From Eledone cirrhosa (taxonomy: Eukaryota), in the NCBI GenBank assembly GCA_964016885.1, contig OZ024761.1, forward strand, positions 7,688,001 to 7,752,000: 64,000 nt of DNA, read 5' to 3'. A program made the position numbers and the translations under genes. This document shows positions 1 through 64,000 of the stretch, piece by piece. Every line of letters starts with the position of its first letter. Within the stretch, counting starts at the first letter, position 1. A model generated the notes under the pieces. That model was not told where the DNA came from. It saw only the letters and a program-made list of their open reading frames with translations, and made no database searches.

Positions 1-490
1 GTAGGCTGGGTGCTTTTTGTCATGTCACCATCACAACCACTTTACAGTGTAGGCTGGGTGCTTTTTGTCATGTCACCATCACAACCACTTTACAGTGTAG
101 GCTGGGTGCTTTTTGTCATGTCACCATCACAACCACTTTACAGTGTGGGCTGGGTGCTTTTTGTTATGTCACCATCACAACCACTTTACAGTGTGGGCTG
201 GGTGCTTTTTGTCATGTCACCATCACAACCACTTTACAGTGTGGGCTGGGTGCTTTTTGTCATGTCACCATCACAACCACTTTACAGTGTGGGCTGGGTG
301 CTTTTTGTCATGTCACCATCACAACCACTTTACAGTGTGGGCTGGGTGCTTTTTGTCATGTCACCATCACAACCACTTTACAGTGTGGGCTGGGTGCTTT
401 TTGTCATGTCACCATCACAACCACTTTACAGTGTGGGCTGGGTGCTTTTTGTCATGTCACCATCACAACCACTTTGCAGTGTGTGCTGGG
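1..490. repeat. 48-bp minisatellite within an RTE 3' UTR
   Basis: Period 48; related array in opposite orientation at 41775-42320. Confidence 0.9.
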
Positions 491-742
491 AGGCTTTACT
501 GGATGTACACTTCAGCCTGTCCTCATGGGAGATGTATGGGAGTGGGTGAGTTGGTGCCTACTATACATAGTTCAGTTTCGGCCTGTGCCCATGGCAAGTC
601 AGGTCTTCTGTATTACTGTGTAACGCCACAGATCTCCATCTTGTTTTATTGCCTTTGAGTGCAATTGGGCAAGGTCAGCTCTTATCATATATATATATAT
701 TCATACATATACACAACACAACATATATGCATCCAGGCCGAA

Positions 743-1213
743 ACAAATGAGATCGTGTAGGTGTCACAACAAAAAAACACACAGTCCAAGCTGTAATGTG
801 GCCGTGTAGGCAACACGGTAAAAACCTCCCAGCCCCAGACTGTAAATGTGGTTGGTGTTAGGAAGGGCATCCAGCTGTAGAAAACCTGCCACACAGTCCA
901 CGCTGTAATGTGGCCGTGTAGGCAACACGGTAAAAACCTCCCAGCCCCAGACTGTAAATGTGGTTGGTGTTAGGAAGGGCATCCAGCTGTAGAAAACCTG
1001 CCACACAGTCCACGCTGTAATGTGGCCGTGTAGGCAACACGGTAAAAACCTCCCAGCCCCACACTGTAAATGTGGTTGGTGTTAGGAAGGGCATCCAGCC
1101 ATAGCAAACCCGCCAGACAGTCCTATGCGAGCAAGACAACCACTCTTGCCTCAAGTGGGAAAACTCCCGTCCAAACCCATGCAAGCGTGGAACACGGATG
1201 TTAAACGATGATG
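743..1213 (+). repeat. RTE 3'-UTR fragment with a 112-bp unit triplicated
   Basis: Matches 40495-40760 and reverse complement of 22334-22600. Confidence 0.75.
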
Positions 1214-1250
1214 ATATACCACACACACACACAGACACACACACACACAG

Positions 1251-1284
<34 letters not shown>

Positions 1285-1330
1285 TTGTACCACAAGAAAT
1301 GTGTCAACTATTATATCAATTCTGTTACAG

Positions 1331-1787
1331 GTCTGGTCATTCTAGTGTATCACACAGGATTGGAGGCAGTGGAGGAGCGCGTGGTGGCTCACTATCACAC
1401 AGGATTGGCTCTAGTAGTCACAGCATACAGCCCTGGGCCGGCAGCTCGTCGGCCTCTGGTAAGCATGTGAAAGATGCCCGACAGCTTTTATCCAGATCGG
1501 ACAAAGCTGGCATTAGCAAGTACCAGAAAGAACGACTAGCTGTGAGAAGTGACGATGACGATGATGATGATGATGATGAAGATGATGACGATGAAGAAGA
1601 AGAACAAGAAGACGAGAGGGAGGAGGCGGAAGAATCGGAGGACTCCAATAACACCGATGCTCGACCGTTCTTTAACAGTGGCAGTGACCTTCGTGCCAAA
1701 CTTGAACGGAAGCGTATGCAGATGCCGTCTTCTGTCTCATCTACATCCGGCCACTACCCTCGGCTGAAGATTGAAGTCTTAGATTGA
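1331..1787 (+). CDS. Terminal coding exon of an unidentified plus-strand gene (acidic D/E tract, ends ...DLRAKLERKR...YPRLKIEVLD*)
   Basis: Acceptor tctgttacag|G at 1331; open frame to TGA at 1785-1787; non-repetitive, protein-like composition; upstream exons not in window. Confidence 0.7.
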
Positions 1788-1814
1788 TTTACTGACCAAC
1801 TGACACACTTCTAT

Positions 1815-3647
1815 CAAACTGACTGACTGACAGCTAAACTGACCGACTGACAGCTAAACTGACCGACTGACAGCTAAACTGACCGACTGACAGCTAAACT
1901 GACCGACTGACAGCTAAACTGACCGACTGACAGCTAAACTGACTGACTGACAGCTAAACTGACTGACTGACAGCTAAACTGACCGACTTACAGCTAAACT
2001 GACTGACTGACAGCTAAACTGACTGACTGACAGCTAAACTGACCGATGGACAGCTAAACTGACCGACTGACAGCTAAACTGACTGACTGACAGCTAAACT
2101 GACCGACTTACAGCTAAACTGACTGACTGACAGCTAAACTGACCGACTTACAGCTAAACTGACTGACTGACAGCTAAACTGACCGATGGACAGCTAAACT
2201 GACCGATGGACAGCTAAACTGACCGACTGACGGCTAAACTGACCGACTGACAGCTAAACTGACCGACTGACAGCTAAACTGACCGACTGACAGCTAAACT
2301 GACTGACTGACAGCTAAACTGACTGACTGACAGCTAAACTGACTGACTGACAGCTAAACTGACTGACTGACAGCTAAACTGACTGACTGACAGCTAAACT
2401 GACCGACTGACAGCTAAACTGACCGACTGACAGCTAAACTGACCGACTGACAGCTAAACTGACCGACTGACAGCTAAACTGACCGACTGACAGCTAAACT
2501 GACCGACTGACAGCTAAACTGACCGACTGACAGCTAAACTGACTGACTGACAGCTAAACTGACTGACTGACAGCTAAACTGACTGACTGACAGCTAAACT
2601 GACTGACTGACAGCTAAACTGACTGACTGACAGCTAAACTGACTGACAGCTAAACTGACTGACTTACAGCTAAACTGACCAACTGACAGCTAAACTGACC
2701 GACTAACAGCTAAACTGACTGACTGACAGCTAAACTGACTGACTGACAGCTAAACTGACTGACTGACAGCTAAACTGACTGACTGACAGCTAAACTGACT
2801 GACAGCTAAACTGACTGACTTACAGCTAAACTGACCAACTGACAGCTAAACTGACCGACTAACAGCTAAACTGACTGACTGACAGCTAAACTGACCGGCT
2901 GACAGCTAAACTGACCGGCTGACAGCTAAACTGACCGACTGACAGCTAAACTGACCGACTGACAGCTAAACTGACCGACTGACAGCTAAACTGACCGACT
3001 GACAGCTAAACTGACCGACTGACAGCTAAACTGACCGACTGACAGCTAAACTGACCGATGGACAGCTAAACTGACCGACTGACAGCTAAACTGACCGACT
3101 GGCAGCTAAACTGACCGACTGGCAGCTAAACTGACCGACTGACAGCTAAACTGACTGATGGACAGCTAAACTGACCGATGGACAGCTAAACTGACCGACT
3201 GACAGCTAAACTGACCGACTGACAGCTAAACTGACCGATGGACAGCTAAACTGACCGACTGACAGCTAAACTGACCGACTGGCAGCTAAACTGACCGACT
3301 GGCAGCTAAACTGACCGACTGGCAGCTAAACTGACCGACTGACAGCTAAACTGACTGATGGACAGCTAAACTGACCGATGGACAGCTAAACTGACCGACT
3401 GACAGCTAAACTGACTGACAGCTAAACTGACTGACTGACAGCCATCTATCACCAACTACCAAACTGACCAACTGACAGCTAAACTGACCGACTGACAGCT
3501 AAACTGACTGATGGACAGCTAAACTGACCGATGGACAGCTAAACTGACCGACTGACAGCTAAACTGACCGACTGACAGCTAAACTGACCGACTTACAGCC
3601 ATCTATCACCAACTACCAAACTGGCCAACTGACAGCTAAACTGACCG
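1815..3647. repeat. 20-bp minisatellite (gactgacagctaaactgac[c/t]), about 90 units
   Basis: Directly visible period 20. Confidence 0.95.
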
Positions 3648-3947
3648 TCGTCTATCAATCTTCTCATTTGTTATCGTCACCATTCTAAAACTTTATAATC
3701 ACCATCATCATCATCATCATTATTATTATTATTATTGTACTGGGGTCAATGTAATCTGCTGTTCCCCAGCCCCCTATACTTAAATTTCTGACCTTGAACC
3801 TATGTAAAAAAAAAATCATTATTATTATTATTAATATTGGGCGCCGAGGTCAACATTTGTCTTTTATCCTTCTGGGGTTGATAAAATAAAGTTCCAATTA
3901 AGTACTGGTTCAATATGATGGGTTTTTTTTTTTTTTCCTGCCCTTAA

Positions 3948-5021
3948 CCCTTTAATGTTCAAACCAGCCAAAACCGGCCAGAATTCTCTACCTCTTTCTG
4001 TTGAAACTGGCTGTAACTGGCCACTCAAACTGATGTTAAGGTATTGTTTTCCAAATAAATACTTTCAAAATCTCATAGATTCGATATTATGTGAGATAAT
4101 TATGTGAGGTAAAGCCTTTACCATGAAAATATAATAGTATATATAGAGTAATGTGAATATTATGTGAGGTAAATCCTTTACCATGAAAAATACAATAGTA
4201 TATATAGAGTAATGTGAATGTTATGTGAGGTAAAGCCTTTACTGTAAAAATATAATAGCATATATAGAGTAATGTAAATGTTATGTGAGGTAAAACCTTT
4301 ACTGTGAAAATATAATAGTATATATAGAGTAATGTAAATGTTATGTGAAGTAAAGCCTTTACTGTGAAAATATAATAGTATATATAGAGTAATGTAAATG
4401 TTATGCGAGATATGTGAGGTAAAGCCTTGACTAAATATAATAGTATATATAGAGTAATGTAAATGTTGTGAGATATTATGTGAGGTAAAGCCTTTACTGT
4501 AAAAATACAATAGTATATATAGAGTAATGTAAATGTTATATGAGATATTATGTGAGGTAAAGTCTTGACTGAAAATATAATAGTATATATAGAGCAATGT
4601 GAATATTATGTGAGGTAAATCTTTTACTATGAAAAATACAATAGTATATATAGAGTAATGTGAATGTTATGTGAGGTAAATCCTTTGCCACGAAAAATAC
4701 AATAGTATATATAGAGTAATGTAAATGTTATGTGAGATATTATGTAAAGTAAAGCCTTTACTGTGAAAATACAACAGTATATATAGAGTAATGTAAATGT
4801 TATGTGAGATTATGTGAGGTAAAGCCTTGACTGTGAAAATACAACAGTATATATAGAGTAATGTAAATGTTATGTGAGATATTATGTGAGGTAAAGCCTT
4901 TACTGTTAAAATACAATAGTATATATAGAGTAATGTAAATGTTATGTGAGATATTATGTGAGGTAAAGCCTTTACAACAAAAATATAATAGTATATATAG
5001 AGTCGTGTAAATGCTAAAGGG
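3948..5021. mobile_element. piggyBac-like non-autonomous element with internal 60-72-bp tandem repeats
   Basis: TTAA|CCCTTT...AAAGGG|CTAA ends; relatives at 40401-41110, 51500-51775, 61540-61720. Confidence 0.55.
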
Positions 5022-5157
5022 CTAAATTCTTCATGAATTAATTAAAATAGAGTTATTTCATTAGAGATACAATAACAGAAGGGTTAAAGTGTGAGGATGA
5101 CATGGAGGTATAGCTCAGAATGCTTGAGCCAAAGAGCAGTCATCCCCTCCCCAGTGG

Positions 5158-5685
5158 AGCTGTTGACTGCTGTGTATATTTTACACAGCTACAGTTGCTG
5201 TGTTGACTGTTGTGTATATTTTACACAGTAACAGTTGCTGTGTATATTTTACACAGTAACAGTTGCTGTGTTGACTGCTGTGTATATTTTACACAGCTAC
5301 AGTTGCTGTGTTGACTGTTGTGTATATTTTACACAGTAACAGTTGCTGTGTATATTTTACACAGTAACAGTTGCTGTGTTGACTGCTGTGTATATTTTAC
5401 ACAGCTACAGTTGCTGTGTTGACTGTTGTGTATATTTTACACAGTAACAGTTGCTGTGTATATTTTACACAGTAACAGTTGCTGTGTTGACTGCTGTGTA
5501 TATTTTACACAGTAACAGTTGCTGTGTTGACTGCTGTGTATATTTTACACAGTAACAGTTGCTGTGTTGACTGCTGTGTATATTTTACACAGTAACAGTT
5601 GCTGTTGACTGCTGTGTATATTTTACACAGTAACAGTTGCTGTGTTGACTGCTGTGTATATTTTACACAGTAACAGTTGCTGTGC
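5158..5685. repeat. 30/40-bp minisatellite with internal hairpin ctgtgta-tattt-tacacag
   Basis: Visible tandem units. Confidence 0.9.
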
Positions 5686-5732
5686 CAGTTTTCTTTCTTC
5701 CAATAAAATGACTATTTTTTTTTAAACAAAGA

Positions 5733-5738
5733 TTTATT
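5733..5738 (-). terminator. Candidate polyadenylation signal of the kinesin gene
   Basis: AATAAA on minus strand about 175 nt after the stop. Confidence 0.5.
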
Positions 5739-5913
5739 AACAACACATATCTGAATGGTTGACAAATGTCACATCAATAAACTAGTAAACCCATCTAGCT
5801 GTGAAGTTATGAACGGTTGGAAAAGAGTTCAAACATGTTAGGGTGAGTTATCTCGTCTACAGCACTGAAGGGGTTAAGGTCCATAAAGCAAGTACCTCTG
5901 ATATGTAACAGAA

Positions 5914-6020
5914 TCATAAAAAATACTTTGAAGTCGCCTGTCTTGTGTGTTCATTCTGGATTTCACCGTCAATTGCAGCCAGTTCTTCTCTCAGTCTTTG
6001 GTTGAAGGTTTCAACAGAAT
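5914..6020 (-). CDS. KIF12: Kinesin terminal exon: DSVETFNQRLREELAAIDGEIQNEHTRQATSKYFL*
   Basis: T-rich acceptor ttttacctgtag; short coiled coil; TGA at 5914-5916; AATAAA downstream on minus strand at 5733-5738. Confidence 0.75.
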
Positions 6021-6684
6021 CTACAGGTAAAAAAAACAAAACAATATGTTATGTAGCTGGTACACCCTAAAGGGACGTAACTCACATATCACTATAGTGT
6101 TTCACCAGCCCCTTCCTTCCTCAATTATTCATAGATGTGTGTGTATGTATGTAATAATTATTTTGTATAATGTGTCTATGAATATGTATGAGTAGATGTG
6201 TATGTGTTTGGGTTTGCACATCTGTTGTCTGTATCTGTTAATGTATTTACCTGTAGATGTGTGTGTGTGGGTTTGTATTTCTGTTGTCTGTATCTGTTAA
6301 TGTCTTTACCTGTAGATGTGTGTGTGTAGGTTTGTACTTCTGTTGTCTGTATCTGTTAATGTATTTACCTGTAGATGTGTGTATGTAACTAAAGTGTAAC
6401 GTACGGTACAAATGGACGACTAAATGATTTTAATTTGTTTTTTAACAATTGATGGTGGAAAAGATTTCAAATTGTCTTAACTCAGGTTGTAAAAGGGTGC
6501 AACTCATGGTGTCTGACACTTTTATTGGCTATGTAGCATGGGAGACTATTTTACCGAGACCGGCTACATAGCTTCTTCCAAAAAAAGAAAGAAAACCTAC
6601 AAAAATAATGACAGACCTCCCACCCCAAAAAGCAACGAGAAAGTTATTTGTAATGAGATATATAGGAATCTAAAGTCCTAAGTC

Positions 6685-6950
6685 TGTCTTAAGGCTCGTT
6701 AGGTCGGTGCTTATCTCTGTTTCATGCCATGAAGCGACTGAGAGTACAAGACTCCCCACTGGACAGGACGCTAGTCCATTGCAGGGTTAAACTCCCCAGC
6801 TATTGCTGGTACTCGTTATCAGCTGAGTATACTGGAGCAATGTGAAATAGTGTTTTGCTCAAGAACAACACACAACCCAGTCCAGGAATCAAACCCACGA
6901 CATTATGATCGTAAGTCCAACACCCTTACCACTAGGCCACATACCTTCAC
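6685..6950 (-). mobile_element. tRNA-derived CORE-like SINE with a different tail
   Basis: Minus strand gtggcctagtgg..gggtttgattcc head; body shared with the 28985 family; 3' half differs. Confidence 0.7.
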
Positions 6951-7134
6951 ATATATAGGAATGGAGGCAGCAAGTTGGCAGATTTGTTAGAACATCAGAT
7001 ACAATTCTTTGTGGTATTTGTTCTGGCTCTCAAATCCCGCCGAGGTCAATTTTGCCTTTCATTCATTGGAAGTTGCTAAAAAAAAATTTACCAGTTTAAA
7101 ACTGGGGTCCATTGTTCCTCTATATCTCTTAATG

Positions 7135-8825
7135 AATGAAATTATTGTGTACAGTGCTCAGGTGCACTACAACTCATCAAAGGTGCATGTATAGTACATA
7201 GAATAATGTACAAATGTCAGGGAAATGAATAGTTTATGAGTCATGATATACATATGTGTATGGAGGGGGAATATCAGGTGTAGTGTTGGAGAATCTCAGG
7301 AAACATGGAGGTTTTAAAGGATGCAGTGTCTCGACAGCTAACAACTGATGCAGGTAGTTTGTTCCATGGAAGTTTTAAAGGATGCAGTGTCCCAGCAGCT
7401 AACAACTGATGCAGGTAGTTTGTCCCATGGAGGTTTTAAAGGATGCAGTGCCTCGACAGCTAACAACTGATGCAGGTAGTTTGTTCCATGGAGGTTTTAA
7501 AGGATGCAGTGCCTCGACAGCTAATAACTGATGCAGGTAGTTTGTTACATGCTTCAGCAACTCTAAGCATGAATAAATGTTTCCGAAAGTCATGGGAGCT
7601 GTGCTGTTTTCTGACTTTGTGGGCATGCCTATGTGTGTTAGACACATGGAAATCAAAAAGGTACTCAGGGTTGTTGTTGGCAAGATGGTTAATAATTTTG
7701 TGGGTGTTTACCAACTCAGTTGCCAGATGTCGGAGCTTCAATGTATCCATGCCCAGGGAAGTAAGGCGTTCAGAGTATGGTAGATGCCTGATGGAGGGTA
7801 TTCACCTTGGTTGCATGTCTCTGAACAGTTTCCAGGCAGTCAATGTTCTGAGCAAGATAGGGGTTCCAGACTGGTGATGCAAATTTTAAGTGTGGCTGCA
7901 CCATAGCTAAATACAGCTTTAAATAGATAGCTGGAGAGCGGCTAACAAAGGTCTTGCTGAGTGATGCTAAGACACCCTCGTCCTTCTTGACAATTTTAGA
8001 GACGTGCCTCGTCCAATGCAAATCGCTGCTGACCGTAATGCCCAGGTCACGTTCACAAGAATACTTCTTGATATTAGTGCTGTGGAGGGAGTATGTGGAC
8101 GCTGGGTTTTTACTCCCAAAATGCACGGTGGTGCACTTGTCCACAATCAGCTTGAGTTGCCAGTCCGTGATCCATTGTTTCACTGTGTCCAGGTCAAATT
8201 GCAGGCAAGATCTATAGTGTTCAGGATCTGTCCTTTTTCATCTCAAGGTACAGCTTGATGTCATTTGCATATTAGTATTGTGGTATTCTTTAAGTTGGCA
8301 TCTATGTCATAAATATATGCCACAAACAAAAGGGGGCCAAGAACAGATCCCTGTGGTACACCAGATGGTGAGGAATGTTGTCCTAGAACTGTGACTACCT
8401 CTATTCGACTGAGAATGAAGGACTTCAACCAGTTAAAAAGATCATCCTTCACACCCATTGCAGAGAGTTTTGCCAGAAGTCTTTTGTGTGGCACATAATT
8501 GAAAGCTTTAGCAAAGCCAAGGTAAACAACATCCACCCATGAGCCGCCATCAGTGATCTGAGTGATGTCTTCAAGAAACTCAATAAGTTGATCACAGCAG
8601 CTGGAGTTAGGGATAAATCCAAATTGCGAGGGCCGGATAAGACTGTGACAGTTCCAGAAGTTCCAAAGCATTTCTCTGACACAGGATTCCATCAGTTTGG
8701 CAATTCAGCTAGTAAGACTGACTGGACGATAGTTCACAGGTGATGTGCGGTCACTCTTTTTGAACAGAGGAATAACACTGGCAGTTTTCCACTGCTCCGG
8801 AGTAGCACTGTTGTTAATGCGGAAA
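7135..8825 (-). mobile_element. CR1/L2-group LINE, decayed RT and 3' end
   Basis: YRPVSLTS, QFGF, VDVVYLGFAKAF..VPH, SGVPQGSVLGPLLF, WNPYL; 61-bp unit x4 at 7304-7550. Confidence 0.85.
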
Positions 8826-10526
8826 TCATTTGCCATATTTCCTCAAACTCCGTATTGACGGTCGATTTTTGTTGTTGTTGTTCTTGTTCTTCTTCAACAG
8901 GCAAGGTAGGGGAAGACAGTCGTCAGTTGTTGTTGAAAAGTAATGGGGGAGAAAAAGATGGGTTGCTGTTGTTGATGAAGTCCTTGAACAGGGGTAGTAG
9001 CAGAAGCTACGGTTGTTGGTTTTTTGGTTTTTGCTGTTGTTCAGGAACAATGGTAGAGGAAGACACGATCTTCGGTTTTTGTTGTTCAACAGCAATGGTA
9101 GAGGCAGACATACAAGCCAGGCACTGAAAGGACCAATTTGGTAGCTGGACCATTTCCCAGAATAGAAGTATGGTGTCTCTTTTTCTGACCTGGGATCTTT
9201 CGAAAGTTTGTGGCATATTGAAGGCATTTGTCACATTCGACCCATCGATTTCGTAGGGAGTTCTCTGGTTCTGTACGTAGATGACAGACGTGGTTTTCTG
9301 GGCAATGTTCTGTTTTGGAACATCACCCAGTTTTATTGCAACTTCATCCATGGATGTCACAATAGCTATTTTGTCCTGTCTGTCCATCCGTACAGTAGAA
9401 CAAGATAAATACAATGTTTATGTATTTCTGTTTTCCTATGTATTGTGTGTGTATATGCAAAAAGATCTGCACACGAATATATAATTATATATATATATAA
9501 TTAGAATGTGTATGTGGGTTAGAAGCGAAGTCAGTGTCCAGAAAGATTTTACAAATGTACGTAAGATTGGCCAGTATAGTGTCTCACACAAAATAGTGTG
9601 GTTTCTTTTCACTTGTGTGTATATACGCGTGTGGTATGGATCTATATATAAATCTGTGTGTATATTGTTGTTTATAGATTTTGTGAAGTACTTACTACGA
9701 TCCCTCAGGGAAGTAGTGATTTATTTTTTCTGTTCATGTCGACATGTTGGTTTGTTGGCGAAAATCAAATATACTTCGTTAAAATAATTTTATGTTGAAG
9801 CTGGTACTAATAGTCAGGGAACAGTCAAAGTATTTGTAATAATGAATATTGCAATCCATCTGACATGTGTTAAAAGGGCAGTTTTTGGTGATAATAGTAT
9901 CGGTAGAGGGTTGGACGCCATGTTTTCTAGCATAGTTACGTCCCTTTACAGTCTGAGTTCAAATCCCGCCGAGGTTAACTTTGCCTTTCATCCTTACGGG
10001 GTCGATAAAATAAAGTACCAGTAATGTACTGGGTAATTGCTGGTCTTGTGCCTAAAGTAGAAACTATTATATTTAGTTTCGGAAGACGTGGTCAAATCAC
10101 TCTCTTTCCTTCTCTGAAATTTGCTATGTTCAGACTTGGAGAAGAGATGGGCTCTGCCAGGTTTAATAAATGTCCAAAACATGCTGTATATAACTCCAGC
10201 ACCACTATTACTCCATCACCAGGTGCTAAATGATGAAGATGATAAGGTCATGTTTGCTCACTGAAGGGTGACATGAAGTTAAATAACAATAACACTAATC
10301 AAAATTCATTGATGCTGAAGAGTGTTTTAAACCTTTTAGTCCTGCAACATAATTTTATAAATGAAATATATAAAACTATGCTGGAGGACTAAAATTTAAA
10401 ATGGGTGGCTTTGTTTCATAGAACCAAAAGGTTTAAAACACTCTTCAGCGTATATATGAACAAAATAGTAGGAAAAACTAGGCAAGATTTGTTGAAATTC
10501 AAAGAAACATTTATTATACAATAAGG

Positions 10527-11463
10527 CAGAGATTCTCAAACTTTTTGGGCCATCGCACGTCCACATAATACCCTCAGACCCCTCCACCCCTATTTCCACA
10601 GAGACCTACCTACATGTAAATTGTAAATCTAAACTATAATAAAGTAAGAAGCGCGGGACTGCGGACAGTTTATAATTTTTTTTATCCCATTAGTAAAATA
10701 AGTTGGATTACTTTGAATAAATAATGAATGAATATTACATAATTTATCCACTAAATTTCGTGGCTGTTCATTAAATATATTTTATTACTTATTTAAAGAT
10801 TCACTTCTTTAAAATTTTCAAATGTCAACACTTCCGGTGGTGATCACTTAAATAAACATACTAATTTTCTCCGAATGAAGTTTATATATAATATCGTCTT
10901 TTGTTAATGTATCATGGATTACGTTACTGATTACATACATAAGACAATGTAACACAGTCTTCGTTCAATTTCTATGTATTATATATTGCCAATTACGATT
11001 TTATTTGATCATTATATACTTGCGTATAATATCAATATACACACTACACATGCTAGCAGATATATAATATCGTCTTTTTTTAATGTATCATGGATTACGT
11101 TACTGATTACATAAGACAGTGTAACACAGTCTTCGTTCAATTTCTGTGTATATTATCAATTACGATTTTATTTGATGTATCATATCTACATGCATATATA
11201 CTTGCGTATAATATCAATATACACACTACAGGGTGGTTTTTCTGCTAGTAATATATAATAAATAAAATCGTTAATTTATATATAATAAATAATATAATAT
11301 ATACTATGTATGAACAAATATTGTGTATTTTTTTTATTTTACTATATCTATAATATGTATCATTTGATATTTGATATAGTATTATATCTGTACCGCCCCC
11401 ACACACCCCTGGACCTTCTCAACGTTCCCCAGGAGGCTGTAGCGCCCACTTTGAGAACCTCAG
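10527..11463. mobile_element. hAT-like MITE with an internal duplicated ~178-bp segment
   Basis: cagagattctcaaa...ttgagaacctcag termini; duplication at 10886-11250. Confidence 0.55.
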
Positions 11464-12005
11464 CATGTTTTTCAATACAATTATATAATTACCTATGAAA
11501 GCTGAATCATTACACAACCCATAATCTGCTGCCTTGTACTGCGTATTTTACACATCCACATCAGAATGTTCAGAGGAAAATGGCCACATTGAGTACAACA
11601 AACAGGTAAGCTACCTATTTCATTTTTTGTTACATATACCCACTTTACACAAACGTGAATTAGCCTACATAAAACAATTTTATTTCTTCTCATATGTTTC
11701 ATATTTCTTCTCATGTTAAGTTACTATCTTAGTAATTAAAATCCCTCAAAATCCATTAATTAATTGAAATAGTATGTATTTAATTTTAATTGCTGTCATG
11801 AAAGAATTTAAGGGTTTCTATTTATATTAACATAATTTTATGTAAGAACCATATGTATCTTAGTAATGAAATAATTAATAATTTTAACAAATCTCTGAAA
11901 CTCCTTAATTGAAATAGAATGTATTTCATTAGGAATATGGTGAGAAAAGGGTTAAATGTGGAGCACATAAAAGAAATCCCTTTAATATGTAACGGGATTA
12001 GAAAT

Positions 12006-13037
12006 TAAATAATATTACAAATCGTTTGCAATTCTTTCAGAATGAAAATATAAACAGAGCATATAAATAAATTTACGGTAGAATAACATAACAAATATGT
12101 TTTAAATATATACATAAATAAGATTACAAATGCTTAGACAACATTATAAATAGCTCGCGATTCATTCAGAAAGATATATTCTTTTAATGTTACAATATTA
12201 AAGAAAATGTAAAGGAAGGGGTGAACAACGGAGCCAAGACCAGAGTAAAATACAGCAACGAGGAGTACTGGGCAACCTCTCTAATGACTTTTGAGGCAAG
12301 CCAGCACACTTGTAGCGGTGCCTCGGGTGATGGCGAGGCTGATACGCTAAAACAGCCAAGCGCTCTCGCGAGATTCGTCAGTTACCTCTATTAGGCGAGC
12401 CGCCAGTGAGGAAAGGAACCTCGCAGTCAGCGGCCCGACTCCCCCAAACGTCTCGAAAACCACAGGCTGAAAAATGTAGCTGGCCGACAGATCAGAGTAT
12501 TTGAGGGTCGTACTCCGCTCGGCTGCGGAAGCTGTGGCTCTCGTCCTAACCGCAGCATCCAAGTGTGGGAGAGAGCAAAAGAGTCACTAACAGTGACGTC
12601 CCAGACAAGGCACCTGCTTCTCGACCAGGAGCACAGGGTAAGGCCGTCAGGTCTTTTGCCGTCACTTCTGGACAACCCAGATGGTTCCAAGACTGAGGGG
12701 ATATTCGCCCGGGCTAAAGCTCTCTTCAGAATGAGGTTTAGCTCCGTGTGACGTGCGAAGCGGCTGGCATTCAGGCGGCAAGAAAGACTGTGGAGTCGAG
12801 GAGTTTGCTGCATCGGCACCTCAAACCCATGCAGACGTCAGCTCCCACTCTGAGGGTGATGGAGACACGAAGTTCGTCCAGGCTGAGTAGACCACCGACG
12901 TTGGCCACGGGTGGGGCATCAACCCAGTCGCCTAGGTATTTGGCGTTGGCAGATAGTCAGCGGCACCTTGCAAACTGATCTGACTGGACGAAGAGGGAGT
13001 CGAAGGTGGTCTTCGAAGAGTGAAAAAAGGGTTAAAA
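12006..13037 (-). mobile_element. CRE-like non-LTR element 3' part (restriction-like endonuclease)
   Basis: H..SC..RH knuckle, DGKRPDGLTL..W..LVWDVTV, KY..FQPVVFETFG; 23-bp direct repeat at 11983-12005 and 13038-13060. Confidence 0.75.
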
Positions 13038-13090
13038 TAATATGTAACGGGATTAGAAATAGGGTGAGAAAAGGGTTAAAATAACTTTAC

Positions 13091-13203
13091 CAACAGAGTT
13101 GAAGAGTGTCTTATTTGTTAAAAAACTTCTTGTATAAGATTTTTTGTTGACGTAATGGTTTTGTGGTAGCTGTCTTTGTAATTCACTGGACTTCTGTAAG
13201 GGC
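13091..13203 (-). CDS. KIF12: Probable kinesin tail exon: PLQKSSELQRQLPQNHYVNKKSYTRSFLTNKTLFNSV
   Basis: tatccag acceptor, G|gtaaag donor; 113 nt; only the phase 2 to 1 frame is open. Confidence 0.58.
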
Positions 13204-13596
13204 CTGGATAATAGGATAATAAAAATGGTTTCTTAGGCACAATCCAACAGATTTTTGGGGAGGGAAAAGTCGATTAAATCGATATCAGTGCATGACTCGT
13301 ACTTTATTTTATTGACCATATAAGGATGAAAGGGAAAGTTAGCCTTGGTGGGATTTGAACTGAGAATGTAAAGGATCACAGTAACAACAACAACAGCAGT
13401 AGTAACAGTAAAAGCAGCAACAACTATAACAGCAATAATAATTATAACAACAACAGCGATAACAATAACAACAGTAGCAAAAACAACTGTAATAGCAACA
13501 AGAAGAAGAAAGAAGTGAAACAATACACAAGTTTATATGAGAGCTCTCTATATAAAATATAAATAAAAAACAAAAGAAATGGCTGAATTTCGTTAC

Positions 13597-13724
13597 CTGA
13601 GGGAGTGTTCTGAAGATTTTGAGCGAGAAAATGACTTCCAGTGACTTCTGTCGGGAAAAGGGTCTGAGTATTGAAAGGCGTTCGATGTTGGATATATTGG
13701 TTCCAGCCGATAATAACCAGTTCC
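13597..13724 (-). CDS. KIF12: Possible kinesin tail exon: GTGYYRLEPIYPTSNAFQYSDPFPDRSHWKSFSRSKSSEHSLR
   Basis: AG|gtaacg donor; weak aataag acceptor; phase 0 to 2 keeps frame; 5' boundary uncertain. Confidence 0.5.
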
Positions 13725-13896
13725 CTTATTTCAACAAAACCAACAATCATTTACAGTAACACTAACACAGAGTGTATATATATGTTTGTGTGTATATACA
13801 TATATTTGTTGTGCAAAGTTTTTGAGATGAAATCGTGTGTTGAAACAAATATTGTTATATTTGGGGAGGGTCATATTGATATAATATTGCCAGAAA

Positions 13897-14341
13897 TCTA
13901 TATATCTAAAACAGAATGTCTGTCTGTCTGTCAGCTCACTAAAACTCGAGAACCACCCAACCGATTGTTTTCAAACTTTACACATGTAATACTTATGGTC
14001 CTGTGAGTGTTTTGAGCAAAAAAGAATTTCAAATTTTCAATGCCCTAGGGACCGCATTAGGCGATTTAGCGATCTCTCTATAATTCTTAGTCTTTCTTTT
14101 TAGATAGATACATAGATATAACGTTGCGCCCTTATAATATCTGTCTGTATGTCTGGCTGTCTGCATTACGACATTATGACGCTGTGTGTGTGTGTGTATA
14201 TATGTATAAATATGTATATATATAGTGTGTAACGTTTTTCGAAATATTTGCTTCTGCGCTCACAGATTGATTTTTTTTTAGTTTCAGAAGATCCCGTTAA
14301 GGGTGAAAGCAGCGATTCTTTGCTTAAACTTTAATCTGTTA

Positions 14342-14393
<52 letters not shown>

Positions 14394-14528
14394 TATATTC
14401 GTGTACAGACATTTTTGCATACACAATAACAAAATATAAACAAACGTATTTATTTCACGAGACTCGATAAGGATAAATATATAAGAACCCTAGAGCAAAT
14501 CCCAAGCAACGCCGGGCCATTCTGCTAG
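13897..14528 (+). mobile_element. Non-autonomous Helitron
   Basis: A|TCTATATATCTAAA 5' end, (GTCT)n, subterminal ccc..gcaacgccggg hairpin, CTAG|T 3' end. Confidence 0.75.
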
Positions 14529-14662
14529 TATATAATAAACCACACTCACTGTTTGGTTTGGGTTGGTTTTCGCTTCAGTATATTTTATATTTCTATAATT
14601 AATTCAGCTGGTAATCAATGTTTATCATTGATTGACCAACAGTTAAAAAAAAAATATATATA

Positions 14663-14717
14663 TATAGTCTCTCAGAGTTCTTTCGTCACACACCTGTGAC
14701 ATCATCAGTGATACTAT
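14663..14717 (-). ncRNA. Degenerate hammerhead motif
   Basis: CTGATGA tgtcaca-ggtg-tgtgac GAAA G-aact-C TG; cleavage triplet ends in G and stem I is mismatched, so probably inactive. Confidence 0.4.
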
Positions 14718-14865
14718 TATGTTTCCTCCCATTGTATTGCTGTAATGTTTTCTTATTGATTATAGATTAGTAACTCATTTAATTTGGATCAAATTTTCCA
14801 AATCAGTTATTAACAAACTATATATCTAATGGAGTATATATCTTAATATACCATCTGAAGTTTGT

Positions 14866-14997
14866 TTACCCTTTAGTTACCCTTTAGTTACCCTTTAGTT
14901 ACCCTTTAGTTACCCTTTAGTTACCCTTTAGTTACCTTTAGTTACCCTTTAGTTACCTTTAGTTACCTTTAGTTACCCTTTAGTTACCTTTAGTTAC
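14866..14997. repeat. 11-bp tandem repeat (gttacccttta)
   Basis: About 12 units. Confidence 0.9.
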
Positions 14998-15139
14998 CAA
15001 CCTGGCCAAAACCAAATCTGGTTCTATGAAATAAAGTCACCCATTTTAAAGGGTTCCAATTTTTAAATTCAAATCTCCTCCTTCTCCGCATCATCATCAT
15101 CATCTCCTCCTGCTGCTCCTCCTCCTCCTTTGCCCAATT

Positions 15140-15740
15140 ATTCCTGGGAAGGTGACAGGGCGGGGGCAGACTCCTCAAACACTCCTTTCCAGCGGGTCCT
15201 GTCAGAGGCAATTGTCTCCAACTGATCTGGCTGGATCCACAAACAAGACCAGCTGAGCTAATGGGCTGGGTGCTTTTTTTTTTGCCGTGGCACCTCCACA
15301 ACCACTTTGCAGTGGGAGGGTGTGGGGGAATATTGTCAATATGCTTCAGCTTCGGATTGCTCCTTGTTTTCTGTATAACTGCATGACCCCAGAGGTCACG
15401 GTCGTGTGTCATTGCACTTGAGAGGTGCAATTGGGTAAGGTCGGCCTTTATCACCTCATCCCAGGTCTTCTTGGGTCTCCCCACTCCGCGGCTTCCATCG
15501 ACTTCTAGTGCTCTGCATCTTTTTATGCAGCTGTCATCCTTCATATGCATCACATGTCCATACCAACGTAACCTCCTCTCCTGCACACAGAATTTGATTC
15601 CTCTTATGCTCAGTCTCAGCTGTTCGCGTATATTACTATTACACATCCATCGCAGCATGCAGGCTTCGTTTCTTTCTAATCTGCGCAAGTCTTCTACAGA
15701 CAACACCCAGGTTTCACTTCCATGTAACATTGCTGTTCTT
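15140..15740 (-). mobile_element. RTE LINE 3' fragment(s)
   Basis: AMLHGSETW..RRLRWYGHV..GRPKKTW. Confidence 0.85.
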
Positions 15741-15754
15741 ATATATATATATAC

Positions 15755-16107
15755 ATGAGGCAAGCATGCTCCGTTGTATGTGGAATGTCAATGTGCGTGA
15801 ACGACCCAGCATGGATGTGTTGAGAGAGAAACTGTGTCTGAGAGGGATAGAATGTAGTGTGCGAGAGAGGAGACTGCGGTGGTATGGACATGTAATGCAC
15901 ATGGAGGATGACCGATGGGTGAAGAAGTGCCAGGAAATGCCAGTTGAAGGAAGACGTGGTAGAGGTAGACCACGAAAAACATGGGCGGATGTGGTGAGAA
16001 CAGACCTCAGATCGCTGAAGCTCACGGTGGAGATGCTGTGCTGAATAAGACCCGTCTCACTCTTGCAAACAGGGAAAAGCGGACGTAAAATGATGATGAT
16101 GATGATG
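15755..16107 (+). mobile_element. RTE LINE 3' fragment with (GAT)n tail
   Basis: RRLRWYGHVMHMED..GRGRPRKTW; ends gggaaaagcggacgtaaaa(tga)n. Confidence 0.85.
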
Positions 16108-16469
16108 ATACACACACACATAATTATCGATTTTCATTCTAAAACTTTACTCTAGCTGTATTTAACAAGACAAGTAGAGTTACTTTCCTTACTCTATAAA
16201 CCTCCACCTATAATTATATCTATTCATAACCGCTTCATTTTAAAACGTTTCTATACTCTCGCCTCCCAAATAATAGGGCTGTGTGTGTATGTGAGAGTGG
16301 GGGGGGGGGAAGATCTGTAATTTTTCTAGGTTGTCTTCATTGATTTTTTTTTCAAAACCAGAATTAGTTGTTTAGTTTACATAGTGTGATCCCAATCCAT
16401 CCTATTTATTTTATATCATATGGTATTTCTTGCAATGTATTTTTTTTTGTCATTATAATGTTGGAAGAG

Positions 16470-16722
16470 GCTATGTAGCCGGTAAGAGTGTCAGACACCA
16501 TGAGTTGCGGCTCGAGTTAAGACAATTTGAACTCTTTTCCACCATCAATTGTTAAAAAACAAGTTAAAATCATTTAGTCATCCATTTGTAACGTACGTTA
16601 CACTTTAGTTACATACACACATCTACACGTAAATACATTAACAGATACAACAGAAGGAAGGAGCTGGTGAAACGCTATAGCGATGTTAGTTGCGTCCCTT
16701 TAGGGTTTACTGGCTACATAGC
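16470..16722. mobile_element. MITE with GCTATGTAGCC(G/A)GTAA terminal inverted repeats
   Basis: ~16-bp TIR; longer inverted relative at 6048-6572. Confidence 0.65.
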
Positions 16723-17054
16723 CTATTCGTAATGTTTTTTAATGTATAAATAAAATTAATTGTCGCAGGAATGCTACCATATAAAAATAGAATTTAATAA
16801 GTGGGAACAGGGTAGAGTGGTTGGGGATTTTGAAAAAATCTGAAAAATTAATAAGCAACGGTGAGGTGGGGGGGTACAATTATTCAAGACTCAAGAGTAC
16901 ATCATTTTATATTTCAAATTAAAATTAAAACTTGCTGTCTTCAACTTGGTTTTCATACCAACCCTTACCTATGGTCATCAATCTTGCGTAATGGCCGAAA
17001 AAATATGATTGTGAATACAAAGTGTCTCTGGAGAAATGTTACTCGATAAAGTGT

Positions 17055-17910
17055 GTAACTCGGAGATCAGAGAGTCACTCTAGGTAGAGCTCTGATACTA
17101 TGGATATGTGGTTAGAATGTCTGAGGAAAGAATCGCTGGACAGATTTGTAGCTCGGAGATCAGAGAGTCACTCCAGGTAGAGCAGTGACTTCTCCAAATT
17201 GAGAGATCACAGCTCTAATACTATGGACATGTGGTTAGAATGTCTGAGGAAAGAATCCATGGACAGATTTGTAGCTCGGAAATCAGAGAGTCACTCCAGG
17301 TAGAGCAGTGACTTCTCCAAATTGAGAGATCACAGCTCTAATACTATGGACATGTGGTTAGAATGTCTGAGGAAAGAATCGCTGGACAGATTTGTAGCTC
17401 GGAGATCAGAGAGTCACTCCAGGTAGAGCAGTGACTTCTCCAAATTGAGAGATCACAGCTCTAATACTATGGACATGTGGTTAGAATGTCTGAGGAAAGA
17501 ATCCATGGACAGATTTGTAGCTCGGAAATCAGAGAGTCACTCCAGGTAGAGCAGTGACTTCTACGAATAGAGAGATCACAGCTCCGATACTATGGACATG
17601 TGGTTAGAATGTCTCAGGAAAGAATCCCTGGACAGATTTGTAGCTTGGAAATCAGAGAGTCACTCCAGGTAGAGCTGCTACTTCTTCGAATTGAGAGATC
17701 ACAGCCCCGATACTATGGGTATGTGGTTAGAATGTCTCAGGAAAGAATCGCTAGATAGATTTTATGGGCGAAACCAACTGGCAAGAGACCCAGGGGTAGT
17801 CCCCGAGCAAGATGGTTGGATAACATCCATGAGCTTGGCTGGTCTCACTTGGAATCAGTTGGAGATGGATGCTGCTGACAGGGCCCGCTGGAAGGAGTGT
17901 TTGAGGACCA
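17055..17910 (+). repeat. 123-bp tandem array derived from an RTE RT C-terminus, followed by LINE remainder
   Basis: About 5.5 units; homologous to the single-copy RTE at 47095-47420. Confidence 0.85.
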
Positions 17911-18121
17911 ATGGAAATATTATTTCCTTGGTCTGATTTGATGAGTTACACCCCACTAGGTAAACGAATGAGGGTTGGGATTTTTTCAATGGATTTCTTA
18001 TGATACACAGTTGTGTATCATAAAACCAGGGTGGTTTTAGGTGGGGTTGGTATCAACAGAGTTAAAATAAACACCTTTGTATTGTAGGTCAGGGTTAAAA
18101 CTTAATTAAGCTATTATTTAC

Positions 18122-18248
18122 CTGTTGAAGGTTGGTTGTTTTGATTTTGTATCCAGGCTTGGGTCCCTCATTAGCGTTTGTGTGATGTGTAGAGGCTTGA
18201 TATGGGATTCTGTCTTTTAGACTTCCATAGATAGATGCTGCGATCATT
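18122..18248 (-). CDS. KIF12: Probable kinesin tail exon: MIAASIYGSLKDRIPYQAST...KTTNLQQ
   Basis: Strong pyrimidine acceptor (cttttctctctag), CAG|gtaaat donor; phase 2 to 0 matches upstream exon; no motif support. Confidence 0.65.
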
Positions 18249-18425
18249 CTAGAGAGAAAAGAGGACAGAATTGAATAGTTATGTGTAATGTGTATCTTCC
18301 CGTGTAGTAGTGTTATGTGTAATGTTTGTATATATCTTTCTGTGTAGTAGTATTGTGTGTAATGTGTATCAATATCTTCCCGTGTAGTTGTGTTATGTGT
18401 TGTTCTTCTTTTTGGCATGTCCCCA

Positions 18426-19220
18426 AGAGTGTCAGTTACAAAGCTTGGCTAGATGTGGTTCCACCACAGCTGAACACATTGCTGTCCTTTTGTCCCCTAG
18501 AGTGTCAGTTACAAAGCTTGGCTAGATGTGGTTCTGTCACAGCTGAACACATTGCTGTCCTTTTGTCCCCTAGAGTGTCAGTTACAAAGCTTGGCTAGAT
18601 GTGGTTCCACCACAGCTGAACACATTGCTGTCCTTTTGTCCCCTAGAGTGTCAGTTACAAAGCTTGGCTAGATGTGGTTCTGTCACAGCTGAACACATTG
18701 CTGTCCTTTTGTCCCCTAGAGTGTCAGTTACAAAGCTTGGCTAGATGTGGTTCCACCACAGCTGAACACATTGCTGTCCTTTTGTCCCCTAGAGTGTCAG
18801 TTACAAAGCTTGGCTAGATGTGGTTCTGTCACAGCTGAACACATTGCTGTCCTTTTGTCCCCTAGAGTGTCAGTTACAAAGCTTGGCTAGATGTGGTTCC
18901 ACCACAGCTGAACATATTGCTGTCCTTTTGTCCCCTAGAGTGTCAGTTACAAAGCTTGGCTAGATGTGGTTCTGTCACAGCTGAACACATTGCTGTCCTT
19001 TTGTCCCCTAGAGTGTCAGTTACAAAGCTTGGCTAGATGTGGTTCCACCACAGCTGAACACATTGCTGTCCTTTTGTCCCCTAGAGTGTCAGTTACAAAG
19101 CTTGGCTAGATGTGGTTCCACCACAGCTGAACACATTGCTGTCCTTTTGTCCCCTAGAGTGTCAGTTACAAAGCTTGGCTAGATGTGGTTCCACCACAGC
19201 TGAACACATTGCTGTCCTTT
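18426..19220. repeat. 73-bp tandem array (about 11 units) from a LINE 3' end
   Basis: Period 73; continues into a minus-strand LINE C-terminus at 19220-19530 (WKCLNRLRSGVG..KWGY..CDCG). Confidence 0.85.
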
Positions 19221-20182
19221 CTCATTAAACTCTGCCAAGTCCAATGCTGTGCAGGGGTGTTCCAGCAGGGGTCATATCAGGAGGTGCTGCGTAGTCAGTG
19301 GTTTGATGCCGCAGTCACACACAACGTCCCTATCCTTTAAATATCCCCATTTTGCAAGAGTGACTTCTGCATGTCCAACACCAGATCTTAGTCTGTTTAG
19401 ACATTTCCACACTGCATAGTTTGTATCTGCTCCAGGGGGGCAGTGCCTCACTTGCCTTTAGCTCCATTGTTGTTACAGATGTGAAGTTATTAAGTTTTTC
19501 TTCCCAGCGAGTGACTCTTTCCCTACTTATGCTTGATGTATCAATATCTTCCCGTGTAGTAGTGTTATGTGTAGTGTATTATAGAGATATATGTCTCTAT
19601 ATTTCTGTGTAGTAGTATTGTGTGTAATGTGTAGCTATATATTTCCATGTAGTAGTATCGTGTGAATTGTGTGTTTACATCTTTATGTGTAATGTGTGTC
19701 AATATCCTTCTGTGTAGTATTATTGTCTTACTGTTTGTGATGGTCAACACAGTTGATTTGACAGATATATATATATATATCTTATATTTTACCTTATTCT
19801 TACTTTTATACCTTGTTATAGTGTAATCTTCCCCATGCCTTATTATACATTATTAACTATAGATTATTATTACTCTTATTCCATTTCTAATTACCTCATG
19901 TACTTTCTCCTCCATTATACATATATTGTATGCCCTTTGTGTGTGTGTAGCCTCTGCACACCTTCTGCACCCTACTATCGATGCCACCCCATCTATGGCT
20001 CCGCTAACCACTCGACTCCCGGGAATGAATATGACCGCAGCTAGTAAACAAGGACCCACACCCCACCCTCCTGCGCCAAAATTAGACTTATTGTCCCCTG
20101 CTTTTGCTCTTTACTCTCTTTACTCTTTGTTCTTGAATGTTTGGTTGGTAGAGTCCATAACACCAATCAAACCCCCTTTATA

Positions 20183-20227
20183 GCTCTGAAGAATCCTACG
20201 GTTACGTAAGGAAGAAACATTGTAAGC
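20183..20227 (+). ncRNA. Minimal type-I hammerhead ribozyme
   Basis: gct CTGAAGA atcctacg-gtta-cgtaaggaa GAAA C-att-G TA agc, followed by AATAAA. Confidence 0.65.
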
Positions 20228-20294
20228 CAATAAAAATTTTTTGATGTTGTAGACGCTCTTGTGTTCTTTATCATATATATATCTATATATTATA

Positions 20295-21058
20295 TGGTGG
20301 ACTCTCCCGTCGATATCCGACATATGAGTGTCCAACAAAAGTTCAGCTCTCAGGAGGGCAGTGTCTCATGCGACATTTCAATCCCACCAGTGATCCACAG
20401 ACCAAGCCACATAGGTCGCAAGAGCAAGAGTTTATGGAGAATCTTGCAGGTCTCAAGGCCTGTTCCTTCATCCCTGTTCGATCATCCCTGTTCGATCCAA
20501 ATGCAATGTCTCTCTGCCACTGGATTCAAAGCTCTTGATCGCACTACGGCACCTTTCTCTCCAGACCTTTCTGTCAGCAGCAATTTGTTCACAATCACGG
20601 AAAGGGATTGCAAGAGCAGTGAGATTTGATTTCAACTTATCCTTATATCAAAGCCATGGTCTACCAACCTACCTGTTGCCACTGCTAAACTGACCATACA
20701 AGAGGACTTTTGGAATTCTGTCGTCACTCATGCAGATCACGTGGCCAGCCCAATGAAGCTGAGATTGCATAAGGAGGAAAGTTTCAACTCTCCCAATGTT
20801 GCATTTGGTGAGGATGTCGGCGTTGGAGATTTTATCTTCTCGCCCATGACCACAGATGGATCTCAAACATGTCCTGAGGAACATATCCAGCTGGTTTATG
20901 TGTGACCGGCATGGTGTCTAGGATTCTGATTCATAAAGCAAAATGGTGAGAACAACTGCCTTTTGCACTTTTGTATTTAGTTTTACACCCTTTTCATTCC
21001 AAAGACGATGATTGAGTTTACCAATTGCAGAGGAAGATTTGGAGATGCGGTTGGTGCA
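20295..21058 (-). mobile_element. RTE (BovB-like) LINE fragment
   Basis: VVLTILLYESES, SQLHWAGHVICMSDDRIPKVLLYGQ. Confidence 0.75.
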
Positions 21059-21443
21059 TATATATATGTACACACATATATATATATATATATATATGGA
21101 GGCACATGGCTTAGTGGTTAGAGCATTGTGATTGCAATCGAAAGGTTGTGAGTTCAATTCTCAGACCGGGTGATGTGTTATTTCCTTGAGCAAGACACTT
21201 TATTTTGACATTGCTCCAGTTTACTCAGCTGTAGAAATGAGATGATAGGGACTGGGGTCTCTATCATTCCACTGTAAAGTGGTCGTGGAGGTGCCACGGC
21301 AAAAAAGCACCCAGCACTCACTGTAAATGAGGTTGGTGTTAGGAAGGGCATCCAGCTGTAGAAATCAAGCCACAATCAGTTCCCGTCCCACGGGAAGCAG
21401 GGAAAAGCGGACGTAAAATGAAATGATGAAATGATGATGATGA

Positions 21444-21483
<40 letters not shown>

Positions 21484-22333
21484 ATTTACATATAAAGATT
21501 TACATATACATAAACTAGACAAAGTCATGGATATATATATGTGTTTTTGGCGACCATTCACAATGTGGCACAATGATGAATTAATTAATTAAATAATCAA
21601 CAATCAGAGCAATATACGATAAAGTATGTCCATAGAATCATTAGATAATATATATACACCATTTCCTCTCCCAATCAGCATAATCAACCACACAAAAAAA
21701 CCAATTAAACAGGGCTATAAGATTAAAAGGCACCTATGAAGAAACAATAGATAAATAAACGATAGCTATCTCTCCGCGATCAACAGCCATAGAATATTTA
21801 CCCAGCATTTCTAATAGCACGTTGAAATCGATTAGATATATCGTCAACCATACACAATTAGGTACAAAATCAAAGTTAGAAGAAAAAATGTGTATAAGCA
21901 TACCAAAATTATGTTTCTACCCCATGAGGTTTCATTCGCTTTTTGGAAATATCCAATCAAGGATAAATTCACGAGTTTCGAAATCATCAGGAAACAAACT
22001 CAATTGGACGAAGATTTTTCTTAAATGATCCCTGCCAGAAACGAATTCAAAATGGCTAAGAACTGTGGCGTAGCTAGTGGTCAAGTCAGAAAGAATGTGA
22101 TTGGTGCCTTACGGCGAGTGTTTCTTCATAGGTGCCTTTTAATCTTATAGCCCTGTTTAATTGGTTTTTTGTGTGGTTGATTATGCTGATTGGGAGAGGA
22201 AATAATGTATATATTTTATCAAATGATTCTATGGACATACTTTATCGTATATATATATATGTGTGCACATATATATATATGTATATATATATGTACATAT
22301 ATATATGTATATATATATGTATATATATATATA

Positions 22334-23845
22334 TCATCATCATCATCATCGTTTAAGGTCTATCTTCCACGCTAGCATGGGTTAGACGGGAGTTGTCGCA
22401 ATTTGAGGCAAGGTTGGTCGGGTGACCGTGTCTCACTCGTATAGGACTATCTGGCAGGTTTTCTACGGCTGGATGCCCTTCCTAACACCAACCACATTTA
22501 CAGTGTGGACTGGGAACTTTTTACCGTGTTACCTACACGACCACATTACAGCGTGGACTGTGTGTTTATTTTGTCGTGACACCTACACGATCTCGATCTC
22601 ATTATCTCTTAGTTTGGACTGGATGTTGTGGTACCAACTTTACAGAGTAAGGGTGGTGTTGGTGGGAGTGGGAGGATGGAGTAGGGGTAGTGGGTTGGGA
22701 CGTATATTTGGTTAAGAGGTGACTGTAGGTTTCGCTTTGTACATAGGCAAGACATGTCTTCTGTATTACTGCGTGGCGCCAAAGATCTCGGTCCAGTGAT
22801 ATTGTCTCAGAGAGGTGTAAGTGTGTAAGGTCGGAGTTTATCAAATCATCCCAGGTTTTTCTGGGTCTACCTACTCCGTAACTTCCATCAATTTTGATCG
22901 CCCTACACTTTTATATACAGCTGTCATCTTTCATGCGCATCACGTAACCATACCAATGTAGTCTTCTCTCAAGTAAACAGCATCTGATCCCTCTTATTCC
23001 TAATTTCTCACTTAGTTCATTTATGTTTTGCTGTTCGCATATATTACTATTACACATCCAATGGAGCATGCATGCTTTGTTCCTTTCCAGTCAGCGCAGG
23101 TTCTCTGCACACAATGCCCATGTCTCACTGCCATGTAACATTGCTGTTCGTATACAGGCATCATACAATCTGCCTTTCATTTTTAGAGAGAAACCTTTTG
23201 TAGCCAACAGCGGTATAAGCTCTCTGAACTTTTTCCATCCCGTTCTGACTCTGGCTACTGTACTTTCAGAGCACCCTCCACCACTACTGATCTTGTCACC
23301 CAGGTAACGGAAAGTGTCCACTATTTCTATAGAACCATCTGGGCAATAGAAGGAGCTAGTATCCTGTAGGCACTTGCTACTTATTGCACCTGAGCATCGG
23401 CCACATATAAAATCTACATTCTTAGATAGCTTACCTGTGATCCCGCTACATCTTTTATGTACCCATAGTTTGCATTTGGGACATAAAATGGAATTTCTAC
23501 CTACTCTTTTCCTACACACTGAGCATGGCCATTTCCCAGAAGGCACCTGTGCCCTATTTTCCTTTCTATAAACTAGAACTTTAGTCTTAGATAAGTTAAC
23601 TTTAAGGCCTTTTGATTCTAGGCCATGCTTCCATGTTTGGAATTTCTTCTCTAGTTCGGCCATAGATTCATCTATGAGAGTTAGATCATCTGTGTATAGA
23701 AGTTCCCATGGGCAGCCGGTCTTAAACTCCTCTGTTATAGCCTGAAATGCAATAATATACAGGAGGGGGCTAAGGACAGAGCCTCGGTGAACACCAACTT
23801 TTACACTAAATTATTCACTATCTTCATTGTTAATTCTAACCTAAC
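22334..23845 (-). mobile_element. RTE LINE with Cys-rich (PHD-like) insert, long 3' UTR and (GAT)n tail
   Basis: GVHRGSVLSPLL, ELLYTDDL, CSVC..CPKC..WVHKRC..CGRC, FRYLG, AMLHGSETW. Confidence 0.88.
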
Positions 23846-26800
23846 CAATACAGATTACTAAATGCCAATAGCCGAAGAGTGGTGTGCTCAATGCATTGGG
23901 TTTGCAGAGTTCAATATTAGAGGAGATTTAATATCCAGCGACAATTCAAGCAGAGCAGGAATAAGCAAATGAATGGAGTTACAAGCCGTTAAAACAAGTT
24001 CTTACACATGTTTCGCCCACATGGGCTCTTTGGAGAGATAATTGTTTATATAATGACATCAATAAGTATAAATACTGTTGAGAATCATTTCATCAGTTTC
24101 ACATCTCCCTACATTATAAGCGAAAAAATGTAAACAATGGCGTCAGTGAAAGGGGCTAAATCCACTAGGGGAGGTAACTGTATGGGGCTGGGCTGTAAAT
24201 TACCCTAAAATTTGTTTTATCTTATCCCAGCTAGGGGGATGGTTTAGCAGGGTGAGCCTAACTCGATAGGTGATGGGGAGTGCCTTGGTAGAAATCCAAT
24301 GGTTGGTTGATAGTCTCATTAGACACTGCACTTTGGCCTACCTATTGCAGGTGGTCTAAGTGGTGGTGTAATGCAGAAAGCTGTGGGGATAGGATATTAT
24401 TCTGGTTCTGGAGACCACCTGTAGAACGAGTGCTGCAGTCTGTGGTCACAATTGATGACCATTTCAACCCGAATATTAATGAGTTCCTGGGGTGTGTTCA
24501 CTATATTTCCATTAAGCAGAGCAATTTTTCCTAAAGTTATATGGGGTTGCTTGATCAACTATTCACCATTGTGTGGTGTAGCTAATGTTAGATTCAGTTA
24601 ATAGCGTACTATAATTAGCGAGGGAGGTAGAGAATCTGAGCTTCTTATTTCTAAAAGAGTGGAGACGCGATCTAAATCTACTTTTGAACTCATTATATGT
24701 AGCTCCTATGTATGTACTCGTCATGGTGCATTTGTAGATTACGTTTTTAATCAAGCAGTGGACAGTTGGGGGTTTCGGCAATTGCAATGCTTTTTGTTGC
24801 TATTTCTAAAGTGGTGAGGTCCGTTGCTATTATTACTACTATCATTACCACCATCACCATTGTTACTTGCGAGATGGTGCTATTTCTGTTGTTCCTATTA
24901 TGGCCCCTTCCACAGCTATTGTTATCGCTGCTATGGTTCCTAACCTGGTTGCCAGCTCCACTATTAGTGCTGCAGTTAGCCTCTATGATGTTGATATTGT
25001 TGACGTTATTGTTAATACTATGGTTATTACCCTGGTTTCTATTATTGCTATTATGGCTACCTGTGTTGTTATGGTTATTAGGGTGGCCATACGTTCCAAT
25101 GTTGGCATTACAGGATGGCTTTATTCTAGTGAGCTTTCTGTGGTTATTAAGTGCTATGAGATCAGCTAAGTTAGGTGTAGTAGAGTAAGAGATTTTGACA
25201 TTATTCTTGTTGAGGATCTTGTGGTATCTATGGTTAAGTGGGAAGTTCCTCTCTAAAGCATCAAAGAAGATTCTGGGTATGTTTGAGGCTATACTCCTAG
25301 AGTAGGGGGAAGGAACCATATGACATTACGCCGGCGTTTCCGTGTCACCGTTGGGCTGGTGTGGTCGTTTAAGCCCTGGTGGGTGTTTCTACGGTGGCAG
25401 TTGGACTACTGCCTGTTGTGCGCTCTGTTCCTATTAGTCCCATGTGTTAACCTACCCCTTGATGGGCCGACCTGGGTTGCCCTATGCTTGGTGGTAGGTG
25501 TTGATAAGATATTGTCTCCATTGTTAACCCTGTATGCGGGGAATTTATCTAGTAAGCTATTTCTAGTTATATTGTCTAAATTAGATTGGCACCGGTTTAG
25601 GGATCTACGTGGCCCACCACCATTGTTGCTGTGATGTTGGTTCGACCTGTATATTTTCCATTAACAAGTCCACTGCCGCAGTGGTTATTGGTGTGCCACG
25701 CCATTACACTGGTCCTATGGGAGGGGGACCTAGTAGAACCAGTGTTCTGGATGTAAGAAATCCTACTGCTTTACCCAGATTCAGCCAGTGCTTTGTTGTA
25801 GTAGTCAGCAGTTTGGTCGAAAAGGTCCTCGTTGGCCGAAAGCCTCGAGATACTGTGCGAGATGCTACTCACTATAGAGTTAAGTGTAGATTTGGGGTGG
25901 TTAGATGCTTTGTTGATGTAAGACAGAACGTCACCTGGCTTGCGGTACGGCCTGTATAGGCCAGTATCTAATTCTAATGTTACATCCAAGAAGTTAACTA
26001 CTTTATGGTTGTGGTCTATTGTAACTGAGAGGCCATATGTTTTAAAGAAGTTATGTATATGCTTATTGAGGTTTTCTATCCTACGGGGGTTGGGATTCCT
26101 TACAGTAAATAGGGCGTTGTCTTTATATACATCTCCTTGTAGTGTGGGGATCTCTTCCCTGAGCTTATGCAGGAGGTATATACCAACCAGGTCAGTTATC
26201 TATGCAGAGTCACTAGACCCCATCGTGATATCAAAATTATCAGGACGGTTGGCTCTGGTCCAGTATGAGCCTTTGAAGTGTATGACGGTTCATCTAGTTG
26301 CTAGTACTATGTCTATTTCTTTTTTAGTGAAACTAGTATTAGACCTAGCTAAGATGAGGACCTTATTTAGGAGTATAGGGGAGATAGAGGCTTAGTAATT
26401 ATCTATGTCGAATTGAATACATTTTAATTGATCCTTATCTCGTATATTTGTGAATCATTTGATGACCTGGTCAGTATTGTTCCAAAGAAGAATCTTAGCC
26501 TTATTTTTTAGCACAGGTATTATTCTATCGAGGATCACTTTGATAATTCTACCTATATCAGAAGTGGAGGGCCATATTAATCTAACAGAGGGGTTTTCAT
26601 TAAAGTTGCTTTTGTGATCCTTAAGGGAGAATTTTGGTGTCATAGGTACGTATGGGTCTGTGTATTTATCAATATCTAAGCTAGTTACAATGCTCTTACC
26701 TAATCTGTTTATGTTGTTGAGTGTGTTACTGGGTGTTTTTTTGTAATTTTTGCTGAGCTTATTTGAGATGAAGTGCCTATATCTACTTATATCTAACTTA

Positions 26801-27250
26801 TACAGGTTCTTGGTTTTGTCAGAGGCTACAAATAGGTGCTTATCATTCTTGATTTTAGTGATTAGAGAGTCTAGAGAGTTCAGGAAAGCGTTGGTGCACT
26901 TGTGTCTATTCTTAAACTTGACATTCTTGATCATATTTAGTAGGTCCTCCTTAAAGGCGTCCAACAGTATGTTATGCGGTGGGTTCTTGTAGGTCTTAAA
27001 TCCATATCTGTCTTTGCACCATACAGTTACCTCCCCTAGTGGATTATGCCCCTTTCACCGACACCATTGTGTTTACATTTTTATAATGCAGGGAAACGTG
27101 CAACTGATGAAATGATTCTCAACGGTATTTATACTTACTGATGACATTATATAATCTATTATTTCTCTGAGGATCCCATGTGGGCGAAACATGTGTAAGA
27201 GTTATATAAAGAACTTGTTTTAACGGCTTGTAACTAATTCATTCATTTGC
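23846..27250 (-). mobile_element. Decayed Penelope-like element (Naiad-type RT + GIY-YIG) with inverted terminal repeats
   Basis: Fragments LKDHKSNFNENPSVRLI, FDITMGS..DLVGIYLL, FLDVTLEL..YRPYRKP..YIN..SNHP, PYS..NFP..HRYHKILNKNNVKISYS, CNCR..CPL..CL..NVIY..YIGATYNEFKSR; stops and frameshifts; 23966-24185 is inverted relative to 27019-27250. Confidence 0.88.
27163..27201 (+). ncRNA. Minimal hammerhead in Penelope-like terminal repeat
   Basis: ttct CTGAGGA tccc-atgt-gggc GAAA C-atgt-G TA agag; the degenerate partner at about 24000-24036 (-) keeps the gccc/gggc stem II but has a mutated core. Confidence 0.7.
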
Positions 27251-27274
27251 TTATATGTATATATATATATATAT

Positions 27275-27782
27275 CCAGAGTTCCGTGTCTAATACAGGTA
27301 GTCTATTGTTAGGGTGTTTGGAAGGGTAGTCAATAGTTACAGTTATACTCTGGTGTATGGAATTAGCTATCTGCTGGATGCTTTCCATTGTGCTACGTTC
27401 TAAATCAAACTTGTTAGTGCTCTCTAGTGGGGATGTTCTTATAACTATATTGATATCGTCTACGTAACGAGAGTACATGATGAGGTCTATGGAGCTCTCA
27501 TTAAGGAGATCTTTAAGTCTCCTTTCCCACCATACCATAAAAAGGTTGGCAACATCACCGGCTATGCTGACGCCAATGGCTGCTCCCTCATTTTGGGTGT
27601 AGATCTTCTCGTTGAACTTGAATATGTGGCCCTTTAGGGTAGCTTTGATACTAGCCCCTATTGCATGTGCGAGCATTTTTGATTTAGAACGTAGCACAAT
27701 GGAAAGCATCCAGCAGATAGCTAATTCCATACACCAGAGTATAACTGTAACTATCGACTACCCTTCCAAACACCCTAACAAT

Positions 27783-27787
<5 letters not shown>
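27275..27787 (-). mobile_element. Second Penelope-like RT fragment (different family) with inverted end duplication
   Basis: FKFNEKIYTQNEGAAIG..VANLFM..YSRYVDD..LPVLD; 27299-27409 is repeated inverted at 27678-27787; (TA)n on both sides. Confidence 0.8.
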
Positions 27788-27833
<46 letters not shown>

Positions 27834-28511
27834 CGTTTAGACAGGTTTGCAAATTAAAGATACCGACCGGTGGTCCCTGCGGCTGGCTTACTAGTCGCTA
27901 TCTTCAATTTGCAAAGCTGTCTAAACGTCTAAAATACCTTATTGAGTGCTTAGCTGCTCATTCTGATTGCATTTGTTAGCTTAGCTGCAGCCAGAGTTTC
28001 GATTATGCTGTACTTCCATTTCATCATCATCATCATCATTTTACGTCCACTTTTCCCTGCTTGCAAGGGTGGGACGGGAACTGATTCTGGCTTGATTTCT
28101 ACAACTGGATGCCCTTCCTAACACCAACCTCATTTACAGGGAGTGCTGGGTGCTTTTTTGCTGTGGCACCTCCACGACCACTTTGCAGTGGAATGATAGG
28201 GACACCAGTCCCTATCATCTCATTTCTACAGCTGAGTAAACTGGAGCAATGTGAAATAAAGTGTCTTGTTCAAGGAAACAACACATCACCCGGTCTGAGA
28301 ATTGAACTCACAACCTTTCGATTGCAAGGCCAATTCTCTAACCACTAAGTCATGTGCCTTCATCTATATTTCACCAATTTATATGTAGAAGGTGAGAAAT
28401 ATTGTAGAACAATAAAACTATGCATATATCAGATAAGTAGCACTCAACAGTTGGTAGAACTGGAGTATATATAATAAAGATGAAATAAAAGATGGTTAAA
28501 AAAGTTCCATA

Positions 28512-28581
28512 TATTTTATGATGAGCATTTCGAAAACAACATCATCCTGGGACAAACATTGTGTTCTCATCAGATAAAATA
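28512..28581 (-). ncRNA. Minimal hammerhead ribozyme
   Basis: Minus strand: tattttat CTGATGA gaacacaa...ttgttttc GAAA T-gctc-A TC ataaaata; perfect 8-bp stem I. Confidence 0.72.
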
Positions 28582-28984
28582 AGGTAACATGATATGGGGC
28601 CTGGTTCACAAGTGTTTTTAGGCCTCATATCATGTTACCTTATTTTATCTGATGAGAAGACAATTTTTGTCCCAGGAATGGAACTTTTTTAACCATCTTT
28701 TAATTTCTTCTTTATATATATATATATATATATATAAAACGGAAAAAATGAAACAAAATTTCATTTCCCACTCCCAGCACGGTTGTTACACATATATATA
28801 TGTACGTATGGATTCACCGAATATTTATTATAATGCTCGGTGTGTTTGTAAACAAACATCCCGTATTAAGCCGTAGTGTCTAGCAACCATCGTTGCTCAT
28901 TTGTTCAACACTGACAAAGGAACGCTGTACTAGTCAACGTATACCTTCCTGCCAGATTGTTGAACGTATATATATATATATTAT

Positions 28985-29326
28985 GGAGGCACATGGCTTA
29001 GTGGTTAGAGCATTGGCCTTGCAATCGAAAGGTTGTGAGTTCAATTCTCAGACCGGGTGATGTGTTGTTTCCTTGAGCAAGACACTTTATTTCACATTGC
29101 TCCAGTTTACTCAGCTGTAGAAATGAGATGATAGGGACTGGGGGTCCCTATCATTCCACTGCAAAGTGGTCGTGGAGGTGCCACGGTAAAAAAGCACCCA
29201 GCACTCACTGTAAATGAGGTTGGTGTTAGGAAGGGCATCCAGCTGTAGAAATCAAGCCAGAGTCAGTTCCCGTCCTACCCTTGCAAGCAGGGAAAAAGCG
29301 GACGTAAAATGAAATGAATGAATGAA
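28985..29326 (+). mobile_element. tRNA-derived SINE (CORE-like body, RTE-type tail)
   Basis: A box TGGCTTAGTGG, B box GAGTTCAATTC; near-identical copies at 21098-21445(+), 28021-28362(-), 39753-40106(-), 49210-49547(-); partial at 46068-46367(-) and 61722-62140(-). Confidence 0.88.
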
Positions 29327-29341
29327 ATATATATATATGTG

Positions 29342-29372
<31 letters not shown>

Positions 29373-30571
29373 GTGTATATATATGTATATATATGTATAT
29401 ATATATGAGTGTGTGTACATGTATGAGGAGTGTACATACACACATATATATATGTGTGTAAATATATATGTATATATACATATGTATATGTGTATATATA
29501 TATATATGTATATATGTGGGTATAGGTGTGTATGTGTAGATATAGGTATGTATGGATATGTGTGTATATGATTATGTGTACATGTGTAAATGTGTATTTA
29601 GGTTTGCATCTATTTGTGGGTATGTATATTTTTGGTTGGATATCAATATAACTGTACCTCTCTCTATATATAGTGTGGATATATGCACTTTGTAATCTAT
29701 GAAATTTGTGTGTTTTAACTATGCCAACATGTATTTATCTGAGTTTGATTATTTATACATAAACATACTTGATAGTACTTTAGAGCGTATCATATGCTGT
29801 ATTATACTAAGTGCAATTTACCACACCGTACTATATTGTGTTGGTTATGTTGTATATTATCGCATTACTGTATTTCATTATCTCATTATAATTTTCATCT
29901 TTTAATATACTATCTTTCCTAGCCATAACCTTAATTTATATTCACCTTAAAACTCAATACAACACTAATCACCATTTATTTTGACATTCTTTTAAACTTT
30001 ACTATACCAGATACATTCAACTATCAGTTTGACAATCCCTTTCCTCCTAATAGATTTTTATGCCAAATCTACTATTAACACCCTTCAACCATTCCTTTCA
30101 AAGGGTCATGACCTCAACTAAAGTGTATTACTTTTCATCTTAACACCATATGAAAAAAACAATTTGATTGGTTAGTTCTTCAAGAACCTCCAAATAAGGA
30201 CATGATACTAACATACTACTAATTCTGAATAAAATAATTATTGAATAAAATTATTATTGTTTTTGAAAACAGCTGGTGATATGCATGTAGGTAAATATTC
30301 TCTCTATCTGATAGTTTGTAACTAACCTTACATAGATCAATAACGGAGTATAGCTACAATGTATTATCACCTAGAAACGATCGTAAAGCAGTGAAGTATA
30401 TCTCTAATAACTTGATTTTTTATTTCATTGTTTTAACTTATATCATGACTCTGTTTTCCTTTTAATGTTTTATTGTTTTCCGGGATTTATCTTGACCTAC
30501 AACACTTTCAACATATGGATTACATCGAGTTCTTCATGCAGAATAGACCCCACAACTTACTGTGGATACCC

Positions 30572-33480
<2,909 letters not shown>

Positions 33481-33564
33481 TGATGTGACATGATGTGGAG
33501 AATCCGTTGAGATAAGTTTAAGTTTATTATTCGTATCTCCAAACTTTTCGGTCTGCATGAGATT

Positions 33565-33609
<45 letters not shown>

Positions 33610-33734
33610 ATGTATATACATATATATTGATATATGTATATATATATGTATATGTGATATAAATGTCGATATATAAATTTCCTTCTCATTAACCTCCCAC
33701 CCGCCCCACCTATACCACATTTGGTATACATACC

Positions 33735-34825
33735 CAACGCTGTATGATAACCACTCCCTTGTGAATATATTATCGAGCAGACAAGGGGTGGACGAAGGCT
33801 CCGTAAGCCGTAGTGTAGGCAACCTGTCTAGGAGAGCTACCACTCCGAATAAATTGGTGTGGGGTAGAAACGTCCCCTAAGTCCAGTAAGACAACTTCCC
33901 TAGTGTTGGTGGCATGAATAAAAGCACCCAGTCCATGCTGTAAAATGGAGGGGCGGAAAGGACCCCTGTGTCCAGTAAGACAACCTCTCTAGTGCTGGTG
34001 GCACGTATAAAAGCACCTAGTCCATGCTGTAAAATGGAGGGGTAAAGAGGGCCCCTGAGTCCAGTAAGACAACCTCTGGTGAGATCTGCCTCAGCAAGAC
34101 TAATTGCAGGCAAATATCGTAGCTATAAGATTTTCTGGATGGGTAATGATGATGGGTTAGGTGGGGTGGGCATATTACTGGCTGAGAGATGGATCAATAA
34201 GACAATAGAGGTAGTTAGAGTTAATAATAGAATAATTAAGCTTAGATTAGTTGTAGGCAAGAGACTACTGACAATCATCTCTGCCTATGCTCCCCAGGCA
34301 GGCCTAGGTAAAGAAGAGAAAGACTGATTTTACGAGCAACTTTTACAAAAAGCCTTAATGACAGAGGACAGAGACATCATTATGTTAGCAGGGGACTTCA
34401 ATGGTCATGTTGGACAGCTCAAGGATGGTTACACTGGGGTACATGGTGGGCACGGTTACGGCTCAAGAAATGAAGAAGGAGTGAGGCTTCTTGAATTTTG
34501 TGATGCAAATGCACTAACCATTTGCAACACTAACTTCCAGAAGCCTACCAACCACGTAATAACCTACAAATCAGGCGAGCACATAAGCCAGATTGACTTC
34601 TTGCTAGTTAGACAACGAGACAGACAGATGGTGTCAAATACTAAGGCATACCTCGGGGAAGAATGTACCCCACAGCATAGGTCAGTCGGTGACATCTCAG
34701 TAAGCAAGAGAAAGAATGAGACATACAGGAAGGTGTGGAAAAGAAAGGTCTGGATGCAAAAAGACCTTTCATTAAAATATAAATTTAGCAAAGCCCTTCA
34801 AGATGACGTCACTAACCAGTGACCA
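33735..34825 (+). mobile_element. RTE LINE 5' part (AP endonuclease)
   Basis: GGVGILL, IISAYAPQ, AGDFNGHVG, SQIDFLL, QHR. Confidence 0.85.
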
Positions 34826-34916
34826 ATCCAAGGACGTACAAACAGGATGAAGACGGATGATATAGACTCGTAGGGTCAGAACTCCAGAAAGAGGATTTGC
34901 TCCGAAATCACTAGAC

Positions 34917-35005
34917 GTGTCTGAGGAACCTGCGAATCCAGAGTCAGGTTCGATCCACAAACAGATCGCACCTTGAGCTGTTCGCCGGGGAAACAATTGT
35001 AATAC
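34917..35005 (+). ncRNA. Hammerhead-like motif with extended stem II
   Basis: gtgt CTGAGGA acctgcgaa...ttcgccggg GAAA C-AATT-G TA atac; palindromic loop III; AATAAA follows. Confidence 0.55.
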
Positions 35006-35096
35006 ATAATAAATTCAGTTCCGATGCATCACTGATTTTTCGTTTTCCATTCTATATATATATATATTTGTGTATATTTATATATATATGTATATA

Positions 35097-35986
35097 CAGG
35101 GTGCGGACGATATTTGTTCGCAATTTTCAACTGCTAATTTTATGCCAATTTTTTTTACTTCCGTTGTCACTCTTGTCTTCATAAAAACAGTGACTATATT
35201 TCCATTATTTATTTTCAGAATAATTGATTATGAATAATTTTGAACCTCCAAGTTTGTGGAAGAGACACAGAGTTCTTTTTGGAATCCGCGCCGGGAGGAC
35301 AAATAAGGAAATTTCAGACTTTCTCAGCGTCAGCAGGAGAATGGTGGAAAAGGTCAGAAAGGAATTGGAATATTCAGGATTCGACTACGAAGCAACATCA
35401 GAGAGGAAAACACATGATCGACGATCTGACGCCTTCAGAACGCCCGAGTTTGTCGCTGAAGTTCAGGATATCATCAACAATGAACCTAGCAAGTCGATGC
35501 GTGCCATTGCAAGGGAGAAAGGCGTGGATGAAAAGCTCATTAGGCTGCAGGTAGGTCGTATGTGTGGCAGCAAGACTCAGCGCCCTGCCATACCAGTCTG
35601 GCTGTCAGAGAACTTCGTCGACCACACTTCACCTGACATCTGGCCTCCCAGCTCGCCTGATTGCAACCCCCTTGATTTCTTTGTGTTGGGCGCAGTGGAA
35701 CGAGACATCAACAGATCTAGCTGCAATACAAAAGACGATCTGAAGGCCAGGATCACAAGTGCCTTTAGGGGCCTAAGTCGGGGGACTTTGACGAAGGCCT
35801 GTAGCCGGTTACGAGGCCGCCTTGAGGCCGTCATCAAAGCCAATGGCGGGTTTATCGAGTGAGATCAAAAGAACAAGTCATGAAGACAAACTGACCCAAG
35901 TTTGATAAATAAATCTTAAAAAATAAAACTACTGTGTTATATTTTCCTAGACAGTAATCTTGCGAACAAATATTGTCCGCACCCTG
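35097..35986 (+). mobile_element. Tc1/mariner (maT, DD37D) internally deleted transposon
   Basis: TIRs CAGGGTGCGGAC(G/A)ATATTTGTTCGCAA, TA flanks; HTH region and WPPSSPDCNPLD retained. Confidence 0.9.
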
Positions 35987-36001
35987 TATATATATATATA
36001 T

Positions 36002-36075
<74 letters not shown>

Positions 36076-36278
36076 GAAGATGATGATGATGATGATGATA
36101 TATATTTGTGTATGTTTATATATATGTGTGTGTCTATGAACATATTTCTGTGTGTATGAATATATTTATGTATGTATGTATATATATTTGTGTATGTATG
36201 TATATATTTATGTATGTATATATACATGTATGTATGTGTGTGTGTGTGTGTAGTATTGAATAAAAGTCTCTACTGAAC

Positions 36279-36386
36279 CTGTCTAGTTGCTCCAACTGAT
36301 ACAGAAGTGTCTCGTTTTCTTTATACAGCTGTCTCTGTTCTTTGTAAAGACCATCTTTGTCTTGGTGGAGATGTCTATTCTGAGAC
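36279..36386 (-). CDS. KIF12: Kinesin exon, coiled coil: SQNRHLHQDKDGLYKEQRQLYKENETLLYQLEQLDR
   Basis: Heptad pattern; ttgtag acceptor; 108 nt, phase 2 to 2. Confidence 0.82.
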
Positions 36387-36960
36387 CTACAAGTAACAAT
36401 ACTAAGTTAGTCTCTGGTCTCTCTAAAGACCATCTTTGTCTTGGTGGAGATGTCTATTGTCAGACCTACAAGTAACAATACTAAGTTAGTCTCTGGTCTC
36501 TCTAAAGACCATCTTTGTCTTGGTGGAGATATCTATTGTCAGACCTCTCAGTCACAATACTAAGTTAGTCTCTGGTCTCTCTAAAGACCATCTTTGTCTT
36601 GGTGGAGATGTCTATTGTCAGACCTACAAGTAACAATACTAAGTTAGTCTCTGGTCTCTCTAAAGACCATCTTTGTCTTGGTGGAGATGTCTATTGTCAG
36701 ACCTACAAGTAACAATACTAAGTTAGTCTCTGGTCTCTCTAAAGACCATCTTTGTCTTGGTGGAGATGTCTATTGTCAGACCTCTCAATCACAATACTAA
36801 GTTAGTCTCTGGTCTCTCTAAAGACCATCTTTGTCTTGGTGGAGATGTCTATTGTCAGACCTCTCAGTCACAATACTAAGTTAGTCTCTGGTCTCTCTAA
36901 AGACCATCTTTGTCTTGGTGCAGGTATCTCAGACCTCTCAGTCACAATACTAAGTTAAAC
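36331..36960. repeat. 79-bp tandem array (about 8 units) overlapping a kinesin exon acceptor
   Basis: taaagacc recurs at 36345, 36424, 36503 and on to 36898. Confidence 0.92.
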
Positions 36961-37013
36961 CTATAAGTAACAATACTGAATTAGCAGAGAAAATATTTGA
37001 ATAAGGGCACAGT

Positions 37014-37095
<82 letters not shown>

Positions 37096-37606
37096 TATAT
37101 ATACACACAAATACATATACACACTCAATACACATATACACACAATCATATAGATACATACAGACACTTAAACTTCCATACATACGCATGCACACACTCA
37201 CACATACAGAAACACGCACACTCACATGCACACACAGATACACATACACATACTCACAATCACATAGACATTCACACTAACAGACACTACTACACACATA
37301 CAGATACACACACTCACAATCACAAACAGATACATACAGATATTCACACTCACACACACATGTAGATACATACACTCACACACACTTTCAAATATATGTG
37401 CACACGCACACTCAAATACAGATTCATGCATATACGCCCACACTCATGCACACGCACACACACACAAATACAGAGAGAATATCTGTAAAGTACAATAGAG
37501 GGTTTGCCTAACATTTTACAGATTAACATCTCCATTGCACATAAATCTGACAGCAAACATATGAAGAAAGAGGTAAAAATTATATAAAACCCAGTTAAGG
37601 ACCAAC

Positions 37607-37682
37607 CTAAGGGACTCATTTTCCAACATATATTCCTGTAACATCTTATAAAGGGAACTTTCAACCAATTTGGGAGCCATTT
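37607..37682 (-). CDS. KIF12: Kinesin exon: EMAPKLVESSLYKMLQEYMLENESLR
   Basis: LYxMLQEYMxENExLR stalk motif characteristic of KIF12; ccttccag/gt; 76 nt. Confidence 0.88.
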
Positions 37683-38127
37683 CTGGAAGGAGATGAGGAG
37701 AGAAAGGTAAATTTAGTTGAATAAATTAACATATTAATACTAACTGACCCTGTGCTGTCAAAAAGGACGACTAATTGTAATATCTACACATAATATAAAA
37801 AAAGATATGTTCGTTTGTTTGTTTGTTGGTTGGTTCCCTCGTATTCACTCACACAAGCGATACAAACACACAACTGCGATGCATCTTAGAATGCTGGACT
37901 TCTATAGTTACTCACCATCCTCCTTCCTCAGTCATCACATAGAAGTGTGTGTATGTAATAATTATTTTTTCTAAGTTTGTATGTATATACATATATATAT
38001 GTGTAAAAGTTCTATTTAAATTGTTGGGATACAACAAGCAAATATTTTTATAACTGATATAAAGCACTCAACAAATATTTGGAGTAAAAATACGATATAT
38101 TAACAAATGGAAACTATATTTATAAAA

Positions 38128-38207
38128 CCATATTTATTTCATTATACATATTTCAAGGACACCAAGTTAAATTATGGTGTGCTTTCATCAGATAAAATAT
38201 AATATAG
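38128..38207 (-). ncRNA. Minimal hammerhead (left arm of palindrome)
   Basis: Reverse complement of the 38439-38518 motif. Confidence 0.75.
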
Positions 38208-38438
38208 ATCAGTTTTATAAATAAATATTGACATACCCTTAAAGAATGCAACCATTGCTGTTGGAGGCTCCCGGATAGTGGAGTTGTAGCTTTAATTATA
38301 TTATTAGTATTGGATATTTTTATTTTTATTTTATTTTACTAATAATATAATTAAAGCTACAACTCCACTATCCGGGAGCTTCCAACAGCAATGGTTGCAT
38401 TCTTTAAGGGTATGTCAATATTTATTTATAAAACTGAT

Positions 38439-38518
38439 CTATATTATATTTTATCTGATGAAAGCACACCATAATTTAACTTGGTGTCCTTGAAATATGT
38501 ATAATGAAATAAATATGG
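38439..38518 (+). ncRNA. Minimal hammerhead (right arm of palindrome)
   Basis: tattttat CTGATGA aagcacacca..tggtgtcctt GAAA T-atgt-A TA atgaaata; stem I extends past a bulge. Confidence 0.78.
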
Positions 38519-38551
38519 TTTTATAAATATAGTTTCCATTTGTTAATATCG

Positions 38552-38582
<31 letters not shown>

Positions 38583-38652
38583 ATCCAGGGATAACTTGAA
38601 CCGTTAAGGTATATTATCCTTGGTTATGTCAAAATTTATAAAACACACTTCG

Positions 38653-38714
38653 TATTTTATCTGATGATAGCGTACCAACATTTTTGGTACCCTTGAAATA
38701 TATATAATAGAATA
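38653..38714 (+). ncRNA. Minimal hammerhead (diverged copy of the same family)
   Basis: tattttat CTGATGA tagcgtaccaa-cattt-ttggtaccctt GAAA T-ATAT-A TA atagaata. Confidence 0.72.
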
Positions 38715-39423
38715 AATATGGTTTTATAAATATAGTTTCCATTTATTAAATATCTTTGTATATATATATATATATATAGATATATATGTATGATAATAAT
38801 GGAGCTGCGGCGTTGCAAATGGGTTACATATGAAAAAGTTTGTCCTTCATCAGTGATCTTCCAACCATCATAGGCATTTCATCGCTTTAAAGACCATATA
38901 CCTCCGGTTGGTGCGAGCAACGGCTAAAAAAAGTCGTTGGGACACGTAAATAAAGGGGACGCGAGGGTAAACAAACAAAAATGGTTTAAGCAACAGAAAG
39001 TGATGAAGAAAGAGACAAGTCCCAGATTTTTATGAATTTAAATTCGGTGAAATCGTGAACAAGAGAATAAAGACCATCAAACCTGGTTGAAATGTGAGCA
39101 AGGAAGGAATTTCGCACAGGTCTAACGGGGGGAAGAAGAGGTCTGGTCTGCGAATTCGGTAAACATAAGTTCTGTGAAATCGTAGACGAGAGAGAGAAAA
39201 AAAATTCATACCAGCTTGGCCAGCGTGCGAGAGAAAAGAATCACACACAATCTTCATCACTTTCTGTTGCTTAAACCATTTTGTTTGTTTACCCTCGCGT
39301 CCCCTTTATTTACGTGTCCCAACGACTTTTTTTAGCCGTTGCTCGCACCAACCGGAGGTATATGGTCTTTAAAGCGATGAAATGCCTATGATGGTTGGAA
39401 GATCACTGATGAAGGACAAACTT

Positions 39424-39470
<47 letters not shown>

Positions 39471-39751
39471 GATTTGTGTGTTTGTAATTCTATTTTATAA
39501 ATATAGTTTCCATTTATTAAATATCTTTGTGTATATATATATATATATGTATGTGTGTAGTTGTGTGTGTGTTTGTAATTCTATTGTCTATGTAACTCTC
39601 TAAATAAACACACACAAACACATATACACACAAAAACACACACATAATCATAACAGCCAATGTGTGTAGCCAATTCACTATACATATAGACACACACAGA
39701 TGTAGCGAATATTGAATGTTGCCTTCCTCAGTCGACGTCATCACCCCTTCC

Positions 39752-39789
<38 letters not shown>

Positions 39790-40400
39790 TTTACGTCCAC
39801 TTTTCCCTGCTTGCAAGGGTGGGATGGGAGCTGATTCTGGCTTGATTTCTACAGCTGGATGCCCTTCCTAACACCAACCTCATTTACAGTGAGTGCTGGG
39901 TGCTTTTTTGCCGTGGCACCTCCACGACCACTTTGCAGTGGAATGATAGGGACCCCAGTCCCTATCATCTCATTTCTACAGCTGAGTAAACTGGAGCAAT
40001 GTGAAATAAAGTGTCTTGCTCAAGGAAACAACACATCACCTGGTCTGAGAATTGAACTCACAACCTTTCGATTGCAAGGCCAATGCTCTAACCACTAAGC
40101 CATGTGTCTCAGTCGATATCTTCACCCCTTCTTTCCACAGTCAACATAATCACCCCTTCCTTCCTCAGTCATCTCTACTGTGTATATGTATGTGTTTATA
40201 TTTATATATTCAAACATAAATGAGTTACCTCCCTTTGTGTGACAGACAAATACACAGTGGGTACAATATATTAATATATTACAAAAAATACAGGTAGCCT
40301 GAGTTTGAAGCACTGAGGCTATAGATTTAATATAAAGATTGGTGTGCGCAAGTGCAGAGATGCTATAAAATAGTTTATGAAATAGGATGAAGACCTTTAA

Positions 40401-41110
40401 CCCTTTAGCATTTACATCCTCCCACTCCCACCAACACCATCCTCTCCCTGTAAAGTTGGTACCACAACATCCAGTCCAAATAAATGAGATAATGAGATCG
40501 AGATCGTGTAGGTGTCACAACAAAAAAAGCACACAGTCCACGCTGTAATGTGGCCGCCTTGTAGGTAACACGGTAAAAAGTTCCCAGGTTCCACACTGTA
40601 AATGTGGTTAGTGTTAGGAAGGGCATCCAGCCGTAGAAAACCTGCCAGACAGTCCTATATGAGCGAGACACAGTCACCCGACCAACCTTGCCTCAAGTGG
40701 GACAACTCCCGTCTAACCCATGCTAGCGTGGAAGATGGACGTTAATCAAAGATGATGAGGATTACTCTGTGAATTGGCAGTATAGGTGGAGAGTCGGACG
40801 CCATGCTTTGAAGCATAGAGTTACGTCCCTTTATGATCTAAGTTCAAATCCCGCCTAGGTTAACTTTGCCTTTCATCCTTACGGGGTCGATAAAATAAAG
40901 TACCAGTAATGTACTGGGTGATTGCTGGCCTTGTGCCAAAACTAGAAACAATTACTCTATATATACTATTGTATATCTCACAAAATATCCAATCTATGAG
41001 ATTTTGGTGTTATTTATTTTGAGAACAATACCTTAACATTAGTATGAGCAGCTGGTTTGAACAGAAAGGGGTGAGAGAAGTTGGATATGGCTGGTTTAAT
41101 TGCTAAAGGG
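40401..41110. mobile_element. piggyBac-like MITE with nested RTE-UTR fragment and SINE
   Basis: ttaa|CCCTTTAGCATTTA...TTGCTAAAGGG|ctaa. Confidence 0.55.
40776..40955 (+). mobile_element. Second SINE family (central domain ctttgcctttcatccttacggggtcgataaaataaagtacc)
   Basis: B box gttcaaatcc; copies at 9890-10070(+), 47718-47895(-), 57625-57805(-), 13230-13380(-), 6960-7110(+). Confidence 0.8.
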
Positions 41111-41388
41111 CTAAGGGTCTTTACCCAATTTATAAGTTTTTTTTTTTTTTAATAAGAGCGTGGGTGGGGATCTGAAGAATTAATAAGTGAGGTGAATGAT
41201 TATTCAAGGCCTGAGGGTAGGAGTCACGACCTTGGTGGGTCTGGCTCCCTTAGAGTGAGAAGGGGAATTGTGATCGAAACACTTGAAGGGAGTTTTTCCT
41301 CTGAAGATCCTCCTGCGTTATCTCACCCCTGTTGCAACTTTCTGCCTACTTTAGTTGTGAGCAGCTGTAAAAAACTTCTTCTTCTCAC

Positions 41389-41470
41389 CTGTTTCTTGTT
41401 TGAGATGTTCCTCAATTGTTTCTTTGCTGTTGGAATTAACCTGATTTGGGGGCTCACTTGGAAATGATAA
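41389..41470 (-). CDS. KIF12: Kinesin exon: LSFPSEPPNQVNSNSKETIEEHLKQET
   Basis: tttcacag acceptor, G|gtgaga donor; 82 nt, phases bridge the flanking exons. Confidence 0.72.
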
Positions 41471-41774
41471 CTGTGAAATATCAACAAAAAAATGAAGACA
41501 CCCTGATGACATGGTCATAGTTTTTTTGGCAGATTATTTAGAGCACAAATAGACGCTCAACAACAAAAACAGACACTTCAAGGCTATCGTATCTGGGTAG
41601 TTGGTGTTAGAATTAATTTGATTTGTGGCCACACTTTATGTAGTAATACTGAAGACCCGACTTCCCACAGGTGCTGGCCGAAACTGAAGCATATATACAG
41701 TATGCACAACGCCACCCCACCCTTCCTCACATCTCCCATGAGGGCAGTACGAAATATATACATCTAGTGAAGCC

Positions 41775-42320
41775 CCCAGTCCACACTGTAAAGTGGTTGT
41801 GTTGGTGACATGATAAATAGCACCCAGTCCACACTGTAAAGTGGTTGTGTTGGTGACATGATAAATAGCACCCAGTCCACACTGTAAAGTGGTTGTGTTG
41901 GTGACATGATAAATAGCACCCAGTCCACACTGTAAAGTGGTTGTGTTGGTGACATGATAAATAACACGCAGTCCACACTGTAAAGTGGTTGTGTTGGTGA
42001 CATGATAAATAACACCCAGTCCACACTGTAAAGTGGTTGTGTTGGCGACATGATAAATAGCACCCAGTCCACACTGTAAAGTGGTTGTGTTGGCGACATG
42101 ATAAATAGCACCCAGTCCACACTGTAAAGTGGTTGTGTTGGTGACATGATAAATAGCACCCAGTCCACACTGTAAAGTGGTTGTGTTGGTGACATGATAA
42201 ATAGCACCCAGTCCACACTGTAAAGTGGTTGTGTTGGTGACACGATAAATAGCACCCAGTCCACTCTGTAAAGTGGTTGTGTTGGTGACATGATAAATAG
42301 CACCCAATCCACACTGTAAA
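41775..42320. repeat. 48-bp minisatellite in an RTE 3' UTR copy
   Basis: About 11 units. Confidence 0.9.
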
Positions 42321-42590
42321 TGAGTTTGATGTTAGGAAGGGCATCCAGCTGTAGAAACCAAGCCAAAACCAGTTCGGTATGAGCAAGACACAGTCACCTG
42401 ATCTAGCATTGCCCACAACAGGACAACCCATCTAACCCATGCTAGCATGGAAAAATTGACATAAAACGGTGATGATGATGACATACAGACAGTTATTGCA
42501 CAAACAGTGTATTTGAATACATATAAAAATGAGAAAACTCATATCTAGAACAGCTGTTAGAACAGCTAAATGTTGTCGAAGACAGTGATG

Positions 42591-43428
42591 GGTGAAAATA
42601 CCTTAGAGGACAGACTGTTTTAATGGCTGCTCTCGGTGAAAATACCTTAGAGGACAGACTGTTTTAATGGCTGCTTTCGGTGAAAATACCTTAGAGGACA
42701 GACTGTTTTAATGGCTGCTCTCAGTGAAAATACCTTAGAGGACAGACTGTTTTAATGGCTGCTTTCGGTGAAAATACCTTAGAGGACAGACTGTTTTAAT
42801 GGCTGCTTTCGGTGAAAATACCTTAGAGGACAGACTGTTTTAATGGCTGCTCTCAGTGAAAATACCTTAGATGACAGACTGTTTTAATGGCTGCTTTCAG
42901 TGAAAATACCTTAGAGGACAGACTGTTTTAATGGCTGTTCTTGGTGAAAATACCTTAGAGGACAGACTGTTTTAATGGCTGCTCTCGGTGAAAATACCTT
43001 AGAGGACAGACTGTTTTAATGGCTGTTCTTGGTGAAAATACCTTAGAGGACAGACTGTTTTAATGGCTTCTCTCGGTGAAAATACCTTAGAGGACAGACT
43101 GTTTTAATGGCTGCTCTCGGTGAAAATACCTTAGAGGACAGACTGTTTTAATGGCTGCTCTCGGTGAAAATACCTTAGAGGACAGACTGTTTTAATAGCT
43201 GCTCTCGGTGAAAATACCTTAGAGGACAGACTGTTTTAATGGCTGCTCTCGGTGAAAATACCTTAGAGGACAGACTGTTTTAATGGCTGCTCTCGGTGAA
43301 AATACCTTAGAGGACAGACTGTTTTAATGGCTGCTCTCGGTGAAAATACCTTAGAGGACAGACTGTTTTAATGGCTGCTCTCAGTGAAAATACCTTAGAG
43401 GACAGACTGTTTTAATGGCTGTTCTCGC
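42591..43428. repeat. 44-bp minisatellite (about 19 units)
   Basis: ggtgaaaataccttagaggacagactgttttaatggctgctctc. Confidence 0.93.
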
Positions 43429-43459
43429 GATGGGTTTTCTCATTTTTATATGTATTAAA

Positions 43460-43785
43460 ATAAACTCTCACTTCGTCTTGATCGGAAACAACATTGTTTT
43501 TTCATTTCACTTTATCATAGCTAAGATACGATGTCGTCTTCATGCTTTTTCTGTCACACATTCTCTCTCTAAACTATGTTGGTGCTCCCCCTCTCACTAT
43601 ATAGATGCGGGCGACCTCATCACTTTCTGTCTACCTCTTTCGGTCACCTCAAAACCACATGGATTTCCTTTTTCTCTCTCTATCTATGTATATATCTCTC
43701 GCTTGGTGTTCCCCCTCTTTATATAAAGTGAACACGGCAGACAGACAGACAGACAGACAGACTGTGCTCTTATTTATAATATAGA
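43460..43785 (-). mobile_element. Helitron-like 5' fragment
   Basis: Minus strand a|TCTATATTATAAA..(GTCT)n; 3' end not found. Confidence 0.45.
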
Positions 43786-43792
43786 TTATTAC

Positions 43793-43873
43793 CTTCTTTT
43801 TCAAGTATATGTTTTCATTTCTCAAAATTTCAAGTTCTTTTTTGAGGGATCCAATGTATTTTTCTCGGGGATC
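43793..43873 (-). CDS. KIF12: Kinesin exon, neck coiled coil: DPREKYIGSLKKELEILRNENIYLKKK
   Basis: DPRE...SL..E...LR.EN.YL neck pattern; tag/gt; 81 nt. Confidence 0.88.
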
Positions 43874-43881
43874 CTAGAAAA

Positions 43882-44340
43882 TTAACGAGAAGTGGCTTAA
43901 CGAGAAGTGGCTTAACAGGAAGTGGTTTCACGAGAAGTGGTTTAACGAGAAGTGGCTTAACAGGAAGTGGTTTAACGAGAAGTGGCTTAACGAGAAGTGG
44001 CTTAAACAGGAAGTGGTTTAACGAGAAGTGGCTTAATGGGAAGTGGTTTAACGAGAAGTGGCTTAACAGAAAGTGGTTTAACGAGAAGTGGTTTAACGAG
44101 AAGTGGTTTAACGAGAAGTGGTTTAACGAGAAGTGGCTTAACGAGAAGTGGCTTAATGGGAAGTGGCTTAACGAGAAGTGGCTTAACGAGAAGTGGTTTA
44201 ACGAGAAGTGGCTTAACGAGAAGTGGCTTAACGAGAAGTGGCTTAACGAGAAGTGGCTTAACGAGAAGTGGCTTAACGAGAAGTGGCTTAACAGGAAGTG
44301 GTTTAACAGGAAGTGGCTTAACAGGAAGTGGCTTACTGAG
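43882..44340. repeat. 15-bp minisatellite (ttaacgagaagtgg[c/t])
   Basis: About 30 units abutting the exon acceptor at 43874. Confidence 0.93.
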
Positions 44341-44543
44341 AAACGAATTAAAGTCTTTTTAGTTGAGAAAATAAGGGTAACAATAAAAACTGGCATTTAA
44401 TACATACAGAGATACACACACACACACACATATATATACACACACACACATATATATATATACACACAGATATATATATATATATACACACACATGTACA
44501 CACACACACACACACATATATACACACACATACACACACATAT

Positions 44544-44582
<39 letters not shown>

Positions 44583-44591
44583 TATATATAT

Positions 44592-44624
<33 letters not shown>

Positions 44625-44739
44625 CATACATACAAGCATATATATCCATACACACATACATATATACACCCCCCCTACATATAACCCAAACAAGTATAGA
44701 AAAGTGGACACAAAAGAGACACAAAATTGTGTTACTTAC

Positions 44740-44844
44740 AAATGTAACCTCTGGTTTTGTTAGGATACACTTGGCTTTTGTGCTATAACGTAGGGTGTTG
44801 ATGGTTTCAGTGACGTTGTATGATGAAGGGGTGATACAAGCTAT
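44740..44844 (-). CDS. KIF12: Kinesin exon, motor end: IACITPSSYNVTETINTLRYSTKAKCILTKPEVTF
   Basis: IACI.P...ET.NTLRY motif; cag/gtaagt; 105 nt. Confidence 0.92.
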
Positions 44845-44949
44845 CTGGGGTACAAAATTACAAATAATTTCAACTATAAATGAAAATATTGTTTAACCAA
44901 CCCACCCACCCAAAACTGGTTCTGGTTCTATGAAAAAACCGTCAGCCAT

Positions 44950-45800
44950 TTTAAATGGCTCCTATTGAATCCTTTTGATAACATGCTCCCCAACAAAGTT
45001 CTATGGCTCTGATACTGTAGATTTGGATGGAGGATGGTAACTCCATTATGAGGGAGGATTTGTCTCTTGAAGTTTAGGTGGTGCATGTTTATGCATCAAA
45101 CAAGGAGTCCGAATACAGGTCCTTCCTTGATGAAATCACTGCAGCGTTAGATGTAGTTAAGACTGAGTCCTTTGTTGGGGAGCATGTTATGAAAAGGATT
45201 CAATAGGAACCCTTTAAAATGGCTCCTATTGAATCCTTTTGATAACATGCTCCCCAACAAAGTTCTATGGCTCTGATACTGTAGATTTGGATGGAGGATG
45301 GTAACTCCATTATGAGGGAGGATTTGTCTCTTGAAGTTTAGGTGGTGCATGTTTATGCATCAAACAAGGAGTCCGAATACAGGTCCTTCCTTGATGAAAT
45401 CACTGCAGCGTTAGATGTAGTTAAGACTGAGTCATATATCCTTCAGTGCACATGTTGGCACTGACGACTTGGCCTGGAGAGGAGTTATTGGAAGGAATAG
45501 TGACCCAATCTAAATACAAATGGAGAGGCCTTGCTGGACTTTTGTTCTAGCAATGGACTCTCTATTATGAACACCTTCTTCCAGCACAGAGACATCCATA
45601 AATATACATGGTATAAGGGCAATGAGGGATAGAGATCAATAATTGAATTTGTAATTGTCTCTGATCTCTTTGATTATGTGCTGGATGTTCGTGTTAAGAG
45701 AGGGGCTGATCACCATCTAGTTATCTGCAACTTGAGACTATCTAAAACCAAAGAAGCCTACAATACTGGCAGCTCCAGAGCTACCTACAGGATAAAGTAG
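44950..45800 (+). mobile_element. RTE AP-endonuclease fragments with local rearrangement
   Basis: HVGTDD..WRGVIG..LLDFC..NGLSIMNTFFQH..HKYTW..SIIEFV; duplicated 219-bp block. Confidence 0.65.
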
Positions 45801-45844
45801 AAAGCAAAGAAGAAGATTAATGAGGAAAACATTATTAAATTTAC

Positions 45845-45963
45845 CATTAGAATCACTCCTGTCCCTCTTAAACTCTCTGAAAGTAGTTTGGTAAGCTTGC
45901 TATCCCGATATGGTATATGTCCATACTTCTTCTTTGGATCACTAAGACTGGAAATACATTTCC
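45845..45963 (-). CDS. KIF12: Kinesin exon: [39 protein letters not shown]
   Basis: [10 protein letters not shown] microtubule-binding motif; tag/gt boundaries; 119 nt. Confidence 0.93.
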
Positions 45964-46875
45964 CTAGAACTCACATAATGGACATTACATTAAAGATATA
46001 TATATATTAAGAATATAGTAATAATAAATACAAAGACCAAAATCCAAAGAGGACTCAGTAAGGATCCATCATCATCATCATCACTTTACGTCCGCTTTTC
46101 CCTGCTTGCAAGGGTGGGACGGGAACTGATTCTGGCTTGATTTCTACAGTTGGATGCCCTTCCTAACACCAACCTCATTTACAGTGAGTGCTGGGTGCTT
46201 TTTCTCCTTGGCGCCTACACGTCCACTTTACAGTGTGGGCTGGGTGCTTTTTTTCCTTGGCGCCTACACGTCCACTTTACAGTGGCGCCTACACGTCCAC
46301 TTTATAGTGAGTGCTGGGTGCTTTTTTGCCGTGGCGCCTCCACGACCACTTTGCAGTGGAATGATAGTGGATTGTATATATATTTATATATATATACATA
46401 TACTACCAAAATTAGATTAAAGATGCCATGTCTGAGAAAATCAGAAGCATGATTCACCGATTAATGGTGAAATATATTTCTTCAATGGAATATATACAAA
46501 GGAGATTAATTATTATTGCAAGATTCTTCTTAATTTTTAATATATTACCTTCGTAATTATGTGTGGTTACACGCTTTACAAATTTTCCCCTGTATTTGTT
46601 TGATGTGTTTATTTTATATATATATATGTCAATCAACTTTTAATTTAATGTTATATGTGTATATACAGTTGTCCCCCGGTATTCAAAATATAATGTAAAA
46701 AGATGGAACGTCTTATGCGAAGGGGCGTCCAATAGGTCGGTAAATATGGATTATCGTTATTAATAATTTAGCATTAAAAAAATATATATATTGCCACGAA
46801 AAAAAGCCATCAAAAATTGCCATAAAAACCATAAAAATGGTGATGAAATGATCAAACCAGTAAAAAGATACTTGC

Positions 46876-46959
46876 CTAAGACCAGCAGGCTTTTATTAAT
46901 ACTACTTGATTCAACTAAGACATCTTCGGAGAAACAGGAATCTCGAACTTTCTCACTTC
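46876..46959 (-). CDS. KIF12: Kinesin exon: SEKVRDSCFSEDVLVESSSINKSLLVLG
   Basis: Completes DLAGSE; INKSLLVLG motif; donor TAG|GCAAGT (GC); 84 nt. Confidence 0.92.
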
Positions 46960-47094
46960 CTGGAAATCTCAAAACAAATCTTCGTATTAGTATTTGTTAC
47001 ACAACAACTCAACAAATTTTTCATTTCCTCCTCCACCTCTACAACTATAGCCCCCCCCCCCACCATCAACTAAGTAATTAATTAGAAATATGGT

Positions 47095-47473
47095 CTTCTT
47101 CTTCGCCCACTTCTTCCTGAGAGGGTCATGGGGGGGGGGGGGGGAGAGTCCTCAAACACTCATTCCAGCGGGTTCTGTCAGAAGCAACTGTTTCCAACTG
47201 ATCCAGCTGGATCCCCAAGCAAGACCAGCCAAGCTCATGGATGTTATCCCAACATCCTGCACGGGGTCTACCCCTGGGTCTCCTACCAGTTGGTTTTGCC
47301 TGTAAAATATGTCCAGCGATTCTTTCCTGAGACATTCTAATCACATGCCCATAATATCGGAGCTGTGATCTCTCAATTCGGAGAAGTAGCCACTCTACCT
47401 GGAGTGACTCTCTCATCTCCAAACTCCATCAAGTAATATTACTCCAAAGAGAGTCCAGAATTGGAGAGATATG
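47095..47473 (-). mobile_element. 5'-truncated RTE with target-site duplication
   Basis: IERSQLRYYGHVIRM..GRRPRGRPR; (GAA)n tail; 21-bp TSD gtaattaattagaaatatggt at 47074 and 47474. Confidence 0.85.
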
Positions 47474-47524
47474 GTAATTAATTAGAAATATGGTAATTAA
47501 AAAAAATCAAGATGTTAGAATTAC

Positions 47525-47683
47525 CTGCAAGATCTGTAAAGATTAATTTTCCTCTGTGTGTCAACCAAAGACTGGAATCCTTCGGATCCCGAACCTTTGA
47601 TGTGACACTGATTGTAAAAATGGAATGGCTACGACTCGACAACTCATTCGCTTTGTGGCTTCCAACATGGCGGTTCCGAGATC
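47525..47683 (-). CDS. KIF12: Kinesin exon with switch I and start of switch II: SRNRHVGSHKANELSSRSHSIF...GKLIFTDLAG
   Basis: SSRSH and DLAG motifs; poly-T acceptor; 159 nt, phase 1 to 1. Confidence 0.93.
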
Positions 47684-48159
47684 CTTTAAAGAAAAAAAAA
47701 AAAAAAAAAAAAAAAATTGTTTCTACGTTAGGCACAAGGCCAGCAATTACCCAGTGTATTACTGGTATTTTATTTTATCGACCTCGTAAGGATGAAAGGC
47801 AAAGTTAACCTCGGCGGGATTTTAACTCAGACCATCAAGGGCCGTAACTCTATGCTGCAAAGCATGGCGTCTGACGCTCCACCTATACTGCCAATCCACC
47901 CATGACAACTATAATGACGGCAAAAATAAAAAAAAAGGGAAACAAAAGGAAAGAAAGAATAGGGAAATATAGAGAAAAAAGAGAGAAAGAAAGAAGAAAA
48001 AGAACGGGAAGGAGAGGGATGGCAAGAGCTCTGGTGTCGCAGATGAGAGGGGAGGGTGTTTGGGCCTAGGGCAAGAAGGCAGAAGTGCTGCACCCTGCGG
48101 ACAAGATGGCAAAATCATTCCCGCAGTGACAGCTGCTGCAACAGCTACCCAACCATGCT

Positions 48160-48537
48160 GGGCTCCCACCTCATACAGGGCCACTGACGCTGTGGGGGAG
48201 CTCAGCAGTATGGGGTCCAAGAGGGCTCCCTCCTCATACAGGGTCACTGACGCTGTGGAGGAGCTCGGCAGTATGGGGTCCAAGTGGGCTCCCTCCTCAT
48301 ACAGGGCCACTGACGCTGTGGAGGAGCTCGGCAGTATGGGGTCCAAGAGGGCTCCCTCCTCATACAGGGCCACTGACGCTGTGGGGGAGCTCAGCAGTAT
48401 GGGGTCCAAGAGGGCTCCCTCCTCAGACAGGGTCACTGACGCTGTGGAGGAGCTCGGCAGTATGGGGTCCAAGAGGGCTCCCTCCTCATACAGGGCCACT
48501 GACGCTGTGGAGGAGCTCGGCAGTATGGGGTCCAAGT
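48160..48537. repeat. 63-bp GC-rich minisatellite (6 units)
   Basis: Period 63; further small arrays at 48590-48990. Confidence 0.9.
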
Positions 48538-49153
48538 ACACCTAAGGTTTTAATTTAGCAGAAAATAACAAATTTTGTAGGCAGGAGGCCTTGGTATATA
48601 ACTGGTATTACATGATGATATCACCCTTGGTATATAACTGGTATTACCTGATGATATCACCCTTGGTATATAGCTGGTATTACATGATTGTATCTTCCTT
48701 GGTATATAACTGGTACCCCAGACCAGATCAACAATGGACACCCCACCACCCCTTCAGTACTCCAGACCAGATCAACAATGGACACCCCGCCCCACCGCAC
48801 CCCTTCAGTGCTCCAGAGCAGATCAACAATGGACCCCCCCCCCCCACCACCCTGCACCCCTTCAGTACTCCAGACCAGATAAACAATGGACACCCCACCA
48901 CCACCCCTTCAGTACCCCAGATCAGATCAACAATGGACACCCCACCCCACACCACAGGTACCCCAGACCAAATCAACAATGGGTACCCCTACCCAATTTC
49001 AAATTCTATTCTGATAGTTTCTTCCCTCTCACATCTCACCTACGGAATCTCTTCTATTTTCTTGCTTTTCTCACCACTAACTACAGTTTTCAAAGGTTCA
49101 AAAGCAACATAAATTGTCATCTTTCTCTCTCCTTAACCCTTTAGGATTTACAT

Positions 49154-49213
<60 letters not shown>

Positions 49214-49709
49214 TCATCATCATCATCATCATTTTACGTCCACTTTTCCCTGCTTGCAAGGGTGGGATGGGAACTGATTGTGGCTTGATTTCTACAGCTG
49301 GATGCCCTTCCTAACACCAACCTCATTTACAGTGAGTGTTGGGTGCTTTTTTGCCATAGCACCTCCACAACCACTTTGCAGTGGAATGATAGGGAACCCA
49401 GTCCCTATCATCTCATTTCTACAGCTGAGTAAACTGGAGCAATGTGAAATAAAGTGTCTTGCTCAAGGAAACAACACATCACCCGGTCTGAGAATTGAAC
49501 TCACAACCTTTCGATTGCAAAGCCAATGCTCTAACCACTAAGCCATGTATATATATATATATATATATTGTTATACTTGGGGAGGGTCAGTAGACAATTG
49601 CTGAGGACCCCCCACCCCTTCTTGCTTTCTTCTTATTCCCACTTCATTTTAAGTTACCTTAAATAGCAACTACACAGCCATTTCTATTCTCTATGTTTAT
49701 ATATATATA

Positions 49710-50631
49710 CAGGGTGCGGACGATATTTGTTCGCAAGATTACTGTCTAGGAAAAAATAACACAGTAGTTTTATTTTTTAAGATATATTTATCAAACTTGG
49801 GTCAGTTTGTCTTCATGACTTGTTCTTTCGATCTCACTCGATAAACCTGCCATTGGCTTTGATGACGGCCTCAAGGCGGCCTTGGAACCGGCTACAGGCC
49901 TTCGTCACTGTCCCCCGACTTAGGCCCCTAAAGGCACTTGTGATCCTGGCCTTCAGATCGTCTTTTGTATTGCAGCTAGATCTGTTGAAGTCTCGTTCCA
50001 CTGCGCCCCACACAAAGAAGTCGAGGGGGTTGCAGTCAGGCGAGCTGGGAGGCCAGATGTCAGGTGAAGTGTGGTCGATGAAGTTCTCTGACAGCCAGGC
50101 TTGGGTCTTTCGGCTGGTTTGGCAGGGCGCTGAGTCTTGCTGCCACACGTACGGCTTACCTGCAGCTACCTGGTAGATTCAAGGCTTTACTACCTTGCTC
50201 AGAATGCGGATGTAGTCATCGGTGTTCAGCTTGAGGCCCTCAGGGAAGAAGTGAGGTGGCATGACGTCACCTTGACTGCTGATGACACCTAAGACCAATG
50301 TTGTCGCTGGAAACTTTGTCTGCATGACTCTGGGCACGTCTTTGGATGAGACAGCGAGCCACCTGTCGTTCTGGGAGTTGATCTTCTGGTCTTGGCAGAA
50401 GTTTTTCTCGGAGAAAAACCACAGCATGTCTGGCTCCAGCGGATTCCAAGAAGAACTCTGTGTCTCTCCCACAAATTTGGAGGTTCAAAATTATTCATAA
50501 TCAATTATTCTGAAAATAAATAATGGAAATATAGTCACTGTTTTTATGAAGACAAGAGTGACAATGGAAGTAAAAAAAATTTGCAGAAAATTAGCAGTTG
50601 AAAATTGCGAACAAATATCGTCCACACCCTG
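49710..50631 (-). mobile_element. Tc1/mariner (maT, DD37D) internally deleted transposon, same family
   Basis: Same TIRs; QQD-(37 aa)-D spacing counted in QQDSAPC...SPDCNPLD. Confidence 0.9.
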
Positions 50632-50717
50632 TATATATATATATATGTATGTATATATGTGTATATATAATAAAATAACAGGAGGCTGGTCTTGTGTAAA
50701 TCCTTGAAAGGTTTATT

Positions 50718-50775
50718 ATACTATGATCATTTCAATGACTGGGTTCTGTATGAATCTGGTGATATCATCAGGTAT
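50718..50775 (-). ncRNA. Hammerhead motif (left arm of palindrome)
   Basis: Reverse-complement counterpart of 50889-50946; imperfect stem II. Confidence 0.5.
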
Positions 50776-50888
50776 TCGAAATATAATAAAAGAATGTAAC
50801 AGATAAAATCAATGGGGCTGAAAATCCTCGGGTCTATGATTTTCAGCTCCATTGATTTTATCTGTTACATTCTTTTATTATATTTCGA

Positions 50889-50946
50889 ATACCTGATGAT
50901 ATCACCGGATTCATATGGAACCCAGTCATTGAAATGATCATAGTAT
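50889..50946 (+). ncRNA. Hammerhead motif (right arm of palindrome)
   Basis: atac CTGATGA ... GAAA T-GATC-A TA gtat; palindromic loop III; stem II imperfect. Confidence 0.58.
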
Positions 50947-51819
50947 AATAAACGTTTCAAGGATTTACACAAGTCCAGCCTCCTGTTATTTTATTATAAT
51001 AATTAACTCCGTACTCGCACCACCAACTACACAAACGAAGACAGGTGAGCTGCTTTACGTTGAGTACTCTCCATAATATTACATCAAGATTGACCATACG
51101 GAATAACCAACTCTATCCAGTGGTGAACCTTCAAACCTAAATATATATATATATATATATAATGTATCCCTGACATTCGTAGTCCGGGTTATTTGCACAA
51201 TTTTCATCAGAACCCAACTAATAATTGTTCGTGGAAACCACGGAATCGTAAATATCTTCCACGGAATCGTAAATATCTTCCACGATTTTTTTAATGGCTT
51301 TTTTTCGTGGCAATATATATTATTCACGTTTTTTAACATTAGATTATTAATAACAATATACTGTATTTGCTGGCCAATATTTTACATTGTTTTGACATTT
51401 ATAGACATTTTGATGGATCACGTCCAATATTTGTGGTTATTCACTCGTCACAGGTGTTCTAGGAACATAACCCCCATGAATACTGGGGACTACTGTACTA
51501 CTATATTTTCACAGTAAAGGCTTTATCTTGTATAATTATCTCACATAGTATGTCACGTAGCATTTACATTATTCTGTATTTACTATTATATTTTCACAGT
51601 AAAGGCTTTATCTTACACAATTATCTTGCATAATATTGAATCTATGAGATTTTAATATTATTCATTTTGAGACAATACCTTAACATCAGTATGAGGAGCC
51701 AGTTACAGCCAGTTTGAACAGAAAGAGGTGAGAGAATTCTGGTCAAATACGGCCAGTTTAAATGCTAAAGGGTTAAGTTATGTTCTCTCTGTCTTGTCCT
51801 TCTCCCTTCAATGATGTTA

Positions 51820-53710
51820 ACCTCTTGCATTTTAGTTGCTTTATTGCCTTGCTTGGGGTGAGTAAATCATCATCATCATACTTTTGCTGTAACTGCCTCA
51901 GAAGGAAGAGGGCATCAGTGGTGCTTTTTCCTGACACAAACCCAAATTACATCTCATCTAGTTTCACCCGTTCCCTAATCGGCTGTGCTTTAACTCTTTC
52001 TATTACTTTCATGACCTGGTCCATCAGCTTTATACCTCTATAGTTTCCTCTATCTAGCGCATCTCCTTTACCCTTGTAGCAGTTGACAATGATGCTGCTG
52101 CGCCAATCCTTTGGTATGACACCCTCTAGTGTTATGTGGTTAACAATACGTGGGGTTATGGTGTGACCTACCGACCCAGATGCCTTCAGCATCTCGGCAG
52201 CTATACCCGATGGACCGGTTGCCTTCCCCATCTTCATATCTTTAATTGCCTTACTTACTACGCTGCTGCTGACTTGTACTGCTGGCCCCTCTACAGGGTT
52301 CGCTTGGATACATTCTGGATACACTTCTCTCCAATGACATCACAATTCTCTTTGACACACTGCCTCGCAATCTTGAACACCTCCTGTTTCTGGTCCTCAC
52401 GTTGTAAGACATGCTTGAATTTTCTATCCTCCGCTTCCCTTCTAGCTAAGTATACTTGTTGCCTAGCTTCCCTCCTGATCTCTAAGTAATGTACCCTGCT
52501 TCCCCCGTTCTTCCATTCTTTCCATGCCTGTCTCTTAGCCTTAATTGCCTCATCTACCTTATTGTTCCACCACAAAGTCACTCTCCTCCTGCCTGTGGTC
52601 TTACTCCATCCACAGATTTCGTCCATTGCCTTTAGTAAGTTATTTTTTAGGAACTCCCAGTACTCTTCTACAATGGATGCCTCTATCTGTTCTTCTTTAC
52701 TGTCATAGGCATCGAGTAAAATATCTTTAAATCTGTTACTGGCTGAGGGGTCTTTCAGCTTTTAGATCTTTCTTCTCCAGGTTGGCTTCTCTTTCCAGGT
52801 TCGTCTAGTTCTGACAATGAGGTCGCTGACAACTAAGTTATGTTGGGAGGTACATTCCTCACCAGGGAAGGCTTTTGTGTTTACAACCATCCATCTATTA
52901 TGCCCTCTAATGAGGATAAAATCTATCTGACTAGAATGCTCCCCTGATCTAAGTTTGTGTTACATATTGACATGTCATTGGTGTCGCAGAATTCCAGAAG
53001 CCTGAAACCTTCTTCATTTCTTGTGCCAAACCTGTGGCCTCCATGGACTCTATAGACGCCGTCACGGTGTTTCCCAATGTTACCACGTATAAAATCTCCT
53101 GCAATGATTAGGAAGTCATTGTCATTTGTTAGGGCAATAGTGGGCATTAGGGATTAGTAAAACCTATCCTTAAGTTCGTCTGGCAATCCCCATCGGGGTG
53201 TGTAAGCTGATATAATTGTAGCAATTGTTTTATTCAGGATAAGTCTGAGTTTAATGATTCTTGCGTTTACTCTGTTCACTGAAATTACCTTATCAACCCA
53301 TTTTTTGTCAGCTAATAATATACCTTCACCACCGATCCCGTTGTCATTTCCCACCCAGAAAAATTTGTAGCATTGACTTTTGTCTACAAGGACTCTAGCG
53401 GACTCTCCACTCCATCTAGTCCCTTGCACACATCATACATCATACATCAATTTCCTTTTGCTCTAGCATCTCTACAATTTCTCCTGCTCTTCCTTTCATT
53501 GTGCTTACAATGATGGTTGCAACTTTGAGTTTTTGACATTTGCCATCACTCGTAGGATGGGGTGAATTTTTGCGGGGTGTATGCTTCCTGTCTCTGGATT
53601 GTTTGGGTGTTTGGTAACTCGTGAATTCATATTCATTTATGAATTCGGGGTTGTTCCATTTATCCTCAGCTCATCCATAGATATCAGAAAAAGAATTATT
53701 TAGTGCAGGG
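51820..53710 (-). mobile_element. RTE LINE, APE plus N-terminal RT, decayed
   Basis: TRWSG, IISAYTP, WWN, GKATGPSGI..EMLK, YKGKGD..NYRGIKL. Confidence 0.88.
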
Positions 53711-54241
53711 CTAGAAGGACAGTAGTAGTAATGGCAGAGTTTGTTGGGGCTGGTAAGGGCTAGGAGTGCAGTAGTAGTAGTAGTAGTGGTGGCAGTGTTT
53801 GTTGGGGCTGGTAAGGGCTAGGAGTGCAGTAGTAGTAGTAGTAGTAGTAGTGGTGGCAGTGTTTGTTGGGGCTGATAATGGGCTAATATATGTATATATA
53901 TATTTACTCACACATATATATATATATATATATATATTTACTCACACACATATATATATATATATGTTCTCTGTCTTGTCCTTCTCCCTTCAATGATGTT
54001 GATGATGATGATGATGATGACAATTATGTTGATAATGGCAATAGTGATATTGATGACAGTGATGATGATGATGATGATGATGATGAAGATGGCAAAGGTG
54101 ATCATGACTAGGGTAATCGTGATGACAGCGATGATGATGATGATGACGATAACAATGATGATGAGAATAAAGAGGGTGAAAGATCTATTGATTGACATAT
54201 TTGATCTTTTGATTGATTAATTATCAATTGCCAAGTCTCAC

Positions 54242-54377
54242 CTTCTTCTAACATAGCCATCAGTTGCTCGACAGACTCACATTCCACTTGGAAAAGATTT
54301 TCAATGTAGAAATTCTTCTTCTTTGACCAACGTATAGCAAGATGACGCCACGGTTGGGGATTGAAGAGGTCAATTAT
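54242..54377 (-). CDS. KIF12: Kinesin exon: IIDLFNPQPWRHLAIRWSKKKNFYIENLFQVECESVEQLMAMLEEG
   Basis: RWS...FYxENLFxVEC...LEEG is typical of KIF12; ttccag acceptor, G|gtgaga donor; 136 nt. Confidence 0.92.
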
Positions 54378-54396
54378 CTGGAAGAGAGCAATGCTG

Positions 54397-55988
54397 GGTG
54401 TTGTAGTGGTCAATTAGGCTGTAGTAGTGTTGTAGTGGTCAGTTAGAGTGTTGTAGTGGTCAGTTAGAGTGTTGTAGTGGTCAATTAGGCTGTAGTAGTG
54501 TTGTAGTGGTCAGTTAGTGTTGTAGTGGTCAGTTAGAGTGTTGTAGTGGTCAGTTAGAGTGTTGTAGTGGTCAGTTAGTGTTGTAGTGGTCAGTTAGGCT
54601 GTAGTAGTGTTGTAGTGGTCAGTTAGTGTTGTAGTGGTCAGTTAGAGTGTTGTAGTGGTCAGTTAGAGTGTTGTAGTGGTCAATTAGGCTGTAGTAGTGT
54701 TGTAGTGGTCAGTTAGTGTTGTAGTGGTCAGTTAGAGTGTTGTAGTGGTCAGTTAGAGTGTTGTAGTGGTCAATTAGGCTGTAGTAGTGTTGTAGTGGTC
54801 AGTTAGAGTGTTGTAGTGGTCAATTAGGCTGTAGTAGTGTTGTAGTGGTCAGTTAGAGTGTTGTAGTGGTCAATTAGGCTGTAGTAGTGTTGTAGTGGTC
54901 AGTTAGAGTGTTGTAGTGGTCAATTAGGCTGTAGTAGTGTTGTAGTGGTCAGTTAGAGTGTTGTAGTGGTCAGTTAGAGTTGTAGTGGTCAATTAGGCTG
55001 TAGTAGTGTTGTAGTGGTAAGTTAGAGTGTTGTAGTGGTCAGTTAGAGTGTTGTAGTGGTCAATTAGGCTGTAGTTGTGTTGTAGTGGTCAGTTAGTGTT
55101 GTAGTGGTCAGTTAGAGTTGTAGTGGTCAATTAGGCTGTAGTAGTGTTGTAGTGGTCAGTTAGTGTTGTAGTGGTCAATTAGGCTGTAGTAGTGTTGTAG
55201 TGGTCAGTTAGAGTGTTGTAGTGGCCAGTTAGTGTTGTAGTGGTCAATTAGGCTGTAGTAGTGTTGTAGTGGTCAGTTAGAGTTGTAGTGGTCAATTAGG
55301 CTGTAGTAGTGTTGTAGTGGTAAGTTAGTGTTGTAGTGGTCAGTTAGAGTGTTGTAGTGGTCAATTAGGCTGTAGTAGTGTTGTAGTGGTCAGTTAGTGT
55401 TGTAGTGGTCAATTAGGCTGTAGTAGTGTTGTAGTGGTCAGTTAGGCTGTAGTAGTGTTGTAGTGGTCAGTTAGTGTTGTAGTGGTCAATTAGGCTGTAG
55501 TAGTGTTGTAGTGGTCAGTTAGAGTGTTGTAGTGGTCAATTAGGTTGTAGTAGTGTTGTAGTGGTCAGTTAGAGTGTTGTAGTGGTCAATTAGGCTGTAG
55601 TAGTGTTGTAGTGGTCAATTAGGCTGTAGTAGTGTTGTAGTGGTCAGTTAGAGTGTTGTAGTGGTCAGTTAGAGTGTTGTAGTGGCCAGTTAGTGTTGTA
55701 GTGGTCAATTAGGCTGTAGTAGTGTTGTAGTGGTCAGTTAGAGTGTTGTAGTGGTCAATTAGGCTGTAGTAGTGTTGTGGTCAGAGTGTTGTAGTGGTCA
55801 GTTAGACTGTAGTAGTGTTGTAGTGGTCAGTTATATAGACTGTAGTAGTGTTGTAGTGGTCAGTTATATAGACTGTAGTAGTGTTGTAGTGGTCAGTTAG
55901 AGTGTTGTAGTGGTCAATTAGGCTGTAGTAGTGTTGTAGTGGTCAGTTAGACTAGTAGTGTTGTAGTGGTCAGTTATATATGTAGTAG
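54397..55988. repeat. Variable 17-30-bp satellite (gtgttgtagtggtcagttaga / ..caattaggctgtagta)
   Basis: Direct. Confidence 0.93.
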
Positions 55989-56157
55989 CATCCACTTTGA
56001 GAACCTCTGTCTTAGAAGTAGAATTCTGTAACAACAGCTCGGGGCTCCTTCACTCTCACTTTACTGCATATCTTGACACCAACCACGGCTTGTCAGAATC
56101 CTGAATAAGGAGCCCCACTCACCTCGCTTTTGAAACCAGAGTGATTTTCTCTTAAAC

Positions 56158-57132
56158 CAGAGGTTCTCAAAGTGGGTGCTACTTCCCCCTGGGGAGCATT
56201 GAGAAGGCCCAGGTGGTGCTGGTGTCTAAGGGGGTTATATGGGGGAGTAGAGATGATATAATACTATATTAAATATCAAATGATACATATTATACGTGGA
56301 AAGTTGGCAGTAGTAATCGCAGTGATAAGAACATTTTTCCAATGCAGGTGGGTTCTATAGAAGTGGTTGATAGCTTCCGGTACCTAGGTGATCAGATTAG
56401 CATGGGAGGGGGGGGATGTTCCGAGGCCATAGTATCTAGAATAAGCACGGGTTGGAAGAAGTTTAGGGAGCTGCTTCCTCTGTTGACAAAGAGGGGTTTC
56501 TCCCTGCGTACGAAAGGCTGGTTAAATGATGCCTGTGTGAGATGTGCGATGCTGCATGGTAGTGAGACATGGGCAGCAACTGCAGAGGATATGCGATGGC
56601 TGGAGAGAAATGAAGCAAGCATGCTCTGTTGGATGTGCAATGACAATGTGCGTGAACGACCAAGCATAGATGAGTTAAGAGAGAAACTGGGTATAAGAGG
56701 GATAAGTTGTGGTGTGCAGGAGAGAAGGCTGAGATGGTATGGACATATGATGTGCATGGAAGATGACCGCTGGGTAGAGAAGTGCCAAGAAATCCCAGTA
56801 GAAGGAAGACGCAGTAGAGGTAGACAATGAAAAACATGGGCAGAGGTGGTGGGAGCAGACCTCAGATCGCTGAAAATCAGTGGAGATGACGAGGGACCAT
56901 AACAAGTGGAAAGATGCTGTGCTGAATAGGACCTGTCCAACCCTTGCAAGCAGGGAAAAGCGGACGTAAAATGATGATGATGATAGTATATATTATATTA
57001 TTTATTTTATATAGTTATGATTTTATTTATTATATATTATTTACAACTTGTGTGTATACAGGTCCCTCTGGAAATAGGGGTGGAGGGTGCTGAAGGAGTG
57101 TGGGGGTGGCCCCAAAGGTTTGAGAACCTCTG
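56158..57132. mobile_element. hAT-like MITE (host of the RTE insertion)
   Basis: TIRs CAGAGGTTCTCAAA / TTTGAGAACCTCTG; imperfect 8-bp flanks tcttaaac / ttttagac; relative at 10527-11463. Confidence 0.65.
56341..56985 (+). mobile_element. RTE LINE 3' fragment nested in a MITE
   Basis: FRYLG..AMLHGSETW..RRLRWYGH; tail gggaaaagcggacgtaaaa(tga)n. Confidence 0.88.
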
Positions 57133-58092
57133 TTTTAGACAGACTGCCACCCAAGACCGACGTGTTCTGCCTATCTGGAGCAACTGGTTTTAAGGTGCCA
57201 GTAAATCATCTGTGACTTCTTGTCAGTTCTAAACATCTCCACCACAGGAAAACCCTGGGCTGGGGTTCAGTTAACAGAGACTATATCAGACACAAACCAT
57301 TTAGGGCATTTTAGTAGGGTGTAGATTCTCAGTTCTACTCCCCCACCCACTGGCAATAATAACCTTAGATGGTTATTTTTCTTCTCATAAAAGAAAGCTG
57401 TAATAACAGCTTGAGTTGGGGGAGGGGAGTCTTTCTTTCCCAGTTAACTTACTGCAAACCCTAATACCACCAAGGGGGATTTCTGAGTTGTCATAATTAT
57501 GACAAAAGAAACCTCATCTACCCCGGTTTTAAAATCAAAGTGACCCTTTTCTAGTTAACTTACTGCAGTTGATTAAACCTTTCATGGCTGTATTTCTAAT
57601 GAAATACATTCTATTTCAATTAATTAATTGTTTCTACTTTTGGCACAAGGCCAGTAATTACCCAGTGCATTACTGGTACTTTATTTTATCGACCCCGTAA
57701 GGATGAAAGGCAAAGTTAACCTCGGCGGGATTTGAACTCAGAATGGCAAGGGCCGTAACTATGCGTCAAAGCATGGCGTCCGACTCTCTACCGATACTGC
57801 CAATCCCCCCTTCATCTATTTCAATTAATTAATGAAGAATTTCGAGGGATTTACTCAAATTATTGATTATTTCATTACTAAGATAGTAATTTAATGTAAG
57901 GTTCTTATACAAAATTATGTTGGAAGATTTTAAATTTAAATTGGAAACCTTAAAATGGGTGGTTTTATTTCATAGAACCAGAGCTGGTGTTTTGGCTGGG
58001 TAACTAAAGGGTTAAGAGTCCCATCTACTCTGGTTTTGAAATCAGTGACCCTTCTTCTAGACTGTCACTCAACATTGACATCTTCTGACTAC

Positions 58093-58221
58093 CTGTTCAT
58101 TGTAAATCTCTGCATGGGAAGCCTTTACTTTGAATTCAATATTCCCTTGCTCATCAAAAGCTGAGAATAAATAATGAATTGCTCTTTGTACCATTCCGTA
58201 GAGGTCACCTCTCACAAAAGC
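58093..58221 (-). CDS. KIF12: Kinesin exon: AFVRGDLYGMVQRAIHYLF...ASHAEIYNEQ
   Basis: EIYNE motif; cag/gt boundaries; 129 nt, phase 0 to 0. Confidence 0.92.
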
Positions 58222-58986
58222 CTGCAAGAATAAGAAGTGAAACATGTTACATTTTAAAATAACCAAATTTTATTTAGGGAATATATCATTGAAATACAAT
58301 TTAATAGAAAAAGACCAAAAAGAAAATTTACATTGAGAGGAATGGAATGTAAAATAGGAAAATATAAAGAAAAAAAACAGAAAAAGAAAAAAAACAGAAA
58401 GGGGGGGAGGAGGAAGGGGCAGGATGATTGGGCTCTGGGGCTGGGCACGGTGGGGACTGCGTCCTGCGGTCAATGGTGACACCTGCTGCAACAGCCACCC
58501 CACCTCATATGGGCCACTGATGTTCTGATCTTGTCACATTTTACTGACGTAATACAACTATTAGTATGAGGTTTCTTTCCAGTAGATATTGCACCTGCTA
58601 GCTAAGTAGGTAACTACTGCTGCTCATGTTACTACTGCTTCTTCTTCTTCTTCTTCTTCTTCTTCTTCTTCTTCTTCTTCCTCTTCCTCCTGAAAGAGTA
58701 TTATGGGGGCAGAGCCCTCCTTCCAGCAGGTGAGCTGGTCTAGTGAGACACATTATAGCTTATACAAACATTAGACTACAGTTAAGATGTACAAGCATCA
58801 GACTTCCTAAGTACGATGGGGCTAGTGAAACACATAACAATATTTTGATACACAAGAATTTTTTTCCATACACTGACGCGTATGTGTATGTATGTGTGCA
58901 TGTGTGTATATGCATACATTTACACGTATGAGTGTATAAATATAAACGTGTAAACACAGAATATTTCTGGGTGATAATCAATAGCT

Positions 58987-60690
58987 GCTACCACTGTTGT
59001 TATGACTACCTCATACTACTCCCCTCTCTTTACAACAAAAACAGGGTGTCGCTACCACTGTTGTTATGACTACCTCATACCACTCCTCTCTCTTTACAAC
59101 AAAAACAGGGTGTTGCTACCACTGTTGTTATGACTACCTCATACTACTCCTCTCTCTTTACAACAGAAACAGGGTGCTGCTACCACTGTTGTTATGACTA
59201 CCTCATACCACTCCTCTCTCTTTACAACAAAAACAGGGTGTTGCTACCACTGTTGTTATGACTACCTCATACTACTCCTCTCTCTTTACAACAGAAACAG
59301 GGTGTTGCTACCACTGTTGTTATGACTACCTCATACCACTCCTCTCTCTTTACAACAAAAACAGGGTGTTGCTACCACTGTTGTTATGACTACCTCATAC
59401 TACTCCTCTCTCTTTACAACAGAAACAGGGTGTTGCTACCACTGTTGTTATGACTACCTCATACCACTCCTCTCTCTTTACAACAAAAACAGGGTGTTGC
59501 TACCACTGTTGTTATGACTACCTCATACCACTCCTCTCTCTTTACAACAAAAACAGGGTGTTGCTACCACTGTTGTTATGACTACCTCATACCACTCCTC
59601 TCTCTTTACAACAAAAACAGGGTGTTGCTACCACTGTTGTTATGACTACCTCATACTACTCCTCTCTCTTTACAACAGAAACAGGGTGTTGCTACCACTG
59701 TTGTTATGACTACCCCATACCACTCCTCTCTCTTTACAACAAAAACAGGGTGTTGCTACCACTGTTGTTATGACTACCTCATACTACTCCTCTCTCTTTA
59801 CAACAGAAACAGGGTGTTGCTACCACTGTTGTTATGACTACCCCATACCACTCCTCTCTCTTTACAACAAAAACAGGGTGTTGCTACCACTGTTGTTATG
59901 ACTACCTCATACTACTCCTCTCTCTTTACAACAAAAACAGGGTGCTGCTACCACTGTTGTTATGACTACCTCATACCACTCCTCTCTCTTTACAACAAAA
60001 ACAGGGTGCTGCTACCACTGTTGTTATGACTACCTCATACTACTCCTCTCTCTTTACAACAAAAACAGGGTGTTGCTACCACTGTTGTTATGACTACCCC
60101 ATACCACTCCTCTCTCTTTACAACAAAAACAGGGTGTTGCTACCACTGTTGTTATGACTACCTCATACTACTCCTCTCTCTTTACAACAGAAACAGGGTG
60201 TTGCTACCACTGTTGTTATGACTACCCCATACCACTCCTCTCTCTTTACAACAAAAACAGGGTGTTGCTACCACTGTTGTTATGACTACCTCATACTACT
60301 CCTCTCTCTTTACAACAAAAACAGGGTGCTGCTACCACTGTTGTTATGACTACCTCATACCACTCCTCTCTCTTTACAACAAAAACAGGGTGCTGCTACC
60401 ACTGTTGTTATGACTACCTCATACTACTCCTCTCTCTTTACAACAAAAACAGGGTGTTGCTACCACTGTTGTTATGACTACCTCATACCACTCCTCTCTC
60501 TTTACAACAAAAACAGGGTGCTGCTACCACTGTTGTTATGACTACCTCATACCACTCCTCTCTCTTTACAACAAAAACAGAGTGCTGCTACCACTGTTGT
60601 TATGACTACCTCATACTACTCCTCTCTCTTTACAACAAAAACAGGGTGCTGCTACCACTGTTGTTATGACTACCTCATACTACTCCTCTC
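58987..60690. repeat. 64-bp minisatellite (about 26 units)
   Basis: gctacc at 58987, 59051 and onward. Confidence 0.95.
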
Positions 60691-61014
60691 TTCCCATATA
60701 AATGTATACATATGCACATACACACACGCACACACAGACATGCATACATATCAGTGTAGGAAACAAATTACAACAATATTGTAATAAATTTAATCTGCTG
60801 CACTAACGACACCACCAATCAAACACCCTAGGGATTAATTAAATAAATCCTGAAATGATAAATTAAAAAAATGGTGATTTTTAGGGGAAAATTCAGTGAG
60901 AAATGGTCAGGGTTTGCACCATGTTACTGCTTCTGCTGAAACCAAAGCTGGAAAAAAAAATCACTAACAAAACAAAATAAAATAAAATAACCCCCCTCTC
61001 CCTGAGTAACTTGC

Positions 61015-61090
61015 CTGTGTTGATGATCCAATCATAGTGTGTGTTTTACCTGATCCCGTTTGTCCAAACGTCAGCACCAAACAGGAATAT
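61015..61090 (-). CDS. KIF12: Kinesin exon with P-loop: YSCLVLTFGQTGSGKTHTMIGSSTQ
   Basis: GQTGSGKT Walker A; ttttacag acceptor; donor CAG|GCAAGT (GC); 76 nt. Confidence 0.92.
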
Positions 61091-62504
61091 CTGTAAAACA
61101 TGAAGTGAAGTAGTCTATCATGGCTTACTAGCTCTATACAGACATATAAATTGGATTAAATATACTGACTACCCAGGTGAGGTGTAAGTGTGAAGGCCAG
61201 GGTGTTTACAGTTACCAAACTGGCCAAAACCAGCTCTGGTTCTATGAAATAAAACCATCTATTTTAGAGGTTTCCAATCTAAATTAAAATCTTCCAACAT
61301 AATTTTATGTAATAGGATTTGAACTCTGAAGCCTCAAGTTATTTGACTCATCAACACAGTTACCATCCAATGGATTTGAATTTTAAAGCTCCAGGCTATT
61401 TGGCTCATTCATCAACATAGCTACCAGCCAATGGTGAGATTTCAACTCAGAATGTAAAGATCCAGAACAAATATCAGAATGACATTATGACATATTATCT
61501 GACACTCTACTGATACTGCTAATCTACATATTAAACTAACATTTAAACCGACCATATCCAGCCACAATTCTCTCACCTCTTTCTGTTCAAACCAGCCATA
61601 ACTGGTCCCTCATACTTACATTAAGGTATTGTTCTCAAAATAAATAACATCAAAACCTCATAGATTCGATATTATGTGAGGTAAAGCCTTTACCATGAAA
61701 ATACAATAGTATATAGAGTAATCATCATCATCATCACCGTTTTTATGTCCGTTCTTCCATGCTAACATGGGTTAGATGAGTTGTCCTGTTGTCGGCAGTG
61801 TCCGGTCGGCTGACCTTGTCTTGTTCATACAGGAACTGATTCTGGCTTGATTTCTACAGCTGGATGCCCTTCCTAACACCAACCTCATTTACAGTGAGTG
61901 CTGGGTGCTTTTATTCCGTAGCGCCTACATGTCCACTTTACAGTGAGTGCTGGGTGCTTTTTTGCCGTGGCACCTCCACGACCACTTTGCAGTGGAATGA
62001 TAGGGACCCCAGTCCCTATCATCTCATTTCTACAGCTGAGTAAACTGGAGCAATGTGAAATAAAGTGTCTTGCTCAAGGAAACAACACATCACCCGGTCC
62101 AAGAATTGAACTCACAACCTTTCGATTGCAAGGCCATGCGCCTTCACAGTAATGTAAAGGCTAAACGGTTGATAATGGTTTCTGATTTAGGCACAAGGCC
62201 AACAATTTTTTGGGGGAGGGGAAAGTCGATTAAATCAACCCCAGTGTGTTACTGGTACTTTATTTTATCAATAACCAGCTTAACAATGGTTTCTGATTTA
62301 GGCACAAAGCCAACAATGTTTATCGACCCCGTAAGGATGAAAGACAAAGTTCTGACAGAACCTGCTGGAAGGTGTACTTGAGGACTCAGCCCCCAGAACC
62401 CTTACAAGTGAGCAAAGAAGAAGAATATGTATGCCCAACACAGAAAAACTAGAATAAATTTAATGTAGATACAACTATAGTTTTATAGAATTGTAGCCAT
62501 GAAA

Positions 62505-62930
62505 TTGTCTTTCCCTCCATATTGTCTACAGATGTATTTCCCTCCAGATATGGTCAACAGACGTCTTTCCTTCTAGATATGGTCTACAGACGTCTATCCC
62601 TTCAGATATGGCCTACAGATGATTATAGATGAGACATCTGTCAACATAAAACTATGTCTTTCCCTCCATATTGTCTACAGATGTATTTCCCTCCAGATAC
62701 GGTCAACAGACGTCTTTCCTTCTAGATATGGTCTACAGACGTCTATCTCCTCAGATATGGCCTACAGATGATTATAGATGAGACATCTGTCAACATAAAA
62801 CTATGTCTGTCCCTCCATATGGTCTACAAATGTCTTTCCCACCATATGGCCAGGCCAACAGATGTATTTTCCTCCATATGACCTCCCCACCAGATATTGT
62901 CTCCAGATGATTATAGATGAGACATCTGTT
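62505..62930. repeat. 148-bp repeat (about 3 copies) built from ~29-bp subunits
   Basis: Direct. Confidence 0.8.
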
Positions 62931-62940
62931 AATACTTAAC

Positions 62941-63062
62941 CCTTCCAGTGTCATTCGAATGAGTCTTTTTAGTCCTGATTCTTCAAAAACCGTTTGTTGG
63001 TCTGCATCTGGTTTAAAGACTGTGTCAAAGGAAAATTTTTTCTGGGTGACACCCTGGTTGAT
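62941..63062 (-). CDS. KIF12: Kinesin (KIF12-like) exon, motor: INQGVTQKKFSFDTVFKPDADQQTVFEESGLKRLIRMTLEG
   Basis: ttttacag acceptor, GT donor; FxFDxVF...QxxVFE kinesin motif; 122 nt, phase 0 to 2, fits next exon. Confidence 0.88.
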
Positions 63063-63725
63063 CTGTAAAATATTTACAAATTTGTAAATAAATTAAAAAA
63101 ATGTGTATATGTATACATGTATTTATCATCATCATTGTTTAATGTCCATTTTTCGTGCTAGCATGGGTTAGACGGGTCGTCCCATTTGAGATAAGTTGGG
63201 TCAGGTGACCTTGTCTTACTCATATAGGACTGTTTCTCGCTTGGTTTCTATGGCTGTCTGCCCTTCCTAATGCCAACTGGGGGATTTTGTTGTGTCATCA
63301 ACACGACCATTTTACAGTGTGGGCCGGGTGCTTTTGGAGTGATACTTGCGTGGCCACTTTACAGTGTTTTGGCCTGTCCTCATCAGAGATGTTTGGGAGG
63401 GTGAGATGGGGTAGTGCAAATTGTATATATGCTTCAGCTTCGGTCTGTGCCTGTGGGGAGTCAGGTCTTCTGTATTACTGCATAACACCAGAGATGACAC
63501 AGGTCCTGTGTCATCAACTTTGAGAGGTGCAATGGGCAATATGTATATGTGTATGTGTATATAAACTATTAATAAATATATATATATATATATATGCAAA
63601 GGTTCTATTTAAATTGTTGGGATACAACAAGCAAATATTTTTATAACTGATATAAAGCACTCGACAAGTATTTGGAGTAAATATACGATATTAACAAATG
63701 GAAACTATATTTATAAAACCATATT

Positions 63726-63790
63726 TATTTTATTATACATATTTCAAGGATACCATGTTAAATTATGGTGTGCTTTCATCAGACAAAATA
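63726..63790 (-). ncRNA. Minimal hammerhead (left arm)
   Basis: Same family as 38439; one stem II mismatch more than its partner arm. Confidence 0.68.
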
Positions 63791-63904
63791 CAATATATAC
63801 CAGTTTTATAAATAAATATTGACATACCCTTGATGTCTTCCAAAAGTAACGGTTGCATTTTGTAAGGGTATGTCAATATTTATTTATAAAACTGATATAT
63901 ATTG

Positions 63905-63969
63905 TATTTTGTCTGATGAAAGCATACCATAATTTAACATGGTATCCTTGAAATATGTATAATAAAATA
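63905..63969 (+). ncRNA. Minimal hammerhead (right arm)
   Basis: tattttgt CTGATGA aagcataccat..atggtatcctt GAAA T-atgt-A TA ataaaata. Confidence 0.75.
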
Positions 63970-64000
63970 GATATGGTTTTATAAATATAGTTTCCATTTG

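What the first reader, a model, noticed from the sequence alone, without database searches (positions are those of the whole stretch)
63598..64000. Second palindromic copy of the same family; compensatory changes support the ribozyme fold
Arms 63695-63831 and 63864-64000+ have a different fold-back point from the 38-kb copy, so they formed independently. Stem II reads cacacca/tggtgtc (38465), catacca/tggtatc (63923) and cgtacca/tggtacc (38671): C-G to U-A and A-U to G-C swaps. Stem I variants (tattttat/atgaaata, tattttgt/ataaaata, tattttat/atagaata) differ only by G-U wobbles. CTGATGA, GAAA and the AUA site are invariant.
Basis: seen in the sequence. Interest (0 to 1): 0.72.

Follow-up and report, generated by a model that had tools for sequence, protein, structure and literature searches.

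The report
Palindromic stump of Hydra Penelope retrotransposon
This mirror-image DNA is two back-to-back end pieces of a very abundant Penelope-like jumping gene, each carrying a motif predicted to be a self-cutting hammerhead RNA; that is a known, ordinary insertion product, though the copies' fixed ends likely record how the enzyme copies its RNA from both sides of one DNA cut.

Summary
The palindrome and hammerhead motifs are real, but they are ordinary products of a Penelope-like element (PLE). The motif has 10,516 exact genomic matches (control 0). Full-length parents encode a TERT-like RT with a C-terminal GIY-YIG-type nuclease and bear the published Hydra-clade marks. They insert in (TA)n. 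Each insertion makes its own head-to-head pair, so different fold-back points mean separate insertions, not independent evolution of a ribozyme. Covariation holds in 96 variants (95.9% of cells paired; common variants keep pairing 9:2, rare ones 10:27, p=0.003), but rests on only about 3-4 lineage events. Cleavage is untested; Rfam gives no hammerhead hit. Mechanistic extras: 53 of 63 arm pairs have one long (90-nt tail) and one short end, both beside TATAT/ATATA in the element; 5' ends stop sharply at an initiator-like TCACT/CCACT; at most 1 of 30 starts at the cleavage site. This favours priming from both target ends on uncleaved RNA. The scan noted similar readings for other families in this genome.

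The parts
63596..63831 (-). Long-end arm: 5'-truncated pLTR copy starting 49 nt before the core, with hammerhead and 90-nt tail, ending at (TA)n
63596..63685 (-). Tail (90 nt) between the short and long fixed ends; in full-length elements it runs on into the 5' UTR, and the ATG lies 48 nt after it
63726..63790 (-). Hammerhead motif of the left arm (core starts 63782; predicted cut after 63734); C·A mismatch in stem II
63832..64000 (+). Short-end arm: pLTR copy starting about 82-86 nt before the core; ends 9 nt past the window at ...ATATCG, then (TA)n
63827..63835 (.). Head-to-head junction; CCCT at the end of the left arm matches the element's CCCT just before GATGTC (short microhomology, inferred)
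63905..63969 (+). Type I hammerhead motif: stem I 63905-63912 with 63962-63969; CUGAUGA 63913-63919; stem II 63920-63949 with an internal C·C; GAA 63950-63952; stem III ATA-TG-TAT 63953-63960 (self-complementary); predicted cut after A63961 (AUA)
63881..63987 (+). Predicted distal extension of stem I (63881-63893 with 63975-63987), conserved across subfamilies, without covariation
63574..63595 (.). (TA)n target, left flank; (TA)n also follows the right arm beyond the window
38005..38551 (.). Sibling palindrome of another subfamily (C-G pair in stem II), long end on the left and short end on the right
38602..38758 (+). Solo short-end arm of a more distant subfamily (G-C/U-A pairs, U·U at the base of stem II)

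Best explanation
This is a dead-end insertion of a Hydra-type Penelope-like retrotransposon: two 5'-truncated copies of its pseudo-LTR, each with a predicted type I hammerhead ribozyme, joined head to head inside a (TA)n tract, likely made when both ends of one cut in the target primed reverse transcription on uncleaved element RNA. Shown: the family, the parent ORF and its clade marks, the (TA)n flanks, two fixed 3' ends 90 nt apart, one long and one short end per insertion, and a sharp stop of 5' ends 90 nt before the core. Inferred: RNA starts at that stop (initiator-like TCACT/CCACT) in the upstream pLTR; the RT-nuclease cuts (TA)n; each DNA end pairs with a UAUAU/AUAUA next to one of the two internal start sites; both cDNAs run towards the RNA 5' end and are joined by microhomology. 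The hammerhead fold is under selection in the active lineage. It likely cleaves weakly and as a dimer, and it would be masked in any read-through RNA of this palindrome.
For: 10,516 exact motif matches, control 0. 18 of 20 loci fetched around the ORF have the hammerhead arm downstream of it; L061 and L067 have pLTR, tail and a 743-codon open frame. The model's best structural hits are TERTs (pLDDT 84). The profile aligns over 590 columns to a canonical PLE RT-nuclease, probability 95.5%. RW[KR], DKT, CxCX5C, CxxC and CxH are present and CCHH absent, as defined for Hydra in PMC8557442 section 11. 53 of 63 adjacent divergent arm pairs are long+short (53 of 58 classifiable, p about 2e-11). In 30 tail copies taken in chromosome order: 30 end at the same site before TA repeats, 20 have an adjacent inverted partner, and 19 of those end at the short site. 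The short-end arm reaches farther 5' in 24 pairs, the long-end arm in 8, equal in 6; in this window it is the short-end arm (-82 against -49). Farthest reach: 17 of 30 in -90..-62, 0 in -91..-140 (my tally). Genome-wide, 74 of 460 have a non-template base just before -90, against 1 of the first 100 listed one base further up. Frangieh et al. showed in vitro cleavage and extension of both strands, two internal RT starts bounding the tail, and no need for ribozyme cleavage (PMC11167929).
Against: No RNA or cleavage data. Rfam gives no hammerhead hit, even at E up to 10. The 65-nt hammerhead conformer is 4.5-7.2 kcal/mol above the MFE in all four window variants folded. RNAalifold gave no pairs on the 96 short rows and, on 12 short rows, an alternative helix that sequesters GAAA; stems I and II in hammerhead register appeared only with longer flanks. 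G10.1-C11.1 is absent. The tail (90 nt) and unit (about 4.3 kb in L067) are longer than published (30-40 nt; under 3 kb for Hydra). Some pairs with kb-sized gaps may be separate insertions. The polarity count is biased for one subfamily by the reference used; young-subfamily pairs alone give 11 short, 6 long, 2 equal (my tally). Frangieh et al. report RT start at a site not homologous to the target, unlike the TA match inferred here.
Confidence: 0.9

Rival explanations
1. Same element, but the palindrome forms by self-priming (fold-back) of one cDNA or of an antisense template, as proposed by Arkhipova et al. 2013, then resolved by the nuclease at the short site.
For: PMC3846280 argues this for head-to-head PLE palindromes. 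Arms are near-identical: median 1.5% within pairs against 9.8% between random arms; 17 of 53 pairs identical. 6 of 38 short pairs meet at about equal reach.
Against: A fold-back from a tail-primed cDNA cannot give the tailless arm extra 5' sequence, yet it has it here and in 24 of 38 pairs, and the opposite polarity also occurs. 5' ends pile at a sense-strand initiator-like site.
Confidence: 0.2
2. The hammerhead is a vestigial or purely structural element (protein-binding or RT-positioning hairpin) and does not cleave in vivo; pairing is kept for structure only.
For: At most 1 of 30 tail copies starts at the cut site. G10.1-C11.1 is missing and U·U is common at that pair (40 of 178 copies). 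Published minimal PLE hammerheads cleave poorly (PMC4209133). Flanks are as conserved as the core.
Against: No core column carries a variant in 5 or more of 178 copies, though the sample was picked for near-intact cores. The stem III octamer stays self-complementary in both main subfamilies (AUAUGUAU, AUAUAUAU). The related Anolis ribozyme cleaves when its protein is added.
Confidence: 0.3
3. A non-autonomous retrozyme or a purpose-built host regulatory hairpin with independently evolved ribozymes.
For: Most copies are short and lack the ORF. A read-through RNA would form a long hairpin of about 140 bp or more.
Against: No tandem monomer array here; the same sequence is the pLTR of ORF-bearing elements. 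Ends are set by the element's two fixed sites.
Confidence: 0.04

Closest known systems
Hydra clade of C-terminal EN+ Penelope-like elements (Craig et al. 2021, PMC8557442; seen: passages, section 11, supplement part 2 of 59 and one supplement search), including Hydra-1_Obim from Octopus bimaculoides
   Same: RW[KR], DKT, CxCX5C linker, CxxC and CxH around the nuclease E/N, no CCHH, type I hammerhead near the 3' end, (TA)n target, inverted 5'-truncated copy, tail at one end. U·U at the base of stem II is common in the listed Hydra hammerheads.
   Different: The hammerhead sequence is unlike the Hydra-1_oBim row of File S2. The unit is about 4.3 kb with a long 3' UTR (published under 3 kb); the tail is 90 nt (30-40 nt published for PLEs); the cleavage triplet is AUA.
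PAc Poseidon element of Anolis (Frangieh et al. 2024, PMC11167929; seen: parts 1-2 of 4)
   Same: Two internal RT start sites bound the tail; AT-rich target; both strands cut and extended; uncleaved RNA is the template.
   Different: Different clade. There the hammerhead overlaps the ORF start and the RT start is reported as non-homologous to the target; here the core lies 235 nt before the ATG and both ends abut TATAT/ATATA in the element.
Minimal/dimeric PLE hammerheads (Cervera and de la Pena 2014, PMC4209133; seen: parts 1-2 of 4)
   Same: Type I topology, long helix II, short palindromic helix III, pairs on opposite strands 100-700 bp apart, thousands of copies per genome with compensatory changes among families.
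   Different: Lacks G10.1-C11.1; has an 8-bp AU-rich helix I with a predicted distal extension.
Adineta vaga Penelope palindromes (Arkhipova et al. 2013, PMC3846280; seen: passages)
   Same: Head-to-head inverted pLTRs, tail on one of them, initiator-like TCACT in the pLTR.
   Different: Explained there by self-priming on an antisense template; the end pattern here fits priming from both target ends better.
Animal non-LTR retrozymes (bioRxiv 10.64898/2026.07.22.740005; seen: abstract and outline)
   Same: Type I hammerhead related to PLE pLTRs.
   Different: No tandem monomer array; these are truncated ends of a coding element.

Membership tests
Type I hammerhead ribozyme | Core CUGANGA...GAA with NUH cleavage triplet | tested here: met
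   CUGAUGA, GAAA, AUA; no core variant in 5 or more of 178 copies (sample picked for near-intact cores)
Type I hammerhead ribozyme | Helices I, II, III around the core, supported by variation | tested here: met
   helix II has two-sided changes; helix I mainly wobbles; helix III nearly invariant, so uninformative
Type I hammerhead ribozyme | Short palindromic helix III allowing a dimer | tested here: met
   octamer self-duplex -2.2 and -3.2 kcal/mol; weak
Type I hammerhead ribozyme | G10.1-C11.1 pair | tested here: not met
   A-U 124, U·U 40, G·U 11, A·C 3; many Hydra rows in File S2 also lack it
Type I hammerhead ribozyme | Match to an Rfam hammerhead model | tested here: not met
Type I hammerhead ribozyme | Self-cleavage | not testable with these tools
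   no assay; no run on record as RNA was listed
EN+ Penelope-like elements | Single ORF with TERT-like RT | tested here: met
   Pfam RVT_1 itself does not hit P0003
EN+ Penelope-like elements | C-terminal GIY-YIG nuclease | tested here: met
   VVY...YVGST...R..H motif; aligns to the canonical nuclease; 2 of 23 relatives hit PF01541 weakly, best E 0.001
EN+ Penelope-like elements | pLTR with hammerhead before and after the ORF; inverted 5'-truncated copy; tail at one end | tested here: met
EN+ Penelope-like elements | Tail of 30-40 nt | tested here: not met
   90 nt
EN+ Penelope-like elements | Retained intron in the pLTR or 5' UTR (some families) | not tested
   no RNA reads
Hydra clade | RWK, DKT, CxCX5C, CxxC and CxH motifs; no CCHH | tested here: met
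   (RWR here; RWK or RWR in relatives)
Hydra clade | Insertion into (TA)n | tested here: met
   30 of 30 tail ends
Hydra clade | Generally under 3 kb (described as typical, not strict) | tested here: not met
   about 4.3 kb from hammerhead arm to hammerhead arm in L067
Hydra clade | Groups with named Hydra proteins in a tree | not tested
Non-LTR retrozymes | Non-coding tandem monomers between hammerheads | tested here: not met
   no monomer array; linked to an ORF

The most novel reading that the evidence does not exclude
Hydra PLEs insert by twin priming: each end of a cut (TA)n pairs through about 5 nt with a UA motif beside one of two fixed internal start sites on a capped, uncleaved RNA that begins at the pLTR initiator. 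Thousands of short palindromes then map the RNA start and both RT start sites at base resolution, and decide between the sense-template and antisense self-priming models.
Probability: 0.55. Interest if true: 0.5.

Novelty: new member of a known kind. Interest (0 to 1): 0.3.

Why it matters
As a ribozyme find it is ordinary: PLE pseudo-LTRs are known to carry such hammerheads and to form inverted ends. Its value is as a young, high-copy family with open-frame parents, where end statistics bear on a stated open question (how PLEs build tandem and inverted structures and choose microsatellites). It gives exact predictions for an in vitro assay: RNA start at -90, RT starts at +97 and +187 from the core, and TA pairing. 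It also implies many potential long dsRNA hairpins in the host genome.

Tried and rejected
Rfam: no hit at gathering level in the window, and only hairpin-shaped miRNA and sRNA models below threshold at 63.5-64 kb. The repeat finder on the whole window was swamped by a satellite. Pfam and PDB sequence searches missed P0003. RNAalifold returned nothing on 96 short rows. No RNA holder was listed; contigs of runs X1 and X4, of unrecorded kind, cannot show ends. Cap signature: G precedes the -90 stop in 29 of 74 against 5 of 62 at -88 (p=2e-5), but in 6 of the 8 G junctions among 22 loci read, the G could come from the partner arm, so it is inconclusive. ADAR-type bias was not seen in rare mutations (A>G 12, T>C 18, p=0.58; 118 arms); dense clusters were not searched for. 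Two different template RNAs for the window's two arms: all 3 differences are alleles seen elsewhere, but 34 of 53 pairs have none such, so it is unresolved. An inverted RT fragment beside L018/L035 belongs to a different PLE and was dropped. Lunse et al. (PMC5785218) was not held and is known here only through PMC6765202 passages. Five paper searches found no paper on this family or on twin priming in PLEs; subscription papers, Repbase and the unread supplement parts could hold it.

Full report
Observation. The arms 63695-63831 and 63864-64000 are inverted repeats with 3 mismatches in 137 nt. Three things were missed. The outer c/c of the stem II strings do not pair. The left arm's own hammerhead reads ACACCA/TGGTAT, with a C·A at the pair called compensatory. 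The insert is asymmetric: the left arm runs on for 90 nt to 63596, while the right arm ends 9 nt past the window; both ends abut (TA)n.

Family. The window lies in a 3.0-Gb genome. A pattern for this hammerhead, with three stem II positions left free on each side, has 5,336 + 5,180 exact matches and 0 in the reversed control; a tail pattern has 3,217. Walking upstream from longer copies led through a pyrimidine-rich 3' UTR to an ORF on the same strand. Of 20 loci fetched around that ORF, 18 have the hammerhead arm downstream. L061 and L067 have pLTR, tail and a 743-codon open frame; L067 also has an inverted pLTR in front and a short-end pLTR behind. The closest named protein is from Argonauta hians, 39% identical, so a cephalopod host is likely (inference).

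Clade. Pfam does not recognise P0003, but its AlphaFold model (pLDDT 84) matches TERT structures best, and its profile aligns over 590 columns with a canonical PLE protein from the same genome. It has RWR, DKT, YRDD, CNCRNKSNC (CxCX5C), CDLC and CRH, and lacks CCHH. These are the marks given for the Hydra clade, which also targets (TA)n and carries hammerheads (PMC8557442). An inverted 5'-truncated copy and a tail at one end only are described there as usual for PLEs. Length (about 4.3 kb) and tail (90 nt) exceed the published values, and no tree with named Hydra proteins was built.

Ribozyme fold. From 194 arms, 181 hammerhead regions gave 96 distinct sequences. On the hammerhead structure, 95.9% of cells pair and 63 cells show two-sided changes, above all 500 shuffles; the number of covarying pairs (5) is not above shuffles (261 of 500); slid controls pair 38-53%. 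After dropping 3 rows whose 5' flank is a junction, pair variants seen in 5 or more copies keep pairing in 9 of 11 cases and rarer ones in 10 of 37 (p=0.003). That points to selection in the source lineage and decay in inserted copies. The tree (107 rows, poorly resolved) suggests a series GC/UA, GC/CG, GU/CG, AU/CG, AU/UA, so the quoted swaps are about three events, plus one at another pair. The sample is enriched for intact cores and for two query subfamilies. Against: no Rfam hit; short windows fold no better than shuffles (z -1.1 to +0.9); alignment folding on short rows gave nothing or a rival helix. With longer flanks three of four window variants reach z about -2, the C·A arm -0.3, and the consensus shows stem I, stem II and a distal 11-bp helix. 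Stem III is 3 bp with a 2-nt loop and self-complementary, as in PLE hammerheads that need dimers and cleave weakly. In a transcript across this palindrome the ribozyme would be buried in a -235 kcal/mol hairpin.

How the palindrome forms. The 3' ends fall at two sites, +97 and +187 from the core, each followed in the element by TATAT or ATATA. Of 63 adjacent divergent pairs, 53 have one long and one short end, 4 two long, 1 two short, 5 an unclassified end; 3 of the 4 long-long cases are upstream pLTRs running on towards the ORF. In 30 tail copies taken in chromosome order, all end at the long site, 20 have an adjacent inverted partner, and 19 partners end at the short site. Either arm can reach farther 5' (24 short, 8 long, 6 equal), which a single fold-back of a tail-primed cDNA does not give. 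At most 1 of 30 starts at the predicted cut (+49), so templates are mostly uncleaved. The farthest reach lies in -90..-62 for 17 of 30 and in -91..-140 for none (my tally). Genome-wide, in two sequence variants, 74 of 460 copies have a non-template base before -90, against 1 of the first 100 listed one base upstream (T junctions are hidden in the latter); all 22 such loci read were true junctions. The stop falls on the A of TCACT/CCACT, the initiator-like word also noted in rotifer pLTRs. This fits the in vitro behaviour of the Anolis element, except for the TA match. The idea of testing a 5' stop came from earlier notes of this scan. A cap-derived G is suggested but not separable from microhomology.

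Verdict. The feature is real and the hammerhead fold is likely, but it is a standard insertion product of a new family in a known clade. Different fold-back points show separate insertions only. The mechanistic reading is testable and agrees with unchecked notes on other families in this genome, which are not independent support. Interest 0.3.

Noticed in passing
window 24536-26955 (-), with inverted repeats 23961-24188 and 27016-27254: Fragments of another Hydra-like PLE ORF, 38-50% identical to P0003, in pieces, flanked by inverted repeats.
   Followed up: no
window 50666-50998: A palindrome of an unrelated family, with hammerhead-like cores at 50771 (-) and 50893 (+) and a self-complementary TGATCA in stem III.
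   Followed up: no
window 28545-28677, inside inverted repeats 28018-28363 and 28983-29328: A short palindrome of a third hammerhead family (core at 28573, -); similar cores occur in L004, L009, L022 and L024.
   Followed up: no
window 38825-39009 and 39251-39434: A 185-bp inverted repeat, 99% identical, ending in a CTGATGA-bearing stub next to (TA)n; it sits between two pieces related to the 38671 copy.
   Followed up: no
window 30423-33481: A 3-kb AT-rich satellite with a 22-nt period (14+8), nearly self-complementary.
   Followed up: no
window 22923-23840, 51866-52303, 56294-56767, 15533-15912: Fragments of a LINE-type reverse transcriptase.
   Followed up: no
L036:6243-8576 (+): A 778-codon open frame of a canonical PLE with DKG and an RVT_1 hit; several PLE clades share these (TA)n tracts.
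   Followed up: partly
P0003 residues 481-517 and 588-599: Asparagine-rich, low-confidence inserts in the ORF, as described for rotifer Penelopes.
   Followed up: no
L062, L122, L002 copies: A subfamily in which a stem II C-G became G·A or A·A while the helix extends further into the loop and a basal pair became G-C.
   Followed up: partly
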